A stretch of DNA of 63,869 bases, counting the filler, from Rhabdomonas costata (Eukaryota): assembly GCA_019059605.1 (NCBI GenBank). It is 16 parts of 16 records of this genome, joined end to end, with 100 filler letters (N's around TTAATTAATTAA, not from the genome) between each part and the next. Parts side by side here need not be neighbours in the genome. Positions count along the whole stretch, not along the records: positions 43,892 to 47,767 come from JAHMHO010000467.1; 15 more parts are not named here. One strand, written 5' to 3'. Within the stretch, counting starts at the first letter, position 1, and each line of letters opens with the position of its first letter. Below the pieces are notes generated by a model that was not told where the DNA came from, did not search any database, and saw only the letters and a list, made by a program, of their open reading frames with translations. The translations under genes were made by a program, and so were the position numbers. Below are positions 1 to 63,869 of this stretch, in pieces.

Positions 1-1
1 G

Positions 2-106
2 TGTTTCACCTCAACAGAGAGGTCGAAAACCCCCTCCAAACTTCTGTAACTCCGAAAGGTCTCCTTTTTTGGAAACGTTTTTCGACCTCTCTGTTGAGGT
101 GAAACA
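2..106. repeat. Fold-back inverted repeat at contig start (2-29 / 79-106)
   Basis: Perfect 28-bp arms. Confidence 0.9.
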
Positions 107-263
107 GCAATGCCACTTAGGAATGGCGTATCGAGAAATCGGAGGATTGCGGCGGACGCCGGACATTAACCCTCAATTTGTTCGATTGTTTTGGAGTTCG
201 GCTGCATCAGCGGCAGCTTCATTAAATATTGTGTGGTTCTACTGGTGGTGGGCGGTCGTTCAG

Positions 264-3053
264 GTTCCCGTGCAGCTTCGGTTTCCTGGGACCTTTTTGC
301 GGGCCTTGGGTCACGACAACGGCAGCCTGGGGTCCCTCCATGAGGGGGTGCGGGTGTTGTCCCTGCAGCAGCCCACTGTGGTGCGAGTCGGGGTGCCGGC
401 CACGGGGGTGACCCAGTACGCGATGTTCTTTGTGGTGGTCGCCGTGGTGGCCTCCCCGTCGCCTCCTTCTAGTGCAGACTCTGCCCGGTGGCTTCTTCGC
501 CCGGTGATTGGTGTGTGCATGTGTGAGTGTGCGTGAGTGCAGGATTCCGAAGGTTCTAAGCCTGGCAACATGTGTTCCATCAGAACTGATTAGAACTGCT
601 AGAGAAGAGGAGAGGTATTGGAACAAAACCCGGAACGTTTGAAGGGTGCAAAGCTGGGATCCTGTGTGCTAAGTCCTCGAGTAGAATGTGTGCAGCAACA
701 ACAGTCAACGACCTCCTGTAATTTTCCATGTTGAAATGGTAGAAAAGGAAGGCTCACCAGCCTGGCAGAGATGCATTATCGAGGACATGCATGCTCGATG
801 CCCATTAGGAGAATCCCAACACCGCCCATATACGTATCAGCTGCGTCAAAAGATTGCCCACCCTAGTGTGTAGCCTTGGGCCAATCAAGACATGGGTGAA
901 TTGAAGCGAATTGAAGTCCATTGTTTTAATCAGGCGGAGTTTTTTCTATATTTCTTTAGTTCGTTCCAGCCCACGCTAAGGCGGTAGCCGGCACCTGAAT
1001 CATGCGGTCTACCTTTGGGTTACGCCTCCGCTGCACCCCCGTTTGTCCAAGTTTCACTTCCTCTCCTTTTCTCTTTGCTTCGTAACACCAGACGATATTG
1101 GTTTCGTTTGCCTCGGCGACCGTCATTTCGAGCTCCGCTTCATTATCACATGAGGTGAGCCGGTTGCTCAGTTCTTTCCACCCCACCCCCCTTTCTCTCC
1201 ACCACTCCGCACCACAGGTGTGGCCTCGACGACTAACTTGTCGGTCCCGTGGACGGCTCTGCCTGGCCCGGTGGCCGTGCTCCCGGACTGCCCGGTTGCT
1301 GTGACCCCATCCATGGCTGCCACCTGGGCCTTCGAGCAGTGTCTGCCCAAGCTCAGTGCCGTGGCCTCGCCCAGCGAGCCTTCTATTCGGCTGTACTATA
1401 CACGTACGTTTCCCGTCGCCACCGACCTCCACCCATATGTCAAGACATACGCGCAACTATCGTCGTCACCGCCACCGCTGCTTCTTCTGCTGTTCTGCTG
1501 TGCGGATCCCCCGGCAACGTCTTCTTCCTGCTGTTCATGCTGTGAAGAGAAGGAAGAACACACGACACAGGAAATCCTTCTGCTTTGAGGCTTTAATGGC
1601 ACGCTTCCCAGACATCGGCCCCCTCGGTTTCAAGTTCTGCAGGATCCTGTCAGCATCCCCGCAGCATCTTTGAAATTCTGTCTCAAAGGCGCATATTTTG
1701 GCATATGATCAAGCAAAACCATGCCAGACTGAACCTCAAACTCATCTTTTCTGCCCCTTCCTCCACTTTCTGTATCTGACCAGAAAAGGGTGCTTGTTGC
1801 CATTGTCTGGTGCGCGCGGGGGGAGTTGTGACTATGCGCCCTTAACTTCGATTTCTTGTCACCTGCTTTTGTGTAGTATATTCTTTTTGTGCTTTCGTCC
1901 TCTGACTCTGTAACTGTGGACCCTGTGTACTCACTTTGCCTCTCTGGCCACCGGTGTGGTGACTTCAGCATATGTATGTGTGTGTATTTTTGCACTACTT
2001 CATATGCTGTGTCTGCGCCGGGGCTGGGACAGGGCAGTCTGAGGTTTGGGTGGCGCACTTCCCGGTGTGGCCCCCTCCCGCGGGCTCCCCCAGTCCTGAG
2101 GTCAGCCTGAGCTGGGCAGGCTTCCGCAGTGAGCGGCACCCTGAGGAGCCCCTTCGCTGGAGGCCAGCAGAGCTACTGGCCTGGTGCGCACCAGACGAAG
2201 GTCATTCCCCATCCTTGTTGGGGGATGGCGGGCGTGATCGAGGGGTAATCCAACACAACTTTCTTTGACAACTATACGTCCCTTAAAGTGAGTTGCCGCA
2301 CACCTTGCGCGCACGCATCACCGGTTGGAAATCGTTTTTTTTGCACATTTGATTCGGGTCGAGGCTGAGCAGGTGCGTCCAGTTTGGCTGACGAACCTTT
2401 TCTTTCACAAATTTGTTTGTTTGGGAAGAGTGGCGTGCCCAATGAGGTGGTTGTGGTGAGGTACGGTGAGGAGGAGTTCTAATCGGTGGTCCACGCACCT
2501 GGACACAACAGCAAAGGAATTATCAGTTGAAGCCGGTCATTCCACTTTACGGTTGGATGAGTTACACAGATACGCGCCACACAGTGGTCCACATGCTGTT
2601 GTCCCTGTCCTTGGAAAACGGTGAGGCCCAGGAGAAGGTCCACCGCCGTCGCCAGACTGTGCACCTGTACTCCCTGGACGGGATGCATTGGCACACCAAC
2701 CTTCCCAAAACCCCCCAGGCGGGCTCTGCCGGTCGTTCTTCCAACGTCACTCAGGGTGTGAGCGCCTTCCCACCTAACGCACAATCACTACACAGACTCA
2801 CCCTGGCAAACGCCAGCTCCGCGCCCGAAATGCATCCGCCGTGCTTAACACTCGGCCTGTTGTTTTCGCGCAAATATATAGGCCCCTCCACAGCGTCTTG
2901 CCCTGCGACTGGCAGGGTATTTTAGTTGTTGCCCCGCTCGACCAATGCCCATTGAAAGCCGAGGGCAAAGCGGAGGCGCCTCCCCTCATGAGTCCCTATC
3001 CCACTTTCTGCGAACGAACGAACGAACTGGTGGTGGCTGTTCCCTCCACCTGA
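264..3053 (+). CDS. Multi-exon hypothetical protein, possibly a beta-propeller glycoside-hydrolase-like fold (5' partial)
   Basis: Exons 264-510, 1218-1403, 2033-2244, 2527-2718 and 2916-3053 join in frame (RPVIG|VASTTNLSVPW; RLYYTR|QSEVW; RDRG|LKPV). IGVASTTNL, RLYYT and YSLDGMHW resemble blade motifs of five-bladed propeller hydrolases. The family call is an inference. Confidence 0.45.
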
Positions 3054-3900
3054 GATGAAGTGGCAGCGGATTCCGTTTGTTCCGATTCTGTGAGGTTCTT
3101 TCGGAGTCCGAATGAAGCACGTTGTCGCTGCGGTTTGCTTATCGCTGGCTGTCCTGTTTTGTCAGAATTTCCTTCAAATTAATCAGCAGTTTAATGCTGT
3201 CCGTTTATAAAAAGGGGTAGATTTTCACGGACTTCGTCGGGGATTTCCCACGGCGCTGCTGTTCCAGGACAACACCCCGGTCCGGGTCTTCGAGACTGCT
3301 GTGGTGTGTCCCCGTGTTTCTGTTGAAAAGACAAACAAAGGGGCATTTACCTTGCCTACAGCTGAACGTTCTCTGCTCGTGTGAACGTCTTGCGCACGAC
3401 GGGGCCACTTTTTTTTATCGTTTTTAATTTTTGGTGCGCTTAGTTGAATCAACTGCTGCCATTGCCGTTTCTCATCACAGGCGCCATCACACATCCAACA
3501 GGCGGGCACGCAAACTGAATTTTAAGCGAAGTTCTCCATTTGGTATCATCAGCGGGACACAGTTACAAGGGCTGGCATGTCGCACCGTGCTCAAAAGAAA
3601 GCGAATACCAATGCACTAGTGCATATTTCGTGGTCAAGGAACGCTCGCTTGTTGCGATGTTTCAATATTTCAATAAGGCATAACTCCAAATGTCGGGCCA
3701 TAAAAAAGAACACGAAAGGCCGCAAGTGTTACTGAAAGTATCCGTCCCGAATACAGCACAGGAGTGAAATGAACGGATCAGCATCATCGGGGAGATTCCT
3801 CCGCCACTGGAATTCCTTCACATTAGCCTCTAGGTGGTCGTCATGCACTCCACCTCTCCCCCGGAGGAAGGTCTTCAGGGAACCCCATGTGCCGTCAGTA

Positions 3901-4000
3901 NNNNNNNNNNNNNNNNNNNNNNNNNNNNNNNNNNNNNNNNNNNNTTAATTAATTAANNNNNNNNNNNNNNNNNNNNNNNNNNNNNNNNNNNNNNNNNNNN
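3901..4000. other. Artificial contig spacer (N-run, TTAATTAATTAA, N-run); first of 15 spaced about every 4 kb
   Basis: The identical all-frame-stop linker flanked by Ns recurs at about 3945, 7944, 11941, 15937, 19933, 23927, 27918, 31897, 35875, 39862, 43836, 47812, 51780, 55988 and 59945. Confidence 0.98.
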
Positions 4001-4460
4001 GTGTGGGTTGAAAGGCCTAAATAACGAACCCTGACCGTTACACATGATGGCATCCGCGTTGTTAGCGGAGGCCTAGTTAAGGTGTGAACCTGGATACAGG
4101 AAAAGAGGAATTGTATCTTGCTGATCGCTCCACTACGTGTTACACCATGAGTTTTTATATACCGTCACCGTCACTCCTGATGGCACTCGCGTCTTCGTCG
4201 GGAGCAGGAGCGGCAGAATAAAAATGTGGATTCTGGAGAATGGAATGCATGAACTAGTTACTGCTGTGCACACTAAAGCTATATGTATACTACGTCTCCG
4301 TCATTCCCAATGGCATCCGTGTAGTGAGCGGAGGCCTTGACATCAGGGCTAAAAGTGTGGAATCTGGATATTCTAAAGGATGAAAGAGCTCTTAGTTGGC
4401 ACTATGATCAGGTGAGGTCAGTTGCAGTGACTCCTGGAGGCAGCGGCGTCGTAAGTGAAG
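4001..4460 (+). pseudogene. Degenerate WD40-repeat array
   Basis: Repeats HHEFLYTVTVTPDGTRVFVGSRSGRIKMW and LKVWNL...HYDQVRSVAVTPGG lie in different frames with stops between them. Confidence 0.7.
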
Positions 4461-5299
4461 TGTTTGAATCATGTAGATCAAGTTGGTTATCACGTTGTGA
4501 TACGGGGCTCCAACAGCCGTGGAATTTATGCTGCCCTATGGCTCAGATGCGCCCTCGTTGTTTCGTGCAGTCTATAGTGGAGCCCATCTGCAAGGTTTTA
4601 TGCTCATGCCAGGCCACACTAACTTTTGCATCTGACTCCAATTTTTTAGCTGGACGTTTTGTTTTGCGCCTTTGGGTGTGCGCGATTGGTAGACTGTCAG
4701 TCGCCGATCTCCTTCGTCAGCGCCTTCCGGTCCTACTTCTTCCCAAAAGCTGCGGGCCCAGGTCGCCGGGCGTGCCGTACCACAGCCCGAGCTCGAAGAC
4801 GCAGGCTGCAAGGCGGCCGCCCCGCAGCGGGAGGGGGAGCTTTTATACGTGCATTTCCGTTGCCTCCAGCGGCGCGTTTGGCAGAACTCGAAGCTTTGTG
4901 GGCCACACGCGTCACAAATGCCGCAAACAGAGACAGAGAGAGAGAGAGGCGCCGTGAGCGGGATGTGGACCGATTCTCGAGGCTGGATGAAGATAAACAC
5001 AGGTTGTGTCGGCACCACGGCAGGGGAGTGTGACCCATTACTGGCCCGCGCCCAACGCCAGGACCAGACCGTGGTGAATGCGCTGACCTGAAACTCCAGA
5101 TACGTACCGTCCGCCCCAAGCGCGGACTTCTGAGGAAGCGGCCTGTGGAGATCATTGGAGGAAACGGGTGGCCGCGGCCGGGGCGCTAGTTGTGGACTCT
5201 TCCTCGTGGTAACGCTCCCATCCTCGACGCGACGGAGGCGCAGTGCTGCTCAGTTGAAGCGGTGGACGATGCCTTCAGCCAATAGTGGATAAAAGGTGT

Positions 5300-7899
5300 T
5301 TGGATGATGCATGCAACCGTCGATGGCACAGCTCTCTTGAGACGTTTCTGGCTTCCTGATTCTTCCCCTACATTCCCTACTGCGACTGGACTCATGACCA
5401 GTGGACTTTGGAGCTCGGTGCCATGCGAGATTGCTATTCTCCTGGCGTCCGGTTCATCCCCATCGCCGTCTGAAAGGTATTGCCAAATATATTACTGCAA
5501 CGCGTGACGGACCTGTTGAACCTGGTGGAGTTCGAGGTCATTTGGCCGGAGGATTTTGCTGAATGCCTAAGTAGCGATAATCCTCAAGGCCTCGGGTGAA
5601 TCTCGTCACCAATACAAGCGTGCCATCACCGCCTTTGACGCGGTCTATAGGCAATTGGCGAAGTGAATCAGGCAGATCTGGACCCCACTCTTCAAGGCAC
5701 TTACCTGGGCCACGCAGCCATTGGTTTCCGCGCACAGGCCAGCACGCGGCATCTCGGTTAGCTCCTCTCCGACGTCATTGACCTTAGCGACGCTGCGACC
5801 AGCCTCTGTGGCTAGTGAAGTTAGATATCGCAAGTGCTTTCAGTTGATACCCTGATTTGACTCTTCGTGGTGATCCTGGCATTTAAGAACTTCTACGCGT
5901 GGTTACAACAGCACTTCCGTTACTGAAAGCTAATTGAAGTATGGCTAACGGACTCTCCAAAGGCTGCACTGCCAGCTCAGACATGATGAACGTGCTCTTC
6001 GAGCCCTTTCATCGTTGAGATGCCACCAAGCAGCTCGGAGATGAGCTGTACTGTGATTACCTGGCCTCAAGCTGCTTTGATGTCGATGTCTTCCTTCCAG
6101 AAACCACGCTGAAGGATGTGCATGTGCTTGTAAACGCCTACCACCACTGGTGCCAGCTGCTGGTCCTCTAGCTGCACCTCAGGAAGACGTAGATCTGGTG
6201 CTGCGACATGCCTGGAGGCCGCAACGTCATCCTCCATCTTGACTCTGGTCCCATGGAGCTGACGACCCGATGGACATTTTGTATGGTGGGCATTAAGTTA
6301 GGTCCCAAAGTCCTCTCGACGGCTGCGCACGTGGATTTGCGCCTCCCCAAAGATGTCGTCTATGGAATACGGCTTGCAGGGTCCGTTCCATTACAGGTGG
6401 CCTGCCTGCACTGCCAGTTGTGGCAGACGGCCGTCCTTCCCAAGGCCCTTTATTGATGTGAAGTCCGGAACGTCATCTCAACCCAGCTGCTACCATTGTG
6501 TGCACAAGGGAAACAGTCCCTGCCTCGCCTCCACCCATGAGTCTCAACCGCTACGCAGCCGATGAAGTTCAGGGTGGTTAGTTCAGGGTGTTTAATCGCC
6601 TGCGCTGTTAGTGACCACATCCTTTAAGCGCTCTCCAGGCTGCTACTCTGGATCCAGTGTCGCGGACGCCAGTAGCAGGTTTATGACCTTGCATCGTCCA
6701 CTGGCCTCGAAGCGCGGCGTTGGCTGGATGTATACAACCCCGTTAGCGGGCGCTTTCTCTGGTCTCATTGTCGGTGCACTGCAATCTACAGGCTATTTTG
6801 GCGTCATTTTGGCCACTCCTGGCCGCGAAACCTGACTATGGAGGCCTTGTCCATCTTTCGCGCGCGGCGTCGCCAGCGCCGCGCGACACCCCATAAATGG
6901 ACGGCTCTGTCGGTTCCAGCGGATGCGTTACATCCGACCACACGAACACCATGTCGTGTACCTGTAGCTCGGCCTCGTTGCTCCACTCAGTGCTAGCTGG
7001 TGGCGCTAAACTTGGTGCACGGTTCCATTCTCCACATTCAATTCTTCTGAACGACTCCTGCGTGCCATCCATCTCCTCGCCTCATGGCACCGCTTCTACG
7101 TTTGTCGCATCATCTTTTTCAAGGAATGGGCTTTAGTTCGGAAGTTCCTGCACCAGTGGAGACTTGTGTCTTCTCCCTCCACATTGGAGAAGGTTCTAAC
7201 ACACGAAGACCGTGATGTGGCCACAGGCCATGTAAATCCATGGGTAACGTGGAGGAGAACTCCTTGGCCAAGTCTGCTGCCTCGTGGAACTTCCCACCTT
7301 TGGTCTCCGATCACCGCTTTGCTGACGCTGTTCAGCTTCTCAACGCCGCTGGAGACACCGCCTTGGACGTCTCTGCGTAGTTAGATGCCTCCTGGTGGGC
7401 TCAGCAATCCAAGGACGGGTGCGCCCGTAGTTCGCGGTTGTCCCAGCTCTACCACGTTGGTTTGAGGATTGAATTGCCATCAACACCAAACTTCCCCACG
7501 CGGCCAAACATTTGTCTACTCTGCTGCTCCGCCAGTGCTCACGTGGGTTGCCCGTGACCTGTCTGTGGCTTTGAGCACTCTGGCTTGGATGAGACCGATC
7601 ACGATGCCCATGCTGTTTTTGTGTGGCAGAGAACCTGCCGAATCTTTTGTCCCAAAATCATGGTGAAAGGCATGGTGAGAAACAAGACCGCGTTATGCTA
7701 TCCGCTGAATGGATCGCAACACATCTGACTCAGATGACCGTGGGCTTGTTTGGCGCTATCCATTTGTGGTTTTGTGCAGGGCCTGGAGTCCTGTGAGGTT
7801 AGAATAATCAACTTAATGTTCCACCTCAACCTGTGAGAGCGTTTCGCGTCTTTGGAGACGCGATCTACTGATGTCCAAGCGGAGTTCCACACCACCTAG
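5300..7899 (+). mobile_element. Decayed non-LTR retrotransposon (LINE) with reverse transcriptase and RNase H remnants
   Basis: Frameshifted motifs occur in the expected order: AIILKASGESRHQYKRAITAFDAVYRQLA (~5570-5660), IGFRAQASTRHL (~5720), QPLWLVKLDIASAF (~5800-5840), QTAVLPKALY*CEV (~6425-6465), then RNase H-like DGSVGSSG (~6900), ILLNDS (~7040) and LEKVLTH...GN (~7185-7250). Many stops. Boundaries are approximate. Confidence 0.75.
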
Positions 7900-8567
7900 N
7901 NNNNNNNNNNNNNNNNNNNNNNNNNNNNNNNNNNNNNNNNNNNTTAATTAATTAANNNNNNNNNNNNNNNNNNNNNNNNNNNNNNNNNNNNNNNNNNNNG
8001 GGGGGTGTTCGCGTGAGGTCGTGTACCGTGGGGCCTAACCCAGTGCGCTGGCGACGGTGTTCTTTTCGACTCCTGAGCTGTGACTTTTCGAGCACACCTC
8101 ACACCTTCAAAAGCAATGCCTCTACCTCAGCAGCAAGGCAACTTCAGTCTACTTGCGTTTCAAGATAGAACTCTCAAGGTGTACTTTCTGGAATGGAGAC
8201 CAAAAATTGTTTTTCCCTTTCCAAATTCAATCCCTCTATTTTGGTTGTGGGGTTCGGAGGCGATTGGCGAGTGTATTCTTTTTACTGGGCTCCTGTCTTC
8301 ACGCTATTGCGGTTATTCCAGTTGGATGTCTCGGTGTGCAGGTTCGCTTTGTTCTGCCTGGAACGTCGTTACTGTGCGTCCGGTAAAGAAGGGTTCAGAG
8401 CCTCTCCTCAGTCCCCCTCGGCCCCTGTGCAAATTCAGTTCACTTTCTTTTCGAGTTCGGTTGCGAAGTAGGCGGATTCTCGCCACCAGCGGGCACTCTT
8501 TCCCGTGAGAGACCCGAGAGCATCCCCCCGCACAGTGGTTTTGGTTGGGTGTGTGTGCGTGTGGAGA

Positions 8568-11555
8568 ATGGAGGTAACGTTGCCCACAACACTGGACCCC
8601 GCGGCGCCCTACACCCAACGCTACGCCGTGTGCCCGGACCGGGACTACCTGAACCCCCGGGAGCGGGAGTATGGCGAGGAGCCTCCTCAGGGGTACGGGT
8701 ACGGCCCGGCGTTCGTGGAGCTGCCGGAGAACCAGCTCGTGGTGACCGTGGAGCAGGGCAAGGACTGGCGCCTGGTCGACGAGAAGCTGCTGAAGCTCAC
8801 CGCCCCCTCCGTCACCATCCGGGTGTTCTCCGACGAGGAGGAGCCTCCGCCAGGGTGTGTCTGTGTCTGTTTCTGTGCGCCTCTGTCTGTGTCTGTGTGC
8901 CCGCGCGCCTCATATGTGTGCCTCACATGTGTTCAGATGTCTCGTCGCACCACATCGTGCCTTTGCTTGTCTGTCACCTTCAAGTGGTTCTTCGCTGCCA
9001 ACTGTGATATCAACAACTCAATCGTTTAAGAAATGGGGATGCGAGACGGCCTTTTGGGTTGTTATCTCACCCCACAACCAGTGTCTAGTTAAGTTCCCTC
9101 CCGCGTACATTTACCGGCACGAGGTTGCAGGGCTTTCGCTTTTCCTCCTCGAACCAGCACCCGCGAACGCACATATCACACCACGGTTCAGGTATAAAAA
9201 GGAATCTACCCGGTGTCTAGGAAACCCGTTGTCATCACCTTAAATCCGAAAGAGGTGATGATGTAGCACCATTCAACCATTTCCTCCTTGAATGTCTTCT
9301 GTCTCCCAAAGACAGAAAGTGGTATGCACATATCGATATTTGGACCCTTGTCAGTGCCCAATGCCCACCTCTATGCTGTTTGCCGCAGGTCATGCATCGG
9401 CCCAAGGCTCACCTCGGACACCGTGGTACAGGCCAAAAACCCTCCGGCTGCCTCTCCGTCCGAAGACCCCTCTACAGCAGCGGCCACGGTGGAGCCTGAC
9501 ATGGCCCTGGGGCAGTGCTACCGCACCCGCAGTGTGTTGCCCGCAGGTGGCGGTGTGCTGGAGTGGGGCGAGGCCGTCGCCGTGGGCATCCCCGCGCACA
9601 CCCGCCTGCGGATTAGGATGGATGTGATTGACCAGGAGCGCGACGGCGAGACCCAGGTCCTCACCTCTCTCTCTCTCTCTCTCTTTTCCCTCACCGAAAC
9701 TGAGTCCCGACGCATACGCAGCTTACGGGTGCAAACGACAGGCGATCACTGGCAGACTTCTCCACCTCAGCCAGCCCGCAATGCGCTTTCTCTCGGGCCT
9801 CGCTCACATGCACTTAGAAGTCCGCGAGAAGGACTTTTCCCAGTCGCTATATTGCGAAAGCCCAAAAGCCAGTGCCCAAAGAACCCCTTCTGCTTTTACG
9901 GCTTGTTTTTGTTTTTTTGCCGGTTGTGTGAGTTTCTCAATTTGCCTGGAAGTGTGGCTCACAACATCCTTCACTCCCTACCAGATACCAGATGGAACAG
10001 GCAACTTCAGACATACCGTTTTTTCTAGCAATGTGAGTTTCTTTCCGTCATTCTCTCGTTTATTTTTTCAATTGCGATACGAGCAGTGCTGTAAGCTCTT
10101 CCTCGACATTCCTCATATCCCTGATCCCATGCATCCCTGTATGAATGAGTGAGTGAGTGAGTGACAGTGTGTGTGGCCGAGGGAAAGTGGTGTGTTTTTT
10201 CTCGGAGCAGGCCATCGGGTTTGTGGATGTCTCGGTGCACCGGGTGAGCAGCTCCTCAGTGTGGATCAAGCTCTTCCCCACGCGCTCCTTCCGGCGCCAC
10301 CACGGGCTGCCATGCAAGCGGCTGCAGGTGTGCCGCAGCAGAGGCTTCGCTTCTCTCGCCAGTCTCCCCTTCGTGTCCGGGCAGAAGCTCCCGCTGCAAT
10401 GGGCCTTGGAGATGGAAGGGGTGGTTTTCTCTGCCTGAGTGGGCTTGTGAGCAATTCCTGAACGCGTGAAAATGGATATAAATATGCAGAATCAGAGGGG
10501 AGAGAGCCACTGCTGAGTCTCGCGGGTCTTTTCTCACCACTTATATTACAGCCAATGTATCGCCATCGCCACTCCCCGCTGCCCCACAAAAGCTGGACTT
10601 GACCATTGATGATCGATTGATGATGGAGGGCTTCTGCCGCCCTTAGTCGACGGAGAGTTCCGTATTGCCATCACAGAACTCCAATTCCCATGTTCTCCGG
10701 TTTCCCGTTTCTTGGGGGTCTCTCATCTCTTTGGATTGGAGTCTCACGGGGGTGCAGGGGCGTTCGTGCCACTCTGCGTTTCACAGGAGGATGCTATGCT
10801 TCGGGTAAGCTGGCAGTTCCAGCGCCGCAGCACCCTGCAGCTGGATGCCCCCTTGCTGGCCTCCCGGGGCGGGGAGTACAGCGCCCGTGGGATGTACGCC
10901 CATGCCCACGTCTGCTACACTCGGCTGCTGCTGGTGGAGCCTGCGGTCTGTCCGCTCACGGGGCGTCATCTCTCTTTTACTCACTCTCTTCTCTTTCTCT
11001 GTTATTTTTCATTTGGAAAGCGCTTCAACTTTGCCCTTTTCTGCCCTCAGCTGCCTTCTGCCCAAATATTGAGCGTGAGGGGTCGTGGATGCGCGCGTTG
11101 TTATATTTGCATTATCTCTCCACCTCGTCTTTCTCTCACTTTATGTCTTTCATGGTGTTTTTTCTCAGCATTTGTGTTTGTATATGTCTCAGGACACCAA
11201 GGCGCAAGCCCGCCTGCAGCTGTGTGAGGCCAACCTGCGTAAGAAGCCCTCGGACCTCCTACCCGCTGATGCGTGGTCCCCCGGGCGGCCCTTCCGGCGC
11301 TCCCCCTTCGAGGCCTCTGGGGCCCCCGTGACTAACCTGGAGCTGCGCCGGGAGTTCAACAAACTGGACCCTGAGCAGAAGGGGTGGATCCCCCGCGCCG
11401 CGCTGGCGGAGGCCCTGGTGGCGCAGGAGCACTTCGGGGCCCCAGCCCCAGCCCCACGGGTAGAGGACTGGCTACAGCCATGCTGCGGAGAGGACCCCGA
11501 GAAGGTGAGCTTCGAGGAGTTCGCGATTGTCGCGCTGAAGCTCTCGAAGCGCTGA
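8568..11555 (+). CDS. C2-domain protein with C-terminal EF-hand pair (I/6-autoantigen-like module)
   Basis: Exons 8568-8854, 9389-9656, 10211-10327, 10787-10945 and 11193-11555 are all GT-AG and phase-compatible. C2-like motifs are VLEWGEAV, LRIRMDVIDQE and IGFVDVSV. The C-terminus is EFNKLDPEQKGWI...KVSFEEFAIVALKLSKR*. Confidence 0.75.
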
Positions 11556-12329
11556 GAGAGAAGCGCATTTGTGAGCGGATGGGCAGCTTTGAAGGAGGAA
11601 TGCACTCGGCACTACACCTCCTCCCCATAAGCTGCCCGCCAGCGCTCCGGCAGCTGAGCCCACTCCTCCTTCTCCTGTTTTTGGTGTCTGTAGGTTGTGT
11701 GTGTAAGTGTGTGTGATTTGCACTGCTGCCATCGTGCAAAGGTGGTTGGAGGTGGGTGGTGATAGTAATCATTTTCAGCAGTGGAAATAACTCCAGAGCA
11801 TTTCGAGGAAAGCTAGTGAGCCGGGGAGCTCTGCCAACCAAACCCCTTCCCCACGCCGGTGTCGCATTACCTACAAATCGAACTTCAGCCGTGATANNNN
11901 NNNNNNNNNNNNNNNNNNNNNNNNNNNNNNNNNNNNNNNNTTAATTAATTAANNNNNNNNNNNNNNNNNNNNNNNNNNNNNNNNNNNNNNNNNNNNTGTG
12001 GATGGTGTATTAAACCTGCCGCCTCATCCATAATCGAGTTCTACAGGCCGAAATCTCCAAGAAATTCCGGCGTCCCCAATAACCCCTCCCCTACAAAATC
12101 GTCCCTCGAAATCCACCTACAGCGGTTGGCCGCAAGAGTAATACGCCCCCACAGCAAACATAAGGGTTTTCTGGTCACCGAGCCCATCAGAATAGTTTTG
12201 AACCTCGTCGTCATCGTTAAAGGGGTTCAACAACTTGTTAAACCGTTTAACAGCTCCCCCCTCCCACACACACGAAAGAAATGCATGGGACCCCACACCT
12301 TCCATGGCGCAGGGCGGTTGAAGGCAGCC

Positions 12330-14545
12330 TGGATCTTCAGCAGCGCCTTCCTGCACAAGTTGCGGGTAACGTTGACCCGCTCCACGGGGTCCTCAACCCA
12401 CACGAGAAACTCCCCCGATGGCCGCGGCGGGGCGGCAGTGGGGTCGCACACCCCAAGCACCCTATTCCCAAAACCCACCCAGAGAGGACGCCATGTGTCA
12501 CATGAAGTTAACCAACAGACATGATATTCACTTACCATAGCAGCTAGGATCTTGGGCGTCGTTCACCTTGGGAGGCCTTCAGGAACTTCATTCAGATGGG
12601 GGTGAGAACTCAGGCTGCGCGAGGTTTTAGCGCCCAGAAATTAGGACCACGGATTGGCCCCAAACATCCTTTCTTTCAAAAACAGTGGCTCAGAAGCGGA
12701 GAGGGCAAAGCATACCCAACCGCAATCTTCTCAATTAACCTGCCCTTGGGGGAACCCGGCAAAAATAACCTTCCCCCTTCTCGACCAAGTGATGAAGTGG
12801 GGGCAAGCGAAATATTCTGGTGGTGGTGCGGAAGACCGTTTGTCAGGCGGGCGGTTGAAGAAAGCTCTGTAGAACTGGAGGCACTGCAGCAATAGCGAAC
12901 CAATGTCCTCCGGAGAGGTCTCAGTACCCCCAGCCCCGCTGTCGCTGCAAGGGGGTACCACAAGTCCCAAAGCTACCGCCTTGTTTACCTGCAACCGCAC
13001 CCACGAAATATGGATGAAGCAGAGAATATGGTGATATCGAGAGACGTGGCTGAGCTTCATCATGTGCTTCAGCCACATTGGGATAACTTTTCTACGCAAC
13101 GGGTGAATAAGCTGTGAAATTTCGAGGGTCCCGGTCCTCCTGATCCTTGGAACTCATGTCGTATGAAGTGAAGTGGTGGTGGAAAATGAAAAAGGTGACT
13201 GGTGGGCGAAATAAAAAAACAGCTAAATGGTGCGACATGCAGACCAATGGCCTTCAGGGGCACTTTAAACAGCATCAAGGACATGCACACCAAAGCCCGA
13301 AGTGTGTTCAAATTGGCCCGCGAAAACGGCGGAGGGGGTTCAGCCCAGCGCAGCAGGCCCTGCCGCTGAAGAAAATGCACCGCCATGAGCACCACCGCAA
13401 AGGAGGGCAGCTGCTGCCGTTGTGAGTCCATGATCTCCATCCGAAGAGCCTGCACACGAACGCGTTGCGGGAAGGTTGAGATAGAAGAAGGCGGCTTGCA
13501 ACGTGCCGGGAATCTGAGCACGACACAACGATTAAAAAATATCGATGCGGAATTCAAAGAAATATCTGCCGTCTTCCGCCAAAATCAAGGTTCAAACATG
13601 GCTCACCTTCCAACAGAGAAAGTGATTTCCGTAACCGCTTCCATTCCAGTGCTGAAAAGAAGATGTTCTGGCACACCAAAAAGAAAACTCAGTGCCGCTG
13701 GAACTATAACTCTCACGCCCGAAATTCCTTGAAACATATTCACAGGTTTGTGAAGAGAGTCTTCAATAAAAATAGGTTTTGTTCTTTTGAAAGTTAATCA
13801 AATAGAGGGCAGGCCAGGTAAACTTTCACCCAGGGTCAAAAGACAGTTCTTGCACCTGTCACAGCAGCAGCGAGCACCAATTACCCTTTCCAGGAGCCGG
13901 AGCAGGGGGCGAGGTGGGAGGGTGTGGGACATGCCCAGCATTTCAGCAGCAGCGCCAGCGGCCGTGCCATGGGGTGCCCCTTCCCCGTGGACCTCTCATT
14001 TGGCTCCCTTGCCGCGCTTCGGGGGTGGGATGACATACCTTAACACCCGACCCAAGACTTTCCAATCTTTTTTTGTTGCAGAAACAACCACTTTGTGGTT
14101 AGCATGCACCCACTTACGTCGTACGTCTTACTAACGGCGATATACCGTACAAAAATGAAACAACGTGCTTTCGAACGACCGTGAAACAACTCAATGGCGT
14201 TGCCCCCTTCTCGGAAGTGTAAGCGCTCCCGGCTTTTAAACTCTTGGGGAGATGCAAGTTAGAACAAAAATGAGCCGGATTCAACTAAGAGTGATATTGA
14301 GCGTGAGCGGTTGAGAGAACCGACCTTGCAGTGAAAACGATCCAAACGACGGACACTTCAGCACAAGCCAACCTTGAGGATCGGTACCCGAGCGGGGATG
14401 ATGACCAAATGAGCCCGCAGCGCGTCTCTGAGGACACGCCGAGCAGCCTGAAAAAAGGTGAGCTCATCGATTGTGTTGCCTGGGCCCGGTACAAAAACCA
14501 CATCCAGGTCTCCTCCAGGGAGAAGCGTACCAGAAAAGGTAGACC
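12330..14545 (-). CDS. Cid1/Trf4-family terminal nucleotidyltransferase (TUTase or non-canonical poly(A) polymerase), partial
   Basis: Exon 14545-14373 reads GSTFSGTLLPGGDLDVVF...IPARVPILK (Pol-beta GS...DxD motif). Later exons give LPSFAVVLMAVHFLQ (~13400), IGSLLLQCLQFY (~12890) and VEDPVERVNVTRNL (~12380), the PAP-associated motifs. Confidence 0.8.
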
Positions 14546-15720
14546 CTGTGTGCGTGTGTGTGTGGGTGGGTGGGTGTGCGTGGATTCATTTCTTCTTTCG
14601 AGATGAGCGTTTTCCCGACCAAATCCCGGGGGAATTTCGTCTGTTTCCGATCCATTGACATTCCGATTTTTTTAGAAACAACTTTCGTTCACTTCTTCAG
14701 GCTGTTCACACAATTTTCAAGACTGAAGCGCACTGGCTTTTGGCACTGCTCCCAAGCAAAGACGTGAATTTGGAGCGCACGGAAGGCCACCAATATGAAA
14801 GCCTTAAACACCGAAACATACTGACAATACCAACACCTATACAACTGCGTTTCGAAGAGACAGCACATACCCCTTTACCCGCGACAGGATTATTGCTTGT
14901 TGGATTACAAACATCACGTTCATGTCCCAAAAATCCCGACAACAAGCGAAAAGAAGCGTTCGGAACAGACCGCAATCAATAAAGCTCCACTTGTGGTCTC
15001 GCGTCACATAGAACCGGGAAACACACAAATTTTGGTCTGTTCTCTCAAGGTGGGGTTTGTCAGACTGTCTCTGCCAGGCTTTGGAAAGGTAGAGACACAT
15101 GAAAAAGTCAAAAACTGTGCTGCTGTTTCTTTTGAAAGGGATTTAGTGGGGTTTAGGCGTTTAGGAGTTTGGGCTATGCTCGATAATTAGGTTCCGAGTT
15201 TCTGTTTCCATTAGAGCTAGTCCAAACATTAGCTGGACCCTGAATAAAGTTAACACAAGAGGGCGAGGAAACAAAACCAAGAAGCGCACCGTACAAAAGC
15301 ACACTGGACCCTGGATAGGCGCGCACAAGTGAGTCACGAATAACGCGGTACAGCTGTATCCGCCTCGGAAAGGTCGCCGCTGAAGTTCGCGCCAGGTTCT
15401 AACGAAATGGGCGTTGGAACAACAGAAATCTTCTCAGCGGAACTCGGACTAGTGACGGAGCGTTCGCCACTAACAATTTGCGCTTTCATTCTTTCGGGGA
15501 TCTGGACCAGAGCTTGAGGTGCTGACTGAAGCGGCCACATCATCCCTCCTATTCAGCACTGTTGGTTCTTGCAGCATGGAGCGAGCATGGTGATGGCAAC
15601 ATGGACCATGAGCAACCAGGGCCCTCTCAAGGGCCCTCAAGACCAGCACTGCAGCCACTGCTACGGCAGGGTTAGCATGGGTTACCCTTCACCTCTAGCG
15701 CTACTTGCACGGTTGGAGTG

Positions 15721-15886
15721 GTGGGAGTGCCCAGCCAACATCGTGACATCCTACAGTGGCATCAGCATCGGCATCGCTAACGGTGGGTTAGAGTGACGTT
15801 AGAGATGGTGCCAATCCCACCCCTGTTGCGCAGAGACATCAACACTGCCACTATTGGATGTCACGATGTTGGCTGGGCACTCCCAC
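15721..15886. repeat. Fold-back inverted repeat at contig end (15721-15751 / 15856-15886)
   Basis: Perfect 31-bp arms. Confidence 0.9.
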
Positions 15887-16000
15887 AACCACNNNNNNNN
15901 NNNNNNNNNNNNNNNNNNNNNNNNNNNNNNNNNNNNTTAATTAATTAANNNNNNNNNNNNNNNNNNNNNNNNNNNNNNNNNNNNNNNNNNNNGGGGGGGT

Positions 16001-16113
16001 TGCCACCCTCATTGTTCAGAGTACTGCGTAAATACGCACGGCCCCGCTTTTTTCTCTCACCTCCGACCGGGGCCGTGCGTATTTACGCAGTACTCTGAAC
16101 AATGAGGGTGGCA
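16001..16113. repeat. Fold-back inverted repeat at contig start (16001-16046 / 16068-16113)
   Basis: Perfect 46-bp arms with a 21-nt loop. Confidence 0.9.
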
Positions 16114-17076
16114 GCTTCACCCCTGGGCTGGAAAACGGCCTTCGCCAACCACTTTCTCAATCTCCAAAAGCGAAAAAGGAGGCAAGCAGGGGGATAAAGC
16201 CCGCCAGTAGGATTTCGCCAGTTGATTGCACGGAGACAGAGAGAGTTACTCCCGCAGCAGAATTCTGCAGTGCGAAAGAAGTGAAACAAACGAAGCGAGC
16301 CCAGCACAGCCGTCCCGTCTAATTTGAACGGCTCCCTTTTGGAGCGTGCTGGTCCTATGAAGGGTGGTCAGGGTACCCGACATTATCAGGCTCGCAGAAG
16401 ATGCGTGTATCAAACTCTGCCCCGATTAACCTCCGTGCAAGTGGGGTGGGGGAGGGGGGCGAAAAACGAAAACTCGAAATATGACAGCAAAAGAGGCTCG
16501 CACAGAACTGCAGGGTGCCGAAAGCAAGAGCCTGCGAAATCTGGAAAGCTGGAAGCTGTCCCTCAAATCTATAGGTGGAAAACAGGTGGAGGTTGGGGAA
16601 GGGGTAACAGTTTCCAGTGGCAACAAATTTTTCTAATGGGAAGATTAGATAATTCGTTGAAGCCTCCCCAGGTCGCTTTCCCGCCCCCAGGCGGCCGCGA
16701 CGCGGATTGGAATTCGCCCCTAAACTAACACTCTCCTCCTCGTCTGCATATCCTCACCACACGCTAGTCCTTAGCAGTATTTGAACTAAAAGCAAAAACA
16801 CAGATTCGTGCTCTCTTTGCGGACGCCACGTGTAGCGGCATGCAAACATGGACTCAGGATTCTCGGCCGTGGATGCCCCAAAAAGTCTTGTTGACCGTGA
16901 AAGCGCCCAGAAAGCCATAGAACAGACGCTGAAGGATAACTTAACGTGCCCGGTGACGAGTTCCTCAATCAGTGCAGCTGCACTGCCTTGACATGCGGCA
17001 TCAAAGAGCACGCAGCCGAAGCGCAATTTGCTGGTGCTGTGTGGGCGATAAAGTACTGGGCAGCTGCACCCGCCAG

Positions 17077-19095
17077 CTACAGTTCGCTGGTAGATGACCG
17101 GACCACTGTGTCCTCGTCTTCGTCATAGCCCTCGGGGTCGGCGAAAGGGGCGTCCGTCAGGCTGGCCACCTTCATTCCCTGAGCCCGCATGGCGCGGCGC
17201 ATCCTTTCATTGATCCCCTCCAAGCCTTGCTCTTTCTCGTGCTTCTTGGTGATAACGTCAAGAAACCTGTGCAAGTGACACGCACAGCCCCCTTCAGATA
17301 CAGCCTGCGTTCACATCTCGGTGACGCAACTAGAAAGCGAGAATATCCAGGAGCAGGGACTGCAAGGCCAAAACAGCGGTAGCGCAAGCAAACTCTGGAG
17401 CGAGCTGTAAGGGGGGACTTATACTGGATGCACACCGGAAGCTAATTCAAGACACTGAATGGCACTCGTCGTTCAACAACCTCCTAACTTTTTGTAGATC
17501 GCTTACCCTTGGTTACGTGGCGCGTGGTGCGTGAAGCTGTTGCCGCGATGGGAAATCCAACTGTTGTATCTTCGGACGCTTCCTGTCCTAAAAAAAAGAC
17601 TTTATTATCTGAAACAAACGAGGTCTCTCCTCTCCACTGGGTTCAAAGCAAAAAGCACATGCAAAGCAACTACATCCAGTGGAAAGAGAACCCCTCCCCA
17701 AGAGAGCCTGTCGAGAGTGCCAAAGGGCCCCACACCAGTCCGTGAAGTGCTTATGCAGCTTCATGTCAATCTCGTGCTCGGAAACCTTCTGGTTGTCAAA
17801 AACGAACTCCGCGACCTCCTGCAGGAACTCCCGCATGGTCTTCATGTACAGCGGCATCCGCACGGCATCAGCGACGGCCTCGCTCATGGAGCTGATGTTC
17901 ATCGCAGAGAAGACGTGGTTGCCGAAATCCCCGCTGAAAGGTGAGAGGCACGTGCAAAGACGGTGGGGGTGCGCTCCGGCCGCACCGCGGACTGGCCTTC
18001 GATCTAAAATATTGCTCTCCACCTTGTCCGCCCAAATCACAGCATCAAGTCAGTCTGTAGTCCGTAGTCCAGCATCAATTTTACCGTGCTGACAGAACAA
18101 CAACAACAACAGTTCAGGGGAAAACGGCGAGGACTGAAAGGGTTTCTGCCGGGTACCAGGGTTCAGCGGTGCAATAATGTCATAAATGTAATATGTCCAC
18201 TTTGCTCCTTTTGTTTTCATTGACACCGAGCAATTGCCACGCACCAGCGATCCTCCACGCGCTCAACGAACAGCTCGCAGCGATCAATGTAGCGGTCATT
18301 CTTCTTCCACTTGTACCGAGACTTCCCTTCCTGAGCCGCGTGCCGGGTGTGTACCAATGAGAATATCAGCACGTGGGTGTGAGCGTGCGTGTGCGTGTCC
18401 GTGATTGTGGAGCATCTGCGTGCAAGTGGCAGCGTATCAGAGAAAAGCTGGAAACCTGAAGGAGCTGAATGCACACCCGAGAGTCATTCCATAACAGTCA
18501 CTCGATAACATCATTTCGCGGCATCACAGCCAAGACTGAAGGGGTTAAGGCCTTCTGCACTTCGCAATTGCTCCGGCAAAGTCGCTTGCTCAACTTAAAG
18601 GTTTTGGTTCACTCAAAACTGGTGGAGGATTAGTCGAATAGCTTTGAACAAGAGAATCTCCGTGCATCCTAACGAAGGAAAAGAAATAAAAGAACATTGA
18701 AAAGAAATGAAAAATGGCATAAAGTCGGAAAGTCCAGACCAAGCAATTGGAAGGAAGCACCCGTCTCCTTTCTGAAAGTTCATTTTTTCCTGTGGCGCCT
18801 ATTAATAAAAAAAACATGGCACTTCAACATTGCTGTAGCGGGAAACATGGCTGCAGTTGTTCATCTGAAGGGGTGGGCCAATTATCGATGCAATGTTCTT
18901 TTGTGAAAGTGCTCAAAAGATGACGATGCACATATGTCATCACATCCATACCGCCTCGCAGATAGCTTTGGCGTATCCCCCGATAAGCTCCGTGAGGTGG
19001 CTGAACTGCGACTTGGCGTGCCGCACAGGCTCCTTCTTCGGTTCCGACGAAGGAATCAGAGCCAGGCCCAGCACAAGGCCCAGCACCAGCGCAAC
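17077..19095 (-). CDS. Secretory-pathway hypothetical protein (signal-peptide-like N-terminus, ends TSEL*)
   Basis: Exons at ~19095-18952, ~18330-18246, ~17934-17736 and ~17266-17077. GT-AG joins EDRC|GDFG and HFTDW|FLDV are in frame. Hydrophobic VALVLGLVLGLALIP near the start. Resemblance to canopy/saposin-like ER proteins is weak. Confidence 0.55.
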
Positions 19096-19134
19096 TGTGC
19101 AAAAGCTCCGAGACATCTCGAAGCTAAAAACCAG

Positions 19135-19166
<32 letters not shown>

Positions 19167-19987
19167 AGAGAGAAACCGCTAGAAATCAGAGAGAGAGAGA
19201 GAGACAGAAACCGGGGTGCCAAAAAAGCAAAACAACAGAAAGCAGAGAAAAAGCGGAAAAGGCCTAAATGTTACCCCGACTGGAGTGAGCAGAAAAGCTG
19301 TGAAAACCCGTGACGGGAGGTGGGAGAAAGGATCACGTAAGGCCATGAGTTGATCAGAGAGGCAGGTGACGGAGTTATCCAACTGGAAAAAGGTTCGGGC
19401 ACATTATCTGGGGGATGGCTGGATGGAAAAAGATGTTCCATTGCTGTCTGGTCACGATGTCCAGTGTTTAAAAATCCGGCACAAACAACAGAAGCTAAGA
19501 AGCAACGAGGACAGAGAACAGTATGGGTACCTGTCAGGACCACCCTTGATAGATTTCCCAGCCTCCTATTCTTTTGTGGTCCTCAATGTTGATTACAAAG
19601 TCAGCAAACAAAGGTACCAGCGACCAGTCAGAGGTGATCGGAACAACGAGACTCCACATAGAGTCGCCCCACCGTAAATGTAGGCGTGTGTGTATTGAGC
19701 GGGGGGGGGGGCAGTCACCATAAATATAACCAGAGCTTCGCTTACTTGTGTCCGGCAGGCTTGACAAATGTCAAATACATCATGATTGACGAGAAAAACG
19801 TTGATGATAATGCCAAACTTTCGTTAGGTACTCGGCAACCTGCTTCGGGACCCGCACCCTGGACCTACACACAGTTACCAAACCAACCNNNNNNNNNNNN
19901 NNNNNNNNNNNNNNNNNNNNNNNNNNNNNNNNTTAATTAATTAANNNNNNNNNNNNNNNNNNNNNNNNNNNNNNNNNNNNNNNNNNN

Positions 19988-22071
19988 NGGTTTTGGGGGT
20001 CTGGAAGTCTGCTGGTCACACGGGCAGCAAAGGATCGCATCCAGGCGGAAGGGGGGTTGCGCAAAACCTTCATGTCGGAAATGGTGCCCAGCAGGATATG
20101 CAGACCCTCACGTTTGTCCGGGCCGACATACTCCATGGCATCCTGCAAAAGATCTCCAAGTACCTCTTCATCTCCATCGTCGTCTGGCCCGCAAGGAAGA
20201 GAACAAAATTCCTGAGCCTCTTCAATGTCCTCTGCTTCGAGCTGAAAGCCATCCACAAGTGATGCCGTTGACGAATATTCCGAAGTGGACGCTTCCGAAG
20301 AAGAATCAGGCTCTGGCGCCGTTGATGCAGTCAGCTGCGGGGGAAATAATTCAGCTTGTTTTGAAGCGGAGGAGTAGAAGAGGAACACCTCGTCGTTGAT
20401 ATCCAATAATATATTGGGAAAACTGAATGACAGCTCATCCACATAATTTTGATAGCACGCAAACCAGACTCTGTCTCCTCGGATGTTTCGGCTGGACTGT
20501 ATGCAAGTCCATCCTCGTCTAGCTTTTGAGGTGCTGGAGAAAAGTACTGCTACGAGGGAACCAGAGTCCTGCAAAGAAGCGCTCGGAGCTAATGTCACTT
20601 TCTGGGAAGCCTTCCAGTGCAAGACTGAGAGCCCGGAAAGTGCTGCAGTTGCTGTGGACTTGCAGGAGGAACAAGCGCTGGGAATGACCATGTCTCGAAT
20701 GGACGCCTGCAACAGATCAGTCGTACCCACCACATCTCCCTCGATCAATACTCCCGTGGCGATGAAGAAGTTGACTTTGGTGCGGCGAAAGATTTCATGA
20801 GACAAGGCAGTGCACGATCTCTTTTGTATGACCGAATTGTCGGAGCAAGTCCGTTTGTCGGAGATCCATTCCTTCAGCAGCGAGACCCAATTTTCCGGGG
20901 GAGCTTCGTCCAAAACCTTCCACTGCTTGTCGTTGACCCTCTTCCCCTCCCATAAATCGCGCAGGGTAGACACCAGGTCTCGTGCCAACGGAAACAATGG
21001 TGAGAGTAGTGCGGAGCGCAACTCTGCAGTTGCCATGATGGCGTGAATGATTGCAGTCATCGTCCCAGCTGAGGATGGTGGAAGATGCAGTGGCATTATC
21101 CAGCCCGAGGGTCCCACAGCAGGCTTGTGCTTGTTTGTTGGAACTGCAAGAGTCACCGGAGGAGAAGGGATGCTATCCAGAAAATCTTCCACGGACTGCA
21201 ACTCCTGCTGGCTGTATCCCCACGTCAGAGAACCATGTGCAATTTTCCATTCAGATCTTGGTCCGCATTGCTCCTCAAAGTAAGGTATGAGGTCATCTCT
21301 GGAAGCCATCACCGCGTCTTCCAGCATCCGGATCAACAAAGGTGGGCATGTTGTCATCCTCCACGCCGTGATGGGAAGAGCATGCAGAGTCACCAACTGC
21401 GTACTGAGCCCGTGAGTTAGACCCCCCATTTTCGCTGTATGAAATCTCGCATTTCCAGGTTCGCCAGAAGGTCTCACCGCAAGTCTTGCACCTCGAATGA
21501 AACGGTCGTGAACACGAATGACATTCATCCATCCCATGGCATTGTTGTTCGGCACTGCAAAGTTGGATGCCGTGCGGTTGGATAACTCTGGAGGCCACAC
21601 CGGGCTGAGAAAAGGTATTCGTCCAGGATTTTTTGTGCAAAAACTGCACAGAGCAACATGAAGCACCTCGTCCAAGAGAAAAACCCTTGTCAAAACATCG
21701 CCGACCAAAGTAGTCGTTGGGGAGTCCCATCCAGGTGCCAGCTCAGGTGCGCCTGTGTGTTGGGAGTTTGATGCCAACCATTTGCCTTGCTGAAAGTTTT
21801 GAATGGGAAGACTTTCGTGATCCCCAGACACCAACATCATCCTGCATCGGCCGCACTTTGTATCCCATGGAGCATTGGCCATTTCTACAAATTCCTCCAT
21901 CGATGTTGGTGGGATTCCACCGCCAGTTGCACCGTCGCCAACGCCTGGTAATGTGAGATCAAAGGAGGGAAACTCTTGTACCCACATTCTCCGGACGGAA
22001 GGCGGGAGCATCACCCAGGTGGAAATGTTTCCAGTCTTGAGCCGTTCTGCAACCCTGGCTGCCCAGCCCAA
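19988..22071 (-). CDS. Long intronless ORF: CxxC...CxxC zinc module, pseudo-USP (peptidase C19-like) fold and acidic tract; runs off the contig
   Basis: About 695 uninterrupted codons. CGRC and CSFC...PPEL lie in the N-terminal part. USP-like elements are AIIHAIMATAELRSALL...LRDLW, CSSC, SLVAVLF...GWTC...VWFACYQNYV and EVFLFY. Confidence 0.6.
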
Positions 22072-22437
22072 GATCTCTGTCTGGGAGTCCTTGGTGGAGT
22101 AGAAGTTGAACCCCAGGCAGAGACAGCAGAACCGGGAAGATGTAATGCCGGACTATAAAAAGAAGCACAAAGACGGAATGGTACGTGTTACACGTGTTAT
22201 TAGCTGTTAAAGAAAGCGTAACATACCAATTGGCGGTTAAACGATGCTTGCCTCCGTATCTGGCGGAAGTGGTCATTCACTGGTAAACCTTTGAGAAACT
22301 GGGCGTGCTTCTCCACGTCCACCGCGCGGCAAAGACGAACGTCCGTCCGGCCGCATCGCACACAAAAGTTCTTTCGATTGGCGAGGTTAGAATCCTCTCC
22401 TGGTTGGTCAGTTGGTCAGCGGGAAAAACGTCGTGGA

Positions 22438-23600
22438 TTAATTGCTTCGGTGGAAGGACATCTGGCTCCTGGGGCTCTGGGACACGCTTGGGACACGCAC
22501 TGGCCAGTGGATGTGTCCAGACGGTCGAAAGATGACCACGTGGAAGGACGCCTCAGCTGTGGCGTGTAACCCTTCGACTTGTCGGAGCCGCGTCCAACAA
22601 AAGACGTCCAAGTTGGCGTCGCGGAAACGTTCACCAATTTTAGCAACCATCTCCTTCAGGGATGGCTGCTTGGAGCCGTACGCCTCCCATGTCCCTGAAA
22701 GGTAACGAAGAGCGCGCCGCCCTTTGAACATGAAGTCGTACTGCTCCCCGTCGCTGGCCTCCATGTTGAGCGTGAACCCAACAAACCATTGCTTGGTCTT
22801 TCGATCACTGAAGCAAGACAAAAAATGATGATGTGAAGGAAATGAAGAACCTCCAAAAACAGTGCTGGTTGATAACAAATATGGCAGTGTGAATCCATGC
22901 ATCCATCCATACTTGATGCAGAAGGGGCATGCTTCCGCGCCTGCTTTGTAGGTGTAAAATGATTCGCAGTTGCCGCAGCCCTCGTAGAAAACCGTCTCGG
23001 AAGCGTTCAGGCTCAGCACCTTGCAGCTGCGGAAAAAAGCACCCTGGATGGCCTGAGCCTCCATGTTCACTTGCTTGTATGCCGCCGCAGAAAACCACTC
23101 GAAGGGGTTGTAGCCTTCGCACAGTGTTGGTAGGAGAACAGGAATGTCTCCGCCAAACATTTCGACGAGGTCGATCTTCGCGTTGTCCCAGGTCGACCCA
23201 CGGGAGCGGAACGGGTTCAAACCCAGACCTGAAAGACGGGAGTAAATCGGACGTTCGCATTTCCTTGTTGAGTGCAGGCACGAAGCGGTATGAACACAAT
23301 GCTTCTTTTTCTTTTTGGAAACACACCAGTTCCCACTTGAAAGGCCTCCTTGCACTTTTTTTGCAGCAACCCGAACTGATCGTTGTCGATGCAAATGGCT
23401 GCGACCTTGCCCTTCCTGTCCATCACCCACAACATGTTGGAGGTGGACTTCTTCGCTGGGGTGTTTACCTTTCGGATCTTTGCCTGGCCGGGGAATGTCC
23501 TTTGGGCTATCTCAAGCTCCGTCTTCTCGACGACGGCGTGCAGGACAAGGCAATCCAGAGCGTAGATTTCCTCACGCTCTGGCCCGTTGGAGAAATGTAC
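22438..23600 (-). CDS. RPA70-like OB-fold protein with C4 zinc ribbon (spliced, possibly frameshifted)
   Basis: MLWVMDRKGKVAAICID...FQVG looks like a first OB fold. FYEGCGNC...CPFC followed by WFVGFTLNMEASD matches the zinc-containing DBD-C pattern of RPA70. Confidence 0.55.
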
Positions 23601-24954
23601 GACAGCCCTTGCTCAATGTGGACGAGTCCCAGATCCTGGACTTGCTTCATTCTTTCGTTTGCCATGGCAAATAAAGCTGAAAGAAACTGCAAAAAGTGAA
23701 AAGCATGAAAAGCTGAGTTGCTCCCCTCTTTCTTTGCTTACAATAAAGCAGCAACGCAATCGCTACGTTTTCGTGCTCCTCCTGCTCCTCCTATGCTTCT
23801 TCTTCATTTTGCAGAATTTTCGTATGTGCTGCGGGATTTTGATTCCCTCCTATGCCCCCCTGATTTCCCTCTCCCCACACCCNNNNNNNNNNNNNNNNNN
23901 NNNNNNNNNNNNNNNNNNNNNNNNNNTTAATTAATTAANNNNNNNNNNNNNNNNNNNNNNNNNNNNNNNNNNNNNNNNNNNNTTGTTTTGTGGTTTTTTC
24001 CTTTGTTCCTGTTGTGCTCGCCCATGCTTTGTTCGTCTCCTTGTTCTGCTGAGGTTGCTGTACGTGACCCCATTTCCCATGTAGTCAATGTTGTTTCACA
24101 ATGGGGCACCCAGCCTACCATAAAAGTCAACATTGACCCAATGGGGAAGAGCAGGGGAATTATTGACCCAAAAAAGTGCATTCTAAAATTGAGCATTGTC
24201 AGTTCGAGTGGGCTTCACGCACCTAAATTGCATTGTTTCATGGAGCTTTTCTCCACTCGCTTCGGGCTCAGGGACGTAAATTGGCATTTTTCCGGCACGA
24301 CGCCATCAAGACACAGCAAAAAGTTCCCAACCTCCAGTGGTTAACAAGACTGGCCAGACCACCGGCGGTAGGGCCATTCTACCGGTGTGTGCTCCAATAG
24401 AAGACTGGAATGTTAGGTTGTAATGCACTTTGCCAGGGGGTTCCAATAAAGGGTTTTCGCAGTGGGTTAGAAGGTAACTCACATGGTCTAGGCTTGCAGA
24501 GTACAGCGGCCCAAGGTCCGTTTTTACAAGTCCCTTTTCCAGGGGGGGGAGGCGGGCAAAAAAACGACCTGGTTGTCAAAGCGGATATTCAAGCGCTGCA
24601 CACTGTTTGAAGTACGGTCACTGGCGCAAACAGATGGTAACCATGGAGCAGTGCTCCCACGGCACGAAACAGCACGGCCTCCCCAATGGAGTTCCAAAGC
24701 GGAGAACGAATCAAGACCACCACGGAGTCTGAGCATTCCTGCAAACAAAAGAAAGCCCGCTAATCTCGACAGCAAGTGCTGGTACCACGAAAGGGGATCG
24801 GGTGCCAACACGACATGAAACTCATATGATGTGGCAGAACGTGTTGCAAACCAATTCTATAAAAACACATGATATAAAGGGCAAGCAGCATTACCATAGA
24901 ACACAACAACCAAGCAGCAACTCGCGGAAAAAGCATATTTGATAGGGAATGCAC

Positions 24955-27450
24955 CTATATATTGAGAAATGTCCTCCAAGGTAAATAAAAAATGAAGCCC
25001 GCACAGGACGCGCGATTCGCTGACCTGGAGAAAGGATTCCTTTTGTTCTTGTTGAAATGCGCGGAGCCCCAAAACGAGTGCCCGCTGGACCCCGGAGGAA
25101 CAATACTTGGGCGGCCCGGGTCTGCTTCGGCGCCATCTCGGCCCCGTGCGGATGCAAACATTGAGAGAGCCTCTTTCTGTCCGGCTGAAAGCTTTGCGGG
25201 AAATTTGACCTGAAGGCAATCCCATACAAACTCCGTAAAACCCCCAAAAAACAAACCCCTTGGTTCAGTAGAATGTCGTCAGCATATCAGCATACGGTGA
25301 AGTAAAAAACACAGCGTAGGCAGAAGTCAGCAAATACAAATGCTAGACAGCCGAAATGCCTCGCAACCGGAGCGAACCAAAAATGGAAACGACCGAACCT
25401 TCCAAGTGAGGTGAAGGTCTCCGGATCCGCCCTTCCTGTTCTTGAGGCCTTTGCTCTTGAGCGTTCGCATGGTATCTGGAGCGGTGCATGGCTCAACGGT
25501 GACGGAGGTCGAACTGCCGCTGCCCGTGGGTACCTCAATCTGTATTCCAGCAAGGAAGTACACCACCCTCGACACCACAGGGCAGGTGCAGAAAGGAAGT
25601 TTGAAGTGTGTAAACGATGTTACCGGGTATTGGTGGAAGCGGGGGGGGGGGCTTCAGTATTATGTGGCCCGGCTATGGCGGGGCAGTTTGCTTTCGAACT
25701 CGATCCGAGAATCAGACTTTAGGAACACACCAGCTCTGTGGCCTGCAACGATGTGTGGTCGGTGACATACACATACATACCACTGCCCGTTTAAAATCGA
25801 CCATTCAGGGAATCTCGCCCCCCCCCACACACACTCACAGAGTTCACCATTGGCAAAATAAACACAAACAAGCAAGCAGACACGCAAAATCTTAGCAAAT
25901 TCGATCTCAGTGGAAATGCCGAAGGCTTCTTTTGAACCTGTATTCCGGATGCAAAGCAGCTTTGTGACCACCCTTCCTCGGCGAGGGGGAAGAAAATGAC
26001 TCTTTGGGTGAACCTCACGCACACAGACGTTGTCTGGGTCATTGTTTTCGGGCGGCCTTCTTCCTTCCCAAAATAATGAGTGGCATACCTCCCCGCCGAG
26101 CAGCGCGGTGGTCAGGGGGAGCTCCACGGTGATGTGCAGGTCCAGGCCCTGCACATCAAAAACGTCACTGGGCTCGACCTCCACCGTGAACCAAATCTTG
26201 CCCGCCTTCAGGGTGTCCCCAGTGCGCACCCCAGGGGGGATCAGCACGGTCACTTTCTGCTGCGAACCAAAACCACAAACCACTTCAAAAGAAAACTGCA
26301 TGTTGTCGATGCATCTCGAGAAGATGGCTGGGAATGGTTGGGTTCCTTTTAAGTTTCTGCAAGGGTTCAAGCAAAGGTCCCTTGTACTGTGACCCAAGAG
26401 GTCAAAGGGCCCAAAATGGTCACTTTGAGATCCCCACGCGGCGACGATCATACCTACGCCGCTCAAATGCCTGGATCCCTGGAGAAATATATCAAGGATT
26501 ACCTGAGACCAAGAACAGAAGCTATGAACCAAAAAGAAAAAAGAAACGCGCGCCTACATACCTTCTTTTGGTTCACATCCTTCGCGCACCCCACCAGTGA
26601 CTCTTGGAATGTGATTCTCAGCGTGGTAGGCGACTTCGGAGTCCTCCTGCATCGAACACGAAGAGGTTCCGACGACGAAGCTGGACGCCGCCAGGCGTTC
26701 AAAAGTGCTCATGTTTTCTCTCTGTGGGCTCTAACTGTTCTAAGACAACATTTGAGGACTTGTAGCTCTCGTCTGTTCTGCAAACGCCGGCAGACTATAC
26801 AGCAGTGCCCTCACAGTCACTGCTGGTAAGGAGCATCACGGCGGCACGTTGCTGTTCTAAGCCTGTGCACAGCAAATTCTCCGAAAGTGCATTTCGTTGA
26901 CCAAATGCATCAAAGGACTTTTTTTTTTGCACAGAAACACACCAGATGGCCGTGCTTCCCGAGCTTAAACAGGAATGTTCAGACCAGAGAGAGGGCGCCC
27001 TGGGATAACTCGCAGCCTCAGCAAAACCTGACCACGCTCAGGCTCTCGCTTCAGACATTAAATGTACGCAATATTCCGTTGGCACGTCCCTTCACAGTTC
27101 ATCCATTGTCGCAGTATGTTACGAACTGGAACCGCTCCGTGATGAGTGATGCACAGATCCTGCAAAGGTGACATGCAACAAAACCAAAAGCCACTTCGCT
27201 GGAGAGCCACACACTGACCAGTGCTTTCCTCCTCGCCGGTTTGAACCAAAGAGATCATCATAATCCCGCTCATCTTCATCGTCATCCTCCTCCGCGTCAG
27301 GCTCGGGAGGAGGCGGAGTGGAGCTCGCGGCATCCCACTCCGCCTCCGAGTCCCACTCCTGCTGGGCTTGCCCTTTCCGGCTGGAACGCCCGGGGCGAGC
27401 CCGCCGCCGGCTTTGCGCGCCCCCTCGACCCTTCCCCTCGTCTGAAGAGG
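24955..27450 (-). CDS. DnaJ/Hsp40 family protein, C-terminal peptide-binding part (5' partial)
   Basis: Exons encode LRITFQESLVGCAK, VTVLIPPGVRTGD, FDVQGLDLHITVELPLTTALLGG, IEVPT...LKSKGL...GDLHLTWK and VKFPAKLSAGQKEAL. Confidence 0.85.
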
Positions 27451-29016
27451 CCAAGGGCTGACACGTCTGAGCACCGGACAGTTGGCCAACGGAGTGCTCG
27501 GCACAACTATGGTCTGTGTACCGCACTGCATATATGCACACATACATATACACTGTACAGAATGTATATTATACTGTACATACTGTATATACTGTATATA
27601 TCCGGTGCACGTTTTAAGAATTGTTCAAAACCCATTCAGAAAAATATTTTTTAATTTTACCTCAAAAGGGAATTCTCTTCTCGTTGTGCATGAGAGTTTA
27701 CGATTTCCGACTAACAGACCGAAAGCATTCGCACTGAACAAGAGGTTTGCACTATTACACCTCAAAAGGAAAAAGCGATTCGAATGAGGACTTGACATCA
27801 CGGGAAGCATGTAACTGTTGCTTGTGCTCGAGGTGCACAACGAGTGGCGGTTTTCTGTCAAAGGGCACCTCACNNNNNNNNNNNNNNNNNNNNNNNNNNN
27901 NNNNNNNNNNNNNNNNNTTAATTAATTAANNNNNNNNNNNNNNNNNNNNNNNNNNNNNNNNNNNNNNNNNNNNGTTTTTTCCAATGCGATTCGTTCAAAC
28001 TTTCGCTTTGCGTCTGTGCACCCTTCGCCGCAGACGCTCCGAGTATCACTCGTCCTCGTTCATCCGCAGCTGCCGCACCTCTTTGGCGTGGACTGGGCCC
28101 ACGGTGCGTATGTGCATGTGCGCATGCAGGGGTGTGCTCTAGCACGTGAGGTGACGTGTGGAGGCTGTGACAGAATTAAGGCAGCGCTTGATGGAGAAAA
28201 AGACGAGCAGGACGAAACAGACTGTTGAACATTTGCATGCAAATATAGTTAGTTAAGCACGAACTGTGCCTATGAAGTGGTATGTTAATCTCTTGCCGCG
28301 TCCAGCGTAGCCGCCTTCCGTTGGACGTCGCGCTTTCCACGTCAGCGACCGCTTCGTTGACCCACAAATCATCCCAGGGGGTCGTGTGGAGATTATGTGG
28401 GAGACTTTAATGAAAAACATCGAAAGTCCCCCGAAAACTAAGCTGTGTGGAGGTGTTCCCCATTTTTGGCCCTCCGTCTCTTTCCACCGTTGCCCTTCTT
28501 CTCGCTCAGCTTAAGCTTGTGATCAACTGCGAGGTCTCAGCCTCTGGGGAGGACGTTGTCGCGTTCCTGCTTCCTAGCTCAGTCGGTTTTGTGGGACCCG
28601 AGTGCTGGGCGGTGGAGAAGTGCCATTTGAGCTCGGAGCCGCAGCCAAGAAATGTGTGTCATCTGTGCGTCTTTGTTTCAACTTTGTGTAGCAGCATTTT
28701 TTTTGGTAAGGTGCGACTGTATGCACTGTCAAGATAGCAGGCTACATCCCTTACTAGTAACGCAGGCTACACCGTAAACCACGGCACCTCACAGGGTGCC
28801 GCGAAGGATCACTGGCTAAATATAGGCAAAAAAAAGTCTTCCGCTCGAAATGTCTACTACACTAAATTCTACATTAAATTCTCTCAATTCTACACTAAAT
28901 TCTACATTTCGGGGTGGACTAGGCTTTGTTTTCCTCCGTCGAAAAGTTTAGCCCCTTTGCTGGAAACCTCCAGGGGCATGGGGATGCCTGGATAACGCGC
29001 TGTGCTCTGTTGACAG

Positions 29017-29726
29017 GTCGAGTTTGCATTGCACGGAGAATCTTGGGGAAGCACCTTTCAGCTGTAGCTTTGGTTTCTGATGGGGGGTGGCATCAGGGAG
29101 AAGAGTGCAGCATTTGCTGCGATGACATCTACGGCACGGAGATCAGGCCTGTAATTCAGACGGTCTCCTCGCTTGCCTGCCCTTTGCTTGGTGTTGCTTG
29201 GTGGGGATTTTCTCTCAGAGTTCCTGGCTGTATTTTGCGTTGGTGTTTTGTAACTCACATTAAGTCAGAAGTTCAGCGCTTGGCCAACTTAGTCGCGAAC
29301 ATTGACCCCGATGATGAGTGAGAGCCATGACATACCACCTCCCTCGAATCCTGGGTTTGCTCCGCGAACACTTGAGAGTTTATGGTTGTCTTTTTTCTGC
29401 GCTGCTCAACAACAACGTTCTTGTGTGGGCGGCTTCAGGCCTGCGGGCATTTCTTCCACCGCCAGTGTCTGGGCAAGACCTGGTACCACTGCCTCCACCG
29501 CAAGCAGCCCTTCCGCTGCCCCGTGTGCCGCGCGGAGGACCCGCTGCACCCCAAGCCTGGGTCGTCGCTTCCGCCTCTCCCACCCCGCAAGGTCACCCTC
29601 GAGGTCACTGCGGCGTCTGGCCCTAGTGGGCCTCAGCTCCTGCTGGTAATGTTAGCGTTTTCGGTCACCGCGGTTGGTTTTTTTTTAGGGCTAATGGACC
29701 TGATACACGGGGACAGGGACGGCTGA
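29017..29726 (+). CDS. RING-H2 E3 ligase with C-terminal transmembrane anchor (start uncertain)
   Basis: Intron 29151-29438 (GT-AG) joins CSICCDDIYGTEIRP to ACGHFFHRQC...CPVC. Hydrophobic LLLVMLAFSVTAVGFFLGL precedes the stop. Confidence 0.8.
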
Positions 29727-30124
29727 CAGCTCAGCTGAGGGCTCATTACAATTGAGAGTCTTTTACATACAGCGATGCGGGGAGCGAACAGGGTGCAAGA
29801 TGTTCCATTTCAGTTTAAGTTTCATGTTTCACTTTTTGCTCGCTGCAGAGTTGAAAGTGCTCTTTTCAGAGCCTCTAGAATACGGCGTAGGTCGTGCCAT
29901 CTGTTTTTGCTTGTGTTGAAACGCTGCTGAAAAATGGACGCCCTCCCAACTTGGGATTCTACTCGCATGACTGCAAACTAACGCAGGGCGATTCCTATGT
30001 CCCCTGGATTTTGTTTATTATGTCCTGGGCGGCGGAGCGGCACAGAACCTAGTTGTTTCTGAGGACCCAGTTCGAACATGCGCAGTGGTTGCAAAACCCG
30101 GATGTGCTTTGGGTCGAGGGCGGG

Positions 30125-30159
<35 letters not shown>

Positions 30160-31713
30160 ATCAATGAGAATGACGCTGTGCCGTTCACGTAACTAATCAT
30201 GCTCTTATGGGTGCTGCTTTTCCAGAGCGGGTGCAAGTATACTGCACTGGTGATGCTGGTGGCTGACCGGAACTTCCCGGCGGACTCCTGGGGCATCTGC
30301 GCGAAGTTTCCGGTGGAGTTGCAGGAGTCCATGGCGGAGATTTGCTACTGAGCAGGAGGTCTCCAACCCTCCAGCGGAACGCAACACTACGAATTCCCTC
30401 TGGGCGGCGGAAAAGAAGCGATGCTGCGGCAAGCGGAATGAGGGAGGCCCCGCCTTTCTGTTTCCTCGCTGAAAAAAGCACGTGCGTTTGTTTGTTTTGT
30501 TTTTCGTTCTGCGTGATGTGTTTCGTGCGACTCTTCTTTTTCTCCGTGTTCTGTGTCGCCCCCGCGTGCGCTTCATGGCTGGCTGAGTGTCGCTGGAAAG
30601 TGAGCAGCTGCACGGAAGCTCAGCTTGGACCCACAGATCTGCACTCTTGTGTGTTCTGTGTGTGTGTTGAAAAGGACAGGTGCACAGCGTTAACTCCTGT
30701 TAACTCCTGGGCGGCTCGATGACTGTGGTGAGGAAGGGCGTCGAGCGGTACCCTTGTATCAACTTTGTGAACCTCTGTTGCAGGGCGCGGAGTCAAACCC
30801 CTCATACTCCGACGAAATGCTTGCCGATGCGTTGTTCTTTTGGGAGTATGGAGTCCTTTTCGCGAAGGGACAGCCATGCTTCAGGCTTGTTTTTTTTGTT
30901 GTTCCGTGCCCTCGTGCTGTTGGGAATGTCGTTTAGTTGGTGTCGGATTTTGCGCACTTCCCTTCTGCTGGTCATGTTACGCTGTTTTGAGTTATCTCCG
31001 GTTCCTGTGCGCTATCTGTGCCCAACCCACTGGTCACACACACGCCTACCACCCCATCCAAGTTGTGTGCCTTGCCGTCGGTCTGCGGGCTGCGCTGGAC
31101 TGCCCTGGGTGTCCTCTCTCTCGTCCGTTTCGATCTTTCCTTGCTGCTTCGGATCCTTCTGTCGCTCCTCGGGCAGAGCTGCACAGACAGAAGCTGAAGG
31201 GCGTCCAGCTCCCTCCTCCGCATCCGACCCACCTCTTCCATTTTGTACAGTGTGTAGTGTGTGCTGCGCCCCCCACCTGATGCGGAGATGATGTTTCTGC
31301 ACATCTCCCTCGGTGTGCGGTTGTTGTTTTGTTGGTTGCCGTGGCCTGTCTATCAACAAGTAATACTCCACTGCCGACAAGGTGCAAAGTGGTGGTTATT
31401 CTGGGTCCTGGAAGGGGGGAGGGGGTCAAGATTTCGGGACAGCAAAATAATTAGGGAGCGTAAACAGCGTGGTGAATTCGAATGGTGGTTCTGAGAAGTT
31501 TTCTTTTTCGACTCAGGAATCTAAAATGGTATTGTCACGTGTGCCTCCGCTTCATTCCTGTGTCCTTTGCGGTTCCCTCTGCAGTAATCTCGCTTTAGTG
31601 TGCTGGTACGCCCGCCATATTACTAGAACATTCTAGCAATCATGGGCCACCTTCAAGGTGCGTGGTTCCTGTATACTGCACTTTTTTCTTTCCGCAGCCA
31701 GTTTGATTGCTTC

Positions 31714-31848
31714 TTTGCCCAATGAGAACTGCAGGAGTGAGAAGTGCGCACTCGGTTCATTACATTGCGTGCCTGCGTGCAGTCTTGTTTGCGTGTATGT
31801 GGTGAACCGAGTGCGCACTTCTCACTCCTGCAGTTCTCATTGGGCAAA
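31714..31848. repeat. Fold-back inverted repeat at contig end (31714-31759 / 31803-31848)
   Basis: Perfect 46-bp arms. Confidence 0.9.
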
Positions 31849-32159
31849 AAAANNNNNNNNNNNNNNNNNNNNNNNNNNNNNNNNNNNNNNNNNNNNTTAA
31901 TTAATTAANNNNNNNNNNNNNNNNNNNNNNNNNNNNNNNNNNNNNNNNNNNNGGTTGGTTTGGTACTTCCCTCATAAAGTTCATTGCAGTTACTTGCATC
32001 TAATTTTTTTTGCTTTGCCCGCCGCCACCTCGAGAGGTTGCTTGCGAGTGATAATCCTTCTCCGACCCACTCACACCATACGTGAAGGTGCCTTTCGAAA
32101 GGGAAGAGGACCGGGCAATGTGTGTCACGAGCCAGGCTGTGGGTTTGGATTCCTCTTAG

Positions 32160-34842
32160 GGAGGCTACTACTGCCCTGGTGCCGCGAACGTCTCCGCCCC
32201 GGTAGGCCTGGAGTGTCCTGCTGGGTTCCAGTGCCCTCCAGGTCCTCCCCCTCCGCACACACACACACACGCCTCCAGAGACGCAATGAAAGCATAGTGG
32301 CAGTCACCGTTACTCCGTGGCACCACTGTGACAGAGGGCTCTGGTGAGCACCTTGGCACCTCTGCGAGGGCTATGTGCTTCGCTGGCTGCCCGCTGCGGA
32401 GACACACGCAGCTCACGAATGCAGAAGACAGGGGTTGGAGAAGGGCACAGTGAAGAAGTGATCAATGAGGATAAATATGAAAAAAGTTAAGTAAAAAGTA
32501 AATATGGAAACCCTGCCCTGCCCTGGATATATGCTAGGCAAACAGATCGGTTGTTTCACACACACACACACTCTCACTCACTGTATCTCTTTGTACGGGG
32601 TCACTGGGTGTCACTCCCAGGAAGTTTCACACCCGTGCTGTGCCCCATGGGTCAGTACCAGGACAAGGCTGGTCAGGCCAACTGCACGGTGCGTTTTCGT
32701 GTCTCCGCGTGTTTGTTTTTTTGCTCATTGTGCTTGCACCATTCCAAGAGAAGCGAAGTTGGTCTTGCTGATGAGGTTGTGCTTGCCTGTGGTGGGTGCG
32801 TGGATGCCTTGGGATCACTCTCGAGTGATGGTCACTCGCAAATTTTCGCTTTATGGCGCAGCGAAATAACCTTTAAGACGGTTGCTCTCAAATCACCTGT
32901 TGTTTACGTTTTGAGAGCACTCGTTTGAAAGCCCGTGTTTGTCAGTTTAAGTTTTGACCCCCTATTTTTTCAGCTTCACCTGCATTTTTGCCCTCCAGCT
33001 TTGTCCTGCGGGGTACTACTGCAATGTTGATGAGAAGTGTAACATCTACCCTAACTCGTCGCTGTACGTCAACTACACCCAGCCCCACGAGTGCCCCCGC
33101 GGGCACTACTGCCCTGCGGGAACGGCCCTCCCTCTTGAATGTATTGTTGTATTGTGCCAGAATGCCGAGAGCGAATTGGGGGGGGGGGTCGATCTGCGCT
33201 TCTGTTTGGCCTCTTGTGAGTTGTCGGATGAGCAACTGTCTCCAGTCCTTTCAACCCGGTGATTCCTTACGCTTGCAGAACACTCTTTGAACGACATGAT
33301 CACCTTCTGGTCTTCTCCCGTACAGCTCATGCCAGAATTTCACAGCAGAACACGATCTATTTCCCGGATGTTCAGCTGCCAACAGTCCTGAATGTATGTG
33401 GGACCTTCTATCCCTACCGCTCTTGAACTCTCAGGTCCGTCGGGGTACTTCAGCAACGTCACCCGGGTCACTGCGCTTTCGTTGTGCACCCCATGCACTC
33501 CGGGACAGTACTGCGGCTCTTCCGGCCTCACCGTGCCCACGGGGCCGTGCTCCGCGGCATATTTCTGCTCTGGCGGGGCCTCCGCCCCGACACAAGAGCT
33601 GTGCCTTCCCGGAGGCTATTGCCCCTCGGGGTCTCATTATCCCCACCCTTGTTTTTGTTCGTGTTTGCTGGTTTGTGTGTGTGTGTGAAATAGAATATTT
33701 TTTTTGGACAATCGCGGTGTTTGAACGGGGGAAAATTTTTGCTGATAAGTGATATGGGATATGTAGACCGTTAACCACTTCTTCACAACGCTCATGAATA
33801 TTTTGGTTATCTATGTACCATTTAAGGAAATATTTTTCTAAGTTTAATTGTTGTTTTTTATCTTGTTCGGTTTGTTCCGTTAGCGCTTGTTCGTTTAGTA
33901 ATAGTGCTTTATGTATGTCAAGCATATACATGCCGTTAACAGTATCGCGTTCTTCAATTTCGCATTTATACTTTTTACATATTGCATTAACTATAATATG
34001 AATAAGATCTTCTAATAATTTGTATTTTTCCTATATGCTGCTTCTATATCCTCTTTATACTCATTTGTTAATTTTAAGAATAACGTACTTAGATTTGGTA
34101 CATCAACCATTATGCCCCTGAATTCACTCGCCAGGAGAATGTCAGATGGCGGGTTACTCATCTGCCGCAGTATGGATTCAAGCAGTGTATCGTTTTTTCC
34201 TTTGCAGAGGAGGGTCGGGGAGTACAATGGTCTAAAGTTTGGCAGGGCCCATCACCTCGAAAATTCCTCTCTCCCCGCATGCACCACATACGGCCGGCGT
34301 AGTCCCTTTTCGTGTGTACCGTCCTTTAACCTCATGTGAAACCACCTATCTCTCCGCGAATCCCGCTGCCCTCCCCTGTGGGTAAATATCAGATGCAGGT
34401 ACGCCCCAAAACTGTCCTTCTCAGCCTTTGTCCCCACCCGACCGCCACCCCTTGGCAGGACTGCTGTGCCGTTGCCCTGCCCGAGGGGGACCTATAACCC
34501 GGGCTACGGCTCGGCCAACTCCAGCGGCTGCCAACCCTGCTCCCCGGGGACCTACTGCGCCAGCGCAGGACTCAGCCAACCCACCGACTGCTGTGGTACT
34601 CTTTTTCTTAGCATGCGTCGCAATGGTAGTAGCGCTATTCAGTTCTTTGGTTTGGCTGACTCTCAATATGCTGCGGCCAAACCATGCCTTCCCAACTGCT
34701 TCCCGTCGCTTACGTTTTTCCTAAATCTCCACAGCGCCTGGGTTTTACTGCTCTGGGGGGAATGTGGTGGCGAATGCCACGGCCTGCCCGTCCTACCGAT
34801 ACTGCCCTCGCTGCAGCGTGCAGCCCGTGCCCTGCCCCTCTG
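32160..34842 (+). CDS. Cysteine-rich GCC2/GCC3 (ephrin-receptor-like) repeat surface protein, internal exons
   Basis: Six phase-compatible GT-AG exons (32160-32241, ~32621-32688, ~32999-33140, ~33435-33630, ~34459-34595, ~34735-34842) with repeated CPxGxYC, CxxCPAGYYC and PTGPCSAAYFC units. Confidence 0.85.
33690..34230 (-). pseudogene. AT-rich foreign-looking ORF fragment inside an intron
   Basis: ORF 34227-34012 and the frame of ORF 33931 merge if one base is added in the A-run near 34025. The Lys/Glu/Ile/Tyr-rich translation and AT-rich codons contrast with the GC-rich flanking exons. Confidence 0.45.
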
Positions 34843-35272
34843 GTACTGCTTTTTGTCCACCCCCGCTGTTGCAGACCATGTGGTGTGGTGTCGACCTGCC
34901 GCCCTGCCTTTGCTGAACCCCCCCCCCCCCATCCGGTTCGCTCTGCGCCATCTCTCTCTCTCTCTCTTGAAGCTTGCGTAAAAACTCCATTCTTTATCAT
35001 CACGCCTCTTATCTCCATTAAGCAGCAACAACAATCTAAATGTGGTTGCGACATGTACCTTCTGTGTGTTTGTCTGTGTGGATATGTGCGTGAACTCCGT
35101 GCGGTACCATGCACACCACCAACTGCAAAACTGCAACTGCAAGGTGGTAGAGCACGCTGTAGGAAAACGGCAAAACTCGATTTAATAGGGCCATCACCAG
35201 GGAAAATGGCCGATAATTCGAGTTCTTGCATCAATTTCCACTCGCCTAGGTCACGTCCCCGTTTTTTCTGTT

Positions 35273-35829
35273 TTTGTCCTATTTTACAATTTTAAAGCGC
35301 TTTCCCCCAAAAGATGTTCCGTTTCTCACCCCAACTCCAAAACCAGCGCGTGTGTTATGTGAGTCTCGCCATATTGCGTCAGATTGATTGCCATCGCAAG
35401 TGTGGGCACACCAGAGGATGGGCACGCTTGAGTTCGGGCTGGGGCCCACGCACAGACTGTTGTCCTCACAGACGTCGGAGCAGTAGAAGCCTGCCGGGCA
35501 GCGCTTGCAGCTGCCTTGTCCCGCCTGGTCCTGGTAGAACCCTGTGTGTGTGTGTGAGGGGGGGGGGAACATTCTGGGAGCAGGCACGGGAATCCCACAA
35601 GCACACACTGATTTTGCCGAAGTTGACCAGAGGAACATTTTCATGTTTTGACAAAACAAAAAACAGGAAATAAAATGGAGCTCGAAATGGACAATAATTC
35701 CAGGGCCAACAAGGCGCAGATCCCGAAGGGACATTCTGCAATCAAGGTTTCGGACTCAACATTTACTGCATGGGGCACTGGAACAGTTTCTGGTGTGGAA
35801 AGCGCTTTAAAATTGTAAAATAGGACAAA
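35273..35829. repeat. Fold-back inverted repeat at contig end (35273-35305 / 35797-35829) enclosing an inverted exon
   Basis: Perfect 33-bp arms about 490 bp apart. Confidence 0.9.
35450..35541 (-). CDS. Next exon of the GCC2/GCC3-repeat gene, lying on the opposite strand
   Basis: CACAG|GG TTC TAC CAG gives GFYQDQAGQGSCKRCPAGFYC, which continues CPS-G| of the last plus-strand exon in the correct phase. Confidence 0.75.
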
Positions 35830-36242
35830 CNNNNNNNNNNNNNNNNNNNNNNNNNNNNNNNNNNNNNNNNNNNNTTAATTAATTAANNNNNNNNNNNNNN
35901 NNNNNNNNNNNNNNNNNNNNNNNNNNNNNNCAATTCGATGGGCAACAGGCGGTGTAGAGCCAATGCCTGGACCCACTTTCGAGGGATACAGGCAGAAGGG
36001 TTTTTGTACATACGTTGTGCGTGCCGTCGATACACCCTCCGCTGGGGAAAGAAGCGGCACAAGATAAAAAAGGAAGCCGCCAAGGGGCACGGGTGGAGGG
36101 TGCAAGGACCGGTCACACAGCGTTTCGGGAGACTCACTGTACATAGAAAAGACCCCGAGTCTGATTCGGCTTTGCTCTCGAAAAAGCTAGAGGTTCCAGT
36201 TCTTAAAGAATACTTTATGCCCGAACGAGGCGGCACGAGCAC

Positions 36243-39038
36243 CTCAGATAGCGGACGAGATATCAAGTCTGCGCGGTGTCCCACGGTGGATCCCAGAGCT
36301 TCAATTCGGAAGGAGGACAGCAGCTGGGCGATGGTGGTTTTGGTATCGGCCGAACTCATAAAGGCCGCCAGATAGTGAGAGAACCGGTCGACAACGGAGA
36401 CTCCGATCTGCGGGTCCTGAGAGAGGGAGTAGGAACTTTCATCTTTCAGGGAGGAGCCCACTGCAATAATGCCCTCCGTGCGAACGGTCGAGTAAAGCGT
36501 ATCCGCTTGACAGGTGTCGATGATGAGCAGAAGCTCATGAAACCGCCTGCAAAGCAGCACGTCTCTCTCTCTCTCTCATGGAAAATACGCTGACATGCAG
36601 ATGAGAGGGTAGTGGAGCCAAAAGCGTCAAAGCGATGTTTCTGTAATGGTTCATTACAGACTTGAATTTCTGACTCTGGGAAACAACGTTTCTTAGCACG
36701 CCAAGATACGCCCAAGTTATTTGGCCACCTGCCTTGGAACTACAGATTGCGGTCAACACTCAGCCCACGCCGCGCTGTCCCGCTCTCCCCCCCCACCTTT
36801 ATCTCAACTTAAGCTCTCCCCTTAACTTTCATTTCTCACCCTATGCCAAAACACCTCCCTGCTCTCGATTATTATCCATAAATGTAATCAGTACTCCAAC
36901 CGGCGTGGCTCTTCATCAAATCCCGTTCACTGTTTCATTATCTGAATCATTCTTCTTGTCAGTACAAAGTGTTGTGAAGTTCTCATTTCCTGGGGTTCTG
37001 ACCCGTCAAAGCACAATACGCTCGCTGTGTGCCATGACAGGACGACAAGAACCACATACCTCTTTAGCCGCATTGCCAAAAAGGCATCCGCAAAATCCTG
37101 GAAACCAGAAAAAAACGGACAAGACATGCAGGTTCAATCAACATTTCAAGCATAACTATTGTTAACAGGCAAGCTTATCAAGTTAAATTGACACTACAAA
37201 ATATAAACGGCGCTTCATGAGTATTCGAACACATCAGCGTCTTCAACGATCCAGCCGCGGAGGAGATTGTTGCAAAGTGGAAATACAATTGGCCATACCA
37301 AAGTGGGCATGCAGTGCCACATACAGGCTTGTGCAAAGTAACGTGCGTGGTTGCCCGGTACAAGTGCACAATAGTCGACCCAGCACCATACCGGTCGTTC
37401 AGTTCAATAAGAACCAGCCGTTCATGACTTTTATGACGAGAACCATTCGAAAACATGACAAGATCTCCAATCACAAGGGTCGCGTAGGACCTGGGCTGAG
37501 ACTTCCTCGGAGTCCTGAAACTTCATGAACAAGTCCCCGCCATGACCTGCCAAGAAGATCAGCACATTGCTGTTCTCGTCCGAGAGAAGCCGCCGAGAGG
37601 CAGGGAAGTGTTCAGGGTGCTGGTCCGACAACAACCGCAGGAACGCACCAGCAGTAACTTCTGGACCACGGTAGTCCACTAAACAGGAGCACGGTGCACA
37701 CTACCCATCACCCGGCTATACTTACAACTGCTAAAATACTTCTGGTATTGGAATGTACGTACCTACAGCTCACGCTCGTTAGCGGGAGAATTGTTCACGA
37801 ACGAACCTCAAGAAAGGGACTGCGTAATCAGAAAATAATCTCGTTGTAGTTGTCACAAATATAGTCCCAACAATTCTGGGTGCACTACTACGACAAATCT
37901 TCGCTTCCATCTGCGCATCAGTGGTCCATGGTATTCATGGCGATCATGTGTGGAAAAAACAATTTGAGAAAAGCAAGAAACCATGTGGACAAAAGGCAAA
38001 AACCCCATGAAAAACAAAAAGCCAGCTAGGCTTTCAGCTTCCTGTCTTATTCTTTGAGCCTTATTCCATCAAAACAATGTAATGTTTCTCAAAAAGAGAA
38101 AGGCCCGAAACCCTGCAAGTTCCAAACGGACCTTCAATGGTGGGGGTATGTAGGTTTTTTCCGCGTCCCGGTCCGTACACCTGAGAACCCCCAGCCCGGA
38201 AGAAGTTAGTTTAGTCACCAATGAAACAATATATAACACACTGAGCGAAATTTTGAAACGTAATATGGAATAGACGATACAAAACTAAGTGACCTGCTGG
38301 CATATTCCACAGCTCACATCACAACTACCACACAACCACAAACATCAGACATAGATGTATTTCATAAAAGTAAAGTTCGGATTTCCAAACCAACACCGCA
38401 GAATAGAAGAAGCGCATAGAAAGGTAAAGCTTCACTACAAGTCGGCTGGCATGTTTCAAGAGTGAACAAACTTGCACTGAAAGCTACAAAATGGCTGGAA
38501 TATGAAGCAGCTGAAAACTGACAGGTGAAAAAGCGTCACCAAAACGTTGCCTTTGGGAGATTATGTCAGCACAGTTGTATTCTTGTGTAAAGCTCTAAAG
38601 TTCAGGTTTTTCTGGCATGTACCGATGTATTCCAGATGTGCGGCTCTGATTTCACGATTCTCACCTTTGCGATGACTCGGGCCATAATAGTCCGGAAACA
38701 GTAAATTCAGTAATTCCGTAAATTCATTTCGCAGCATGTCGAAAACATACTGAACGATCTAAAAGGAGAAAGCGCTGCAGTAGCACCTCGGCAGGAAAAG
38801 GATTTCTGGAATTACATGCGACATCCTCCGCCAGCATCAGTATAATTCGGTCGTCGGGAATTCCCCACCGCTTCACCGCAGCGTACACGTGGAGTGCGTT
38901 CACTTGATGCCGGTAATTGAACCAGTATTTCGATGTTGAAACAATGACCACCCAGTTGTTCGAGTGTGTCGCTGAGGCGGCGGCGCACAGCAGAAAGAAA
39001 ACGGTGACCACTGGCGACCAAGTCCTCGGGTACACCAT
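36243..39038 (-). CDS. GPI8: GPI-anchor transamidase catalytic subunit (peptidase C13, Gpi8/PIG-K), 3' partial
   Basis: Exons 39038-38787, 38180-38132, 37678-37491, 37097-37060 and 36546-36243 are all GT-AG and in phase. Signal peptide, [18 protein letters not shown], catalytic His (AGHGG) and Cys (DTCQA) are present. Confidence 0.95.
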
Positions 39039-40788
39039 CAATGGTGATCGAAAGAATAGCAAAAATCAAAGCTCTGCTTGAACCGACATCATATCCTGCA
39101 GCTTTGTAAAACCTCGCGGCACCATTTTCTGCAACTTTTAAACCCTTTAAACTCAATAAACAACAAAAAGCAGCGAATAAATTTCCACGGTGAGGAAAGA
39201 AAAATGTATGCTTTGACATTATAGGGCGTAAAGTACACTGAATATTAGTGCCTTTCCAACATTGCCACCCTCCCGCAAGTGACACACCGAGAAGATTATC
39301 TGCCCCCCCTCCCCCTACCACCAATCATGCCCATGCGTGCGCGATGCCAGCGAAACTGATGAACCGAAACAAGCGCTGCGATGGGGAGTTGCTGCTGTGG
39401 GTATTGGGAGGGGTTAACGGCCGTACGCTCCTGGTTCCGTGCCAGCGAAACCCTGAACATCAGAGCTTTCCTTTGAAGCCCTTACGTGGGTAGGTTCGTA
39501 GAGCTTCCCCTCCTGGTTGTTATTCATGCTGCCGCTTTGCGATAGCCCTTTGTCTGCTCTTCTGCACACTCTTACGGGCTTCCCTTCTTTCCTTCTTCAT
39601 TCTCGTTCACCGTAAGTGCGCTCTCATTGTATGGACCCCCCCACTGTCGAGACAAAATTTGAAAAAAGAAAAGAAAATCATCTTCGTCTTTTTTTTTGTG
39701 GGGGCTTGTTTTTTCTTTTGAAAGCTCGCTTTGGGTCGTCGCACCCCCGGCCCTTAATCACTGCGAGCTTGGTCAATGCCAGCGGAAATGGAAAAGGCGG
39801 GAATCCGCCAAGGCGGTNNNNNNNNNNNNNNNNNNNNNNNNNNNNNNNNNNNNNNNNNNNNTTAATTAATTAANNNNNNNNNNNNNNNNNNNNNNNNNNN
39901 NNNNNNNNNNNNNNNNNGGGGGGGTGTGTGTGTGGGGGGGCTACTCGTGTCAAACTATGAGGCGTTCCAAAGCCAAACTCTGTCCACTTCCGCAGCCATG
40001 GGTGATATTCGGAGCTCTAGCCAAGGGTGAGGGAGCATGCTTCGCTGACCCGAAGGAGGTAAACGAAGGACAGGAGCAAGAGACCGGGGAAGTGGCGTCC
40101 GCTGCACTGAAGAAAGTGAAGATTTCACTTTCTGGCATCCAATACTGCTAAAAAGATCTCATTCATCGCAGCGGGAGGGGAGGGCGAGTAAGAAACTGTG
40201 GCCTGCGCGCTGCCAAGCGTGACCGGGTCGTGTGTTGGCGCCCCGCGACGCCCTTTATGGCCCAGTGGCTTCTCTTCCTCAAAGCTCACTTCGGCTCACA
40301 CTCTGTGCCCACCGCAGCCGCACTCAGCCACCTCCCTGATTGCACTTGGCACTCCTTGCGGGGGTGCAAGGGAACGGCTCTTGGGCCCTCTGGGGGTGAG
40401 GAGCCGGCTGCCGAGACCACCTGGGTCTTTTGAGCCTGGTCAGACGCTTCAGTCATAGGCATTGGTGCTTGGTGCAGTGTAGTTTTGGAAGGCAGAGTGC
40501 GGTGCACCACAAAGCGCGAGAATGAAAGTGGACTGTGCGCCGAGAGGGGAGAGTGGCGTGGAGTGGACATGGGTAACCGCTTACTGGTTGCGATGTAATC
40601 GGGTTCTAACAGCTCGAGTTCCGATGCTAAACTTGCTGAATTCACCAGAGCTGTTTGGCCGGTACATGTTTGAGCCGCCAATCTCATGCTTGGTGAATTA
40701 TTGCAGCAACTTTGTCAGAAGTGTTCTTTTTGTCCCCGTTCATTTTTGTGTTTTGCAAATTCTTGTGCGGGAGCATTTTCCTCCTACG

Positions 40789-42444
40789 ATGGCGACGACC
40801 GTGGCTGTGGCTGAATTCTCTGATTCCACCAAGGAACTACCGTTATCTCCAGAGGAGGAACCAAAAAGGCAGCTTGCCGAATTGGTTTCAGATGTCCAAG
40901 CGGTGATGCCGAGATTGGGAATTCCCTGGGTGCCTCCACTACAACTCACACCAGCGGAGATGGAGTCTGGCAAAGAGCCTCCATCTGACTGCTCTCTGTG
41001 CTGGAGCCTTTTTCTCAACGCCCTTCACTGGAAGACCAGCCGAGCATTGCTTCTGGCAACCGGCATTCTCCTGGCGTGCGGGTTCCCCTTTGTGCTCATC
41101 GGCTTCGCACTATCAAACGCTGGATGGACCAGCATCCAAGAAGGCGTCCTTGGAGTTTACTGCGTCTCGCTATACACAGTGTTTCTTCTGGGGCTTTGTG
41201 TTTGCGCCTTTATGCTGCTCAACACTGCAAACGAGGCCAGCATTAGCGGGATGGTGGCGCAGCGGTACAATAAAGTATGCGATGGGAATCCTTTGACTGG
41301 GTCTGCCCATTAAAGCCGAAGTTAAGCGGGGGGTCTTTTGTCAAGTAACTCCTTTATCTCTCCTTTTGTGTAATATTCCTTAGTTTCAGGTGACAATTGT
41401 CGCAACGTCAACGGGAAGAGTATCGATAAAAAACAACTTAATCTTGAATTAGAAGGAGCTATTTTGATTATCCGACCCGCCTGGGCATCCACTCATTCAG
41501 CCAGCTCAGTCAATCAGTACACCCGCACCCATCTGCACAATTTTTTCAAACATCGCCAGCTGAACGAATCGTCCAAGATTCCAGTGCTGTGATGAATAAA
41601 CAACACACCAGCAGATAAACTGAGGGGGGGGGTGATGTACTGAGCAAACTGATGGGCTTCTAGACTAGACGAAAACTTCCTTGCAATTACGTCCATTCGT
41701 CCCATTTTTCTTTGGTTAGCCTGCAAAACGGAAACCCCATACCTCTGCGGCGCCATGTCAAAAAGTGAGAAGCAAAAAATTGAAGCAATTCCTGTGCTTT
41801 TCGACTGTTGTTTGGAAGGATGAAGCCGTTCGGTGTTTGTGTTCTTCCTTCTCCAGGTATGTTACGCAGTCATTCTAATGCTCACTGGGGCATGCTTTTT
41901 CACCAGCTGCTTTGTTGTCTGCAACGGCTTGGCCCTGGGTGCGAACCCAAGCAGGCCCTATGTCTTCATTCTGGCCTCCTTGTCGCCTCTGATCTCTGGC
42001 CTTATTCTGGTTTTCCCGCTTCCCGTCACCCTTTCCGTGTCCGAGCTGTCAATGATTCCCCTCGACGTCCCCTACAGCCTTCCTGCGCAGAGAGAGCCTC
42101 AGTTCCTGCTGCTCTTCTACCGCGCCCAGTCCCCGCGGGTCCATCGTGTGCTCCACTACACCGCCGTGATGACCGGGGTAGCCGCTGGGTACACTATTGT
42201 GGTGGACAGCCTGACACACTACTACTCCCATGTCGACGCAAGATGGGGTATTGCGTTGGCACTGCTCCTGGTGAGTGCCGTTGCATTGCTTCTGTTTTTC
42301 CTTAACGGAATTTTCGAGAACTGCTTGTCCCTGTCCAATTTTCGCACCTTCTCGATCTACTGCGAGTTCTTGGGACTTTTCTACTATTTGGTGGTGACCA
42401 CTTTTGCTGCAGGCTTCAGTGGAAACTTGTTTCATTTGGCTTGA
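40789..42444 (+). CDS. Multi-pass membrane protein, possibly Frag1/DRAM/Sfk1-like
   Basis: Exons 40789-41274 and 41857-42444 (GT-AG, phase 0) encode about 7 hydrophobic segments. ASISG, LHY and CEF are spaced as in the Frag1/DRAM family (inference). Confidence 0.6.
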
Positions 42445-43389
42445 CCGGCTTTAGCCTGTCTTTGCAATTTCTCCTGCTCACGTTCTTGCTTCTTCCTCAT
42501 GTTGTCGTTGATAAACCTTGCTCCTCACACTGCTCACCCCCCACCCCCACACCCGGTTTTTTTCTGTTTCTACCTGACCCACTTCCTCCCAGTCCCCAGA
42601 TTCCTCAACTCTTCCTTCCCCACGCGTACCCGTTTTTCACTGGACCATTACCTTCGTCTTCAAGTGCCATGCACTTATCAGCTTCTGGAATCCCTTGATG
42701 TTGGTAAAACGGTGGATATCTGTTGTTGATGTTTTTGCTGGTGCAGTTGATGGCGGTATCCCCCCCCCACACACACACAAAAAAAGAAGTCCCGCGACTG
42801 CGCTTCCTGTACAGAAATGGGCCTGTTTCACCAGTCTCCACGCTTGCCGTTGACCATCGTGTGATTTCAGCGTTTCAACTCTTTTCAGTGCTGCATTATT
42901 ACCATGTTTATGTTCAAGTTTTGTTGTTTGCCATCTCTTGCCTTTAAGGGATGAGGGTGGAGTCAAGGGCTTTGAGTTTCGCGTTGTGCTATAACCTCAC
43001 TCCTTTGAAGCAGAATATGTTTTGTAAGGTTTGGCTGTCTTCGTTTTTTAAGAGTTCCAAAGCGATTGATGGTGAAGTTGGGCATCAAATGGGCACATAC
43101 CGGCTTCGTAGTAGGAGAGGTCCAGGATTTGGAAGGTGGATGTTAAAACGCAGGTGCTTTTTCGGCTCCGAGCTTGAACCAACGCTGGCTAGTTGTCGTT
43201 TTTCGTTCCTTTTCTCTCGAACAGAAATATGGCCTCTTCCGCACAAAAGAGCACAAGTGCAACAGTGCACCGGCACCGATTTTATCTCCCCCAAGGCCCG
43301 TGGCGTTTGCTTTATTGTGTGTCACCGTTCTCTCTTCACCCGGGACCTTCAACCTTCAGAGTTGCTTTTCCGGGGCTTATTTTTCGCTA

Positions 43390-43579
43390 ATGACGAGAAA
43401 AAAGGTGCGGAAGCAGCGGAAGAATGTCGCCATTACCGGCAAAAGGGACCGCGTCGCTGAGAGGCATCTCAGAAACCACAAGTGGAGATCAAAGATCCGC
43501 AATGTCGTCGGCGAGGCCTACCTCTTAGACCGCCCCAGAACCCTCAGGAAAAACCCTGTGGACAATTACACTCGCCTGG
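43390..43579 (+). CDS. First exon of a probable ribosome-biogenesis protein, Nop16-like
   Basis: Very basic N-terminus followed by LDRPRTLRKNPVDNYTRLG, resembling the Nop16 WDxxxTxxxNYxxLG motif. Ends at a GT donor. Confidence 0.45.
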
Positions 43580-43643
43580 GTGTGCCACACCGCTTCTTTC
43601 TTTCTGGTGCACCACTTCTGGTCTTGTTTCCATGGCTGAGGGG

Positions 43644-43783
43644 GGGAGCATTGTACTTCCTGAAAGCCCAAGCTTCCAACAAGATTCCTGAAAGATTAGC
43701 TTCCAACAAGACTGAGAGCTTGAGGAAATAATAATTCTTGAATCTTGTTGGAAGCTTGGGCTTTCAGGAAGTACAATGCTCCC
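43644..43783. repeat. Fold-back inverted repeat at contig end (43644-43687 / 43740-43783)
   Basis: Perfect 44-bp arms. Confidence 0.9.
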
Positions 43784-43891
43784 ACCCCCACNNNNNNNNN
43801 NNNNNNNNNNNNNNNNNNNNNNNNNNNNNNNNNNNTTAATTAATTAANNNNNNNNNNNNNNNNNNNNNNNNNNNNNNNNNNNNNNNNNNNN

Positions 43892-44206
43892 GACCTGCCT
43901 CCAGGTCGACACCAGTCCCTGCACCACCTGCCCGCGACGAGCTCGGTCTGCCGTGGACGGATTATCCGGTGGGGAAACCGGGGTTTTGGCTTCGCGGAGT
44001 TTTCCGGGCTCTCCGCACAGGTCTTCGTTCACATCAGCAACTTTGATGATCCCGAGCCAGACAGCTCTCTGCTGTACGGCCAGCCTGCCATTGAGGCCGC
44101 GATGGTCCCAGGATGGGTAAGGCAAACGTCAAAGGGAGTCGAAATCCGCAGAGGGTGCAAGTGCCTTTCCGTCACTACAGCTCTCCGGACATTCAGTCGT
44201 CGGTAA
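43892..44206 (+). CDS. 3' end (cold-shock domain) of the same RING-NYN-CSD gene, at the start of the contig
   Basis: Reads DLPPGRH...GRIIRWGNRGFGFAEFSGLSAQVFVHISNFDD...RR*, with RNP1 (GFGF) and RNP2 (VFVHIS) both present. Confidence 0.8.
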   Translation, partial: DLPPGRHQSLHHLPATSSVCRGRIIRWGNRGFGFAEFSGLSAQVFVHISNFDDPEPDSSLLYGQPAIEAAMVPGWVRQTSKGVEIRRGCKCLSVTTALRTFSRR

Positions 44207-45875
44207 GTATCGTGGGGTTGTTTCCGATGCGTTTCGATGTGTTCTCCTTCCTAATCCCTCTGGTGTGAACACGCACGTTCTCGGTCGTCCGCATGACGTG
44301 TCGACCAGAAGGGCAGAAGGCTATCCTCTTTTGCGTTGCTGCGATTCTCTGGTCAGCATTATTCTTTTCACTCCAGTGTCCATTGTGTGATTCCAACACC
44401 TCCCGCCGTTGGCCTTCGTTTGTGTTGTTTTCTGTAAAGTGCGTTTGAGTGACGCCTCTCCGATGATTTCGGCGAACGTAGCCGTGCCTCCAACATTCAG
44501 AAATGGCCTTCTTTGTGTCTGTTTCTTTGTCTACTGGCACCATTGGAATTACAATCATACACACGCTCCCGCCTTTGGCTTTTGTGTACCACGCGTACCT
44601 CCATTGTGCGCCGCACCTCCCGCGGACCCATTCTCATTTGTACGCCCACCACCACCACCACCACCACTTCAGTTTCTCCCATTCCGAGGGTTTCGTGGCG
44701 TTGTTTCTAACACCCTACCTCCAACTCTTCTGTGCATCCTTCCTGTGCACCTCCATCCCCTCCATTCGTCCAGGTTCTTTCACTCTCCACTCTTTCATCG
44801 CCCACCCCTCCCCCCTTCTTTCGGCATTAGTGGTGCTGTGCTTTGTGCCTGGACGCTGGACACTGGACGTCACCTTCTTGGATCGAGATGCATCAATGCC
44901 TGGAAATAATATTGCGATGTGGTGAAGAAAAAAAGGAAGGAAAATGGAATTTTCGCTGAAATGGGAAAAATGGCCGACCGTTGTGTAGACTTTTTGCGCT
45001 TAAAGAAGTAAATTGGTCCACATAGCATCTTGCCCTCAGCCAATGCATGTGTAAGCAAACATTAAGGGCGTAGCGCAGTGGCGAGGACAAATGCGCAGAC
45101 GCCAATGCCGAGGCAATGGCTGCATCGTTTTCAGTCACAAACTCTGCTCTGGTAACAGCCTCGACATCAAGTGCAGGATGAGAATTGTGTGGCTTTTCTG
45201 CACCATTGCTGTGTCATCTCAAGTGTGCATGGGCACAGGTAGCCCAGAGTTAGGGTGTGAGTCCGGATTCACGAACATATCTCAGTGGCAGCACGATGGC
45301 CCGTACCAGGCATTCGGCGGTTTTTTCTTCCGCCCTGCTTTCACGGTGTTGCTTTTTTCTTGACGAGGACGTGGTGTGGTGAGGAACAGCCGGGGTACTC
45401 TTAGGTTCGGGGGATATCTCCCTCTGAATTCTTCGGCCAGAGCGTCCTCACAGCGCATCCCCCGCAATGCCGTTGCTCGACGTGATGCTTGGTGTGGCCC
45501 CTGTCCTTGGTCTTTTGCGATTGGAATGTGGGTGCAAAAACTCGCGGAGGGACCGGGACGCAACGCTTAATGTTTTGCACTCCAGGTTCCAGTGGAGGCT
45601 GTTATGGTGGGGGTCGAGCCTGATCTGCTTGGGGATGCTTCTTGCATCCTTTTTCTTGCGATGTGGGTACATTTGGGAGTCAACCTGTTTCTTCCAAGCA
45701 CCCAGATGGCCCTTTGCACCTCCAACAGAGGTGGGTCGGAAGTTCAGCCGGAACCGCGCGGTTACCACGCTCATTCGTCCTCGCCACCTCTGCACCCAAC
45801 ATCTCAACGCTTTCGTCGCGGTTCGACATGTTTATCTGCAGTCTTTTTCACTGGGTTTTTCTTCCATTGGAGAAG

Positions 45876-47767
45876 ATGTCGACTTGTGGGGTGTGTTTTG
45901 AAGAGTATGACAGGGAGCAGCACATCCCGCAACTGCTCAACCCCTGTGGGCACTGCCTCTGCCTCCGGTGCAAGCAGCAGCTCCCGCTCCCCGTAGTGAT
46001 CTCGCCATCTCGAGTGCGCAGGTGGCGTGCGCATCTTGTTCGGGGGAGGGGGTGCATCATGTAGAAAATTGGAGAGTGGGGAGTATTTGCGATGCATGCA
46101 TGCCGATGGGGTACACTTTGCACAACAGAGAGGATCCCTATTGCTCTCTATTTCACTTTTTGTGCGCTTGCTGATGTGTTGGTTAGCCAGGGTATCGCAG
46201 GAGTTGGAGAGTCCAGAATATGGGCGATTTCTGTGGGAAGTAGTGTGCGTATGGTGCACATATGTCACCTCTCTTCTGGAAAACCTTCATAGACCTCCGT
46301 GCCCCTGGTGCCGAACGGAGATCGAGAGCTTTGTGGAGAACCGTGCCCTTCTGACGATGATCGAGGAGGTTCAGGAGAGGCCCATCGAATCGGAGGAAAC
46401 AGAGAATCCCCCGCCCAGGTTTCCCCTTTCCGAGCCGCTGGCACGACGGCAAATTCAGATGTTTCTCGAGGCTCAGTGCTGCCGCTTTCCAGCCACCCCC
46501 TCTGCGGACTTCCCCATGTACACCGTTGAAGTTCAGAAGAAATTTGTGGACCTCGTGGACCAGCTGTGGACGGAGCACTGCTGCTTCGACATTCCGGAGC
46601 TTGGCGCAGAGGAGCACCCGGGAGAATCCGCGCTGAGGGCGCTGCGCGAAGATAGCTTTGGGGACGAAGTGATGCGCAGGGTAGTCCGGCAAGATCCCGC
46701 GCTGCGCTACCTGGAGACGCTCTTCGGGATGCTAGACTACAGCCAGAGGGACCAGATCGAGGCCTTCCTTGAACTTCTGCGAGGCGCACGGGCTACCCTA
46801 ACCTTGCAAGAGTACCGTGTGCACATCCTTTGGGACACAGAGAACGTGCGCCTTGCCGACACACCGGATTTCTTGGGGGCCCTGGAGCAGCTGTTTTGCT
46901 TTCTGGAGAGCCGCCACATCGGAGTCCGCCGGCGGTTCCGGGTGAGTGCGTTTTTCATCGCGGGAAAGCATCAGGCCCCCAGCAAGAGAATGCTGAAGAC
47001 AATGAGAGATCTAGGCTTCGAGCTGCACGACTGCCCCGAAGGGAAGAAGGAGGAGGTCGACCGCCAAATCGAGCGCCGTCTGAACACCATTGCGGATGAC
47101 TACGACCCAATGAAGACCCGTGTCGTGGTGATCTCCTCGGACAAGGACTTCATTGAGCCCATGCGGATGCTGCGAGGCAAGGGCTTTCTGGCGTATGTTC
47201 TGCACAACGCTAGTGCTGGTTCTCCCCACGAGAGGGCCCTCGGGGTTAACCCCTCGGGGGCGTTTTCCATCCGCGAAGCACTCGGGCCGTCGCTCGTTCA
47301 TCTGCTCTCGGTGTGCCCCCGGTGCCCTGGGCATGTTGCCAATGAGCGATGTAACCTTTGCGTGTCCTGCCAGAACTGCAAGCGCCTAGTTCCGCCCACA
47401 GCGATCGTTGCACTCTCGCAGACCTGTGAGACCTGCTGCAGCACCTTGAAGGAGTGCCAGCACTGCCGGAGCCGTTTCTTCCCTTCCCTTCTTGTGGGGT
47501 CTCTGTGCCGGGGATGCAAGTGTCAGAACCCCTCATGCGATCAGGTGGCCGTTAGCGGCGGCTTTTGCAGGGCACACGTCCCGGCGGTTCCCGCTGTAAC
47601 ACGCCACCCGGCACCCGCTGAAGCACGGCCCCAAGAGGTTGACCTGCCTCCAGGTCGGCACCAGTCCCTGCACCACCTGCCCGCGACGAGCTCGGTCTGC
47701 CGTGGACGGATTATCCGGTGGGGAAACCGGGGTTTTGGCTTCGCGGAGTTTTCCGGGCTCTCCGCAC
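45876..47767 (+). CDS. RING finger - NYN (PIN-like) ribonuclease - Cys-rich zinc region - cold-shock domain fusion protein
   Basis: Exon 45876-46021, GT-AG intron 46022-46292, exon 46293 to contig end. RING: CGVC...CGHCLCLRC...CPWC. NYN: LWDTENV, KKEEVD, VVISSDKDF. Multiple CxxC pairs follow. The CSD begins GRIIRWGNRGFGF. Confidence 0.85.
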
Positions 47768-49056
47768 NNNNNNNNNNNNNNNNNNNNNNNNNNNNNNNNN
47801 NNNNNNNNNNNTTAATTAATTAANNNNNNNNNNNNNNNNNNNNNNNNNNNNNNNNNNNNNNNNNNNNTTTGTGTGGGGACCTTTGTGTGATATAGGTTTC
47901 CACCTTTTTTTTTTCACTGCCACCACTTCCCTTGCCTGCATCCGGATCCGCTGAGCTCTCTCCACTTTGTAGAGCAGTGCTCACGGCCCGATTTTGATGG
48001 TTTTTTCTTTATGAATCAACAGCTGTTAATAAGCTACCGTTTCTTGTCTTGCTTCAGCCATCAACTTGAATCCCTATCCACCATTTACCAATAAAGCACT
48101 TGACCGACCATAAACATTTCTAGCAACACAACGCTTTTACACGTGCGGTGAGAGGTTCATGTACACAATGCAGAAATTACTGGCGTCGCCACACTCAGTC
48201 ATTGAATCACAATCCATCTAGTTAGCATAACAAAGACCTCCAATTGGCGCCTGAAAAAGCACCAGATGTGGGGGCCATATCTCCAGAGATCCACGTCAGG
48301 GGGCTAGTGTACCTTTTCTCTTTTTGCCCAACCTAGGACCAGAGAACGGGAAAATAGGCTCATTTCGCCCATGCTGCGACGAACACAGCTCAATGAATCA
48401 TCGTGCATAGCTGCAGAATGCAGGAAGGCTGGACTAGCTCCAGGAGTTGAACCTGCGCAAAACTACTCAACTTTCCTGATTGCAATGGTCTATGTTGCTA
48501 TGGTACAATGGACTCCCCCCTAGTTCGGAGCGTTTGCTAAACGCCTTCGTTAGCGATAACTGCTCCCTCCGAAATCCGATATAAGGATTTTGGGGCTTGA
48601 TGACGGTGAGCGGGGTCAGAAACAAATGCAAGGGCAAACAATTTATGTTCAGGATGCCTTCATTCTTTGTCCCAGGAGGCACGAACATATGCAAACATGC
48701 CTGAGCCGTTGCAAGGCTCGCGGCAGTCCTTTCCTCGGGGAAGGTGTTCCCAGCACAGGGCTGCCAGGCTACCAACACCCCTTTCTGTGGAGTGGAGTAC
48801 CGCAGCACCAGCCCAGGGCTGCACCGTATACGAGCATCCACCTGTTTGGCGGATTTTTGTTTGGGGGTGAGGTGGAGGGGATGAGACAACACCTGCTGGG
48901 AAAATCTGAGGAACGTCCTCCCTCCCTTCATCTGTCCACAATGGTGCGGATGGAAGTGGAAAGATTCCCAAAATGGGGAAACACTCAAGGACCCTCGGGT
49001 GGAAACGGCATTCCATTACTGAGCAAAGTGTACTGAGTCAAAATCACCCGCACAAG

Positions 49057-51300
49057 CTAACTCGCGGAACACTGTGTACCATTGCTCGAGGATTGGGGAA
49101 GAGTCCGGTAAAAGTAGCGAGAGGACATAGAGACCTCTAAAAGAAAATCCGACCATAACTGGGATTTGAAATAAATGAGGACCTGTGCCTTCACGGCCTC
49201 CGTCACCAGCACAGGTACCCCAATGGCTCGGCACCCCACCTTCTGCAGAGCAAGGGCCTCGCTGACCGCCTCCCCGATCAATGCAAACCAGCTCAGCTCG
49301 GTGCTCCTAACTCTTCCGTACCTCACAGGCGATCGAGCTATACCCACTCGGAGTCGCGCAGACTTGCAGTTCACCGGATACGGGTTATCCAGCACAGAGG
49401 GCGTCGGAGTGAGCGATGCACACAGCCCGAGAAGAGGATTCCCCAATTGCGCAGTCCCTTCGGTGGTGGAAACCTCTGGTGAAGGGGAACGCACACGAAA
49501 GCACCTTGAGGACGTCCATTCGGAAACAACGGCAAGGGCGCAACTCACCGCGCGGTGCTCGGGGTGGTCGCAGCTCCGAGGGACGTTCCACAGCGCGAAC
49601 GCCGAGTCCCCGAAGACTTTGTCCAAAACCCCATGACACTTGCTTACTTGCTCGTGGACAAGGCTAATGAAGCGACTGTGCACGCAGGTACTCTGTGGAA
49701 AGAAAGCGATCTGACAAGTCAGGATCGAGGGTAGTGCTCGTGCCAATTGAAAGAGAGAAAAACTAAAAAGTTAACAACATGCACATCTATCACAGGGGGT
49801 TAAAGTTTTCCTGGGACAAGGGAAAAGTTAGTCAAGCAGCTGACAGGTGTCCACGCTATCCGAGAAACCCGAGAGAACCAATGTGCAAGCCCGCTGAAGG
49901 TTGCTAAGTGCTATTCGGAACGAGATTTTAGGGGGCCTTCTTCTACTAGGCTTCGGATTTTCTTGTTGGAGGTAAACAGTGTAAACTTGGGCTGTGGTGC
50001 AGCCTGCTATACCTGCCTGGCGACCCTATGGCAAACCCGGAAAACAACTTCCAGACGCACCTGCCTCGGGAGCTCAGTCACTACGACCCCAGAAAGGTCG
50101 AAGCACGCCACCGTGCAAAACGGCAACCGCGATGCTGGGGCTGGACAAAGAGGGCACCGCGAGCCCCAGTCCGGAAGCGGTTGATCCTCCTCACCAACAG
50201 CGATACTCTCAATTCCGGGGAGTGCGTCGGGAAGGCGAGCCTCCGGTATACTCGGAATGGGCTCGGGACAGTCCTTGTCCGCGGCTAGCCGAAGGTTCTG
50301 CTGCCGCTGCACCCAAAGCGTCTCCGGCATGAACTTCCGGTACTCCCGAAGGCAACTACACAGCGTCTCAAAAGACCGCATGAGGTCGTTGAGCTCGCTC
50401 AGCCGGGACTGGGGAAAATTCAGAAGTTCGGTGACCTTCATTCGGCTGAGCAGCTTCATGTCTCGCACGAGCTGCCTCAGGGGATGCGTCAGCAGTCTCA
50501 CCAAAAGCAGCGAGAGTAGGCAGGTTCTGAGAACAGCGTGAACACTGGCTGGAATTCAACAGCCTAGCCAGTAAAACTTCACTGCAATGTGTTGGGCAAC
50601 CATCGAGGCTGGACGGAGAAAAGCGGGGGAGGAGGAGGGGATTGTATCACTGTCATAATTAATGCGAGTGGTCGCAGTGCAAAGCAGCGCGGCGCATTGA
50701 TGTAGGGCGTCATCAGCGTTCCGGTAGGAGTGCGGGATAAAAGAAATGCAGTGGTTAAATGAATGAGACGATGGACTGGATTTCTGTGGAATGGAGTGGA
50801 GCGAACTCACCCATACTGGAATACTGGAGTGGGAAGCATCACTACAGCTGTCAATGGAAGAGGAAGAAAGGCGAAAGGAAGCCCGACAAAGGCAATAACA
50901 TAAATCCCCCTTCCTCGTAAGGTGCTACGCTGCGTTAATATAAGAAACAGAAGTCCCTCCCCAGTGTGATAAGTGTTTGTAACGTCATACTTTCAAACCA
51001 GGCCATTCCTAACCATGTGCGCACCATTCCAGGAAAGGCTACAGAAGGAAGGCGATCCGTCATTTTTACTTTCAGAATCGGACTGGTTCTTGGAATCGAA
51101 AAAATTCTTTCATTTTTCATTTCTAGGTGCGCTCGCAGATCGAAAGCTCCCAGTTCGTACTTGCTTGCTTGATGCACGAGAAGGGCACACCCAGCAATGC
51201 AGCAGGCCACAGTCGTCGTGACAACCTGCACCCCGGAGTACACCTTTTGTATCCACGTCGAGGTGTCCGTGGCTACCACAACGACCCACCGCAGACCCTG
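49057..51300 (-). CDS. Receptor-type class III nucleotidyl-cyclase-like protein (TM-HAMP-cyclase), partial
   Basis: TM helix, then HAMP LTHPLRQLVRDMKLL...SRLSELNDLMRSF...KFMP. Cyclase motifs VACFDLSG, GVLDKVFGD, LRVGI and FALIGEAV. Junctions are GT-AG. Confidence 0.8.
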
Positions 51301-53723
51301 ACCGAGTGTATCAATTCATAACCCGAGAACACCCATCCATGATGTCACATTTTACCACACTGCATAACGTATCAAAAGAGACCATAAGTGTATTTATCCC
51401 CCCCCCCCATAAACCGGCTGTAACCCGCACAAGCATGTTCAAACATAGAATCTAGATCGGAAATCCGCTCCGATGCGGCCCTGGAAATCCGAAAAAAATT
51501 CCCCGGGGAAACGTACACCACCACCTAACCCCCTGCGCTATCAGGAAGGGGCACAAAAGCACTAGTTCACAGCGGATATACAGAGAACGGACTCACTCTG
51601 CTGGGGGGGGGGGGCACTAGCGCCCGAAAAATCCTGCTAAGGCCCAAAAGGTCCAAAATTCTCGGAAAGAGAAAAAAAACCCGTTCTGGTCCAAAATTGA
51701 CAAAAACATCAACCGCGAATTTTCAACAACCAAAANNNNNNNNNNNNNNNNNNNNNNNNNNNNNNNNNNNNNNNNNNNNTTAATTAATTAANNNNNNNNN
51801 NNNNNNNNNNNNNNNNNNNNNNNNNNNNNNNNNNNTGGGGGTTTGAGAAACGACCGAGAGGGTGTGACGGAGTAGCAGGTTGCGACCGAGAGTCGTCGAC
51901 CAAGAGCCCACAGGCTTGGGCAGCTGCGAGGTGTGGTTGCGGCCAGGCTCTACCCGGCCCTCGGCGAAAGCGAGGCCAACCCGGGGGAAAGAAAGTCTCG
52001 TCACCGAGGTGAGTTGACAGCGCTCACAAAGCGAAAGCTTTGTGGGGAGGGACCACGGATGGGAGCGGATCGAGTGGGCTACGCGGGGAAGTCGCAAGAG
52101 CCACGTAATTGGTCCGAGCCTGCTGTGCCGTCTGACATTGCTCTCTTCTCAAAGGCGTGCTCTCGCCACAGTTTTTTCATCCGCATTAAGCCTAAAAGCG
52201 CTAAATTCAAGCGTTTGCGATTCCTTTGAAACGGTCAACTTGGCACGTAACAGCGGCCCCGCTTTTGCAAGCGGAAACAGTCGCACCCCGGAAAGCTTAT
52301 AGATGGCGTCGTGCCGCGCCCCCTTTCTGGCCCGCCCGGGTTGAAAGAGACCGGAAGGGTGGCCCAACATCAGGAACAAGTTCCGCCTCGTTACTTTGTT
52401 TTGGCATTCCTGCTTTCGTTTTGGAAAGGGGCCGGAGGGAAAGTTTGACCTCTGGGGGTAATTGCGCACGTTAAGGATGGGAAAGTGAAGCAATGGTTAA
52501 ACGAGAAACGGAAAAGGGGGGACAGATGGTATGAGGTGGATTGTAAACGTGGGTCTCCGTGGATCTCTTGGGAAGACCAACCAAACGCGGAAATGGGACG
52601 TTCCGTGCGGGGCGGTGTTAAGACCAAGCTGCATCCTGCGAAGTTCTGGAAGGGGAATTTAGCATTGGTCAAATATCAAAACCGTTGCTGACAAAATCAG
52701 AGTACAGTGAACTGCGAATCGGAATTATTTTCTTCGCATGGTAACAAAGGGCGATAAAAACGACGCCGCAAGAGCAAATGCTACTTAAAGGGAGGGATCA
52801 CCTGCGCTTGACACTATGACACTGATGCTGAAATATTCCGCTGAATGTCACGGTTCTCACCGGTTCCTTCACAGTGCAGACAAGAGGCATACTCGAACAC
52901 GTCATGCACCTCCTTCCCGTGAGGACTGCATTCTAGCCACAAACAGAGGGTGTTCACAAACACCTATCTCCGCAAGGTATGTTCGTGTGTGATGACCCAT
53001 ACTCCGTGTATGTGCACTGGAACGGATGTATGTTGGGCTGTACACGTGCCCTTACACAGGGGCCCACACAAGGCAGCCATTCCGCAAGGCAGGCACAGAG
53101 GGCAAGACCCAAAGACACCCCCCTGCCGGAAAGACAGAAACAGAGAAAAGATAGATGCCAGAGAACTTCCGGCAATGGGTTACAAAAACACAGCATAGCA
53201 TGAAAGCAACCCTTTCCTTCCCCATGGCCAGTGTGACCGCCACTATTGTGGTTGCTCGATTCTCATAGTGCCTTGCTTCCCATATAGCGATTACCCGCCA
53301 ATATATCCTCAGACAGAGTGGGGTTTGGGGTTAAGGAGCCTATCACTTCTTTCATGTGTATGCTAAAATGGCTATGATTGCAGTTAGCGAGCGCTCGGTC
53401 GACCCAACTTATCGATGGCTGGGAAGGCTCAAGACTTGGCCTAATTTTAAAGCAGGTGATTTCGATCATTGGAATCCATGCAACTACAACCTCCCTTAAA
53501 GCGATTATCGTGAGACTTCGCTAACTGCAATTCCTTCTTGGGGCATTTCAGGGAGGGTGGTTCACAAGTACATATGCCGATTATGTTTTCCTTGCTCACT
53601 TCGCAGTACTCCCACCCACAGCCGCCGACTCGCTGGCCACGGGGCATCCTCTTTCAGCAAAATGGAAAAGCCAAGCGGCACAAGCAAAGCACGACAAAAA
53701 TACAGAAGCACAGCTCGTCTCAC

Positions 53724-55371
53724 TCAGCTGGAGATGGTAGCCTTAGGCCGTGACGGCCTGAACTCGCACTTTTCGCCATCGCAGTAGGCGTCCTCCTGCT
53801 TAAACTGCGTGGCCTCCTGCTGCTCGGTAGCCCGGGCAACCCAGCTCACCGTGCGCGAGGGCATTTCACAGGGAAGGAGGATTCCCTTAATGCGGGCTAT
53901 CTCCTGACAAAAAGCGGAGCGATGGACTGGACTGGACTGGACTGGGCTGGGCTGGACTGGGCTGGACTGGACTGGACGAACGAAACCGGAATACTTTCGA
54001 GGCCAAGAGAATTCCTGACCTCTTCGTACCAACGTGGATGCCATAATTAATCTTCGTCAAATTTTCTCGTTTCAGTTTTCCGGCAACCGAAGAAGTGCAC
54101 TCTATTCACCCAGCCATGCAAGCAATCCTTTCGAAACCAGAAGCGCAGGTGCACCTCATGATAGCGCTGCTCAGAGATCGCCTCGTAGGGCATTTGCGGG
54201 AACACCCCGTAGTTGTGTTTTGGCAGGAAAGACACCCCCTTCAGAAGAAACTGAAAGTACTGCAAAGCGTGCACGATTTGGGGGCCTTCTTTCTCGGAGA
54301 ATGTCACTGTGGCGGAAACCTGAAAGAAACAACGAAGGACCCCTACGGAATTGAAAGCACTCTAAGTCACTTTTTTGGTCCCCGTCTCGAACTTCAAGCT
54401 GGCGGACTCCTTACGAACGTGTTCAACGGAGTGGTTAGGGCGAGTAGATCCGATGCGCAGTGCAAAGAGAGGCAGTAAGGGCGGTGGTTCGATTCCGAGC
54501 AGGCGATTCTGAAAGGCAATGGGAAGGCGCGTACTAATCTTGGGCTACAAAGTTGCCAATGCACAGTACCTGGTTGTCGGCCCAATGCCTTTGCATAAAG
54601 GCGGCGAGACACAGCTGCTCCCACATGCTGACCTCGCTCACGCTTCTGATGCCCTCACCAACATCAACAGGGACTTCGACAACCACTGAGGCAGAAAAGT
54701 GACTCAAAAGCACGGATCCCAAAAGGGCGACGATGAAAGGAGGCTGTGTTGCGCCACTTTAAAAGCGATGGCCAAAAAGGACAGCCACTCTCGCCTGTAC
54801 GTTCAGGAGGGCTGAGGAACACAGAAATGACACCAAGGTCTCACCTTATCTGAAAAATTTTAGGTCAACAGGTTTTCTTTCCTTCTCATTTTTCCGGTTG
54901 CACAAGCAATAATACCCCACCCGCAAGTTTCGCAAACCAGTGGTGGACTCCGATCCAATGCAGGGCTCCACTTTGTAACCCGACGCCCGCAGCCCGCCCA
55001 GTAGCGGCGAATCTTTGGCCATCCTAAAAAAAAGAGCCGAGCCAGAAGCCAAGCCAAGTCAAGTCGGAAGGGCTAAGTCTTGCGCCCGGAAGCTGCCGCA
55101 CACACCTCACACGGCGGAGGTAAAACCTGGACTCAGGGTAGTGAACTCCAGGAGTTGCCCCCGCAAGCAAGGAGATTGTCCCGGAAGGCTTCACTGAGGT
55201 CAGCTTGATGCTCCGCGGGATCTTCAACCACTCCGAAAGGGCGCAGTCCGTTTTCCGGAGACAAGCGTAGCCATCCTCCAACCACTTCTGAAGGACGTGG
55301 AGTCCCCTCTGCGTGATGAACTGGGCAATGCCGGAGACGCTGGTGCCAATTCGGCGGTTGCGGTACATTAC
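53724..55371 (-). CDS. nrdJ: Adenosylcobalamin-dependent class II ribonucleotide reductase (monomeric RTPR type), last five exons
   Basis: Exons 55371-55106, 55023-54938, 54685-54570, 54319-54155 and 53903-53724 are all GT-AG and in phase. Motifs RNRRIG, SIKLTSVKPSGTISLLAGATPGVH, WADNQVSATVTF, LKGVSFLP, PQMPYE and the C-terminal Cys pair YCDGEKC. Confidence 0.93.
53924..53977. repeat. (GGACT/GGGCT)n pentanucleotide microsatellite in the last RNR intron
   Basis: About 10 tandem units are directly visible. Confidence 0.9.
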
Positions 55372-55898
55372 CTGAACAACACATTTGAGTCCCGGAGAAT
55401 GTCGTACGGTAGAAACCCTAGTCCCATGACCTCCAGGATCCGAAGAAGTATTTATTTGTTTGGTTTCTTTGGGTTGCAAGGCATGGTTTTGGTGGAGGTC
55501 TTTTCAGCTTCCAGCGGGCATTGTCGGGGGTGCGAATCCTCCTCTGCTGCCGCATTAAACCGCGGTTCTAGGGAGTTCCAATCCTCTGTGCCCAGTCTGA
55601 GAGCTCAATAGCCTCTCTTCAACTCTTCTTCTGCCTGGGATCCTAAGGTCATCTTCATACACATCATCATCTTCATATACATGGCCATGCCGCCTTGGCG
55701 CGGTGTTCTACACCGCCACACACACATGAGACTGGTGTCTACCGCCGCACACATACACACACACATGGCGCCTTGGCGCGGTGTGCTGTGGCGTGTCCTT
55801 GTGCTGCACACCTGTTGGTTTATTGGCGCGTTCACGGTGCTGCTGTTCGTGCTGGACAACACGACGGGCATTGGGGTGGGAGTGTGCGCCGTTCCCAT

Positions 55899-55940
<42 letters not shown>

Positions 55941-56043
55941 CCCNNNNNNNNNNNNNNNNNNNNNNNNNNNNNNNNNNNNNNNNNNNNTTAATTAATTAAN
56001 NNNNNNNNNNNNNNNNNNNNNNNNNNNNNNNNNNNNNNNNNNN

Positions 56044-59000
56044 GCCTGCTGCGGGGTCACTCCCAGACTCATTCGGGAAAGCAGGTGGACCAGCTCCCCC
56101 TCATCCACGGTGCCGTCGCTGTTGAGGTCGACGTTAGCCCTGGAGCAAGCAACAATGCCAACAACGGGACAGAGAACCAGAAACCAGAACAATACGTGAG
56201 TGAGTGTTTGTATGAAGCTAAGCGAAGTCGTTAATTAAAACTGTGTAGGGTTTGGTTTCCACCGACCATAAACTGCTAATTATTTTATGGCCTAGCTGCG
56301 CACCCGGCTGCGCCCTTCTGATCTCTGCTTCCTTCGATTACCAATTTACAGCCCAAATGATTCACGAACGATGCGCTTGGCAGTTGGCTAGGTTGTGGCA
56401 CGGGTTTGAATTAAATCAACCAATCATTGGGGTTTCTGCAACCTTAGATGTGACCAAGACGCACGACGAACTCGCAGGGTTCGCAGCGTTTCTGCTGCTA
56501 AGTCCTCTGACAATTACCTTTTTGTGGCCAAAAACAACAATGCAAAACGTTTAGAATAAGATGGTGCAGCTTTGAAAAAGCGTTATAGGCACAAAAAAAC
56601 ACCGAAAAAAATAAAGAAGGAAACCCGCTTTAGCTCTGACGTAAGGCGCACACGAGGAACTATCAGCGGAGATACCTGATCTGTGCCAAGCTAAGGTCCG
56701 CCTTGAGGAAGGCGTCGTGCAGGGACCGGCGGATCCCGTTCTTCCAGGAGGCGAACTTGTCATCACAGTCGAACTTCGTCCTATCCACGAGCTGTTGTCC
56801 GAGACAGACACAACAACAGAGAGTGGAAGAAAGGGAGAAGAGGAGGCAATGCTCTCCAAGGTGGTAGGGTTTCAAGATTGCGTCCCCCTCACTTAAACAA
56901 TACGTCTCCCTTTACTAGAAATGGCTTTTATTGGATTGAATGGCTCGAACCCCCCTTTCTCCTGTCCCAGGGGACATGCATCACCTTCTAATCCCAAACA
57001 ACAATGCAGCAGAGTGGCCCGGAGACGTATTCTTGAGAGGGGGTATCGCTTGAGAGCGCCGGTCAAGGAAAAACGAGGATACCCTGAAAGTTTACTGAAG
57101 AGATTTGAGAAAGACTAAATATGACTCCCCACGAGCCCACACGTGGAAGTTGGCAGAATGGCAATGAAGAGCATGGGGTGACGCACCTGCTTGTAGTCCA
57201 CCATCCCGTCCGCGGTGAGCTGGATAAGGCGAGACTGGTACCTCTCCTGCGCAAACGGTGCGGGGGTGCGGGGTGAGGGAGGAACAGCTACAAAATACAG
57301 CAAAAAACGGGATAGAGGATTCACCCACCAGCTCGCAGGCAGAACTTAGGGCATCAGCACACGACATAGACATCATTAACCTTCTTATTACCGGGAGGGG
57401 AAGCAAGGCCCACCGACGGTGGACCCGAAGTTACCAAAAACACTGATACATGGAGACACAGTCAGCATGACATAATCAGAGCTGGAGCACCAACAGAGCC
57501 AACACGACTGAAGCGCAAAGCAAGGAGAAAAAAAGGTTTATTGTTTTGTGACGAGCTCCATCAATTCCTTCAGTGGATCATGGCAACGTGAACAAGGAAG
57601 CATTCACAGTTAAAAGTTTCTATAATGTCCAGTGTTTTATGTCTGACAAAGCACCCCGGAAAGAATGGAAAGTGGAAGGCTCAGACAAAAAAGGAAAAGT
57701 GCAAAATTGCATCAATGAAAGCCAGCGCAGATGCGTTTCAGAGCTGCAGCAAATGAAAAGGCGGCCATTCCGAACAAGGCCGATGATCAGTGGAGTCAAT
57801 GAAGGGGTAGTCCGTGAGTAGAGTGAGGCGAAGTTGTGCGAACAAACCCAGGGAAGGGTGACCCGCAGGACGTTCGTCATAGCGTTCTGCCACTGCGTCA
57901 CGGTGACCTTCCCGGTGCCCGCGGTGTCGACCTTGTTGAGGTACCAGTAGATGTCGTGGCGGTTCTCCGCGACCTTCTCCAGAATCTGCCGCACGATCTT
58001 CTCCTCGGCATTCAGCGCGGCCTGGCTGCGGATCTCCGCACCCGAGATGGGGGGCTGGGTGGCCTCCCATTGCAGGAACTGGTCCAGAGGCGGGGCGTAG
58101 TACTCCTTGAAGGTGTAGTGCCCGGGATCCGCAAAGATCGCCACGGCCGCCTGAAACCCAACCAAAATGGAAAAGAAAAACAGCGGATGGGGCCTAACGA
58201 AAGGTCACAACCTGACACCAGCGGCTCGGGCCCGTCAGATTTGATACGGGTGGAGGACTTAAAGCCCTGCAATGAGAGGGGGCTCAAGCTCAACAGAATC
58301 AAGTTGAAGTTGTTATTGCCCGACAAGCTTTAATGAACGGCAAAGATAGCTTAAAACGAACAAAGGTTGCTGTCGCTGCAGTCGATGCTCAGTGCCATAG
58401 AAAAGAAAGAAAAGCAGCGAATAGGGATTGCTTAACGGAAGGTCACAACCTAGCGCCTCCACCGCGGCTCAGGTCAGAGTTAATACTTCGAAGCCCGAAG
58501 CCCGGCGCTTGTGCTCAGATGGATGCTGTCGCCGCACGACAGGTTTGAACTGGTATTATGGCAAACGATAGCAGCAGGTTTTCAGGTCAATTAATGGTAG
58601 CAAGTGCCCGACTGAACAACTTGTGAGTTAGGAAGGTGGGCGGGCAGTGACATCTGAGACCTGATTTCCCGTGGAGCCGCAGTAGTTCGACGCACTGAAG
58701 ACGGTAACCACGCGGTTCTCGTGGTGGAGCTGGTATCTGTGCACAATTTATCGGGGGCGGAGAGTAGGATACGGCTCCAAAATCCTTTGACTTCATAGCA
58801 AAGCATTTCCGCTTGAAGAACAAAGGGCGAAGCCGTACGATGCAATTTGGCGACGCCTTGCCCAGGAGAAAGAGAACAGATATTCCTCTTCATACAGTTC
58901 TAAAATACCGCGGAAATATTCTGTCTTATGCAACGTCTGCTTTGAAGAAAAAACCAGTGCCGACCATTCCGCGACCACCATTAGCATTTACCTAAGCGAA

Positions 59001-59270
59001 AAAAAAGGGCATTAAAAACAAGTGCAACTACGTGCAAAAGAATGAGTGGGCAGGTGTGTGTGGGGGGGAAGCTGGTGAGAGGGGGCGTTGCAACCCGTGG
59101 GTGCCCTCGGGCACCTCGTGCGACCGCACCACCATCCGCAGCCCGTTCTCCTGCAAAAAGCCCCGGGTGATGTCCGGGCCAAAGGCCATGCTGAGGGGCC
59201 CACGGTCGCTGGCGGACATCCCGGGCGTGGGCCTGGGGTCGTTCCACAGCAGGTCCATCATAAGGTACTC
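56044..59270 (-). CDS. PPEF: Ser/Thr protein phosphatase with EF-hands (PPEF/RdgC family), partial
   Basis: PPP motifs DLLWNDP, FGPDIT, VVRSHE and VVTVFSASNY, then EF-hand region KVDTAGTGKV...LPW and DLNSDGTVDEGE. Six exons with GT-AG junctions. Confidence 0.88.
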
Positions 59271-61399
59271 CTGAAAAGTCACAGGCAGGGTGGAGGGGTG
59301 TGGGGTGTCATTTTCGGCATGTTCGGGAGGTGCTGGTTGAAATACCGGGATGATATGAGGACATCGGGAACGGCGCGGATGGCCCACGACTTCCACAACC
59401 CTCCGAAATGAATAGGACATTGTGAGAAAAAAAGAGGAGCAGGCAACCAAAGGCAAAGGGCATTTAAAGACGCCAACGGTAGTCCGAGACACTGGGGGCG
59501 CATCCCAAAAGGTTTAGTCATCGGCCTAATTCACGAGCAATTGAGCATCACTGCAAACAAGCCAGCCACCGCGGGCCGTGCGACACGAATACGCAAATGA
59601 GGAGGATGCAAGGACAGGGAACAAAAGAGGGGAAGATTCCTTTTCAAGGGCACCTTCAGAAGCGTTTACTGAAAACTGGCGATAATGGGCAGATGACATC
59701 CTGAGAGTTCCCGGATGGCTTGGCACACCGTTTGTGTCCGGGGATTCCCGGGCGCTGCCTCCTCCGGCGGAATTTCGCGAAGGTGCTGAATGAAAGCAAA
59801 CAAAAGGGTTTCGTTATTATTTCATTTTTTTGCTTGCCCGATAGGCGCCAGTTGGTTTCAAGACAAAGTGTGCCGGAATCACTTGCAGGACAACCACAAA
59901 NNNNNNNNNNNNNNNNNNNNNNNNNNNNNNNNNNNNNNNNNNNNTTAATTAATTAANNNNNNNNNNNNNNNNNNNNNNNNNNNNNNNNNNNNNNNNNNNN
60001 CGTGAGCAATAGTTAGTGGTACGCATGTCTGTAATCAACACACAACTACAGCTTACTGTTTACTATTGGAACTGACCGCGACCATCCTTCATGAAGCTCC
60101 ATGGCTCTGCAAAGCCAAGCTCCTGGATGTTATTTAATTGATTTCACAATTACTCAATTTTTCCGTGAATATTCTGTGCAGCCTCTTTGCTGGTACATAA
60201 CTGATATGCCTCAAATCAATGCATTAGTCCGTATTCCTTGAATTGAGTAACACTTCAGGAACTGAAGCTGTAATTCTTAATTACTTGATTACTTGATTAC
60301 TAATCTTGCTGTAAATACTTCCACGTTTAAAATTGTTGCTGTAAGCTTCTTGTGCAACTGTTATCTCTACAAACTGAATCTCTGGACCAAAGTCTAACTT
60401 GTAATAGACCACGATGCTCCAGATTCCATTAATGACATAAATTGGATGTTCCAAATCAACAAAGGCAATAGCACTAGTGGTTGAGTTGGATGTTTTGCTC
60501 CCAAGAACGCAACACTATCTCTCTCGCGCTTTTATGTAATGGAAACACAAACAGCATGGCATGAGGTTACTTCCCAAATTAGAATTCTTCCCACTGCTGT
60601 ATTTGCCAATAGCTAAAGACTAATATGAAAACTCATCTACTAACACGCTTCACAAGAAAAGCTGTGTGCAATACGTTGACTCGGTGTATTTTCATGCTCA
60701 AGTTGTATTTTTCAAATACTAGGCGAGTGCGACAATCTGAATATCAATCAGATTTCTCTTTTGTAACCCAACACTACCAATTTTCAACTCTTTTTCATCG
60801 AGTGGGTGGTTTCTTACGATCGCTAATTAAGCGTCTGTTCTATTATCTCTGCACAAAACTTCCCGCAATTCCTTCTGATAAATACGATTCATGTACAAAA
60901 TCACTTCTGCCATCTTCTTCCACTGACTCCAGAAGAATGACTGAGCCACGAGTTCGCTTTCGGTTGAGAATCAAACTTCTGCCCCTTATTATCCTCTTTG
61001 ATTACGCTTCCAGATCGAAACTTGGGTTTTCCTCTGGGCATTAAAAATTACTAGAAATTCCGCAATATACAAAGAACCTGGATGTAACCAGAGGCTTCGA
61101 GCTTGAAATTGAAAAAATGATTTTTAAATGCTCTTCAATCCCCGTAAAATTGGCTTGGGGTTTGAGTCGTCTAGTATTCTCTCTTTTTGAGCTAGTGATT
61201 TCTGGGCATTACACTTTAAGTTTTAATTCCAATTTAATTTTGTGACGGTAGTAGTTACCTTTGTCCTCTTGTATGTCAATATTATTCTGACTTGAATCTG
61301 CCTTATTATGGTGTTATAAAAAATCATCGATATAGAACCGTTTCTGGTAGCTCATAAGACCCAACATATTGTGTATAACATCACTGTTGAATCTGTTGA

Positions 61400-61700
61400 T
61401 TGACACTATGCACTCAGCTGTATAGACATCATGAATTCCGTAATCACCAAAAACGTGGTGTACATATATTGTTGTCAAAGTTTGATTTCATGACATCAAA
61501 CTCGTATCCACCTCTGGTTACCACGTGGTGGTACTTAGCTCCAGCTATGAATCTGGAAGATCTCCACATGGGATTTTGTTACTCTACGCTCAGCATTTGC
61601 TGATATGTTTATTGGTTCTTATAGCGTCCTATACGCTGAACTAGAGTACGGAGACATTCTGTTACAAGCACGTAGTAATCAAATGTTTGGATAATCTACA
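61400..61700 (+). pseudogene. Possible heavily decayed CMGC-type protein kinase remnant
   Basis: YPPLVTTWWYLAPA resembles yTxxVvTxWYRAPE, followed in other frames by AFADMF and NQMF. Stops and frameshifts throughout. Confidence 0.25.
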
Positions 61701-63869
61701 GTAAATCTCTAACAGCACTATGTAAATGGATTGCTAGTTTATATCATATTTACTTGTTTCAGCGGAACTTCTCGATTGATATGGTTTTTTTGCATTATAC
61801 GAAAGCAAGCACTTTAAACTTGATTCAACTCAATCGTTTTGTTTCTGCGGACTCTGCACACAATTCTCTCAAATTGGGCCTTATACAACACTCTGCTACC
61901 ACGCTTAAAGTGNNNNNNNNNNNNNNNNNNNNNNNNNNNNNNNNNNNNNNNNNNNNNNNNNNNNNNNNNNNNNNNNNNNNNNNNNNNNNNNNNNNNNNNN
62001 NNNNNNNNNNNNNNNNNNNNNNNNNNNNNNNNNNNNNNNNNNNNNNNNNNNNNNNNNNNNNNNNNNNNNNNNNNNNNNNNNNNNNNNNNNNNNNNNNNNN
62101 NNNNNNNNNNNNNNNNNNNNNNNNNNNNNNNNNNNNNNNNNNNNNNNNNNNNNNNNNNNNNNNNNNNNNNNNNNNNNNNNNNNNNNNNNNNNNNNNNNNN
62201 NNNNNNNNNNNNNNNNNNNNNNNNNNNNNNNNNNNNNNNNNNNNNNNNNNNNNNNNNNNNNNNNNNNNNNNNNTACTTTTAATTAGCGCCTATATATTTG
62301 GTGGTAGTGCCTCTGGACCCCAATCTATTTGTACTGCAGCACAAGGTGGGTGCTGACGGATCTTACCTAGGTGTCCTGGAATATATAATGTGAAGGTTCT
62401 TTACATTCGTCTGGTGGTATCTATCCTGATATTTTCTGCTTTATTTGCATTTCTGAAACTGAGGTGTGTGTTTCAATCACTTTCAATTTACTAAGCAGCT
62501 TTGCCGCAAATCTGTCGACATCTACAGTCAATGTGGTAGGATGCACAAGTTATATCTCTTGTTCTTGCCTTGGTGATCACACATTTTTTAGTTTAGAGTG
62601 GTTCAGTTGAGTCTACCCATTTATGTCTTTTCACAATATACAACACAAAAAAGGCAGTGGAGGTGGCAAGCTACCTCACACACGCATACCCTGTCATTTT
62701 CTTACCGCACTTGCACGCATATGCTCGCCTTCTACCACCATCTTCCCATCCGCTTGTGCTCCGCGGTGGGAATTGGCAATGTGGGTTCTGGGTCTAAAGT
62801 TGCGTTTCCGTGGATGGGTTCTGTGCGTAGCGGGTACTGAGTTTTAGTGGTAGTGTCTTACGTGGTGACTTTGTGGCTGATGGTGACGTTAGAATTTATG
62901 CTGTGGTATCTGTGTTTCTGGGTCATTTTTCTTGGCTGGTTGGGTTCTGTTCTCTGTCTGTAGATGATGTATTCCTGGGTTATGTGCTGGTTCTATTTTT
63001 CGGGTTGTCTTGTGTTGTCGTCGTTGTCTCCATGATAGTCATTGGTGTTTGTTGCGTGAATGTGTGCAGAATTTGCCCTCACTTCTGAGTTCTTATATTC
63101 TTTTCTTTCCGACAAGTGAGCGTCTCGAGTGTGTTGGATGTTGGATAGAATTGGATGTTGTTATGGCAGTAACAAATGGGTTATGTGTGATAGGCGAGTA
63201 TGTGGAGATTTTTTGATTGGTTGTGTGGTATTCGTGTGTCGGTGTTACGCGTTCTTGTCTGTGGTGCCTTTGTTGCGTGAAAATGACGGGTTTTGTGGCT
63301 CTGTCTTTGCGGTGTGTTCTGCGATGGGTTGGTGGTCTATCGAGGTTGTATTGTTCTCTATTGTCGTTGTTTTTTGTTGAATATTCTAGCTGCAAGCTGG
63401 TTATGGCTTCATCTTATGGGATATTATTATATTTTATTATTATATTGTTATATATGGGATTGGGTTGTGCGTCGCTTGGGCTCTGTGTATGGTTGCAAGC
63501 GCGGTGTGTGTGGGTGGGTGATGCTTCAAAGTTGGGTGGGTTGACGGGCAACTTTAGATTCAGTACGTAGATGGGTTTGTGGATGATTGTAAATTTTTGA
63601 AACCAACAGGTATGTATTATTTACTTATGGGCTGGTGTGCATGTTGGTCTGCTATCGTTATATCTACGCCTTCTGCTGTCGATGTTTCTGTGTGTCTATG
63701 AGGTATTCTGTGTCACTGGTGGGTGGATTTGTAGACGTGGTCTTGGTTGCATTGGTTGACGTGGTGCTGGGAGTGCTGATTGGGGTGATTTGTTGGGTAT
63801 TTGTTGTGGTGAGCTTGATGCAAAATAGGTTCCATTACGCGTGTGTTCTTTATTGCATTCTTGCGCAGT

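Follow-up and report, generated by a model that had tools for sequence, protein, structure and literature searches.

The analysed window is a DNA stretch of 63,869 bases composed of 17 separate stretches, mostly of ~3.9 kb, with runs of N and the TTAATTAATTAA spacer between them. The DNA is from Rhabdomonas costata, and one of these stretches, at 43892-47767 (3876 nt, 56% G+C), carries a gene whose predicted product joins a RING finger, an NYN ribonuclease domain, a cysteine cluster and a cold-shock-like domain (CSD). The gene and its surroundings comprise the following features.

45876..46021, + strand: exon 1, with the start codon, the first 48 2/3 codons and RING ligands 1-6 (C4, C7, C24, H26, C29, C32); equals residues 1-48 of protein P0004
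46022..46292, + strand: spliceosomal intron, 271 nt, GT..AG, separating RING ligands 6 and 7; excision yields P0004 exactly
46293..47767, + strand: exon 2 to the contig end, residues 49-541 including the first base of codon 541; end of the RING, helical region, NYN domain, cysteine cluster and start of the CSD
44019..44206, + strand: remainder of exon 2 at the contig start, residues 541-602; stop codon at 44204-44206
44207..45875, no strand assigned: 3′ UTR, spacer and 5′ UTR between stop and start codon, 1669 nt; Pfam, Rfam and repeat scans gave no further gene
45836..45841, + strand: candidate spliced-leader acceptor CTGCAG, proposed from the sequence; follows a pyrimidine-rich run, 35 nt 5′ of the ATG
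43892..44018, + strand: terminal overlap, start copy, 127 nt, 126/127 identical to 47641-47767; A at 43909
47641..47767, + strand: terminal overlap, end copy, 127 nt; G at 47658

Splicing 45876-46021 to 46293-47767 and continuing into 44019-44206 gives 1809 nt, and the translation is identical to P0004 (EukProt RCo052757, 602 aa) at all 602 residues. In a word-based search, the exon-2 translation found P0004 with 100% identity and 100% query coverage, and homologue searches of this kind returned no match beyond P0004 itself and its paralogue P0005 (RCo052753, accession EP00906_Rhabdomonas_costata), a protein of 266 aa that is 54% identical over residues 1-267. In the account given by Soukal et al. 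2021 (PMC8219788), RCo numbers denote proteins predicted from the R. costata transcriptome, with no gene prediction on the genome draft. Since the identifiers are transcriptome-derived and the translation equals P0004, mRNA backs both the splicing and the way the two contig ends are joined. The gene is real, expressed and spliced as modelled. Both the three-segment model and the single GT-AG intron of the original prediction thus reproduce the transcript-derived protein residue for residue. An in-frame upstream ATG lies at 45828, just 5′ of the CTGCAG; the transcript-derived protein begins at the downstream ATG.

A protein of this composition could in principle stem from a chimeric transcript or from a misassembled contig that joins unrelated genes. 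The draft, assembled with SPAdes v3.7.0, is reported to be very fragmented (N50 1194 bp, PMC8219788), and the contig both starts and ends inside the gene. Against such an artefact, the same 602 residues were obtained from the genome contig and from the independent transcriptome, and relatives described below share the domain order.

Self-closure of the contig

The ends of the contig overlap each other, a feature absent in this form from the other 16 stretches of the window. The overlap of 127 nt equals what we take to be the largest k-mer of SPAdes, so the contig represents a path that closes on itself in the assembly graph. Either the gene belongs to a 3749-nt unit repeated head to tail, or it sits on a circle. 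The lone mismatch within the overlap (A 43909 vs G 47658) is synonymous, lying at the third position of an Arg codon (CGA vs CGG), and agrees with the presence of at least two copies that differ slightly. The original prediction had completed the CSD at "the other contig end", which belongs to the same contig, and had missed what this self-closure means.

Each 3749-nt unit contains one gene (1809 nt coding and a 271-nt intron) and 1669 nt without another detectable gene. None of nine further contig ORFs scored above cut-off against Pfam, the Rfam scan of the contig gave no match at E<=0.1, and tandem repeats were absent within the contig. Tandem gene arrays are common in Euglenozoa. For annotation, the value of this result lies in an R. 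costata gene that is amplified in tandem or circular.

RING finger and helical region

We modelled P0004 with AlphaFold from 137 aligned sequences (mean pLDDT 66.9, pTM 0.42). The features that follow the RING along the protein are these.

46432..46785, + strand: helical region, residues 96-213, six predicted helices, pLDDT 55-77
46816..47307, + strand: NYN (PIN-like) ribonuclease domain, residues 224-387, with D230/E232/N233, D305 and D332/D334
47314..47577, + strand: cysteine cluster, residues 390-477, 16 Cys and 3 His, pLDDT <50
43946..44167, + strand: cold-shock-like OB domain, residues 517-590, given for the contig-start copy; its first 73 nt also lie at 47695-47767

The RING finger is complete, as had been proposed, with 8/8 ligands in residues 4-55 in C3HC4 spacing (C4-x2-C7-x16-C24-x-H26-x2-C29-x2-C32-x19-C52-x2-C55). 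It is also the best-modelled part of the protein, residues 1-77 reaching pLDDT 92-98. In the PDB, P0004 as a single protein matches the TRIM32 RING at E 5.6e-4, and a profile of the close family only (A4: P0004, P0005, P0006, P0009 and P0154) matches it at E 1.3e-8. Structural comparison with VIA gives TRIM23 (Z 9.1, rmsd 1.9 Å, 69 residues), TRIM32 (Z 8.9) and the Roquin RING (Z 7.9, rmsd 1.5 Å). The nearest RING sequences and structures are those of TRIM32, TRIM23 and TRIM21, at 30-36% identity. No RING model appears in the Pfam listing of the full protein; exon 1 alone gives eight partial RING hits, of which zf-RING_UBOX passes its cut-off (25.9 vs 25.2 bits) and the other seven fall below theirs.

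RING domains that bind an E2 carry a hydrophobic residue between ligands 1 and 2, a CPxC motif and an Arg after the last Cys. The R. costata RING has all of these features and fits an E2-binding RING, and ligase activity is predicted. The resemblance to TRIM proteins ends with this domain. Whereas the TRIM family has a B-box and a coiled coil after the RING, Pfam gave neither a B-box hit nor a coiled coil for the R. costata protein, and its second RING loop is 19 residues long, unlike that of TRIM-type RINGs.

Between the RING and the NYN domain lies a helical region of ~120 residues that the first reading of the sequence had missed. A BART domain occupies the corresponding place in many NYN relatives. 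Profile-profile alignment with the BART+NYN group (hhalign) reached 99.8% over 261 columns and spans the helical region, the match being carried by the NYN domain. When the N-terminal parts alone were aligned with those of BART-bearing relatives, the probability was 2.6% (E 0.018), leaving a BART-like reading of residues 85-221 unsupported, and Pfam gave no ARL2_Bind_BART (PF11527) hit at E<=5 on the full protein. Residues 96-213 are possibly BART-like.

MARF1-type NYN domain

Residues 224-352 match the NYN family PF01936 with 32.9 bits (cut-off 24.2), and the region is modelled with pLDDT 81-97. The best fold match is the NYN domain of MARF1 (5yaa), which superposes with VIA Z 16.9 and rmsd 2.8 Å over 149/150 residues and is found by Foldseek at E 5.3e-7 (TM 0.75 on the target). 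Human MARF1 NYN is also reached in sequence, at E 1.3e-4 with the A4 profile and 1.1e-18 with a broad profile of 137 rows. As a single sequence against the PDB, the region gave 16 hits at E<=10, all weak, and none of the 16 was MARF1.

The acidic residues of the original prediction (DTEN, EVD, SSDKDF) are found in the motifs WDTEN (229-233), EEVDR (302-306) and SSDKDF (330-335). These motifs fall in the columns WDxEN, K-x-E-x-x-D-R and SSDxDF that the relatives conserve and, via the profile, align with the WDIEN, Asp pair and S-T-D of MARF1. Across the alignment of 137 rows, K300, E302, D305, R306, S330, S331, D332, D334 and F335 occupy columns in which 71-81 of the 109-114 filled rows carry the identical residue. 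The MARF1 NYN domain is described as cutting single-stranded RNA with Mn or Mg, the Asp426/427 double mutant being inactive (PMC6294520). Judged by its sequence, the R. costata NYN domain retains all acidic positions of active NYN domains and is a competent-looking predicted endonuclease.

It could be argued that the NYN domain serves only as an RNA-binding scaffold, which would in effect place the protein with Roquin and MEX-3 as an E3 ligase that binds RNA; the RING is, after all, the best-modelled part of the chain, and the Roquin RING is among its fold matches. The acidic positions of active NYN domains are nevertheless all kept and are conserved in relatives, and we consider a pure scaffold quite improbable. 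We favour a catalytic NYN domain.

The R. costata protein shares with MARF1/limkain b1 (5yaa, 6fdl) the NYN subfamily PF01936, the acidic motifs and the presence of nuclease and RNA-binding modules in one chain. However, the two NYN domains are only about 14-18% identical, and MARF1, which lacks RING and CSD, combines its NYN domain with RRM and LOTUS domains. In P0004, neither RRM nor LOTUS/OST-HTH gave a Pfam hit at E<=5, and there was no hit to a ZC3H12-type RNase domain or a CCCH finger, the Pfam matches listed at E<=5 being PF01936, Zf_WRKY19 and the CSD. This absence of RRM, LOTUS and ZC3H12 hits indicates a MARF1-type domain in a protein that is not a MARF1 or Regnase orthologue. Of the NYN/PIN kinship first proposed, the MARF1/limkain-type part thus stands, and the Regnase/N4BP1-type part falls with the missing ZC3H12 RNase hit. 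NCBIfam assigned 0 families to P0004, and the protein atlas gave no usable match.

Cysteine cluster and cold-shock-like domain

The cluster that follows the NYN domain includes six CxxC pairs within residues 390-457, in agreement with the "about six" first counted, and further Cys up to residue 474. Its end resembles a WRKY19-type mini finger (Zf_WRKY19) at 21.7 bits, below the cut-off of 27. Only the first element, CxxC...CxxCxC just after the NYN domain, is common to P0006, P0007 and P0009. The cysteine cluster is unmodelled by AlphaFold, as are residues 81-94 and 464-515.

The C-terminal domain carries the motifs GFGFA (529-533) and VFVHI (542-546) on strands 2 and 3, which we take to be the RNP1- and RNP2-like aromatic motifs of a CSD. 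PF00313 scores 16.8 bits on the full protein and 20.2 on the fragment, against a cut-off of 27, and aligns to profile positions 5-35 of 66 only. Sequence searches place the domain among cold-shock proteins: in a database of 1.84 billion proteins, P0004 hits P0030, which has four Pfam CSDs (5.9e-49), at E 2.1e-7, it matches the further multi-CSD proteins P0061, P0063, P0101 and P0107, and the A4 family profile matches CspA at E 1.6e-3.

The AlphaFold model shows five strands in this domain, the first three at pLDDT about 80-88 and the last two low, and strands 3 and 4 are connected by an extended loop. When residues 500-602 were modelled separately, the model was weak (pLDDT 58). With it, Foldseek reached a best E of 0.04 and no match at E<=0.001, nearly all top rows being cold-shock proteins, and VIA matched the UNR CSDs with Z 6.2 and 5.8, a range that is common by the tool's own account. 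We read residues 517-590 as a divergent OB fold of the CSD type in which a long loop separates strands 3 and 4. The cold-shock domain of the original prediction therefore holds on its motifs and on the P0030 and CspA matches, while PF00313 stays below its Pfam cut-off.

Relatives and distribution of the architecture

A HMMER search of 1.84 billion representatives returned 152 proteins at E<=1e-3, only six of them at E<=1e-10 including the query. A local phmmer comparison of P0004 with its hits grouped 156 of them by the part of the query they match; 84 cover the NYN domain only, 52 the RING only, and few extend over more than one region. Together with the 54% identity of the paralogue, the five relatives at E<=1e-10 point to a family that is sparse and fast-diverging in sequence.

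Among the relatives, the metagenomic protein P0006 (531 aa, 38% identical) shares the order RING, NYN, CSD according to Pfam. It is encoded by a single intronless ORF on a 2770-nt contig with no end overlap, adjoining an unrelated gene (a weak upstream 2Fe-2S thioredoxin-like hit, below cut-off). Since this order recurs in P0006, the fusion is conserved and not a chimera. P0009, from Apiculatamorpha spiralis, shares the NYN domain, the cysteine motif and a CSD-like end and has no RING. The one uninterrupted ORF of P0006 and the shared modules of P0009 add to the transcriptome match, and an artefactual joining of unrelated genes is largely refuted and in our judgement very improbable.

The combination of RING and NYN also occurs in Bodo saltans CUG88663.1 (P0039), in Rhynchopus humris P0086, and in P0017, P0075, P0127 and P0138; P0039 shows CSD-like repeats in the alignment. 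P0039 and P0086 have an N-terminal RING followed by an NYN domain, as in the R. costata protein, but are only 23-26% identical to it, carry another RING subtype (zf-C3HC4_3) and fall in another part of a poorly resolved NYN tree. The different RING subtype and tree position mean that the RING+NYN fusions may be independent. This is a quick tree of 90 rows with RING and CSD labels from regular expressions, not Pfam; 37/87 inner branches are open, P0004 is unplaced, and the RING-bearing rows require 5 changes, a number as low in 54/500 shuffles.

Other protist proteins combine NYN with several CSDs (P0012, P0032) or BART, NYN and CSD (P0049, P0064), the latter combination being common in protists. 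The NYN+CSD proteins have the same core order of nuclease, (zinc module) and CSD as the R. costata protein but lack the RING, and the BART domain of the BART+NYN+CSD proteins is undetectable in it. The literature searched holds no description of a RING+NYN+CSD fusion. In its main text, a classification of the PIN superfamily makes no mention of cold shock or CSD, and RING appears there in another context only (PMC5499597). The architecture had been flagged as unrecognised, which agrees with the literature searched; it is not unique, given P0006 and the RING+NYN proteins of Bodo saltans and Rhynchopus humris. The RING+NYN+CSD design is rare, is kept in at least one distant relative and has variants across Euglenozoa, and its relatives are uncharacterised.

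A different role, as a defence or genome-surveillance effector, is the one put forward in the original prediction. Such a protein would recognise viral or retroelement RNA, cut it and ubiquitinate the associated proteins, much as MARF1 is reported to limit retrotransposon RNA in oocytes (PMC6294520). The sparse, fast-diverging family (five close relatives among 1.84 billion proteins) and the amplified or circular gene would both be in keeping with this role. However, the Pfam and Rfam scans revealed a contig without neighbouring genes, and P0006 is a single intronless gene beside an unrelated one. Tandem arrays of genes are, moreover, common in Euglenozoa. We regard a defence role as speculative and unlikely, and prefer a role in RNA decay.

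Proposed function

The original prediction of a four-part anatomy with a likely coupling of RNA binding, cleavage and ubiquitination is borne out, as a prediction, by domain, profile and fold evidence. From these data we infer RNA binding, RNA cleavage, ligase activity and the coupling among them. Most likely, the protein is an RNA-guided endoribonuclease with the added ability to ubiquitinate proteins on its target mRNP. More broadly, we think it probable, with room for doubt, that it serves RNA decay in the cytoplasm, with one chain uniting target recognition, cleavage and protein marking, the marked protein being a partner or the enzyme itself.

In this mechanism, the C-terminal cold-shock-like OB domain would bind single-stranded RNA, probably with the help of the cysteine cluster. 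The MARF1-type NYN domain, its metal-binding acidic residues intact, would cut the bound RNA endonucleolytically. At the other end of the chain, the TRIM-like RING would recruit a charged E2 and ubiquitinate either a protein bound to this mRNP or its own chain. The parts are ordinary and well known, and their arrangement is functionally sensible: an RNA-binding module accompanies a competent-looking endonuclease, as in MARF1 and the NYN+CSD families, and a ligase module is added at the N terminus.

Roquin with Regnase-1, and Hel2/ZNF598 with Cue2/N4BP2, link a ubiquitin ligase and RNA binding to endonucleolytic mRNA decay. In the Roquin/Regnase-1 and Hel2/Cue2 pairs, ligase and nuclease are separate proteins, whereas the R. 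costata protein has both in one chain, and its nuclease is an NYN domain where those pairs use a ZC3H12-PIN or SMR domain. In animals and yeast, the ubiquitin ligases and endonucleases that work together in mRNA surveillance are separate proteins, and a natural fusion of ligase, nuclease and RNA-binding module would offer a compact system in which to ask whether marking and cutting are mechanically coupled.

An alternative is a role in the processing or quality control of stable RNA or of stalled translation complexes. The RING would mark a ribosomal protein, or one that binds RNA, and the attached RNA would be cut by the NYN domain, as in a fused analogue of Hel2/ZNF598 and Cue2/N4BP2. Cold-shock domains generally bind single-stranded RNA. 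Bacterial NYN proteins have been tied to tRNA/rRNA processing by gene neighbourhood, according to the PIN-superfamily classification (PMC5499597). On the other hand, the similarity to ZNF598/Hel2 is that of a generic RING, the best RING matches being TRIM32 and TRIM23, and Pfam detects no SMR or CUE domain. This role appears improbable to us, and RNA decay remains our preferred reading.

Euglenozoa rely heavily on post-transcriptional control, as is established for kinetoplastids, and RING+NYN proteins occur in all three main lineages of the group, none of them studied. Speculatively, and with only an outside chance of being right, the R. costata protein may be a single-chain "mark and cut" enzyme, in which the CSD would dock where RNA is exposed on an mRNP that is aberrant, stalled or foreign, the RING would ubiquitinate a protein bound there and the NYN domain would cleave the RNA, equivalent to Hel2 and Cue2, or Roquin and Regnase-1, in one polypeptide. 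The repeated RING+NYN fusions of euglenids, kinetoplastids and diplonemids would then mark a decay route typical of Euglenozoa, and selection for either dosage or diversification would account for the amplified 3749-nt unit.

A self-closing contig carrying a single protein gene

The two ends of the R. costata contig that encodes the RING, NYN and cold-shock-like protein (43892-44018 and 47641-47767) overlap by 127 nt with one synonymous difference, so that the contig closes on itself: it represents either a circle of 3749 nt or one repeat unit of that length in a tandem array, with one protein gene on it. The circular option merits attention because euglenid rDNA is known to be carried on circles, as described in PMC9082867.

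The region immediately upstream of the start codon (45876) contains the following feature:

45828-45841: upstream in-frame ATG, 48 nt before the start codon, with a run of pyrimidines and then CTGCAG after it

The transcript-derived protein (RCo052757) begins at the downstream ATG rather than at this upstream one. Spliced-leader addition at 45841, a candidate site, would fit such a start.

Composition of the window

In the window (1-63869), 17 distinct contigs are strung together in approximate order of length, most of them measuring 3.86-4.11 kb. Their joints are N runs flanking TTAATTAATTAA, and adjoining stretches are therefore not neighbours in the genome. The last two stretches have G+C contents of 0.38 and 0.44, versus 0.48-0.57 in the other 15, and may be organellar, contaminant or from another genome compartment:

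60001-61912 and 62274-63869: low-G+C stretches, both shorter than the other 15

Genomic setting of a metagenomic relative

The gene for P0006, a metagenomic relative with the RING, NYN and cold-shock domains, lies on L001, a compact eukaryotic contig that seems poor in introns. About 350 nt upstream of it is a second reading frame:

L001 3-692: open-ended ORF

This ORF gives a weak match to thioredoxin-like 2Fe-2S ferredoxins, below the cut-off (22 bits versus 24.8).

Other NYN architectures

An ARL2-binding BART domain is paired with an NYN nuclease in a large group of protist proteins (P0014-P0033, P0049, P0064 and others), one of them from Mallomonas annulata. The group makes up 48 of the 90 rows in a quick, poorly resolved NYN tree. 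Some members also carry a C-terminal cold-shock domain. A literature search combining BART, NYN and ARL2 found no paper.

P0138 (1455 aa, encoded on a 1.2-Mb contig) is a further RING+NYN type, so far unstudied, which joins a protein kinase, RING, NYN, the CBP66 second domain and Torus/CCCH in one chain. Its RING, NYN and CBP66 second domain are shared with P0086 from the diplonemid Rhynchopus humris.
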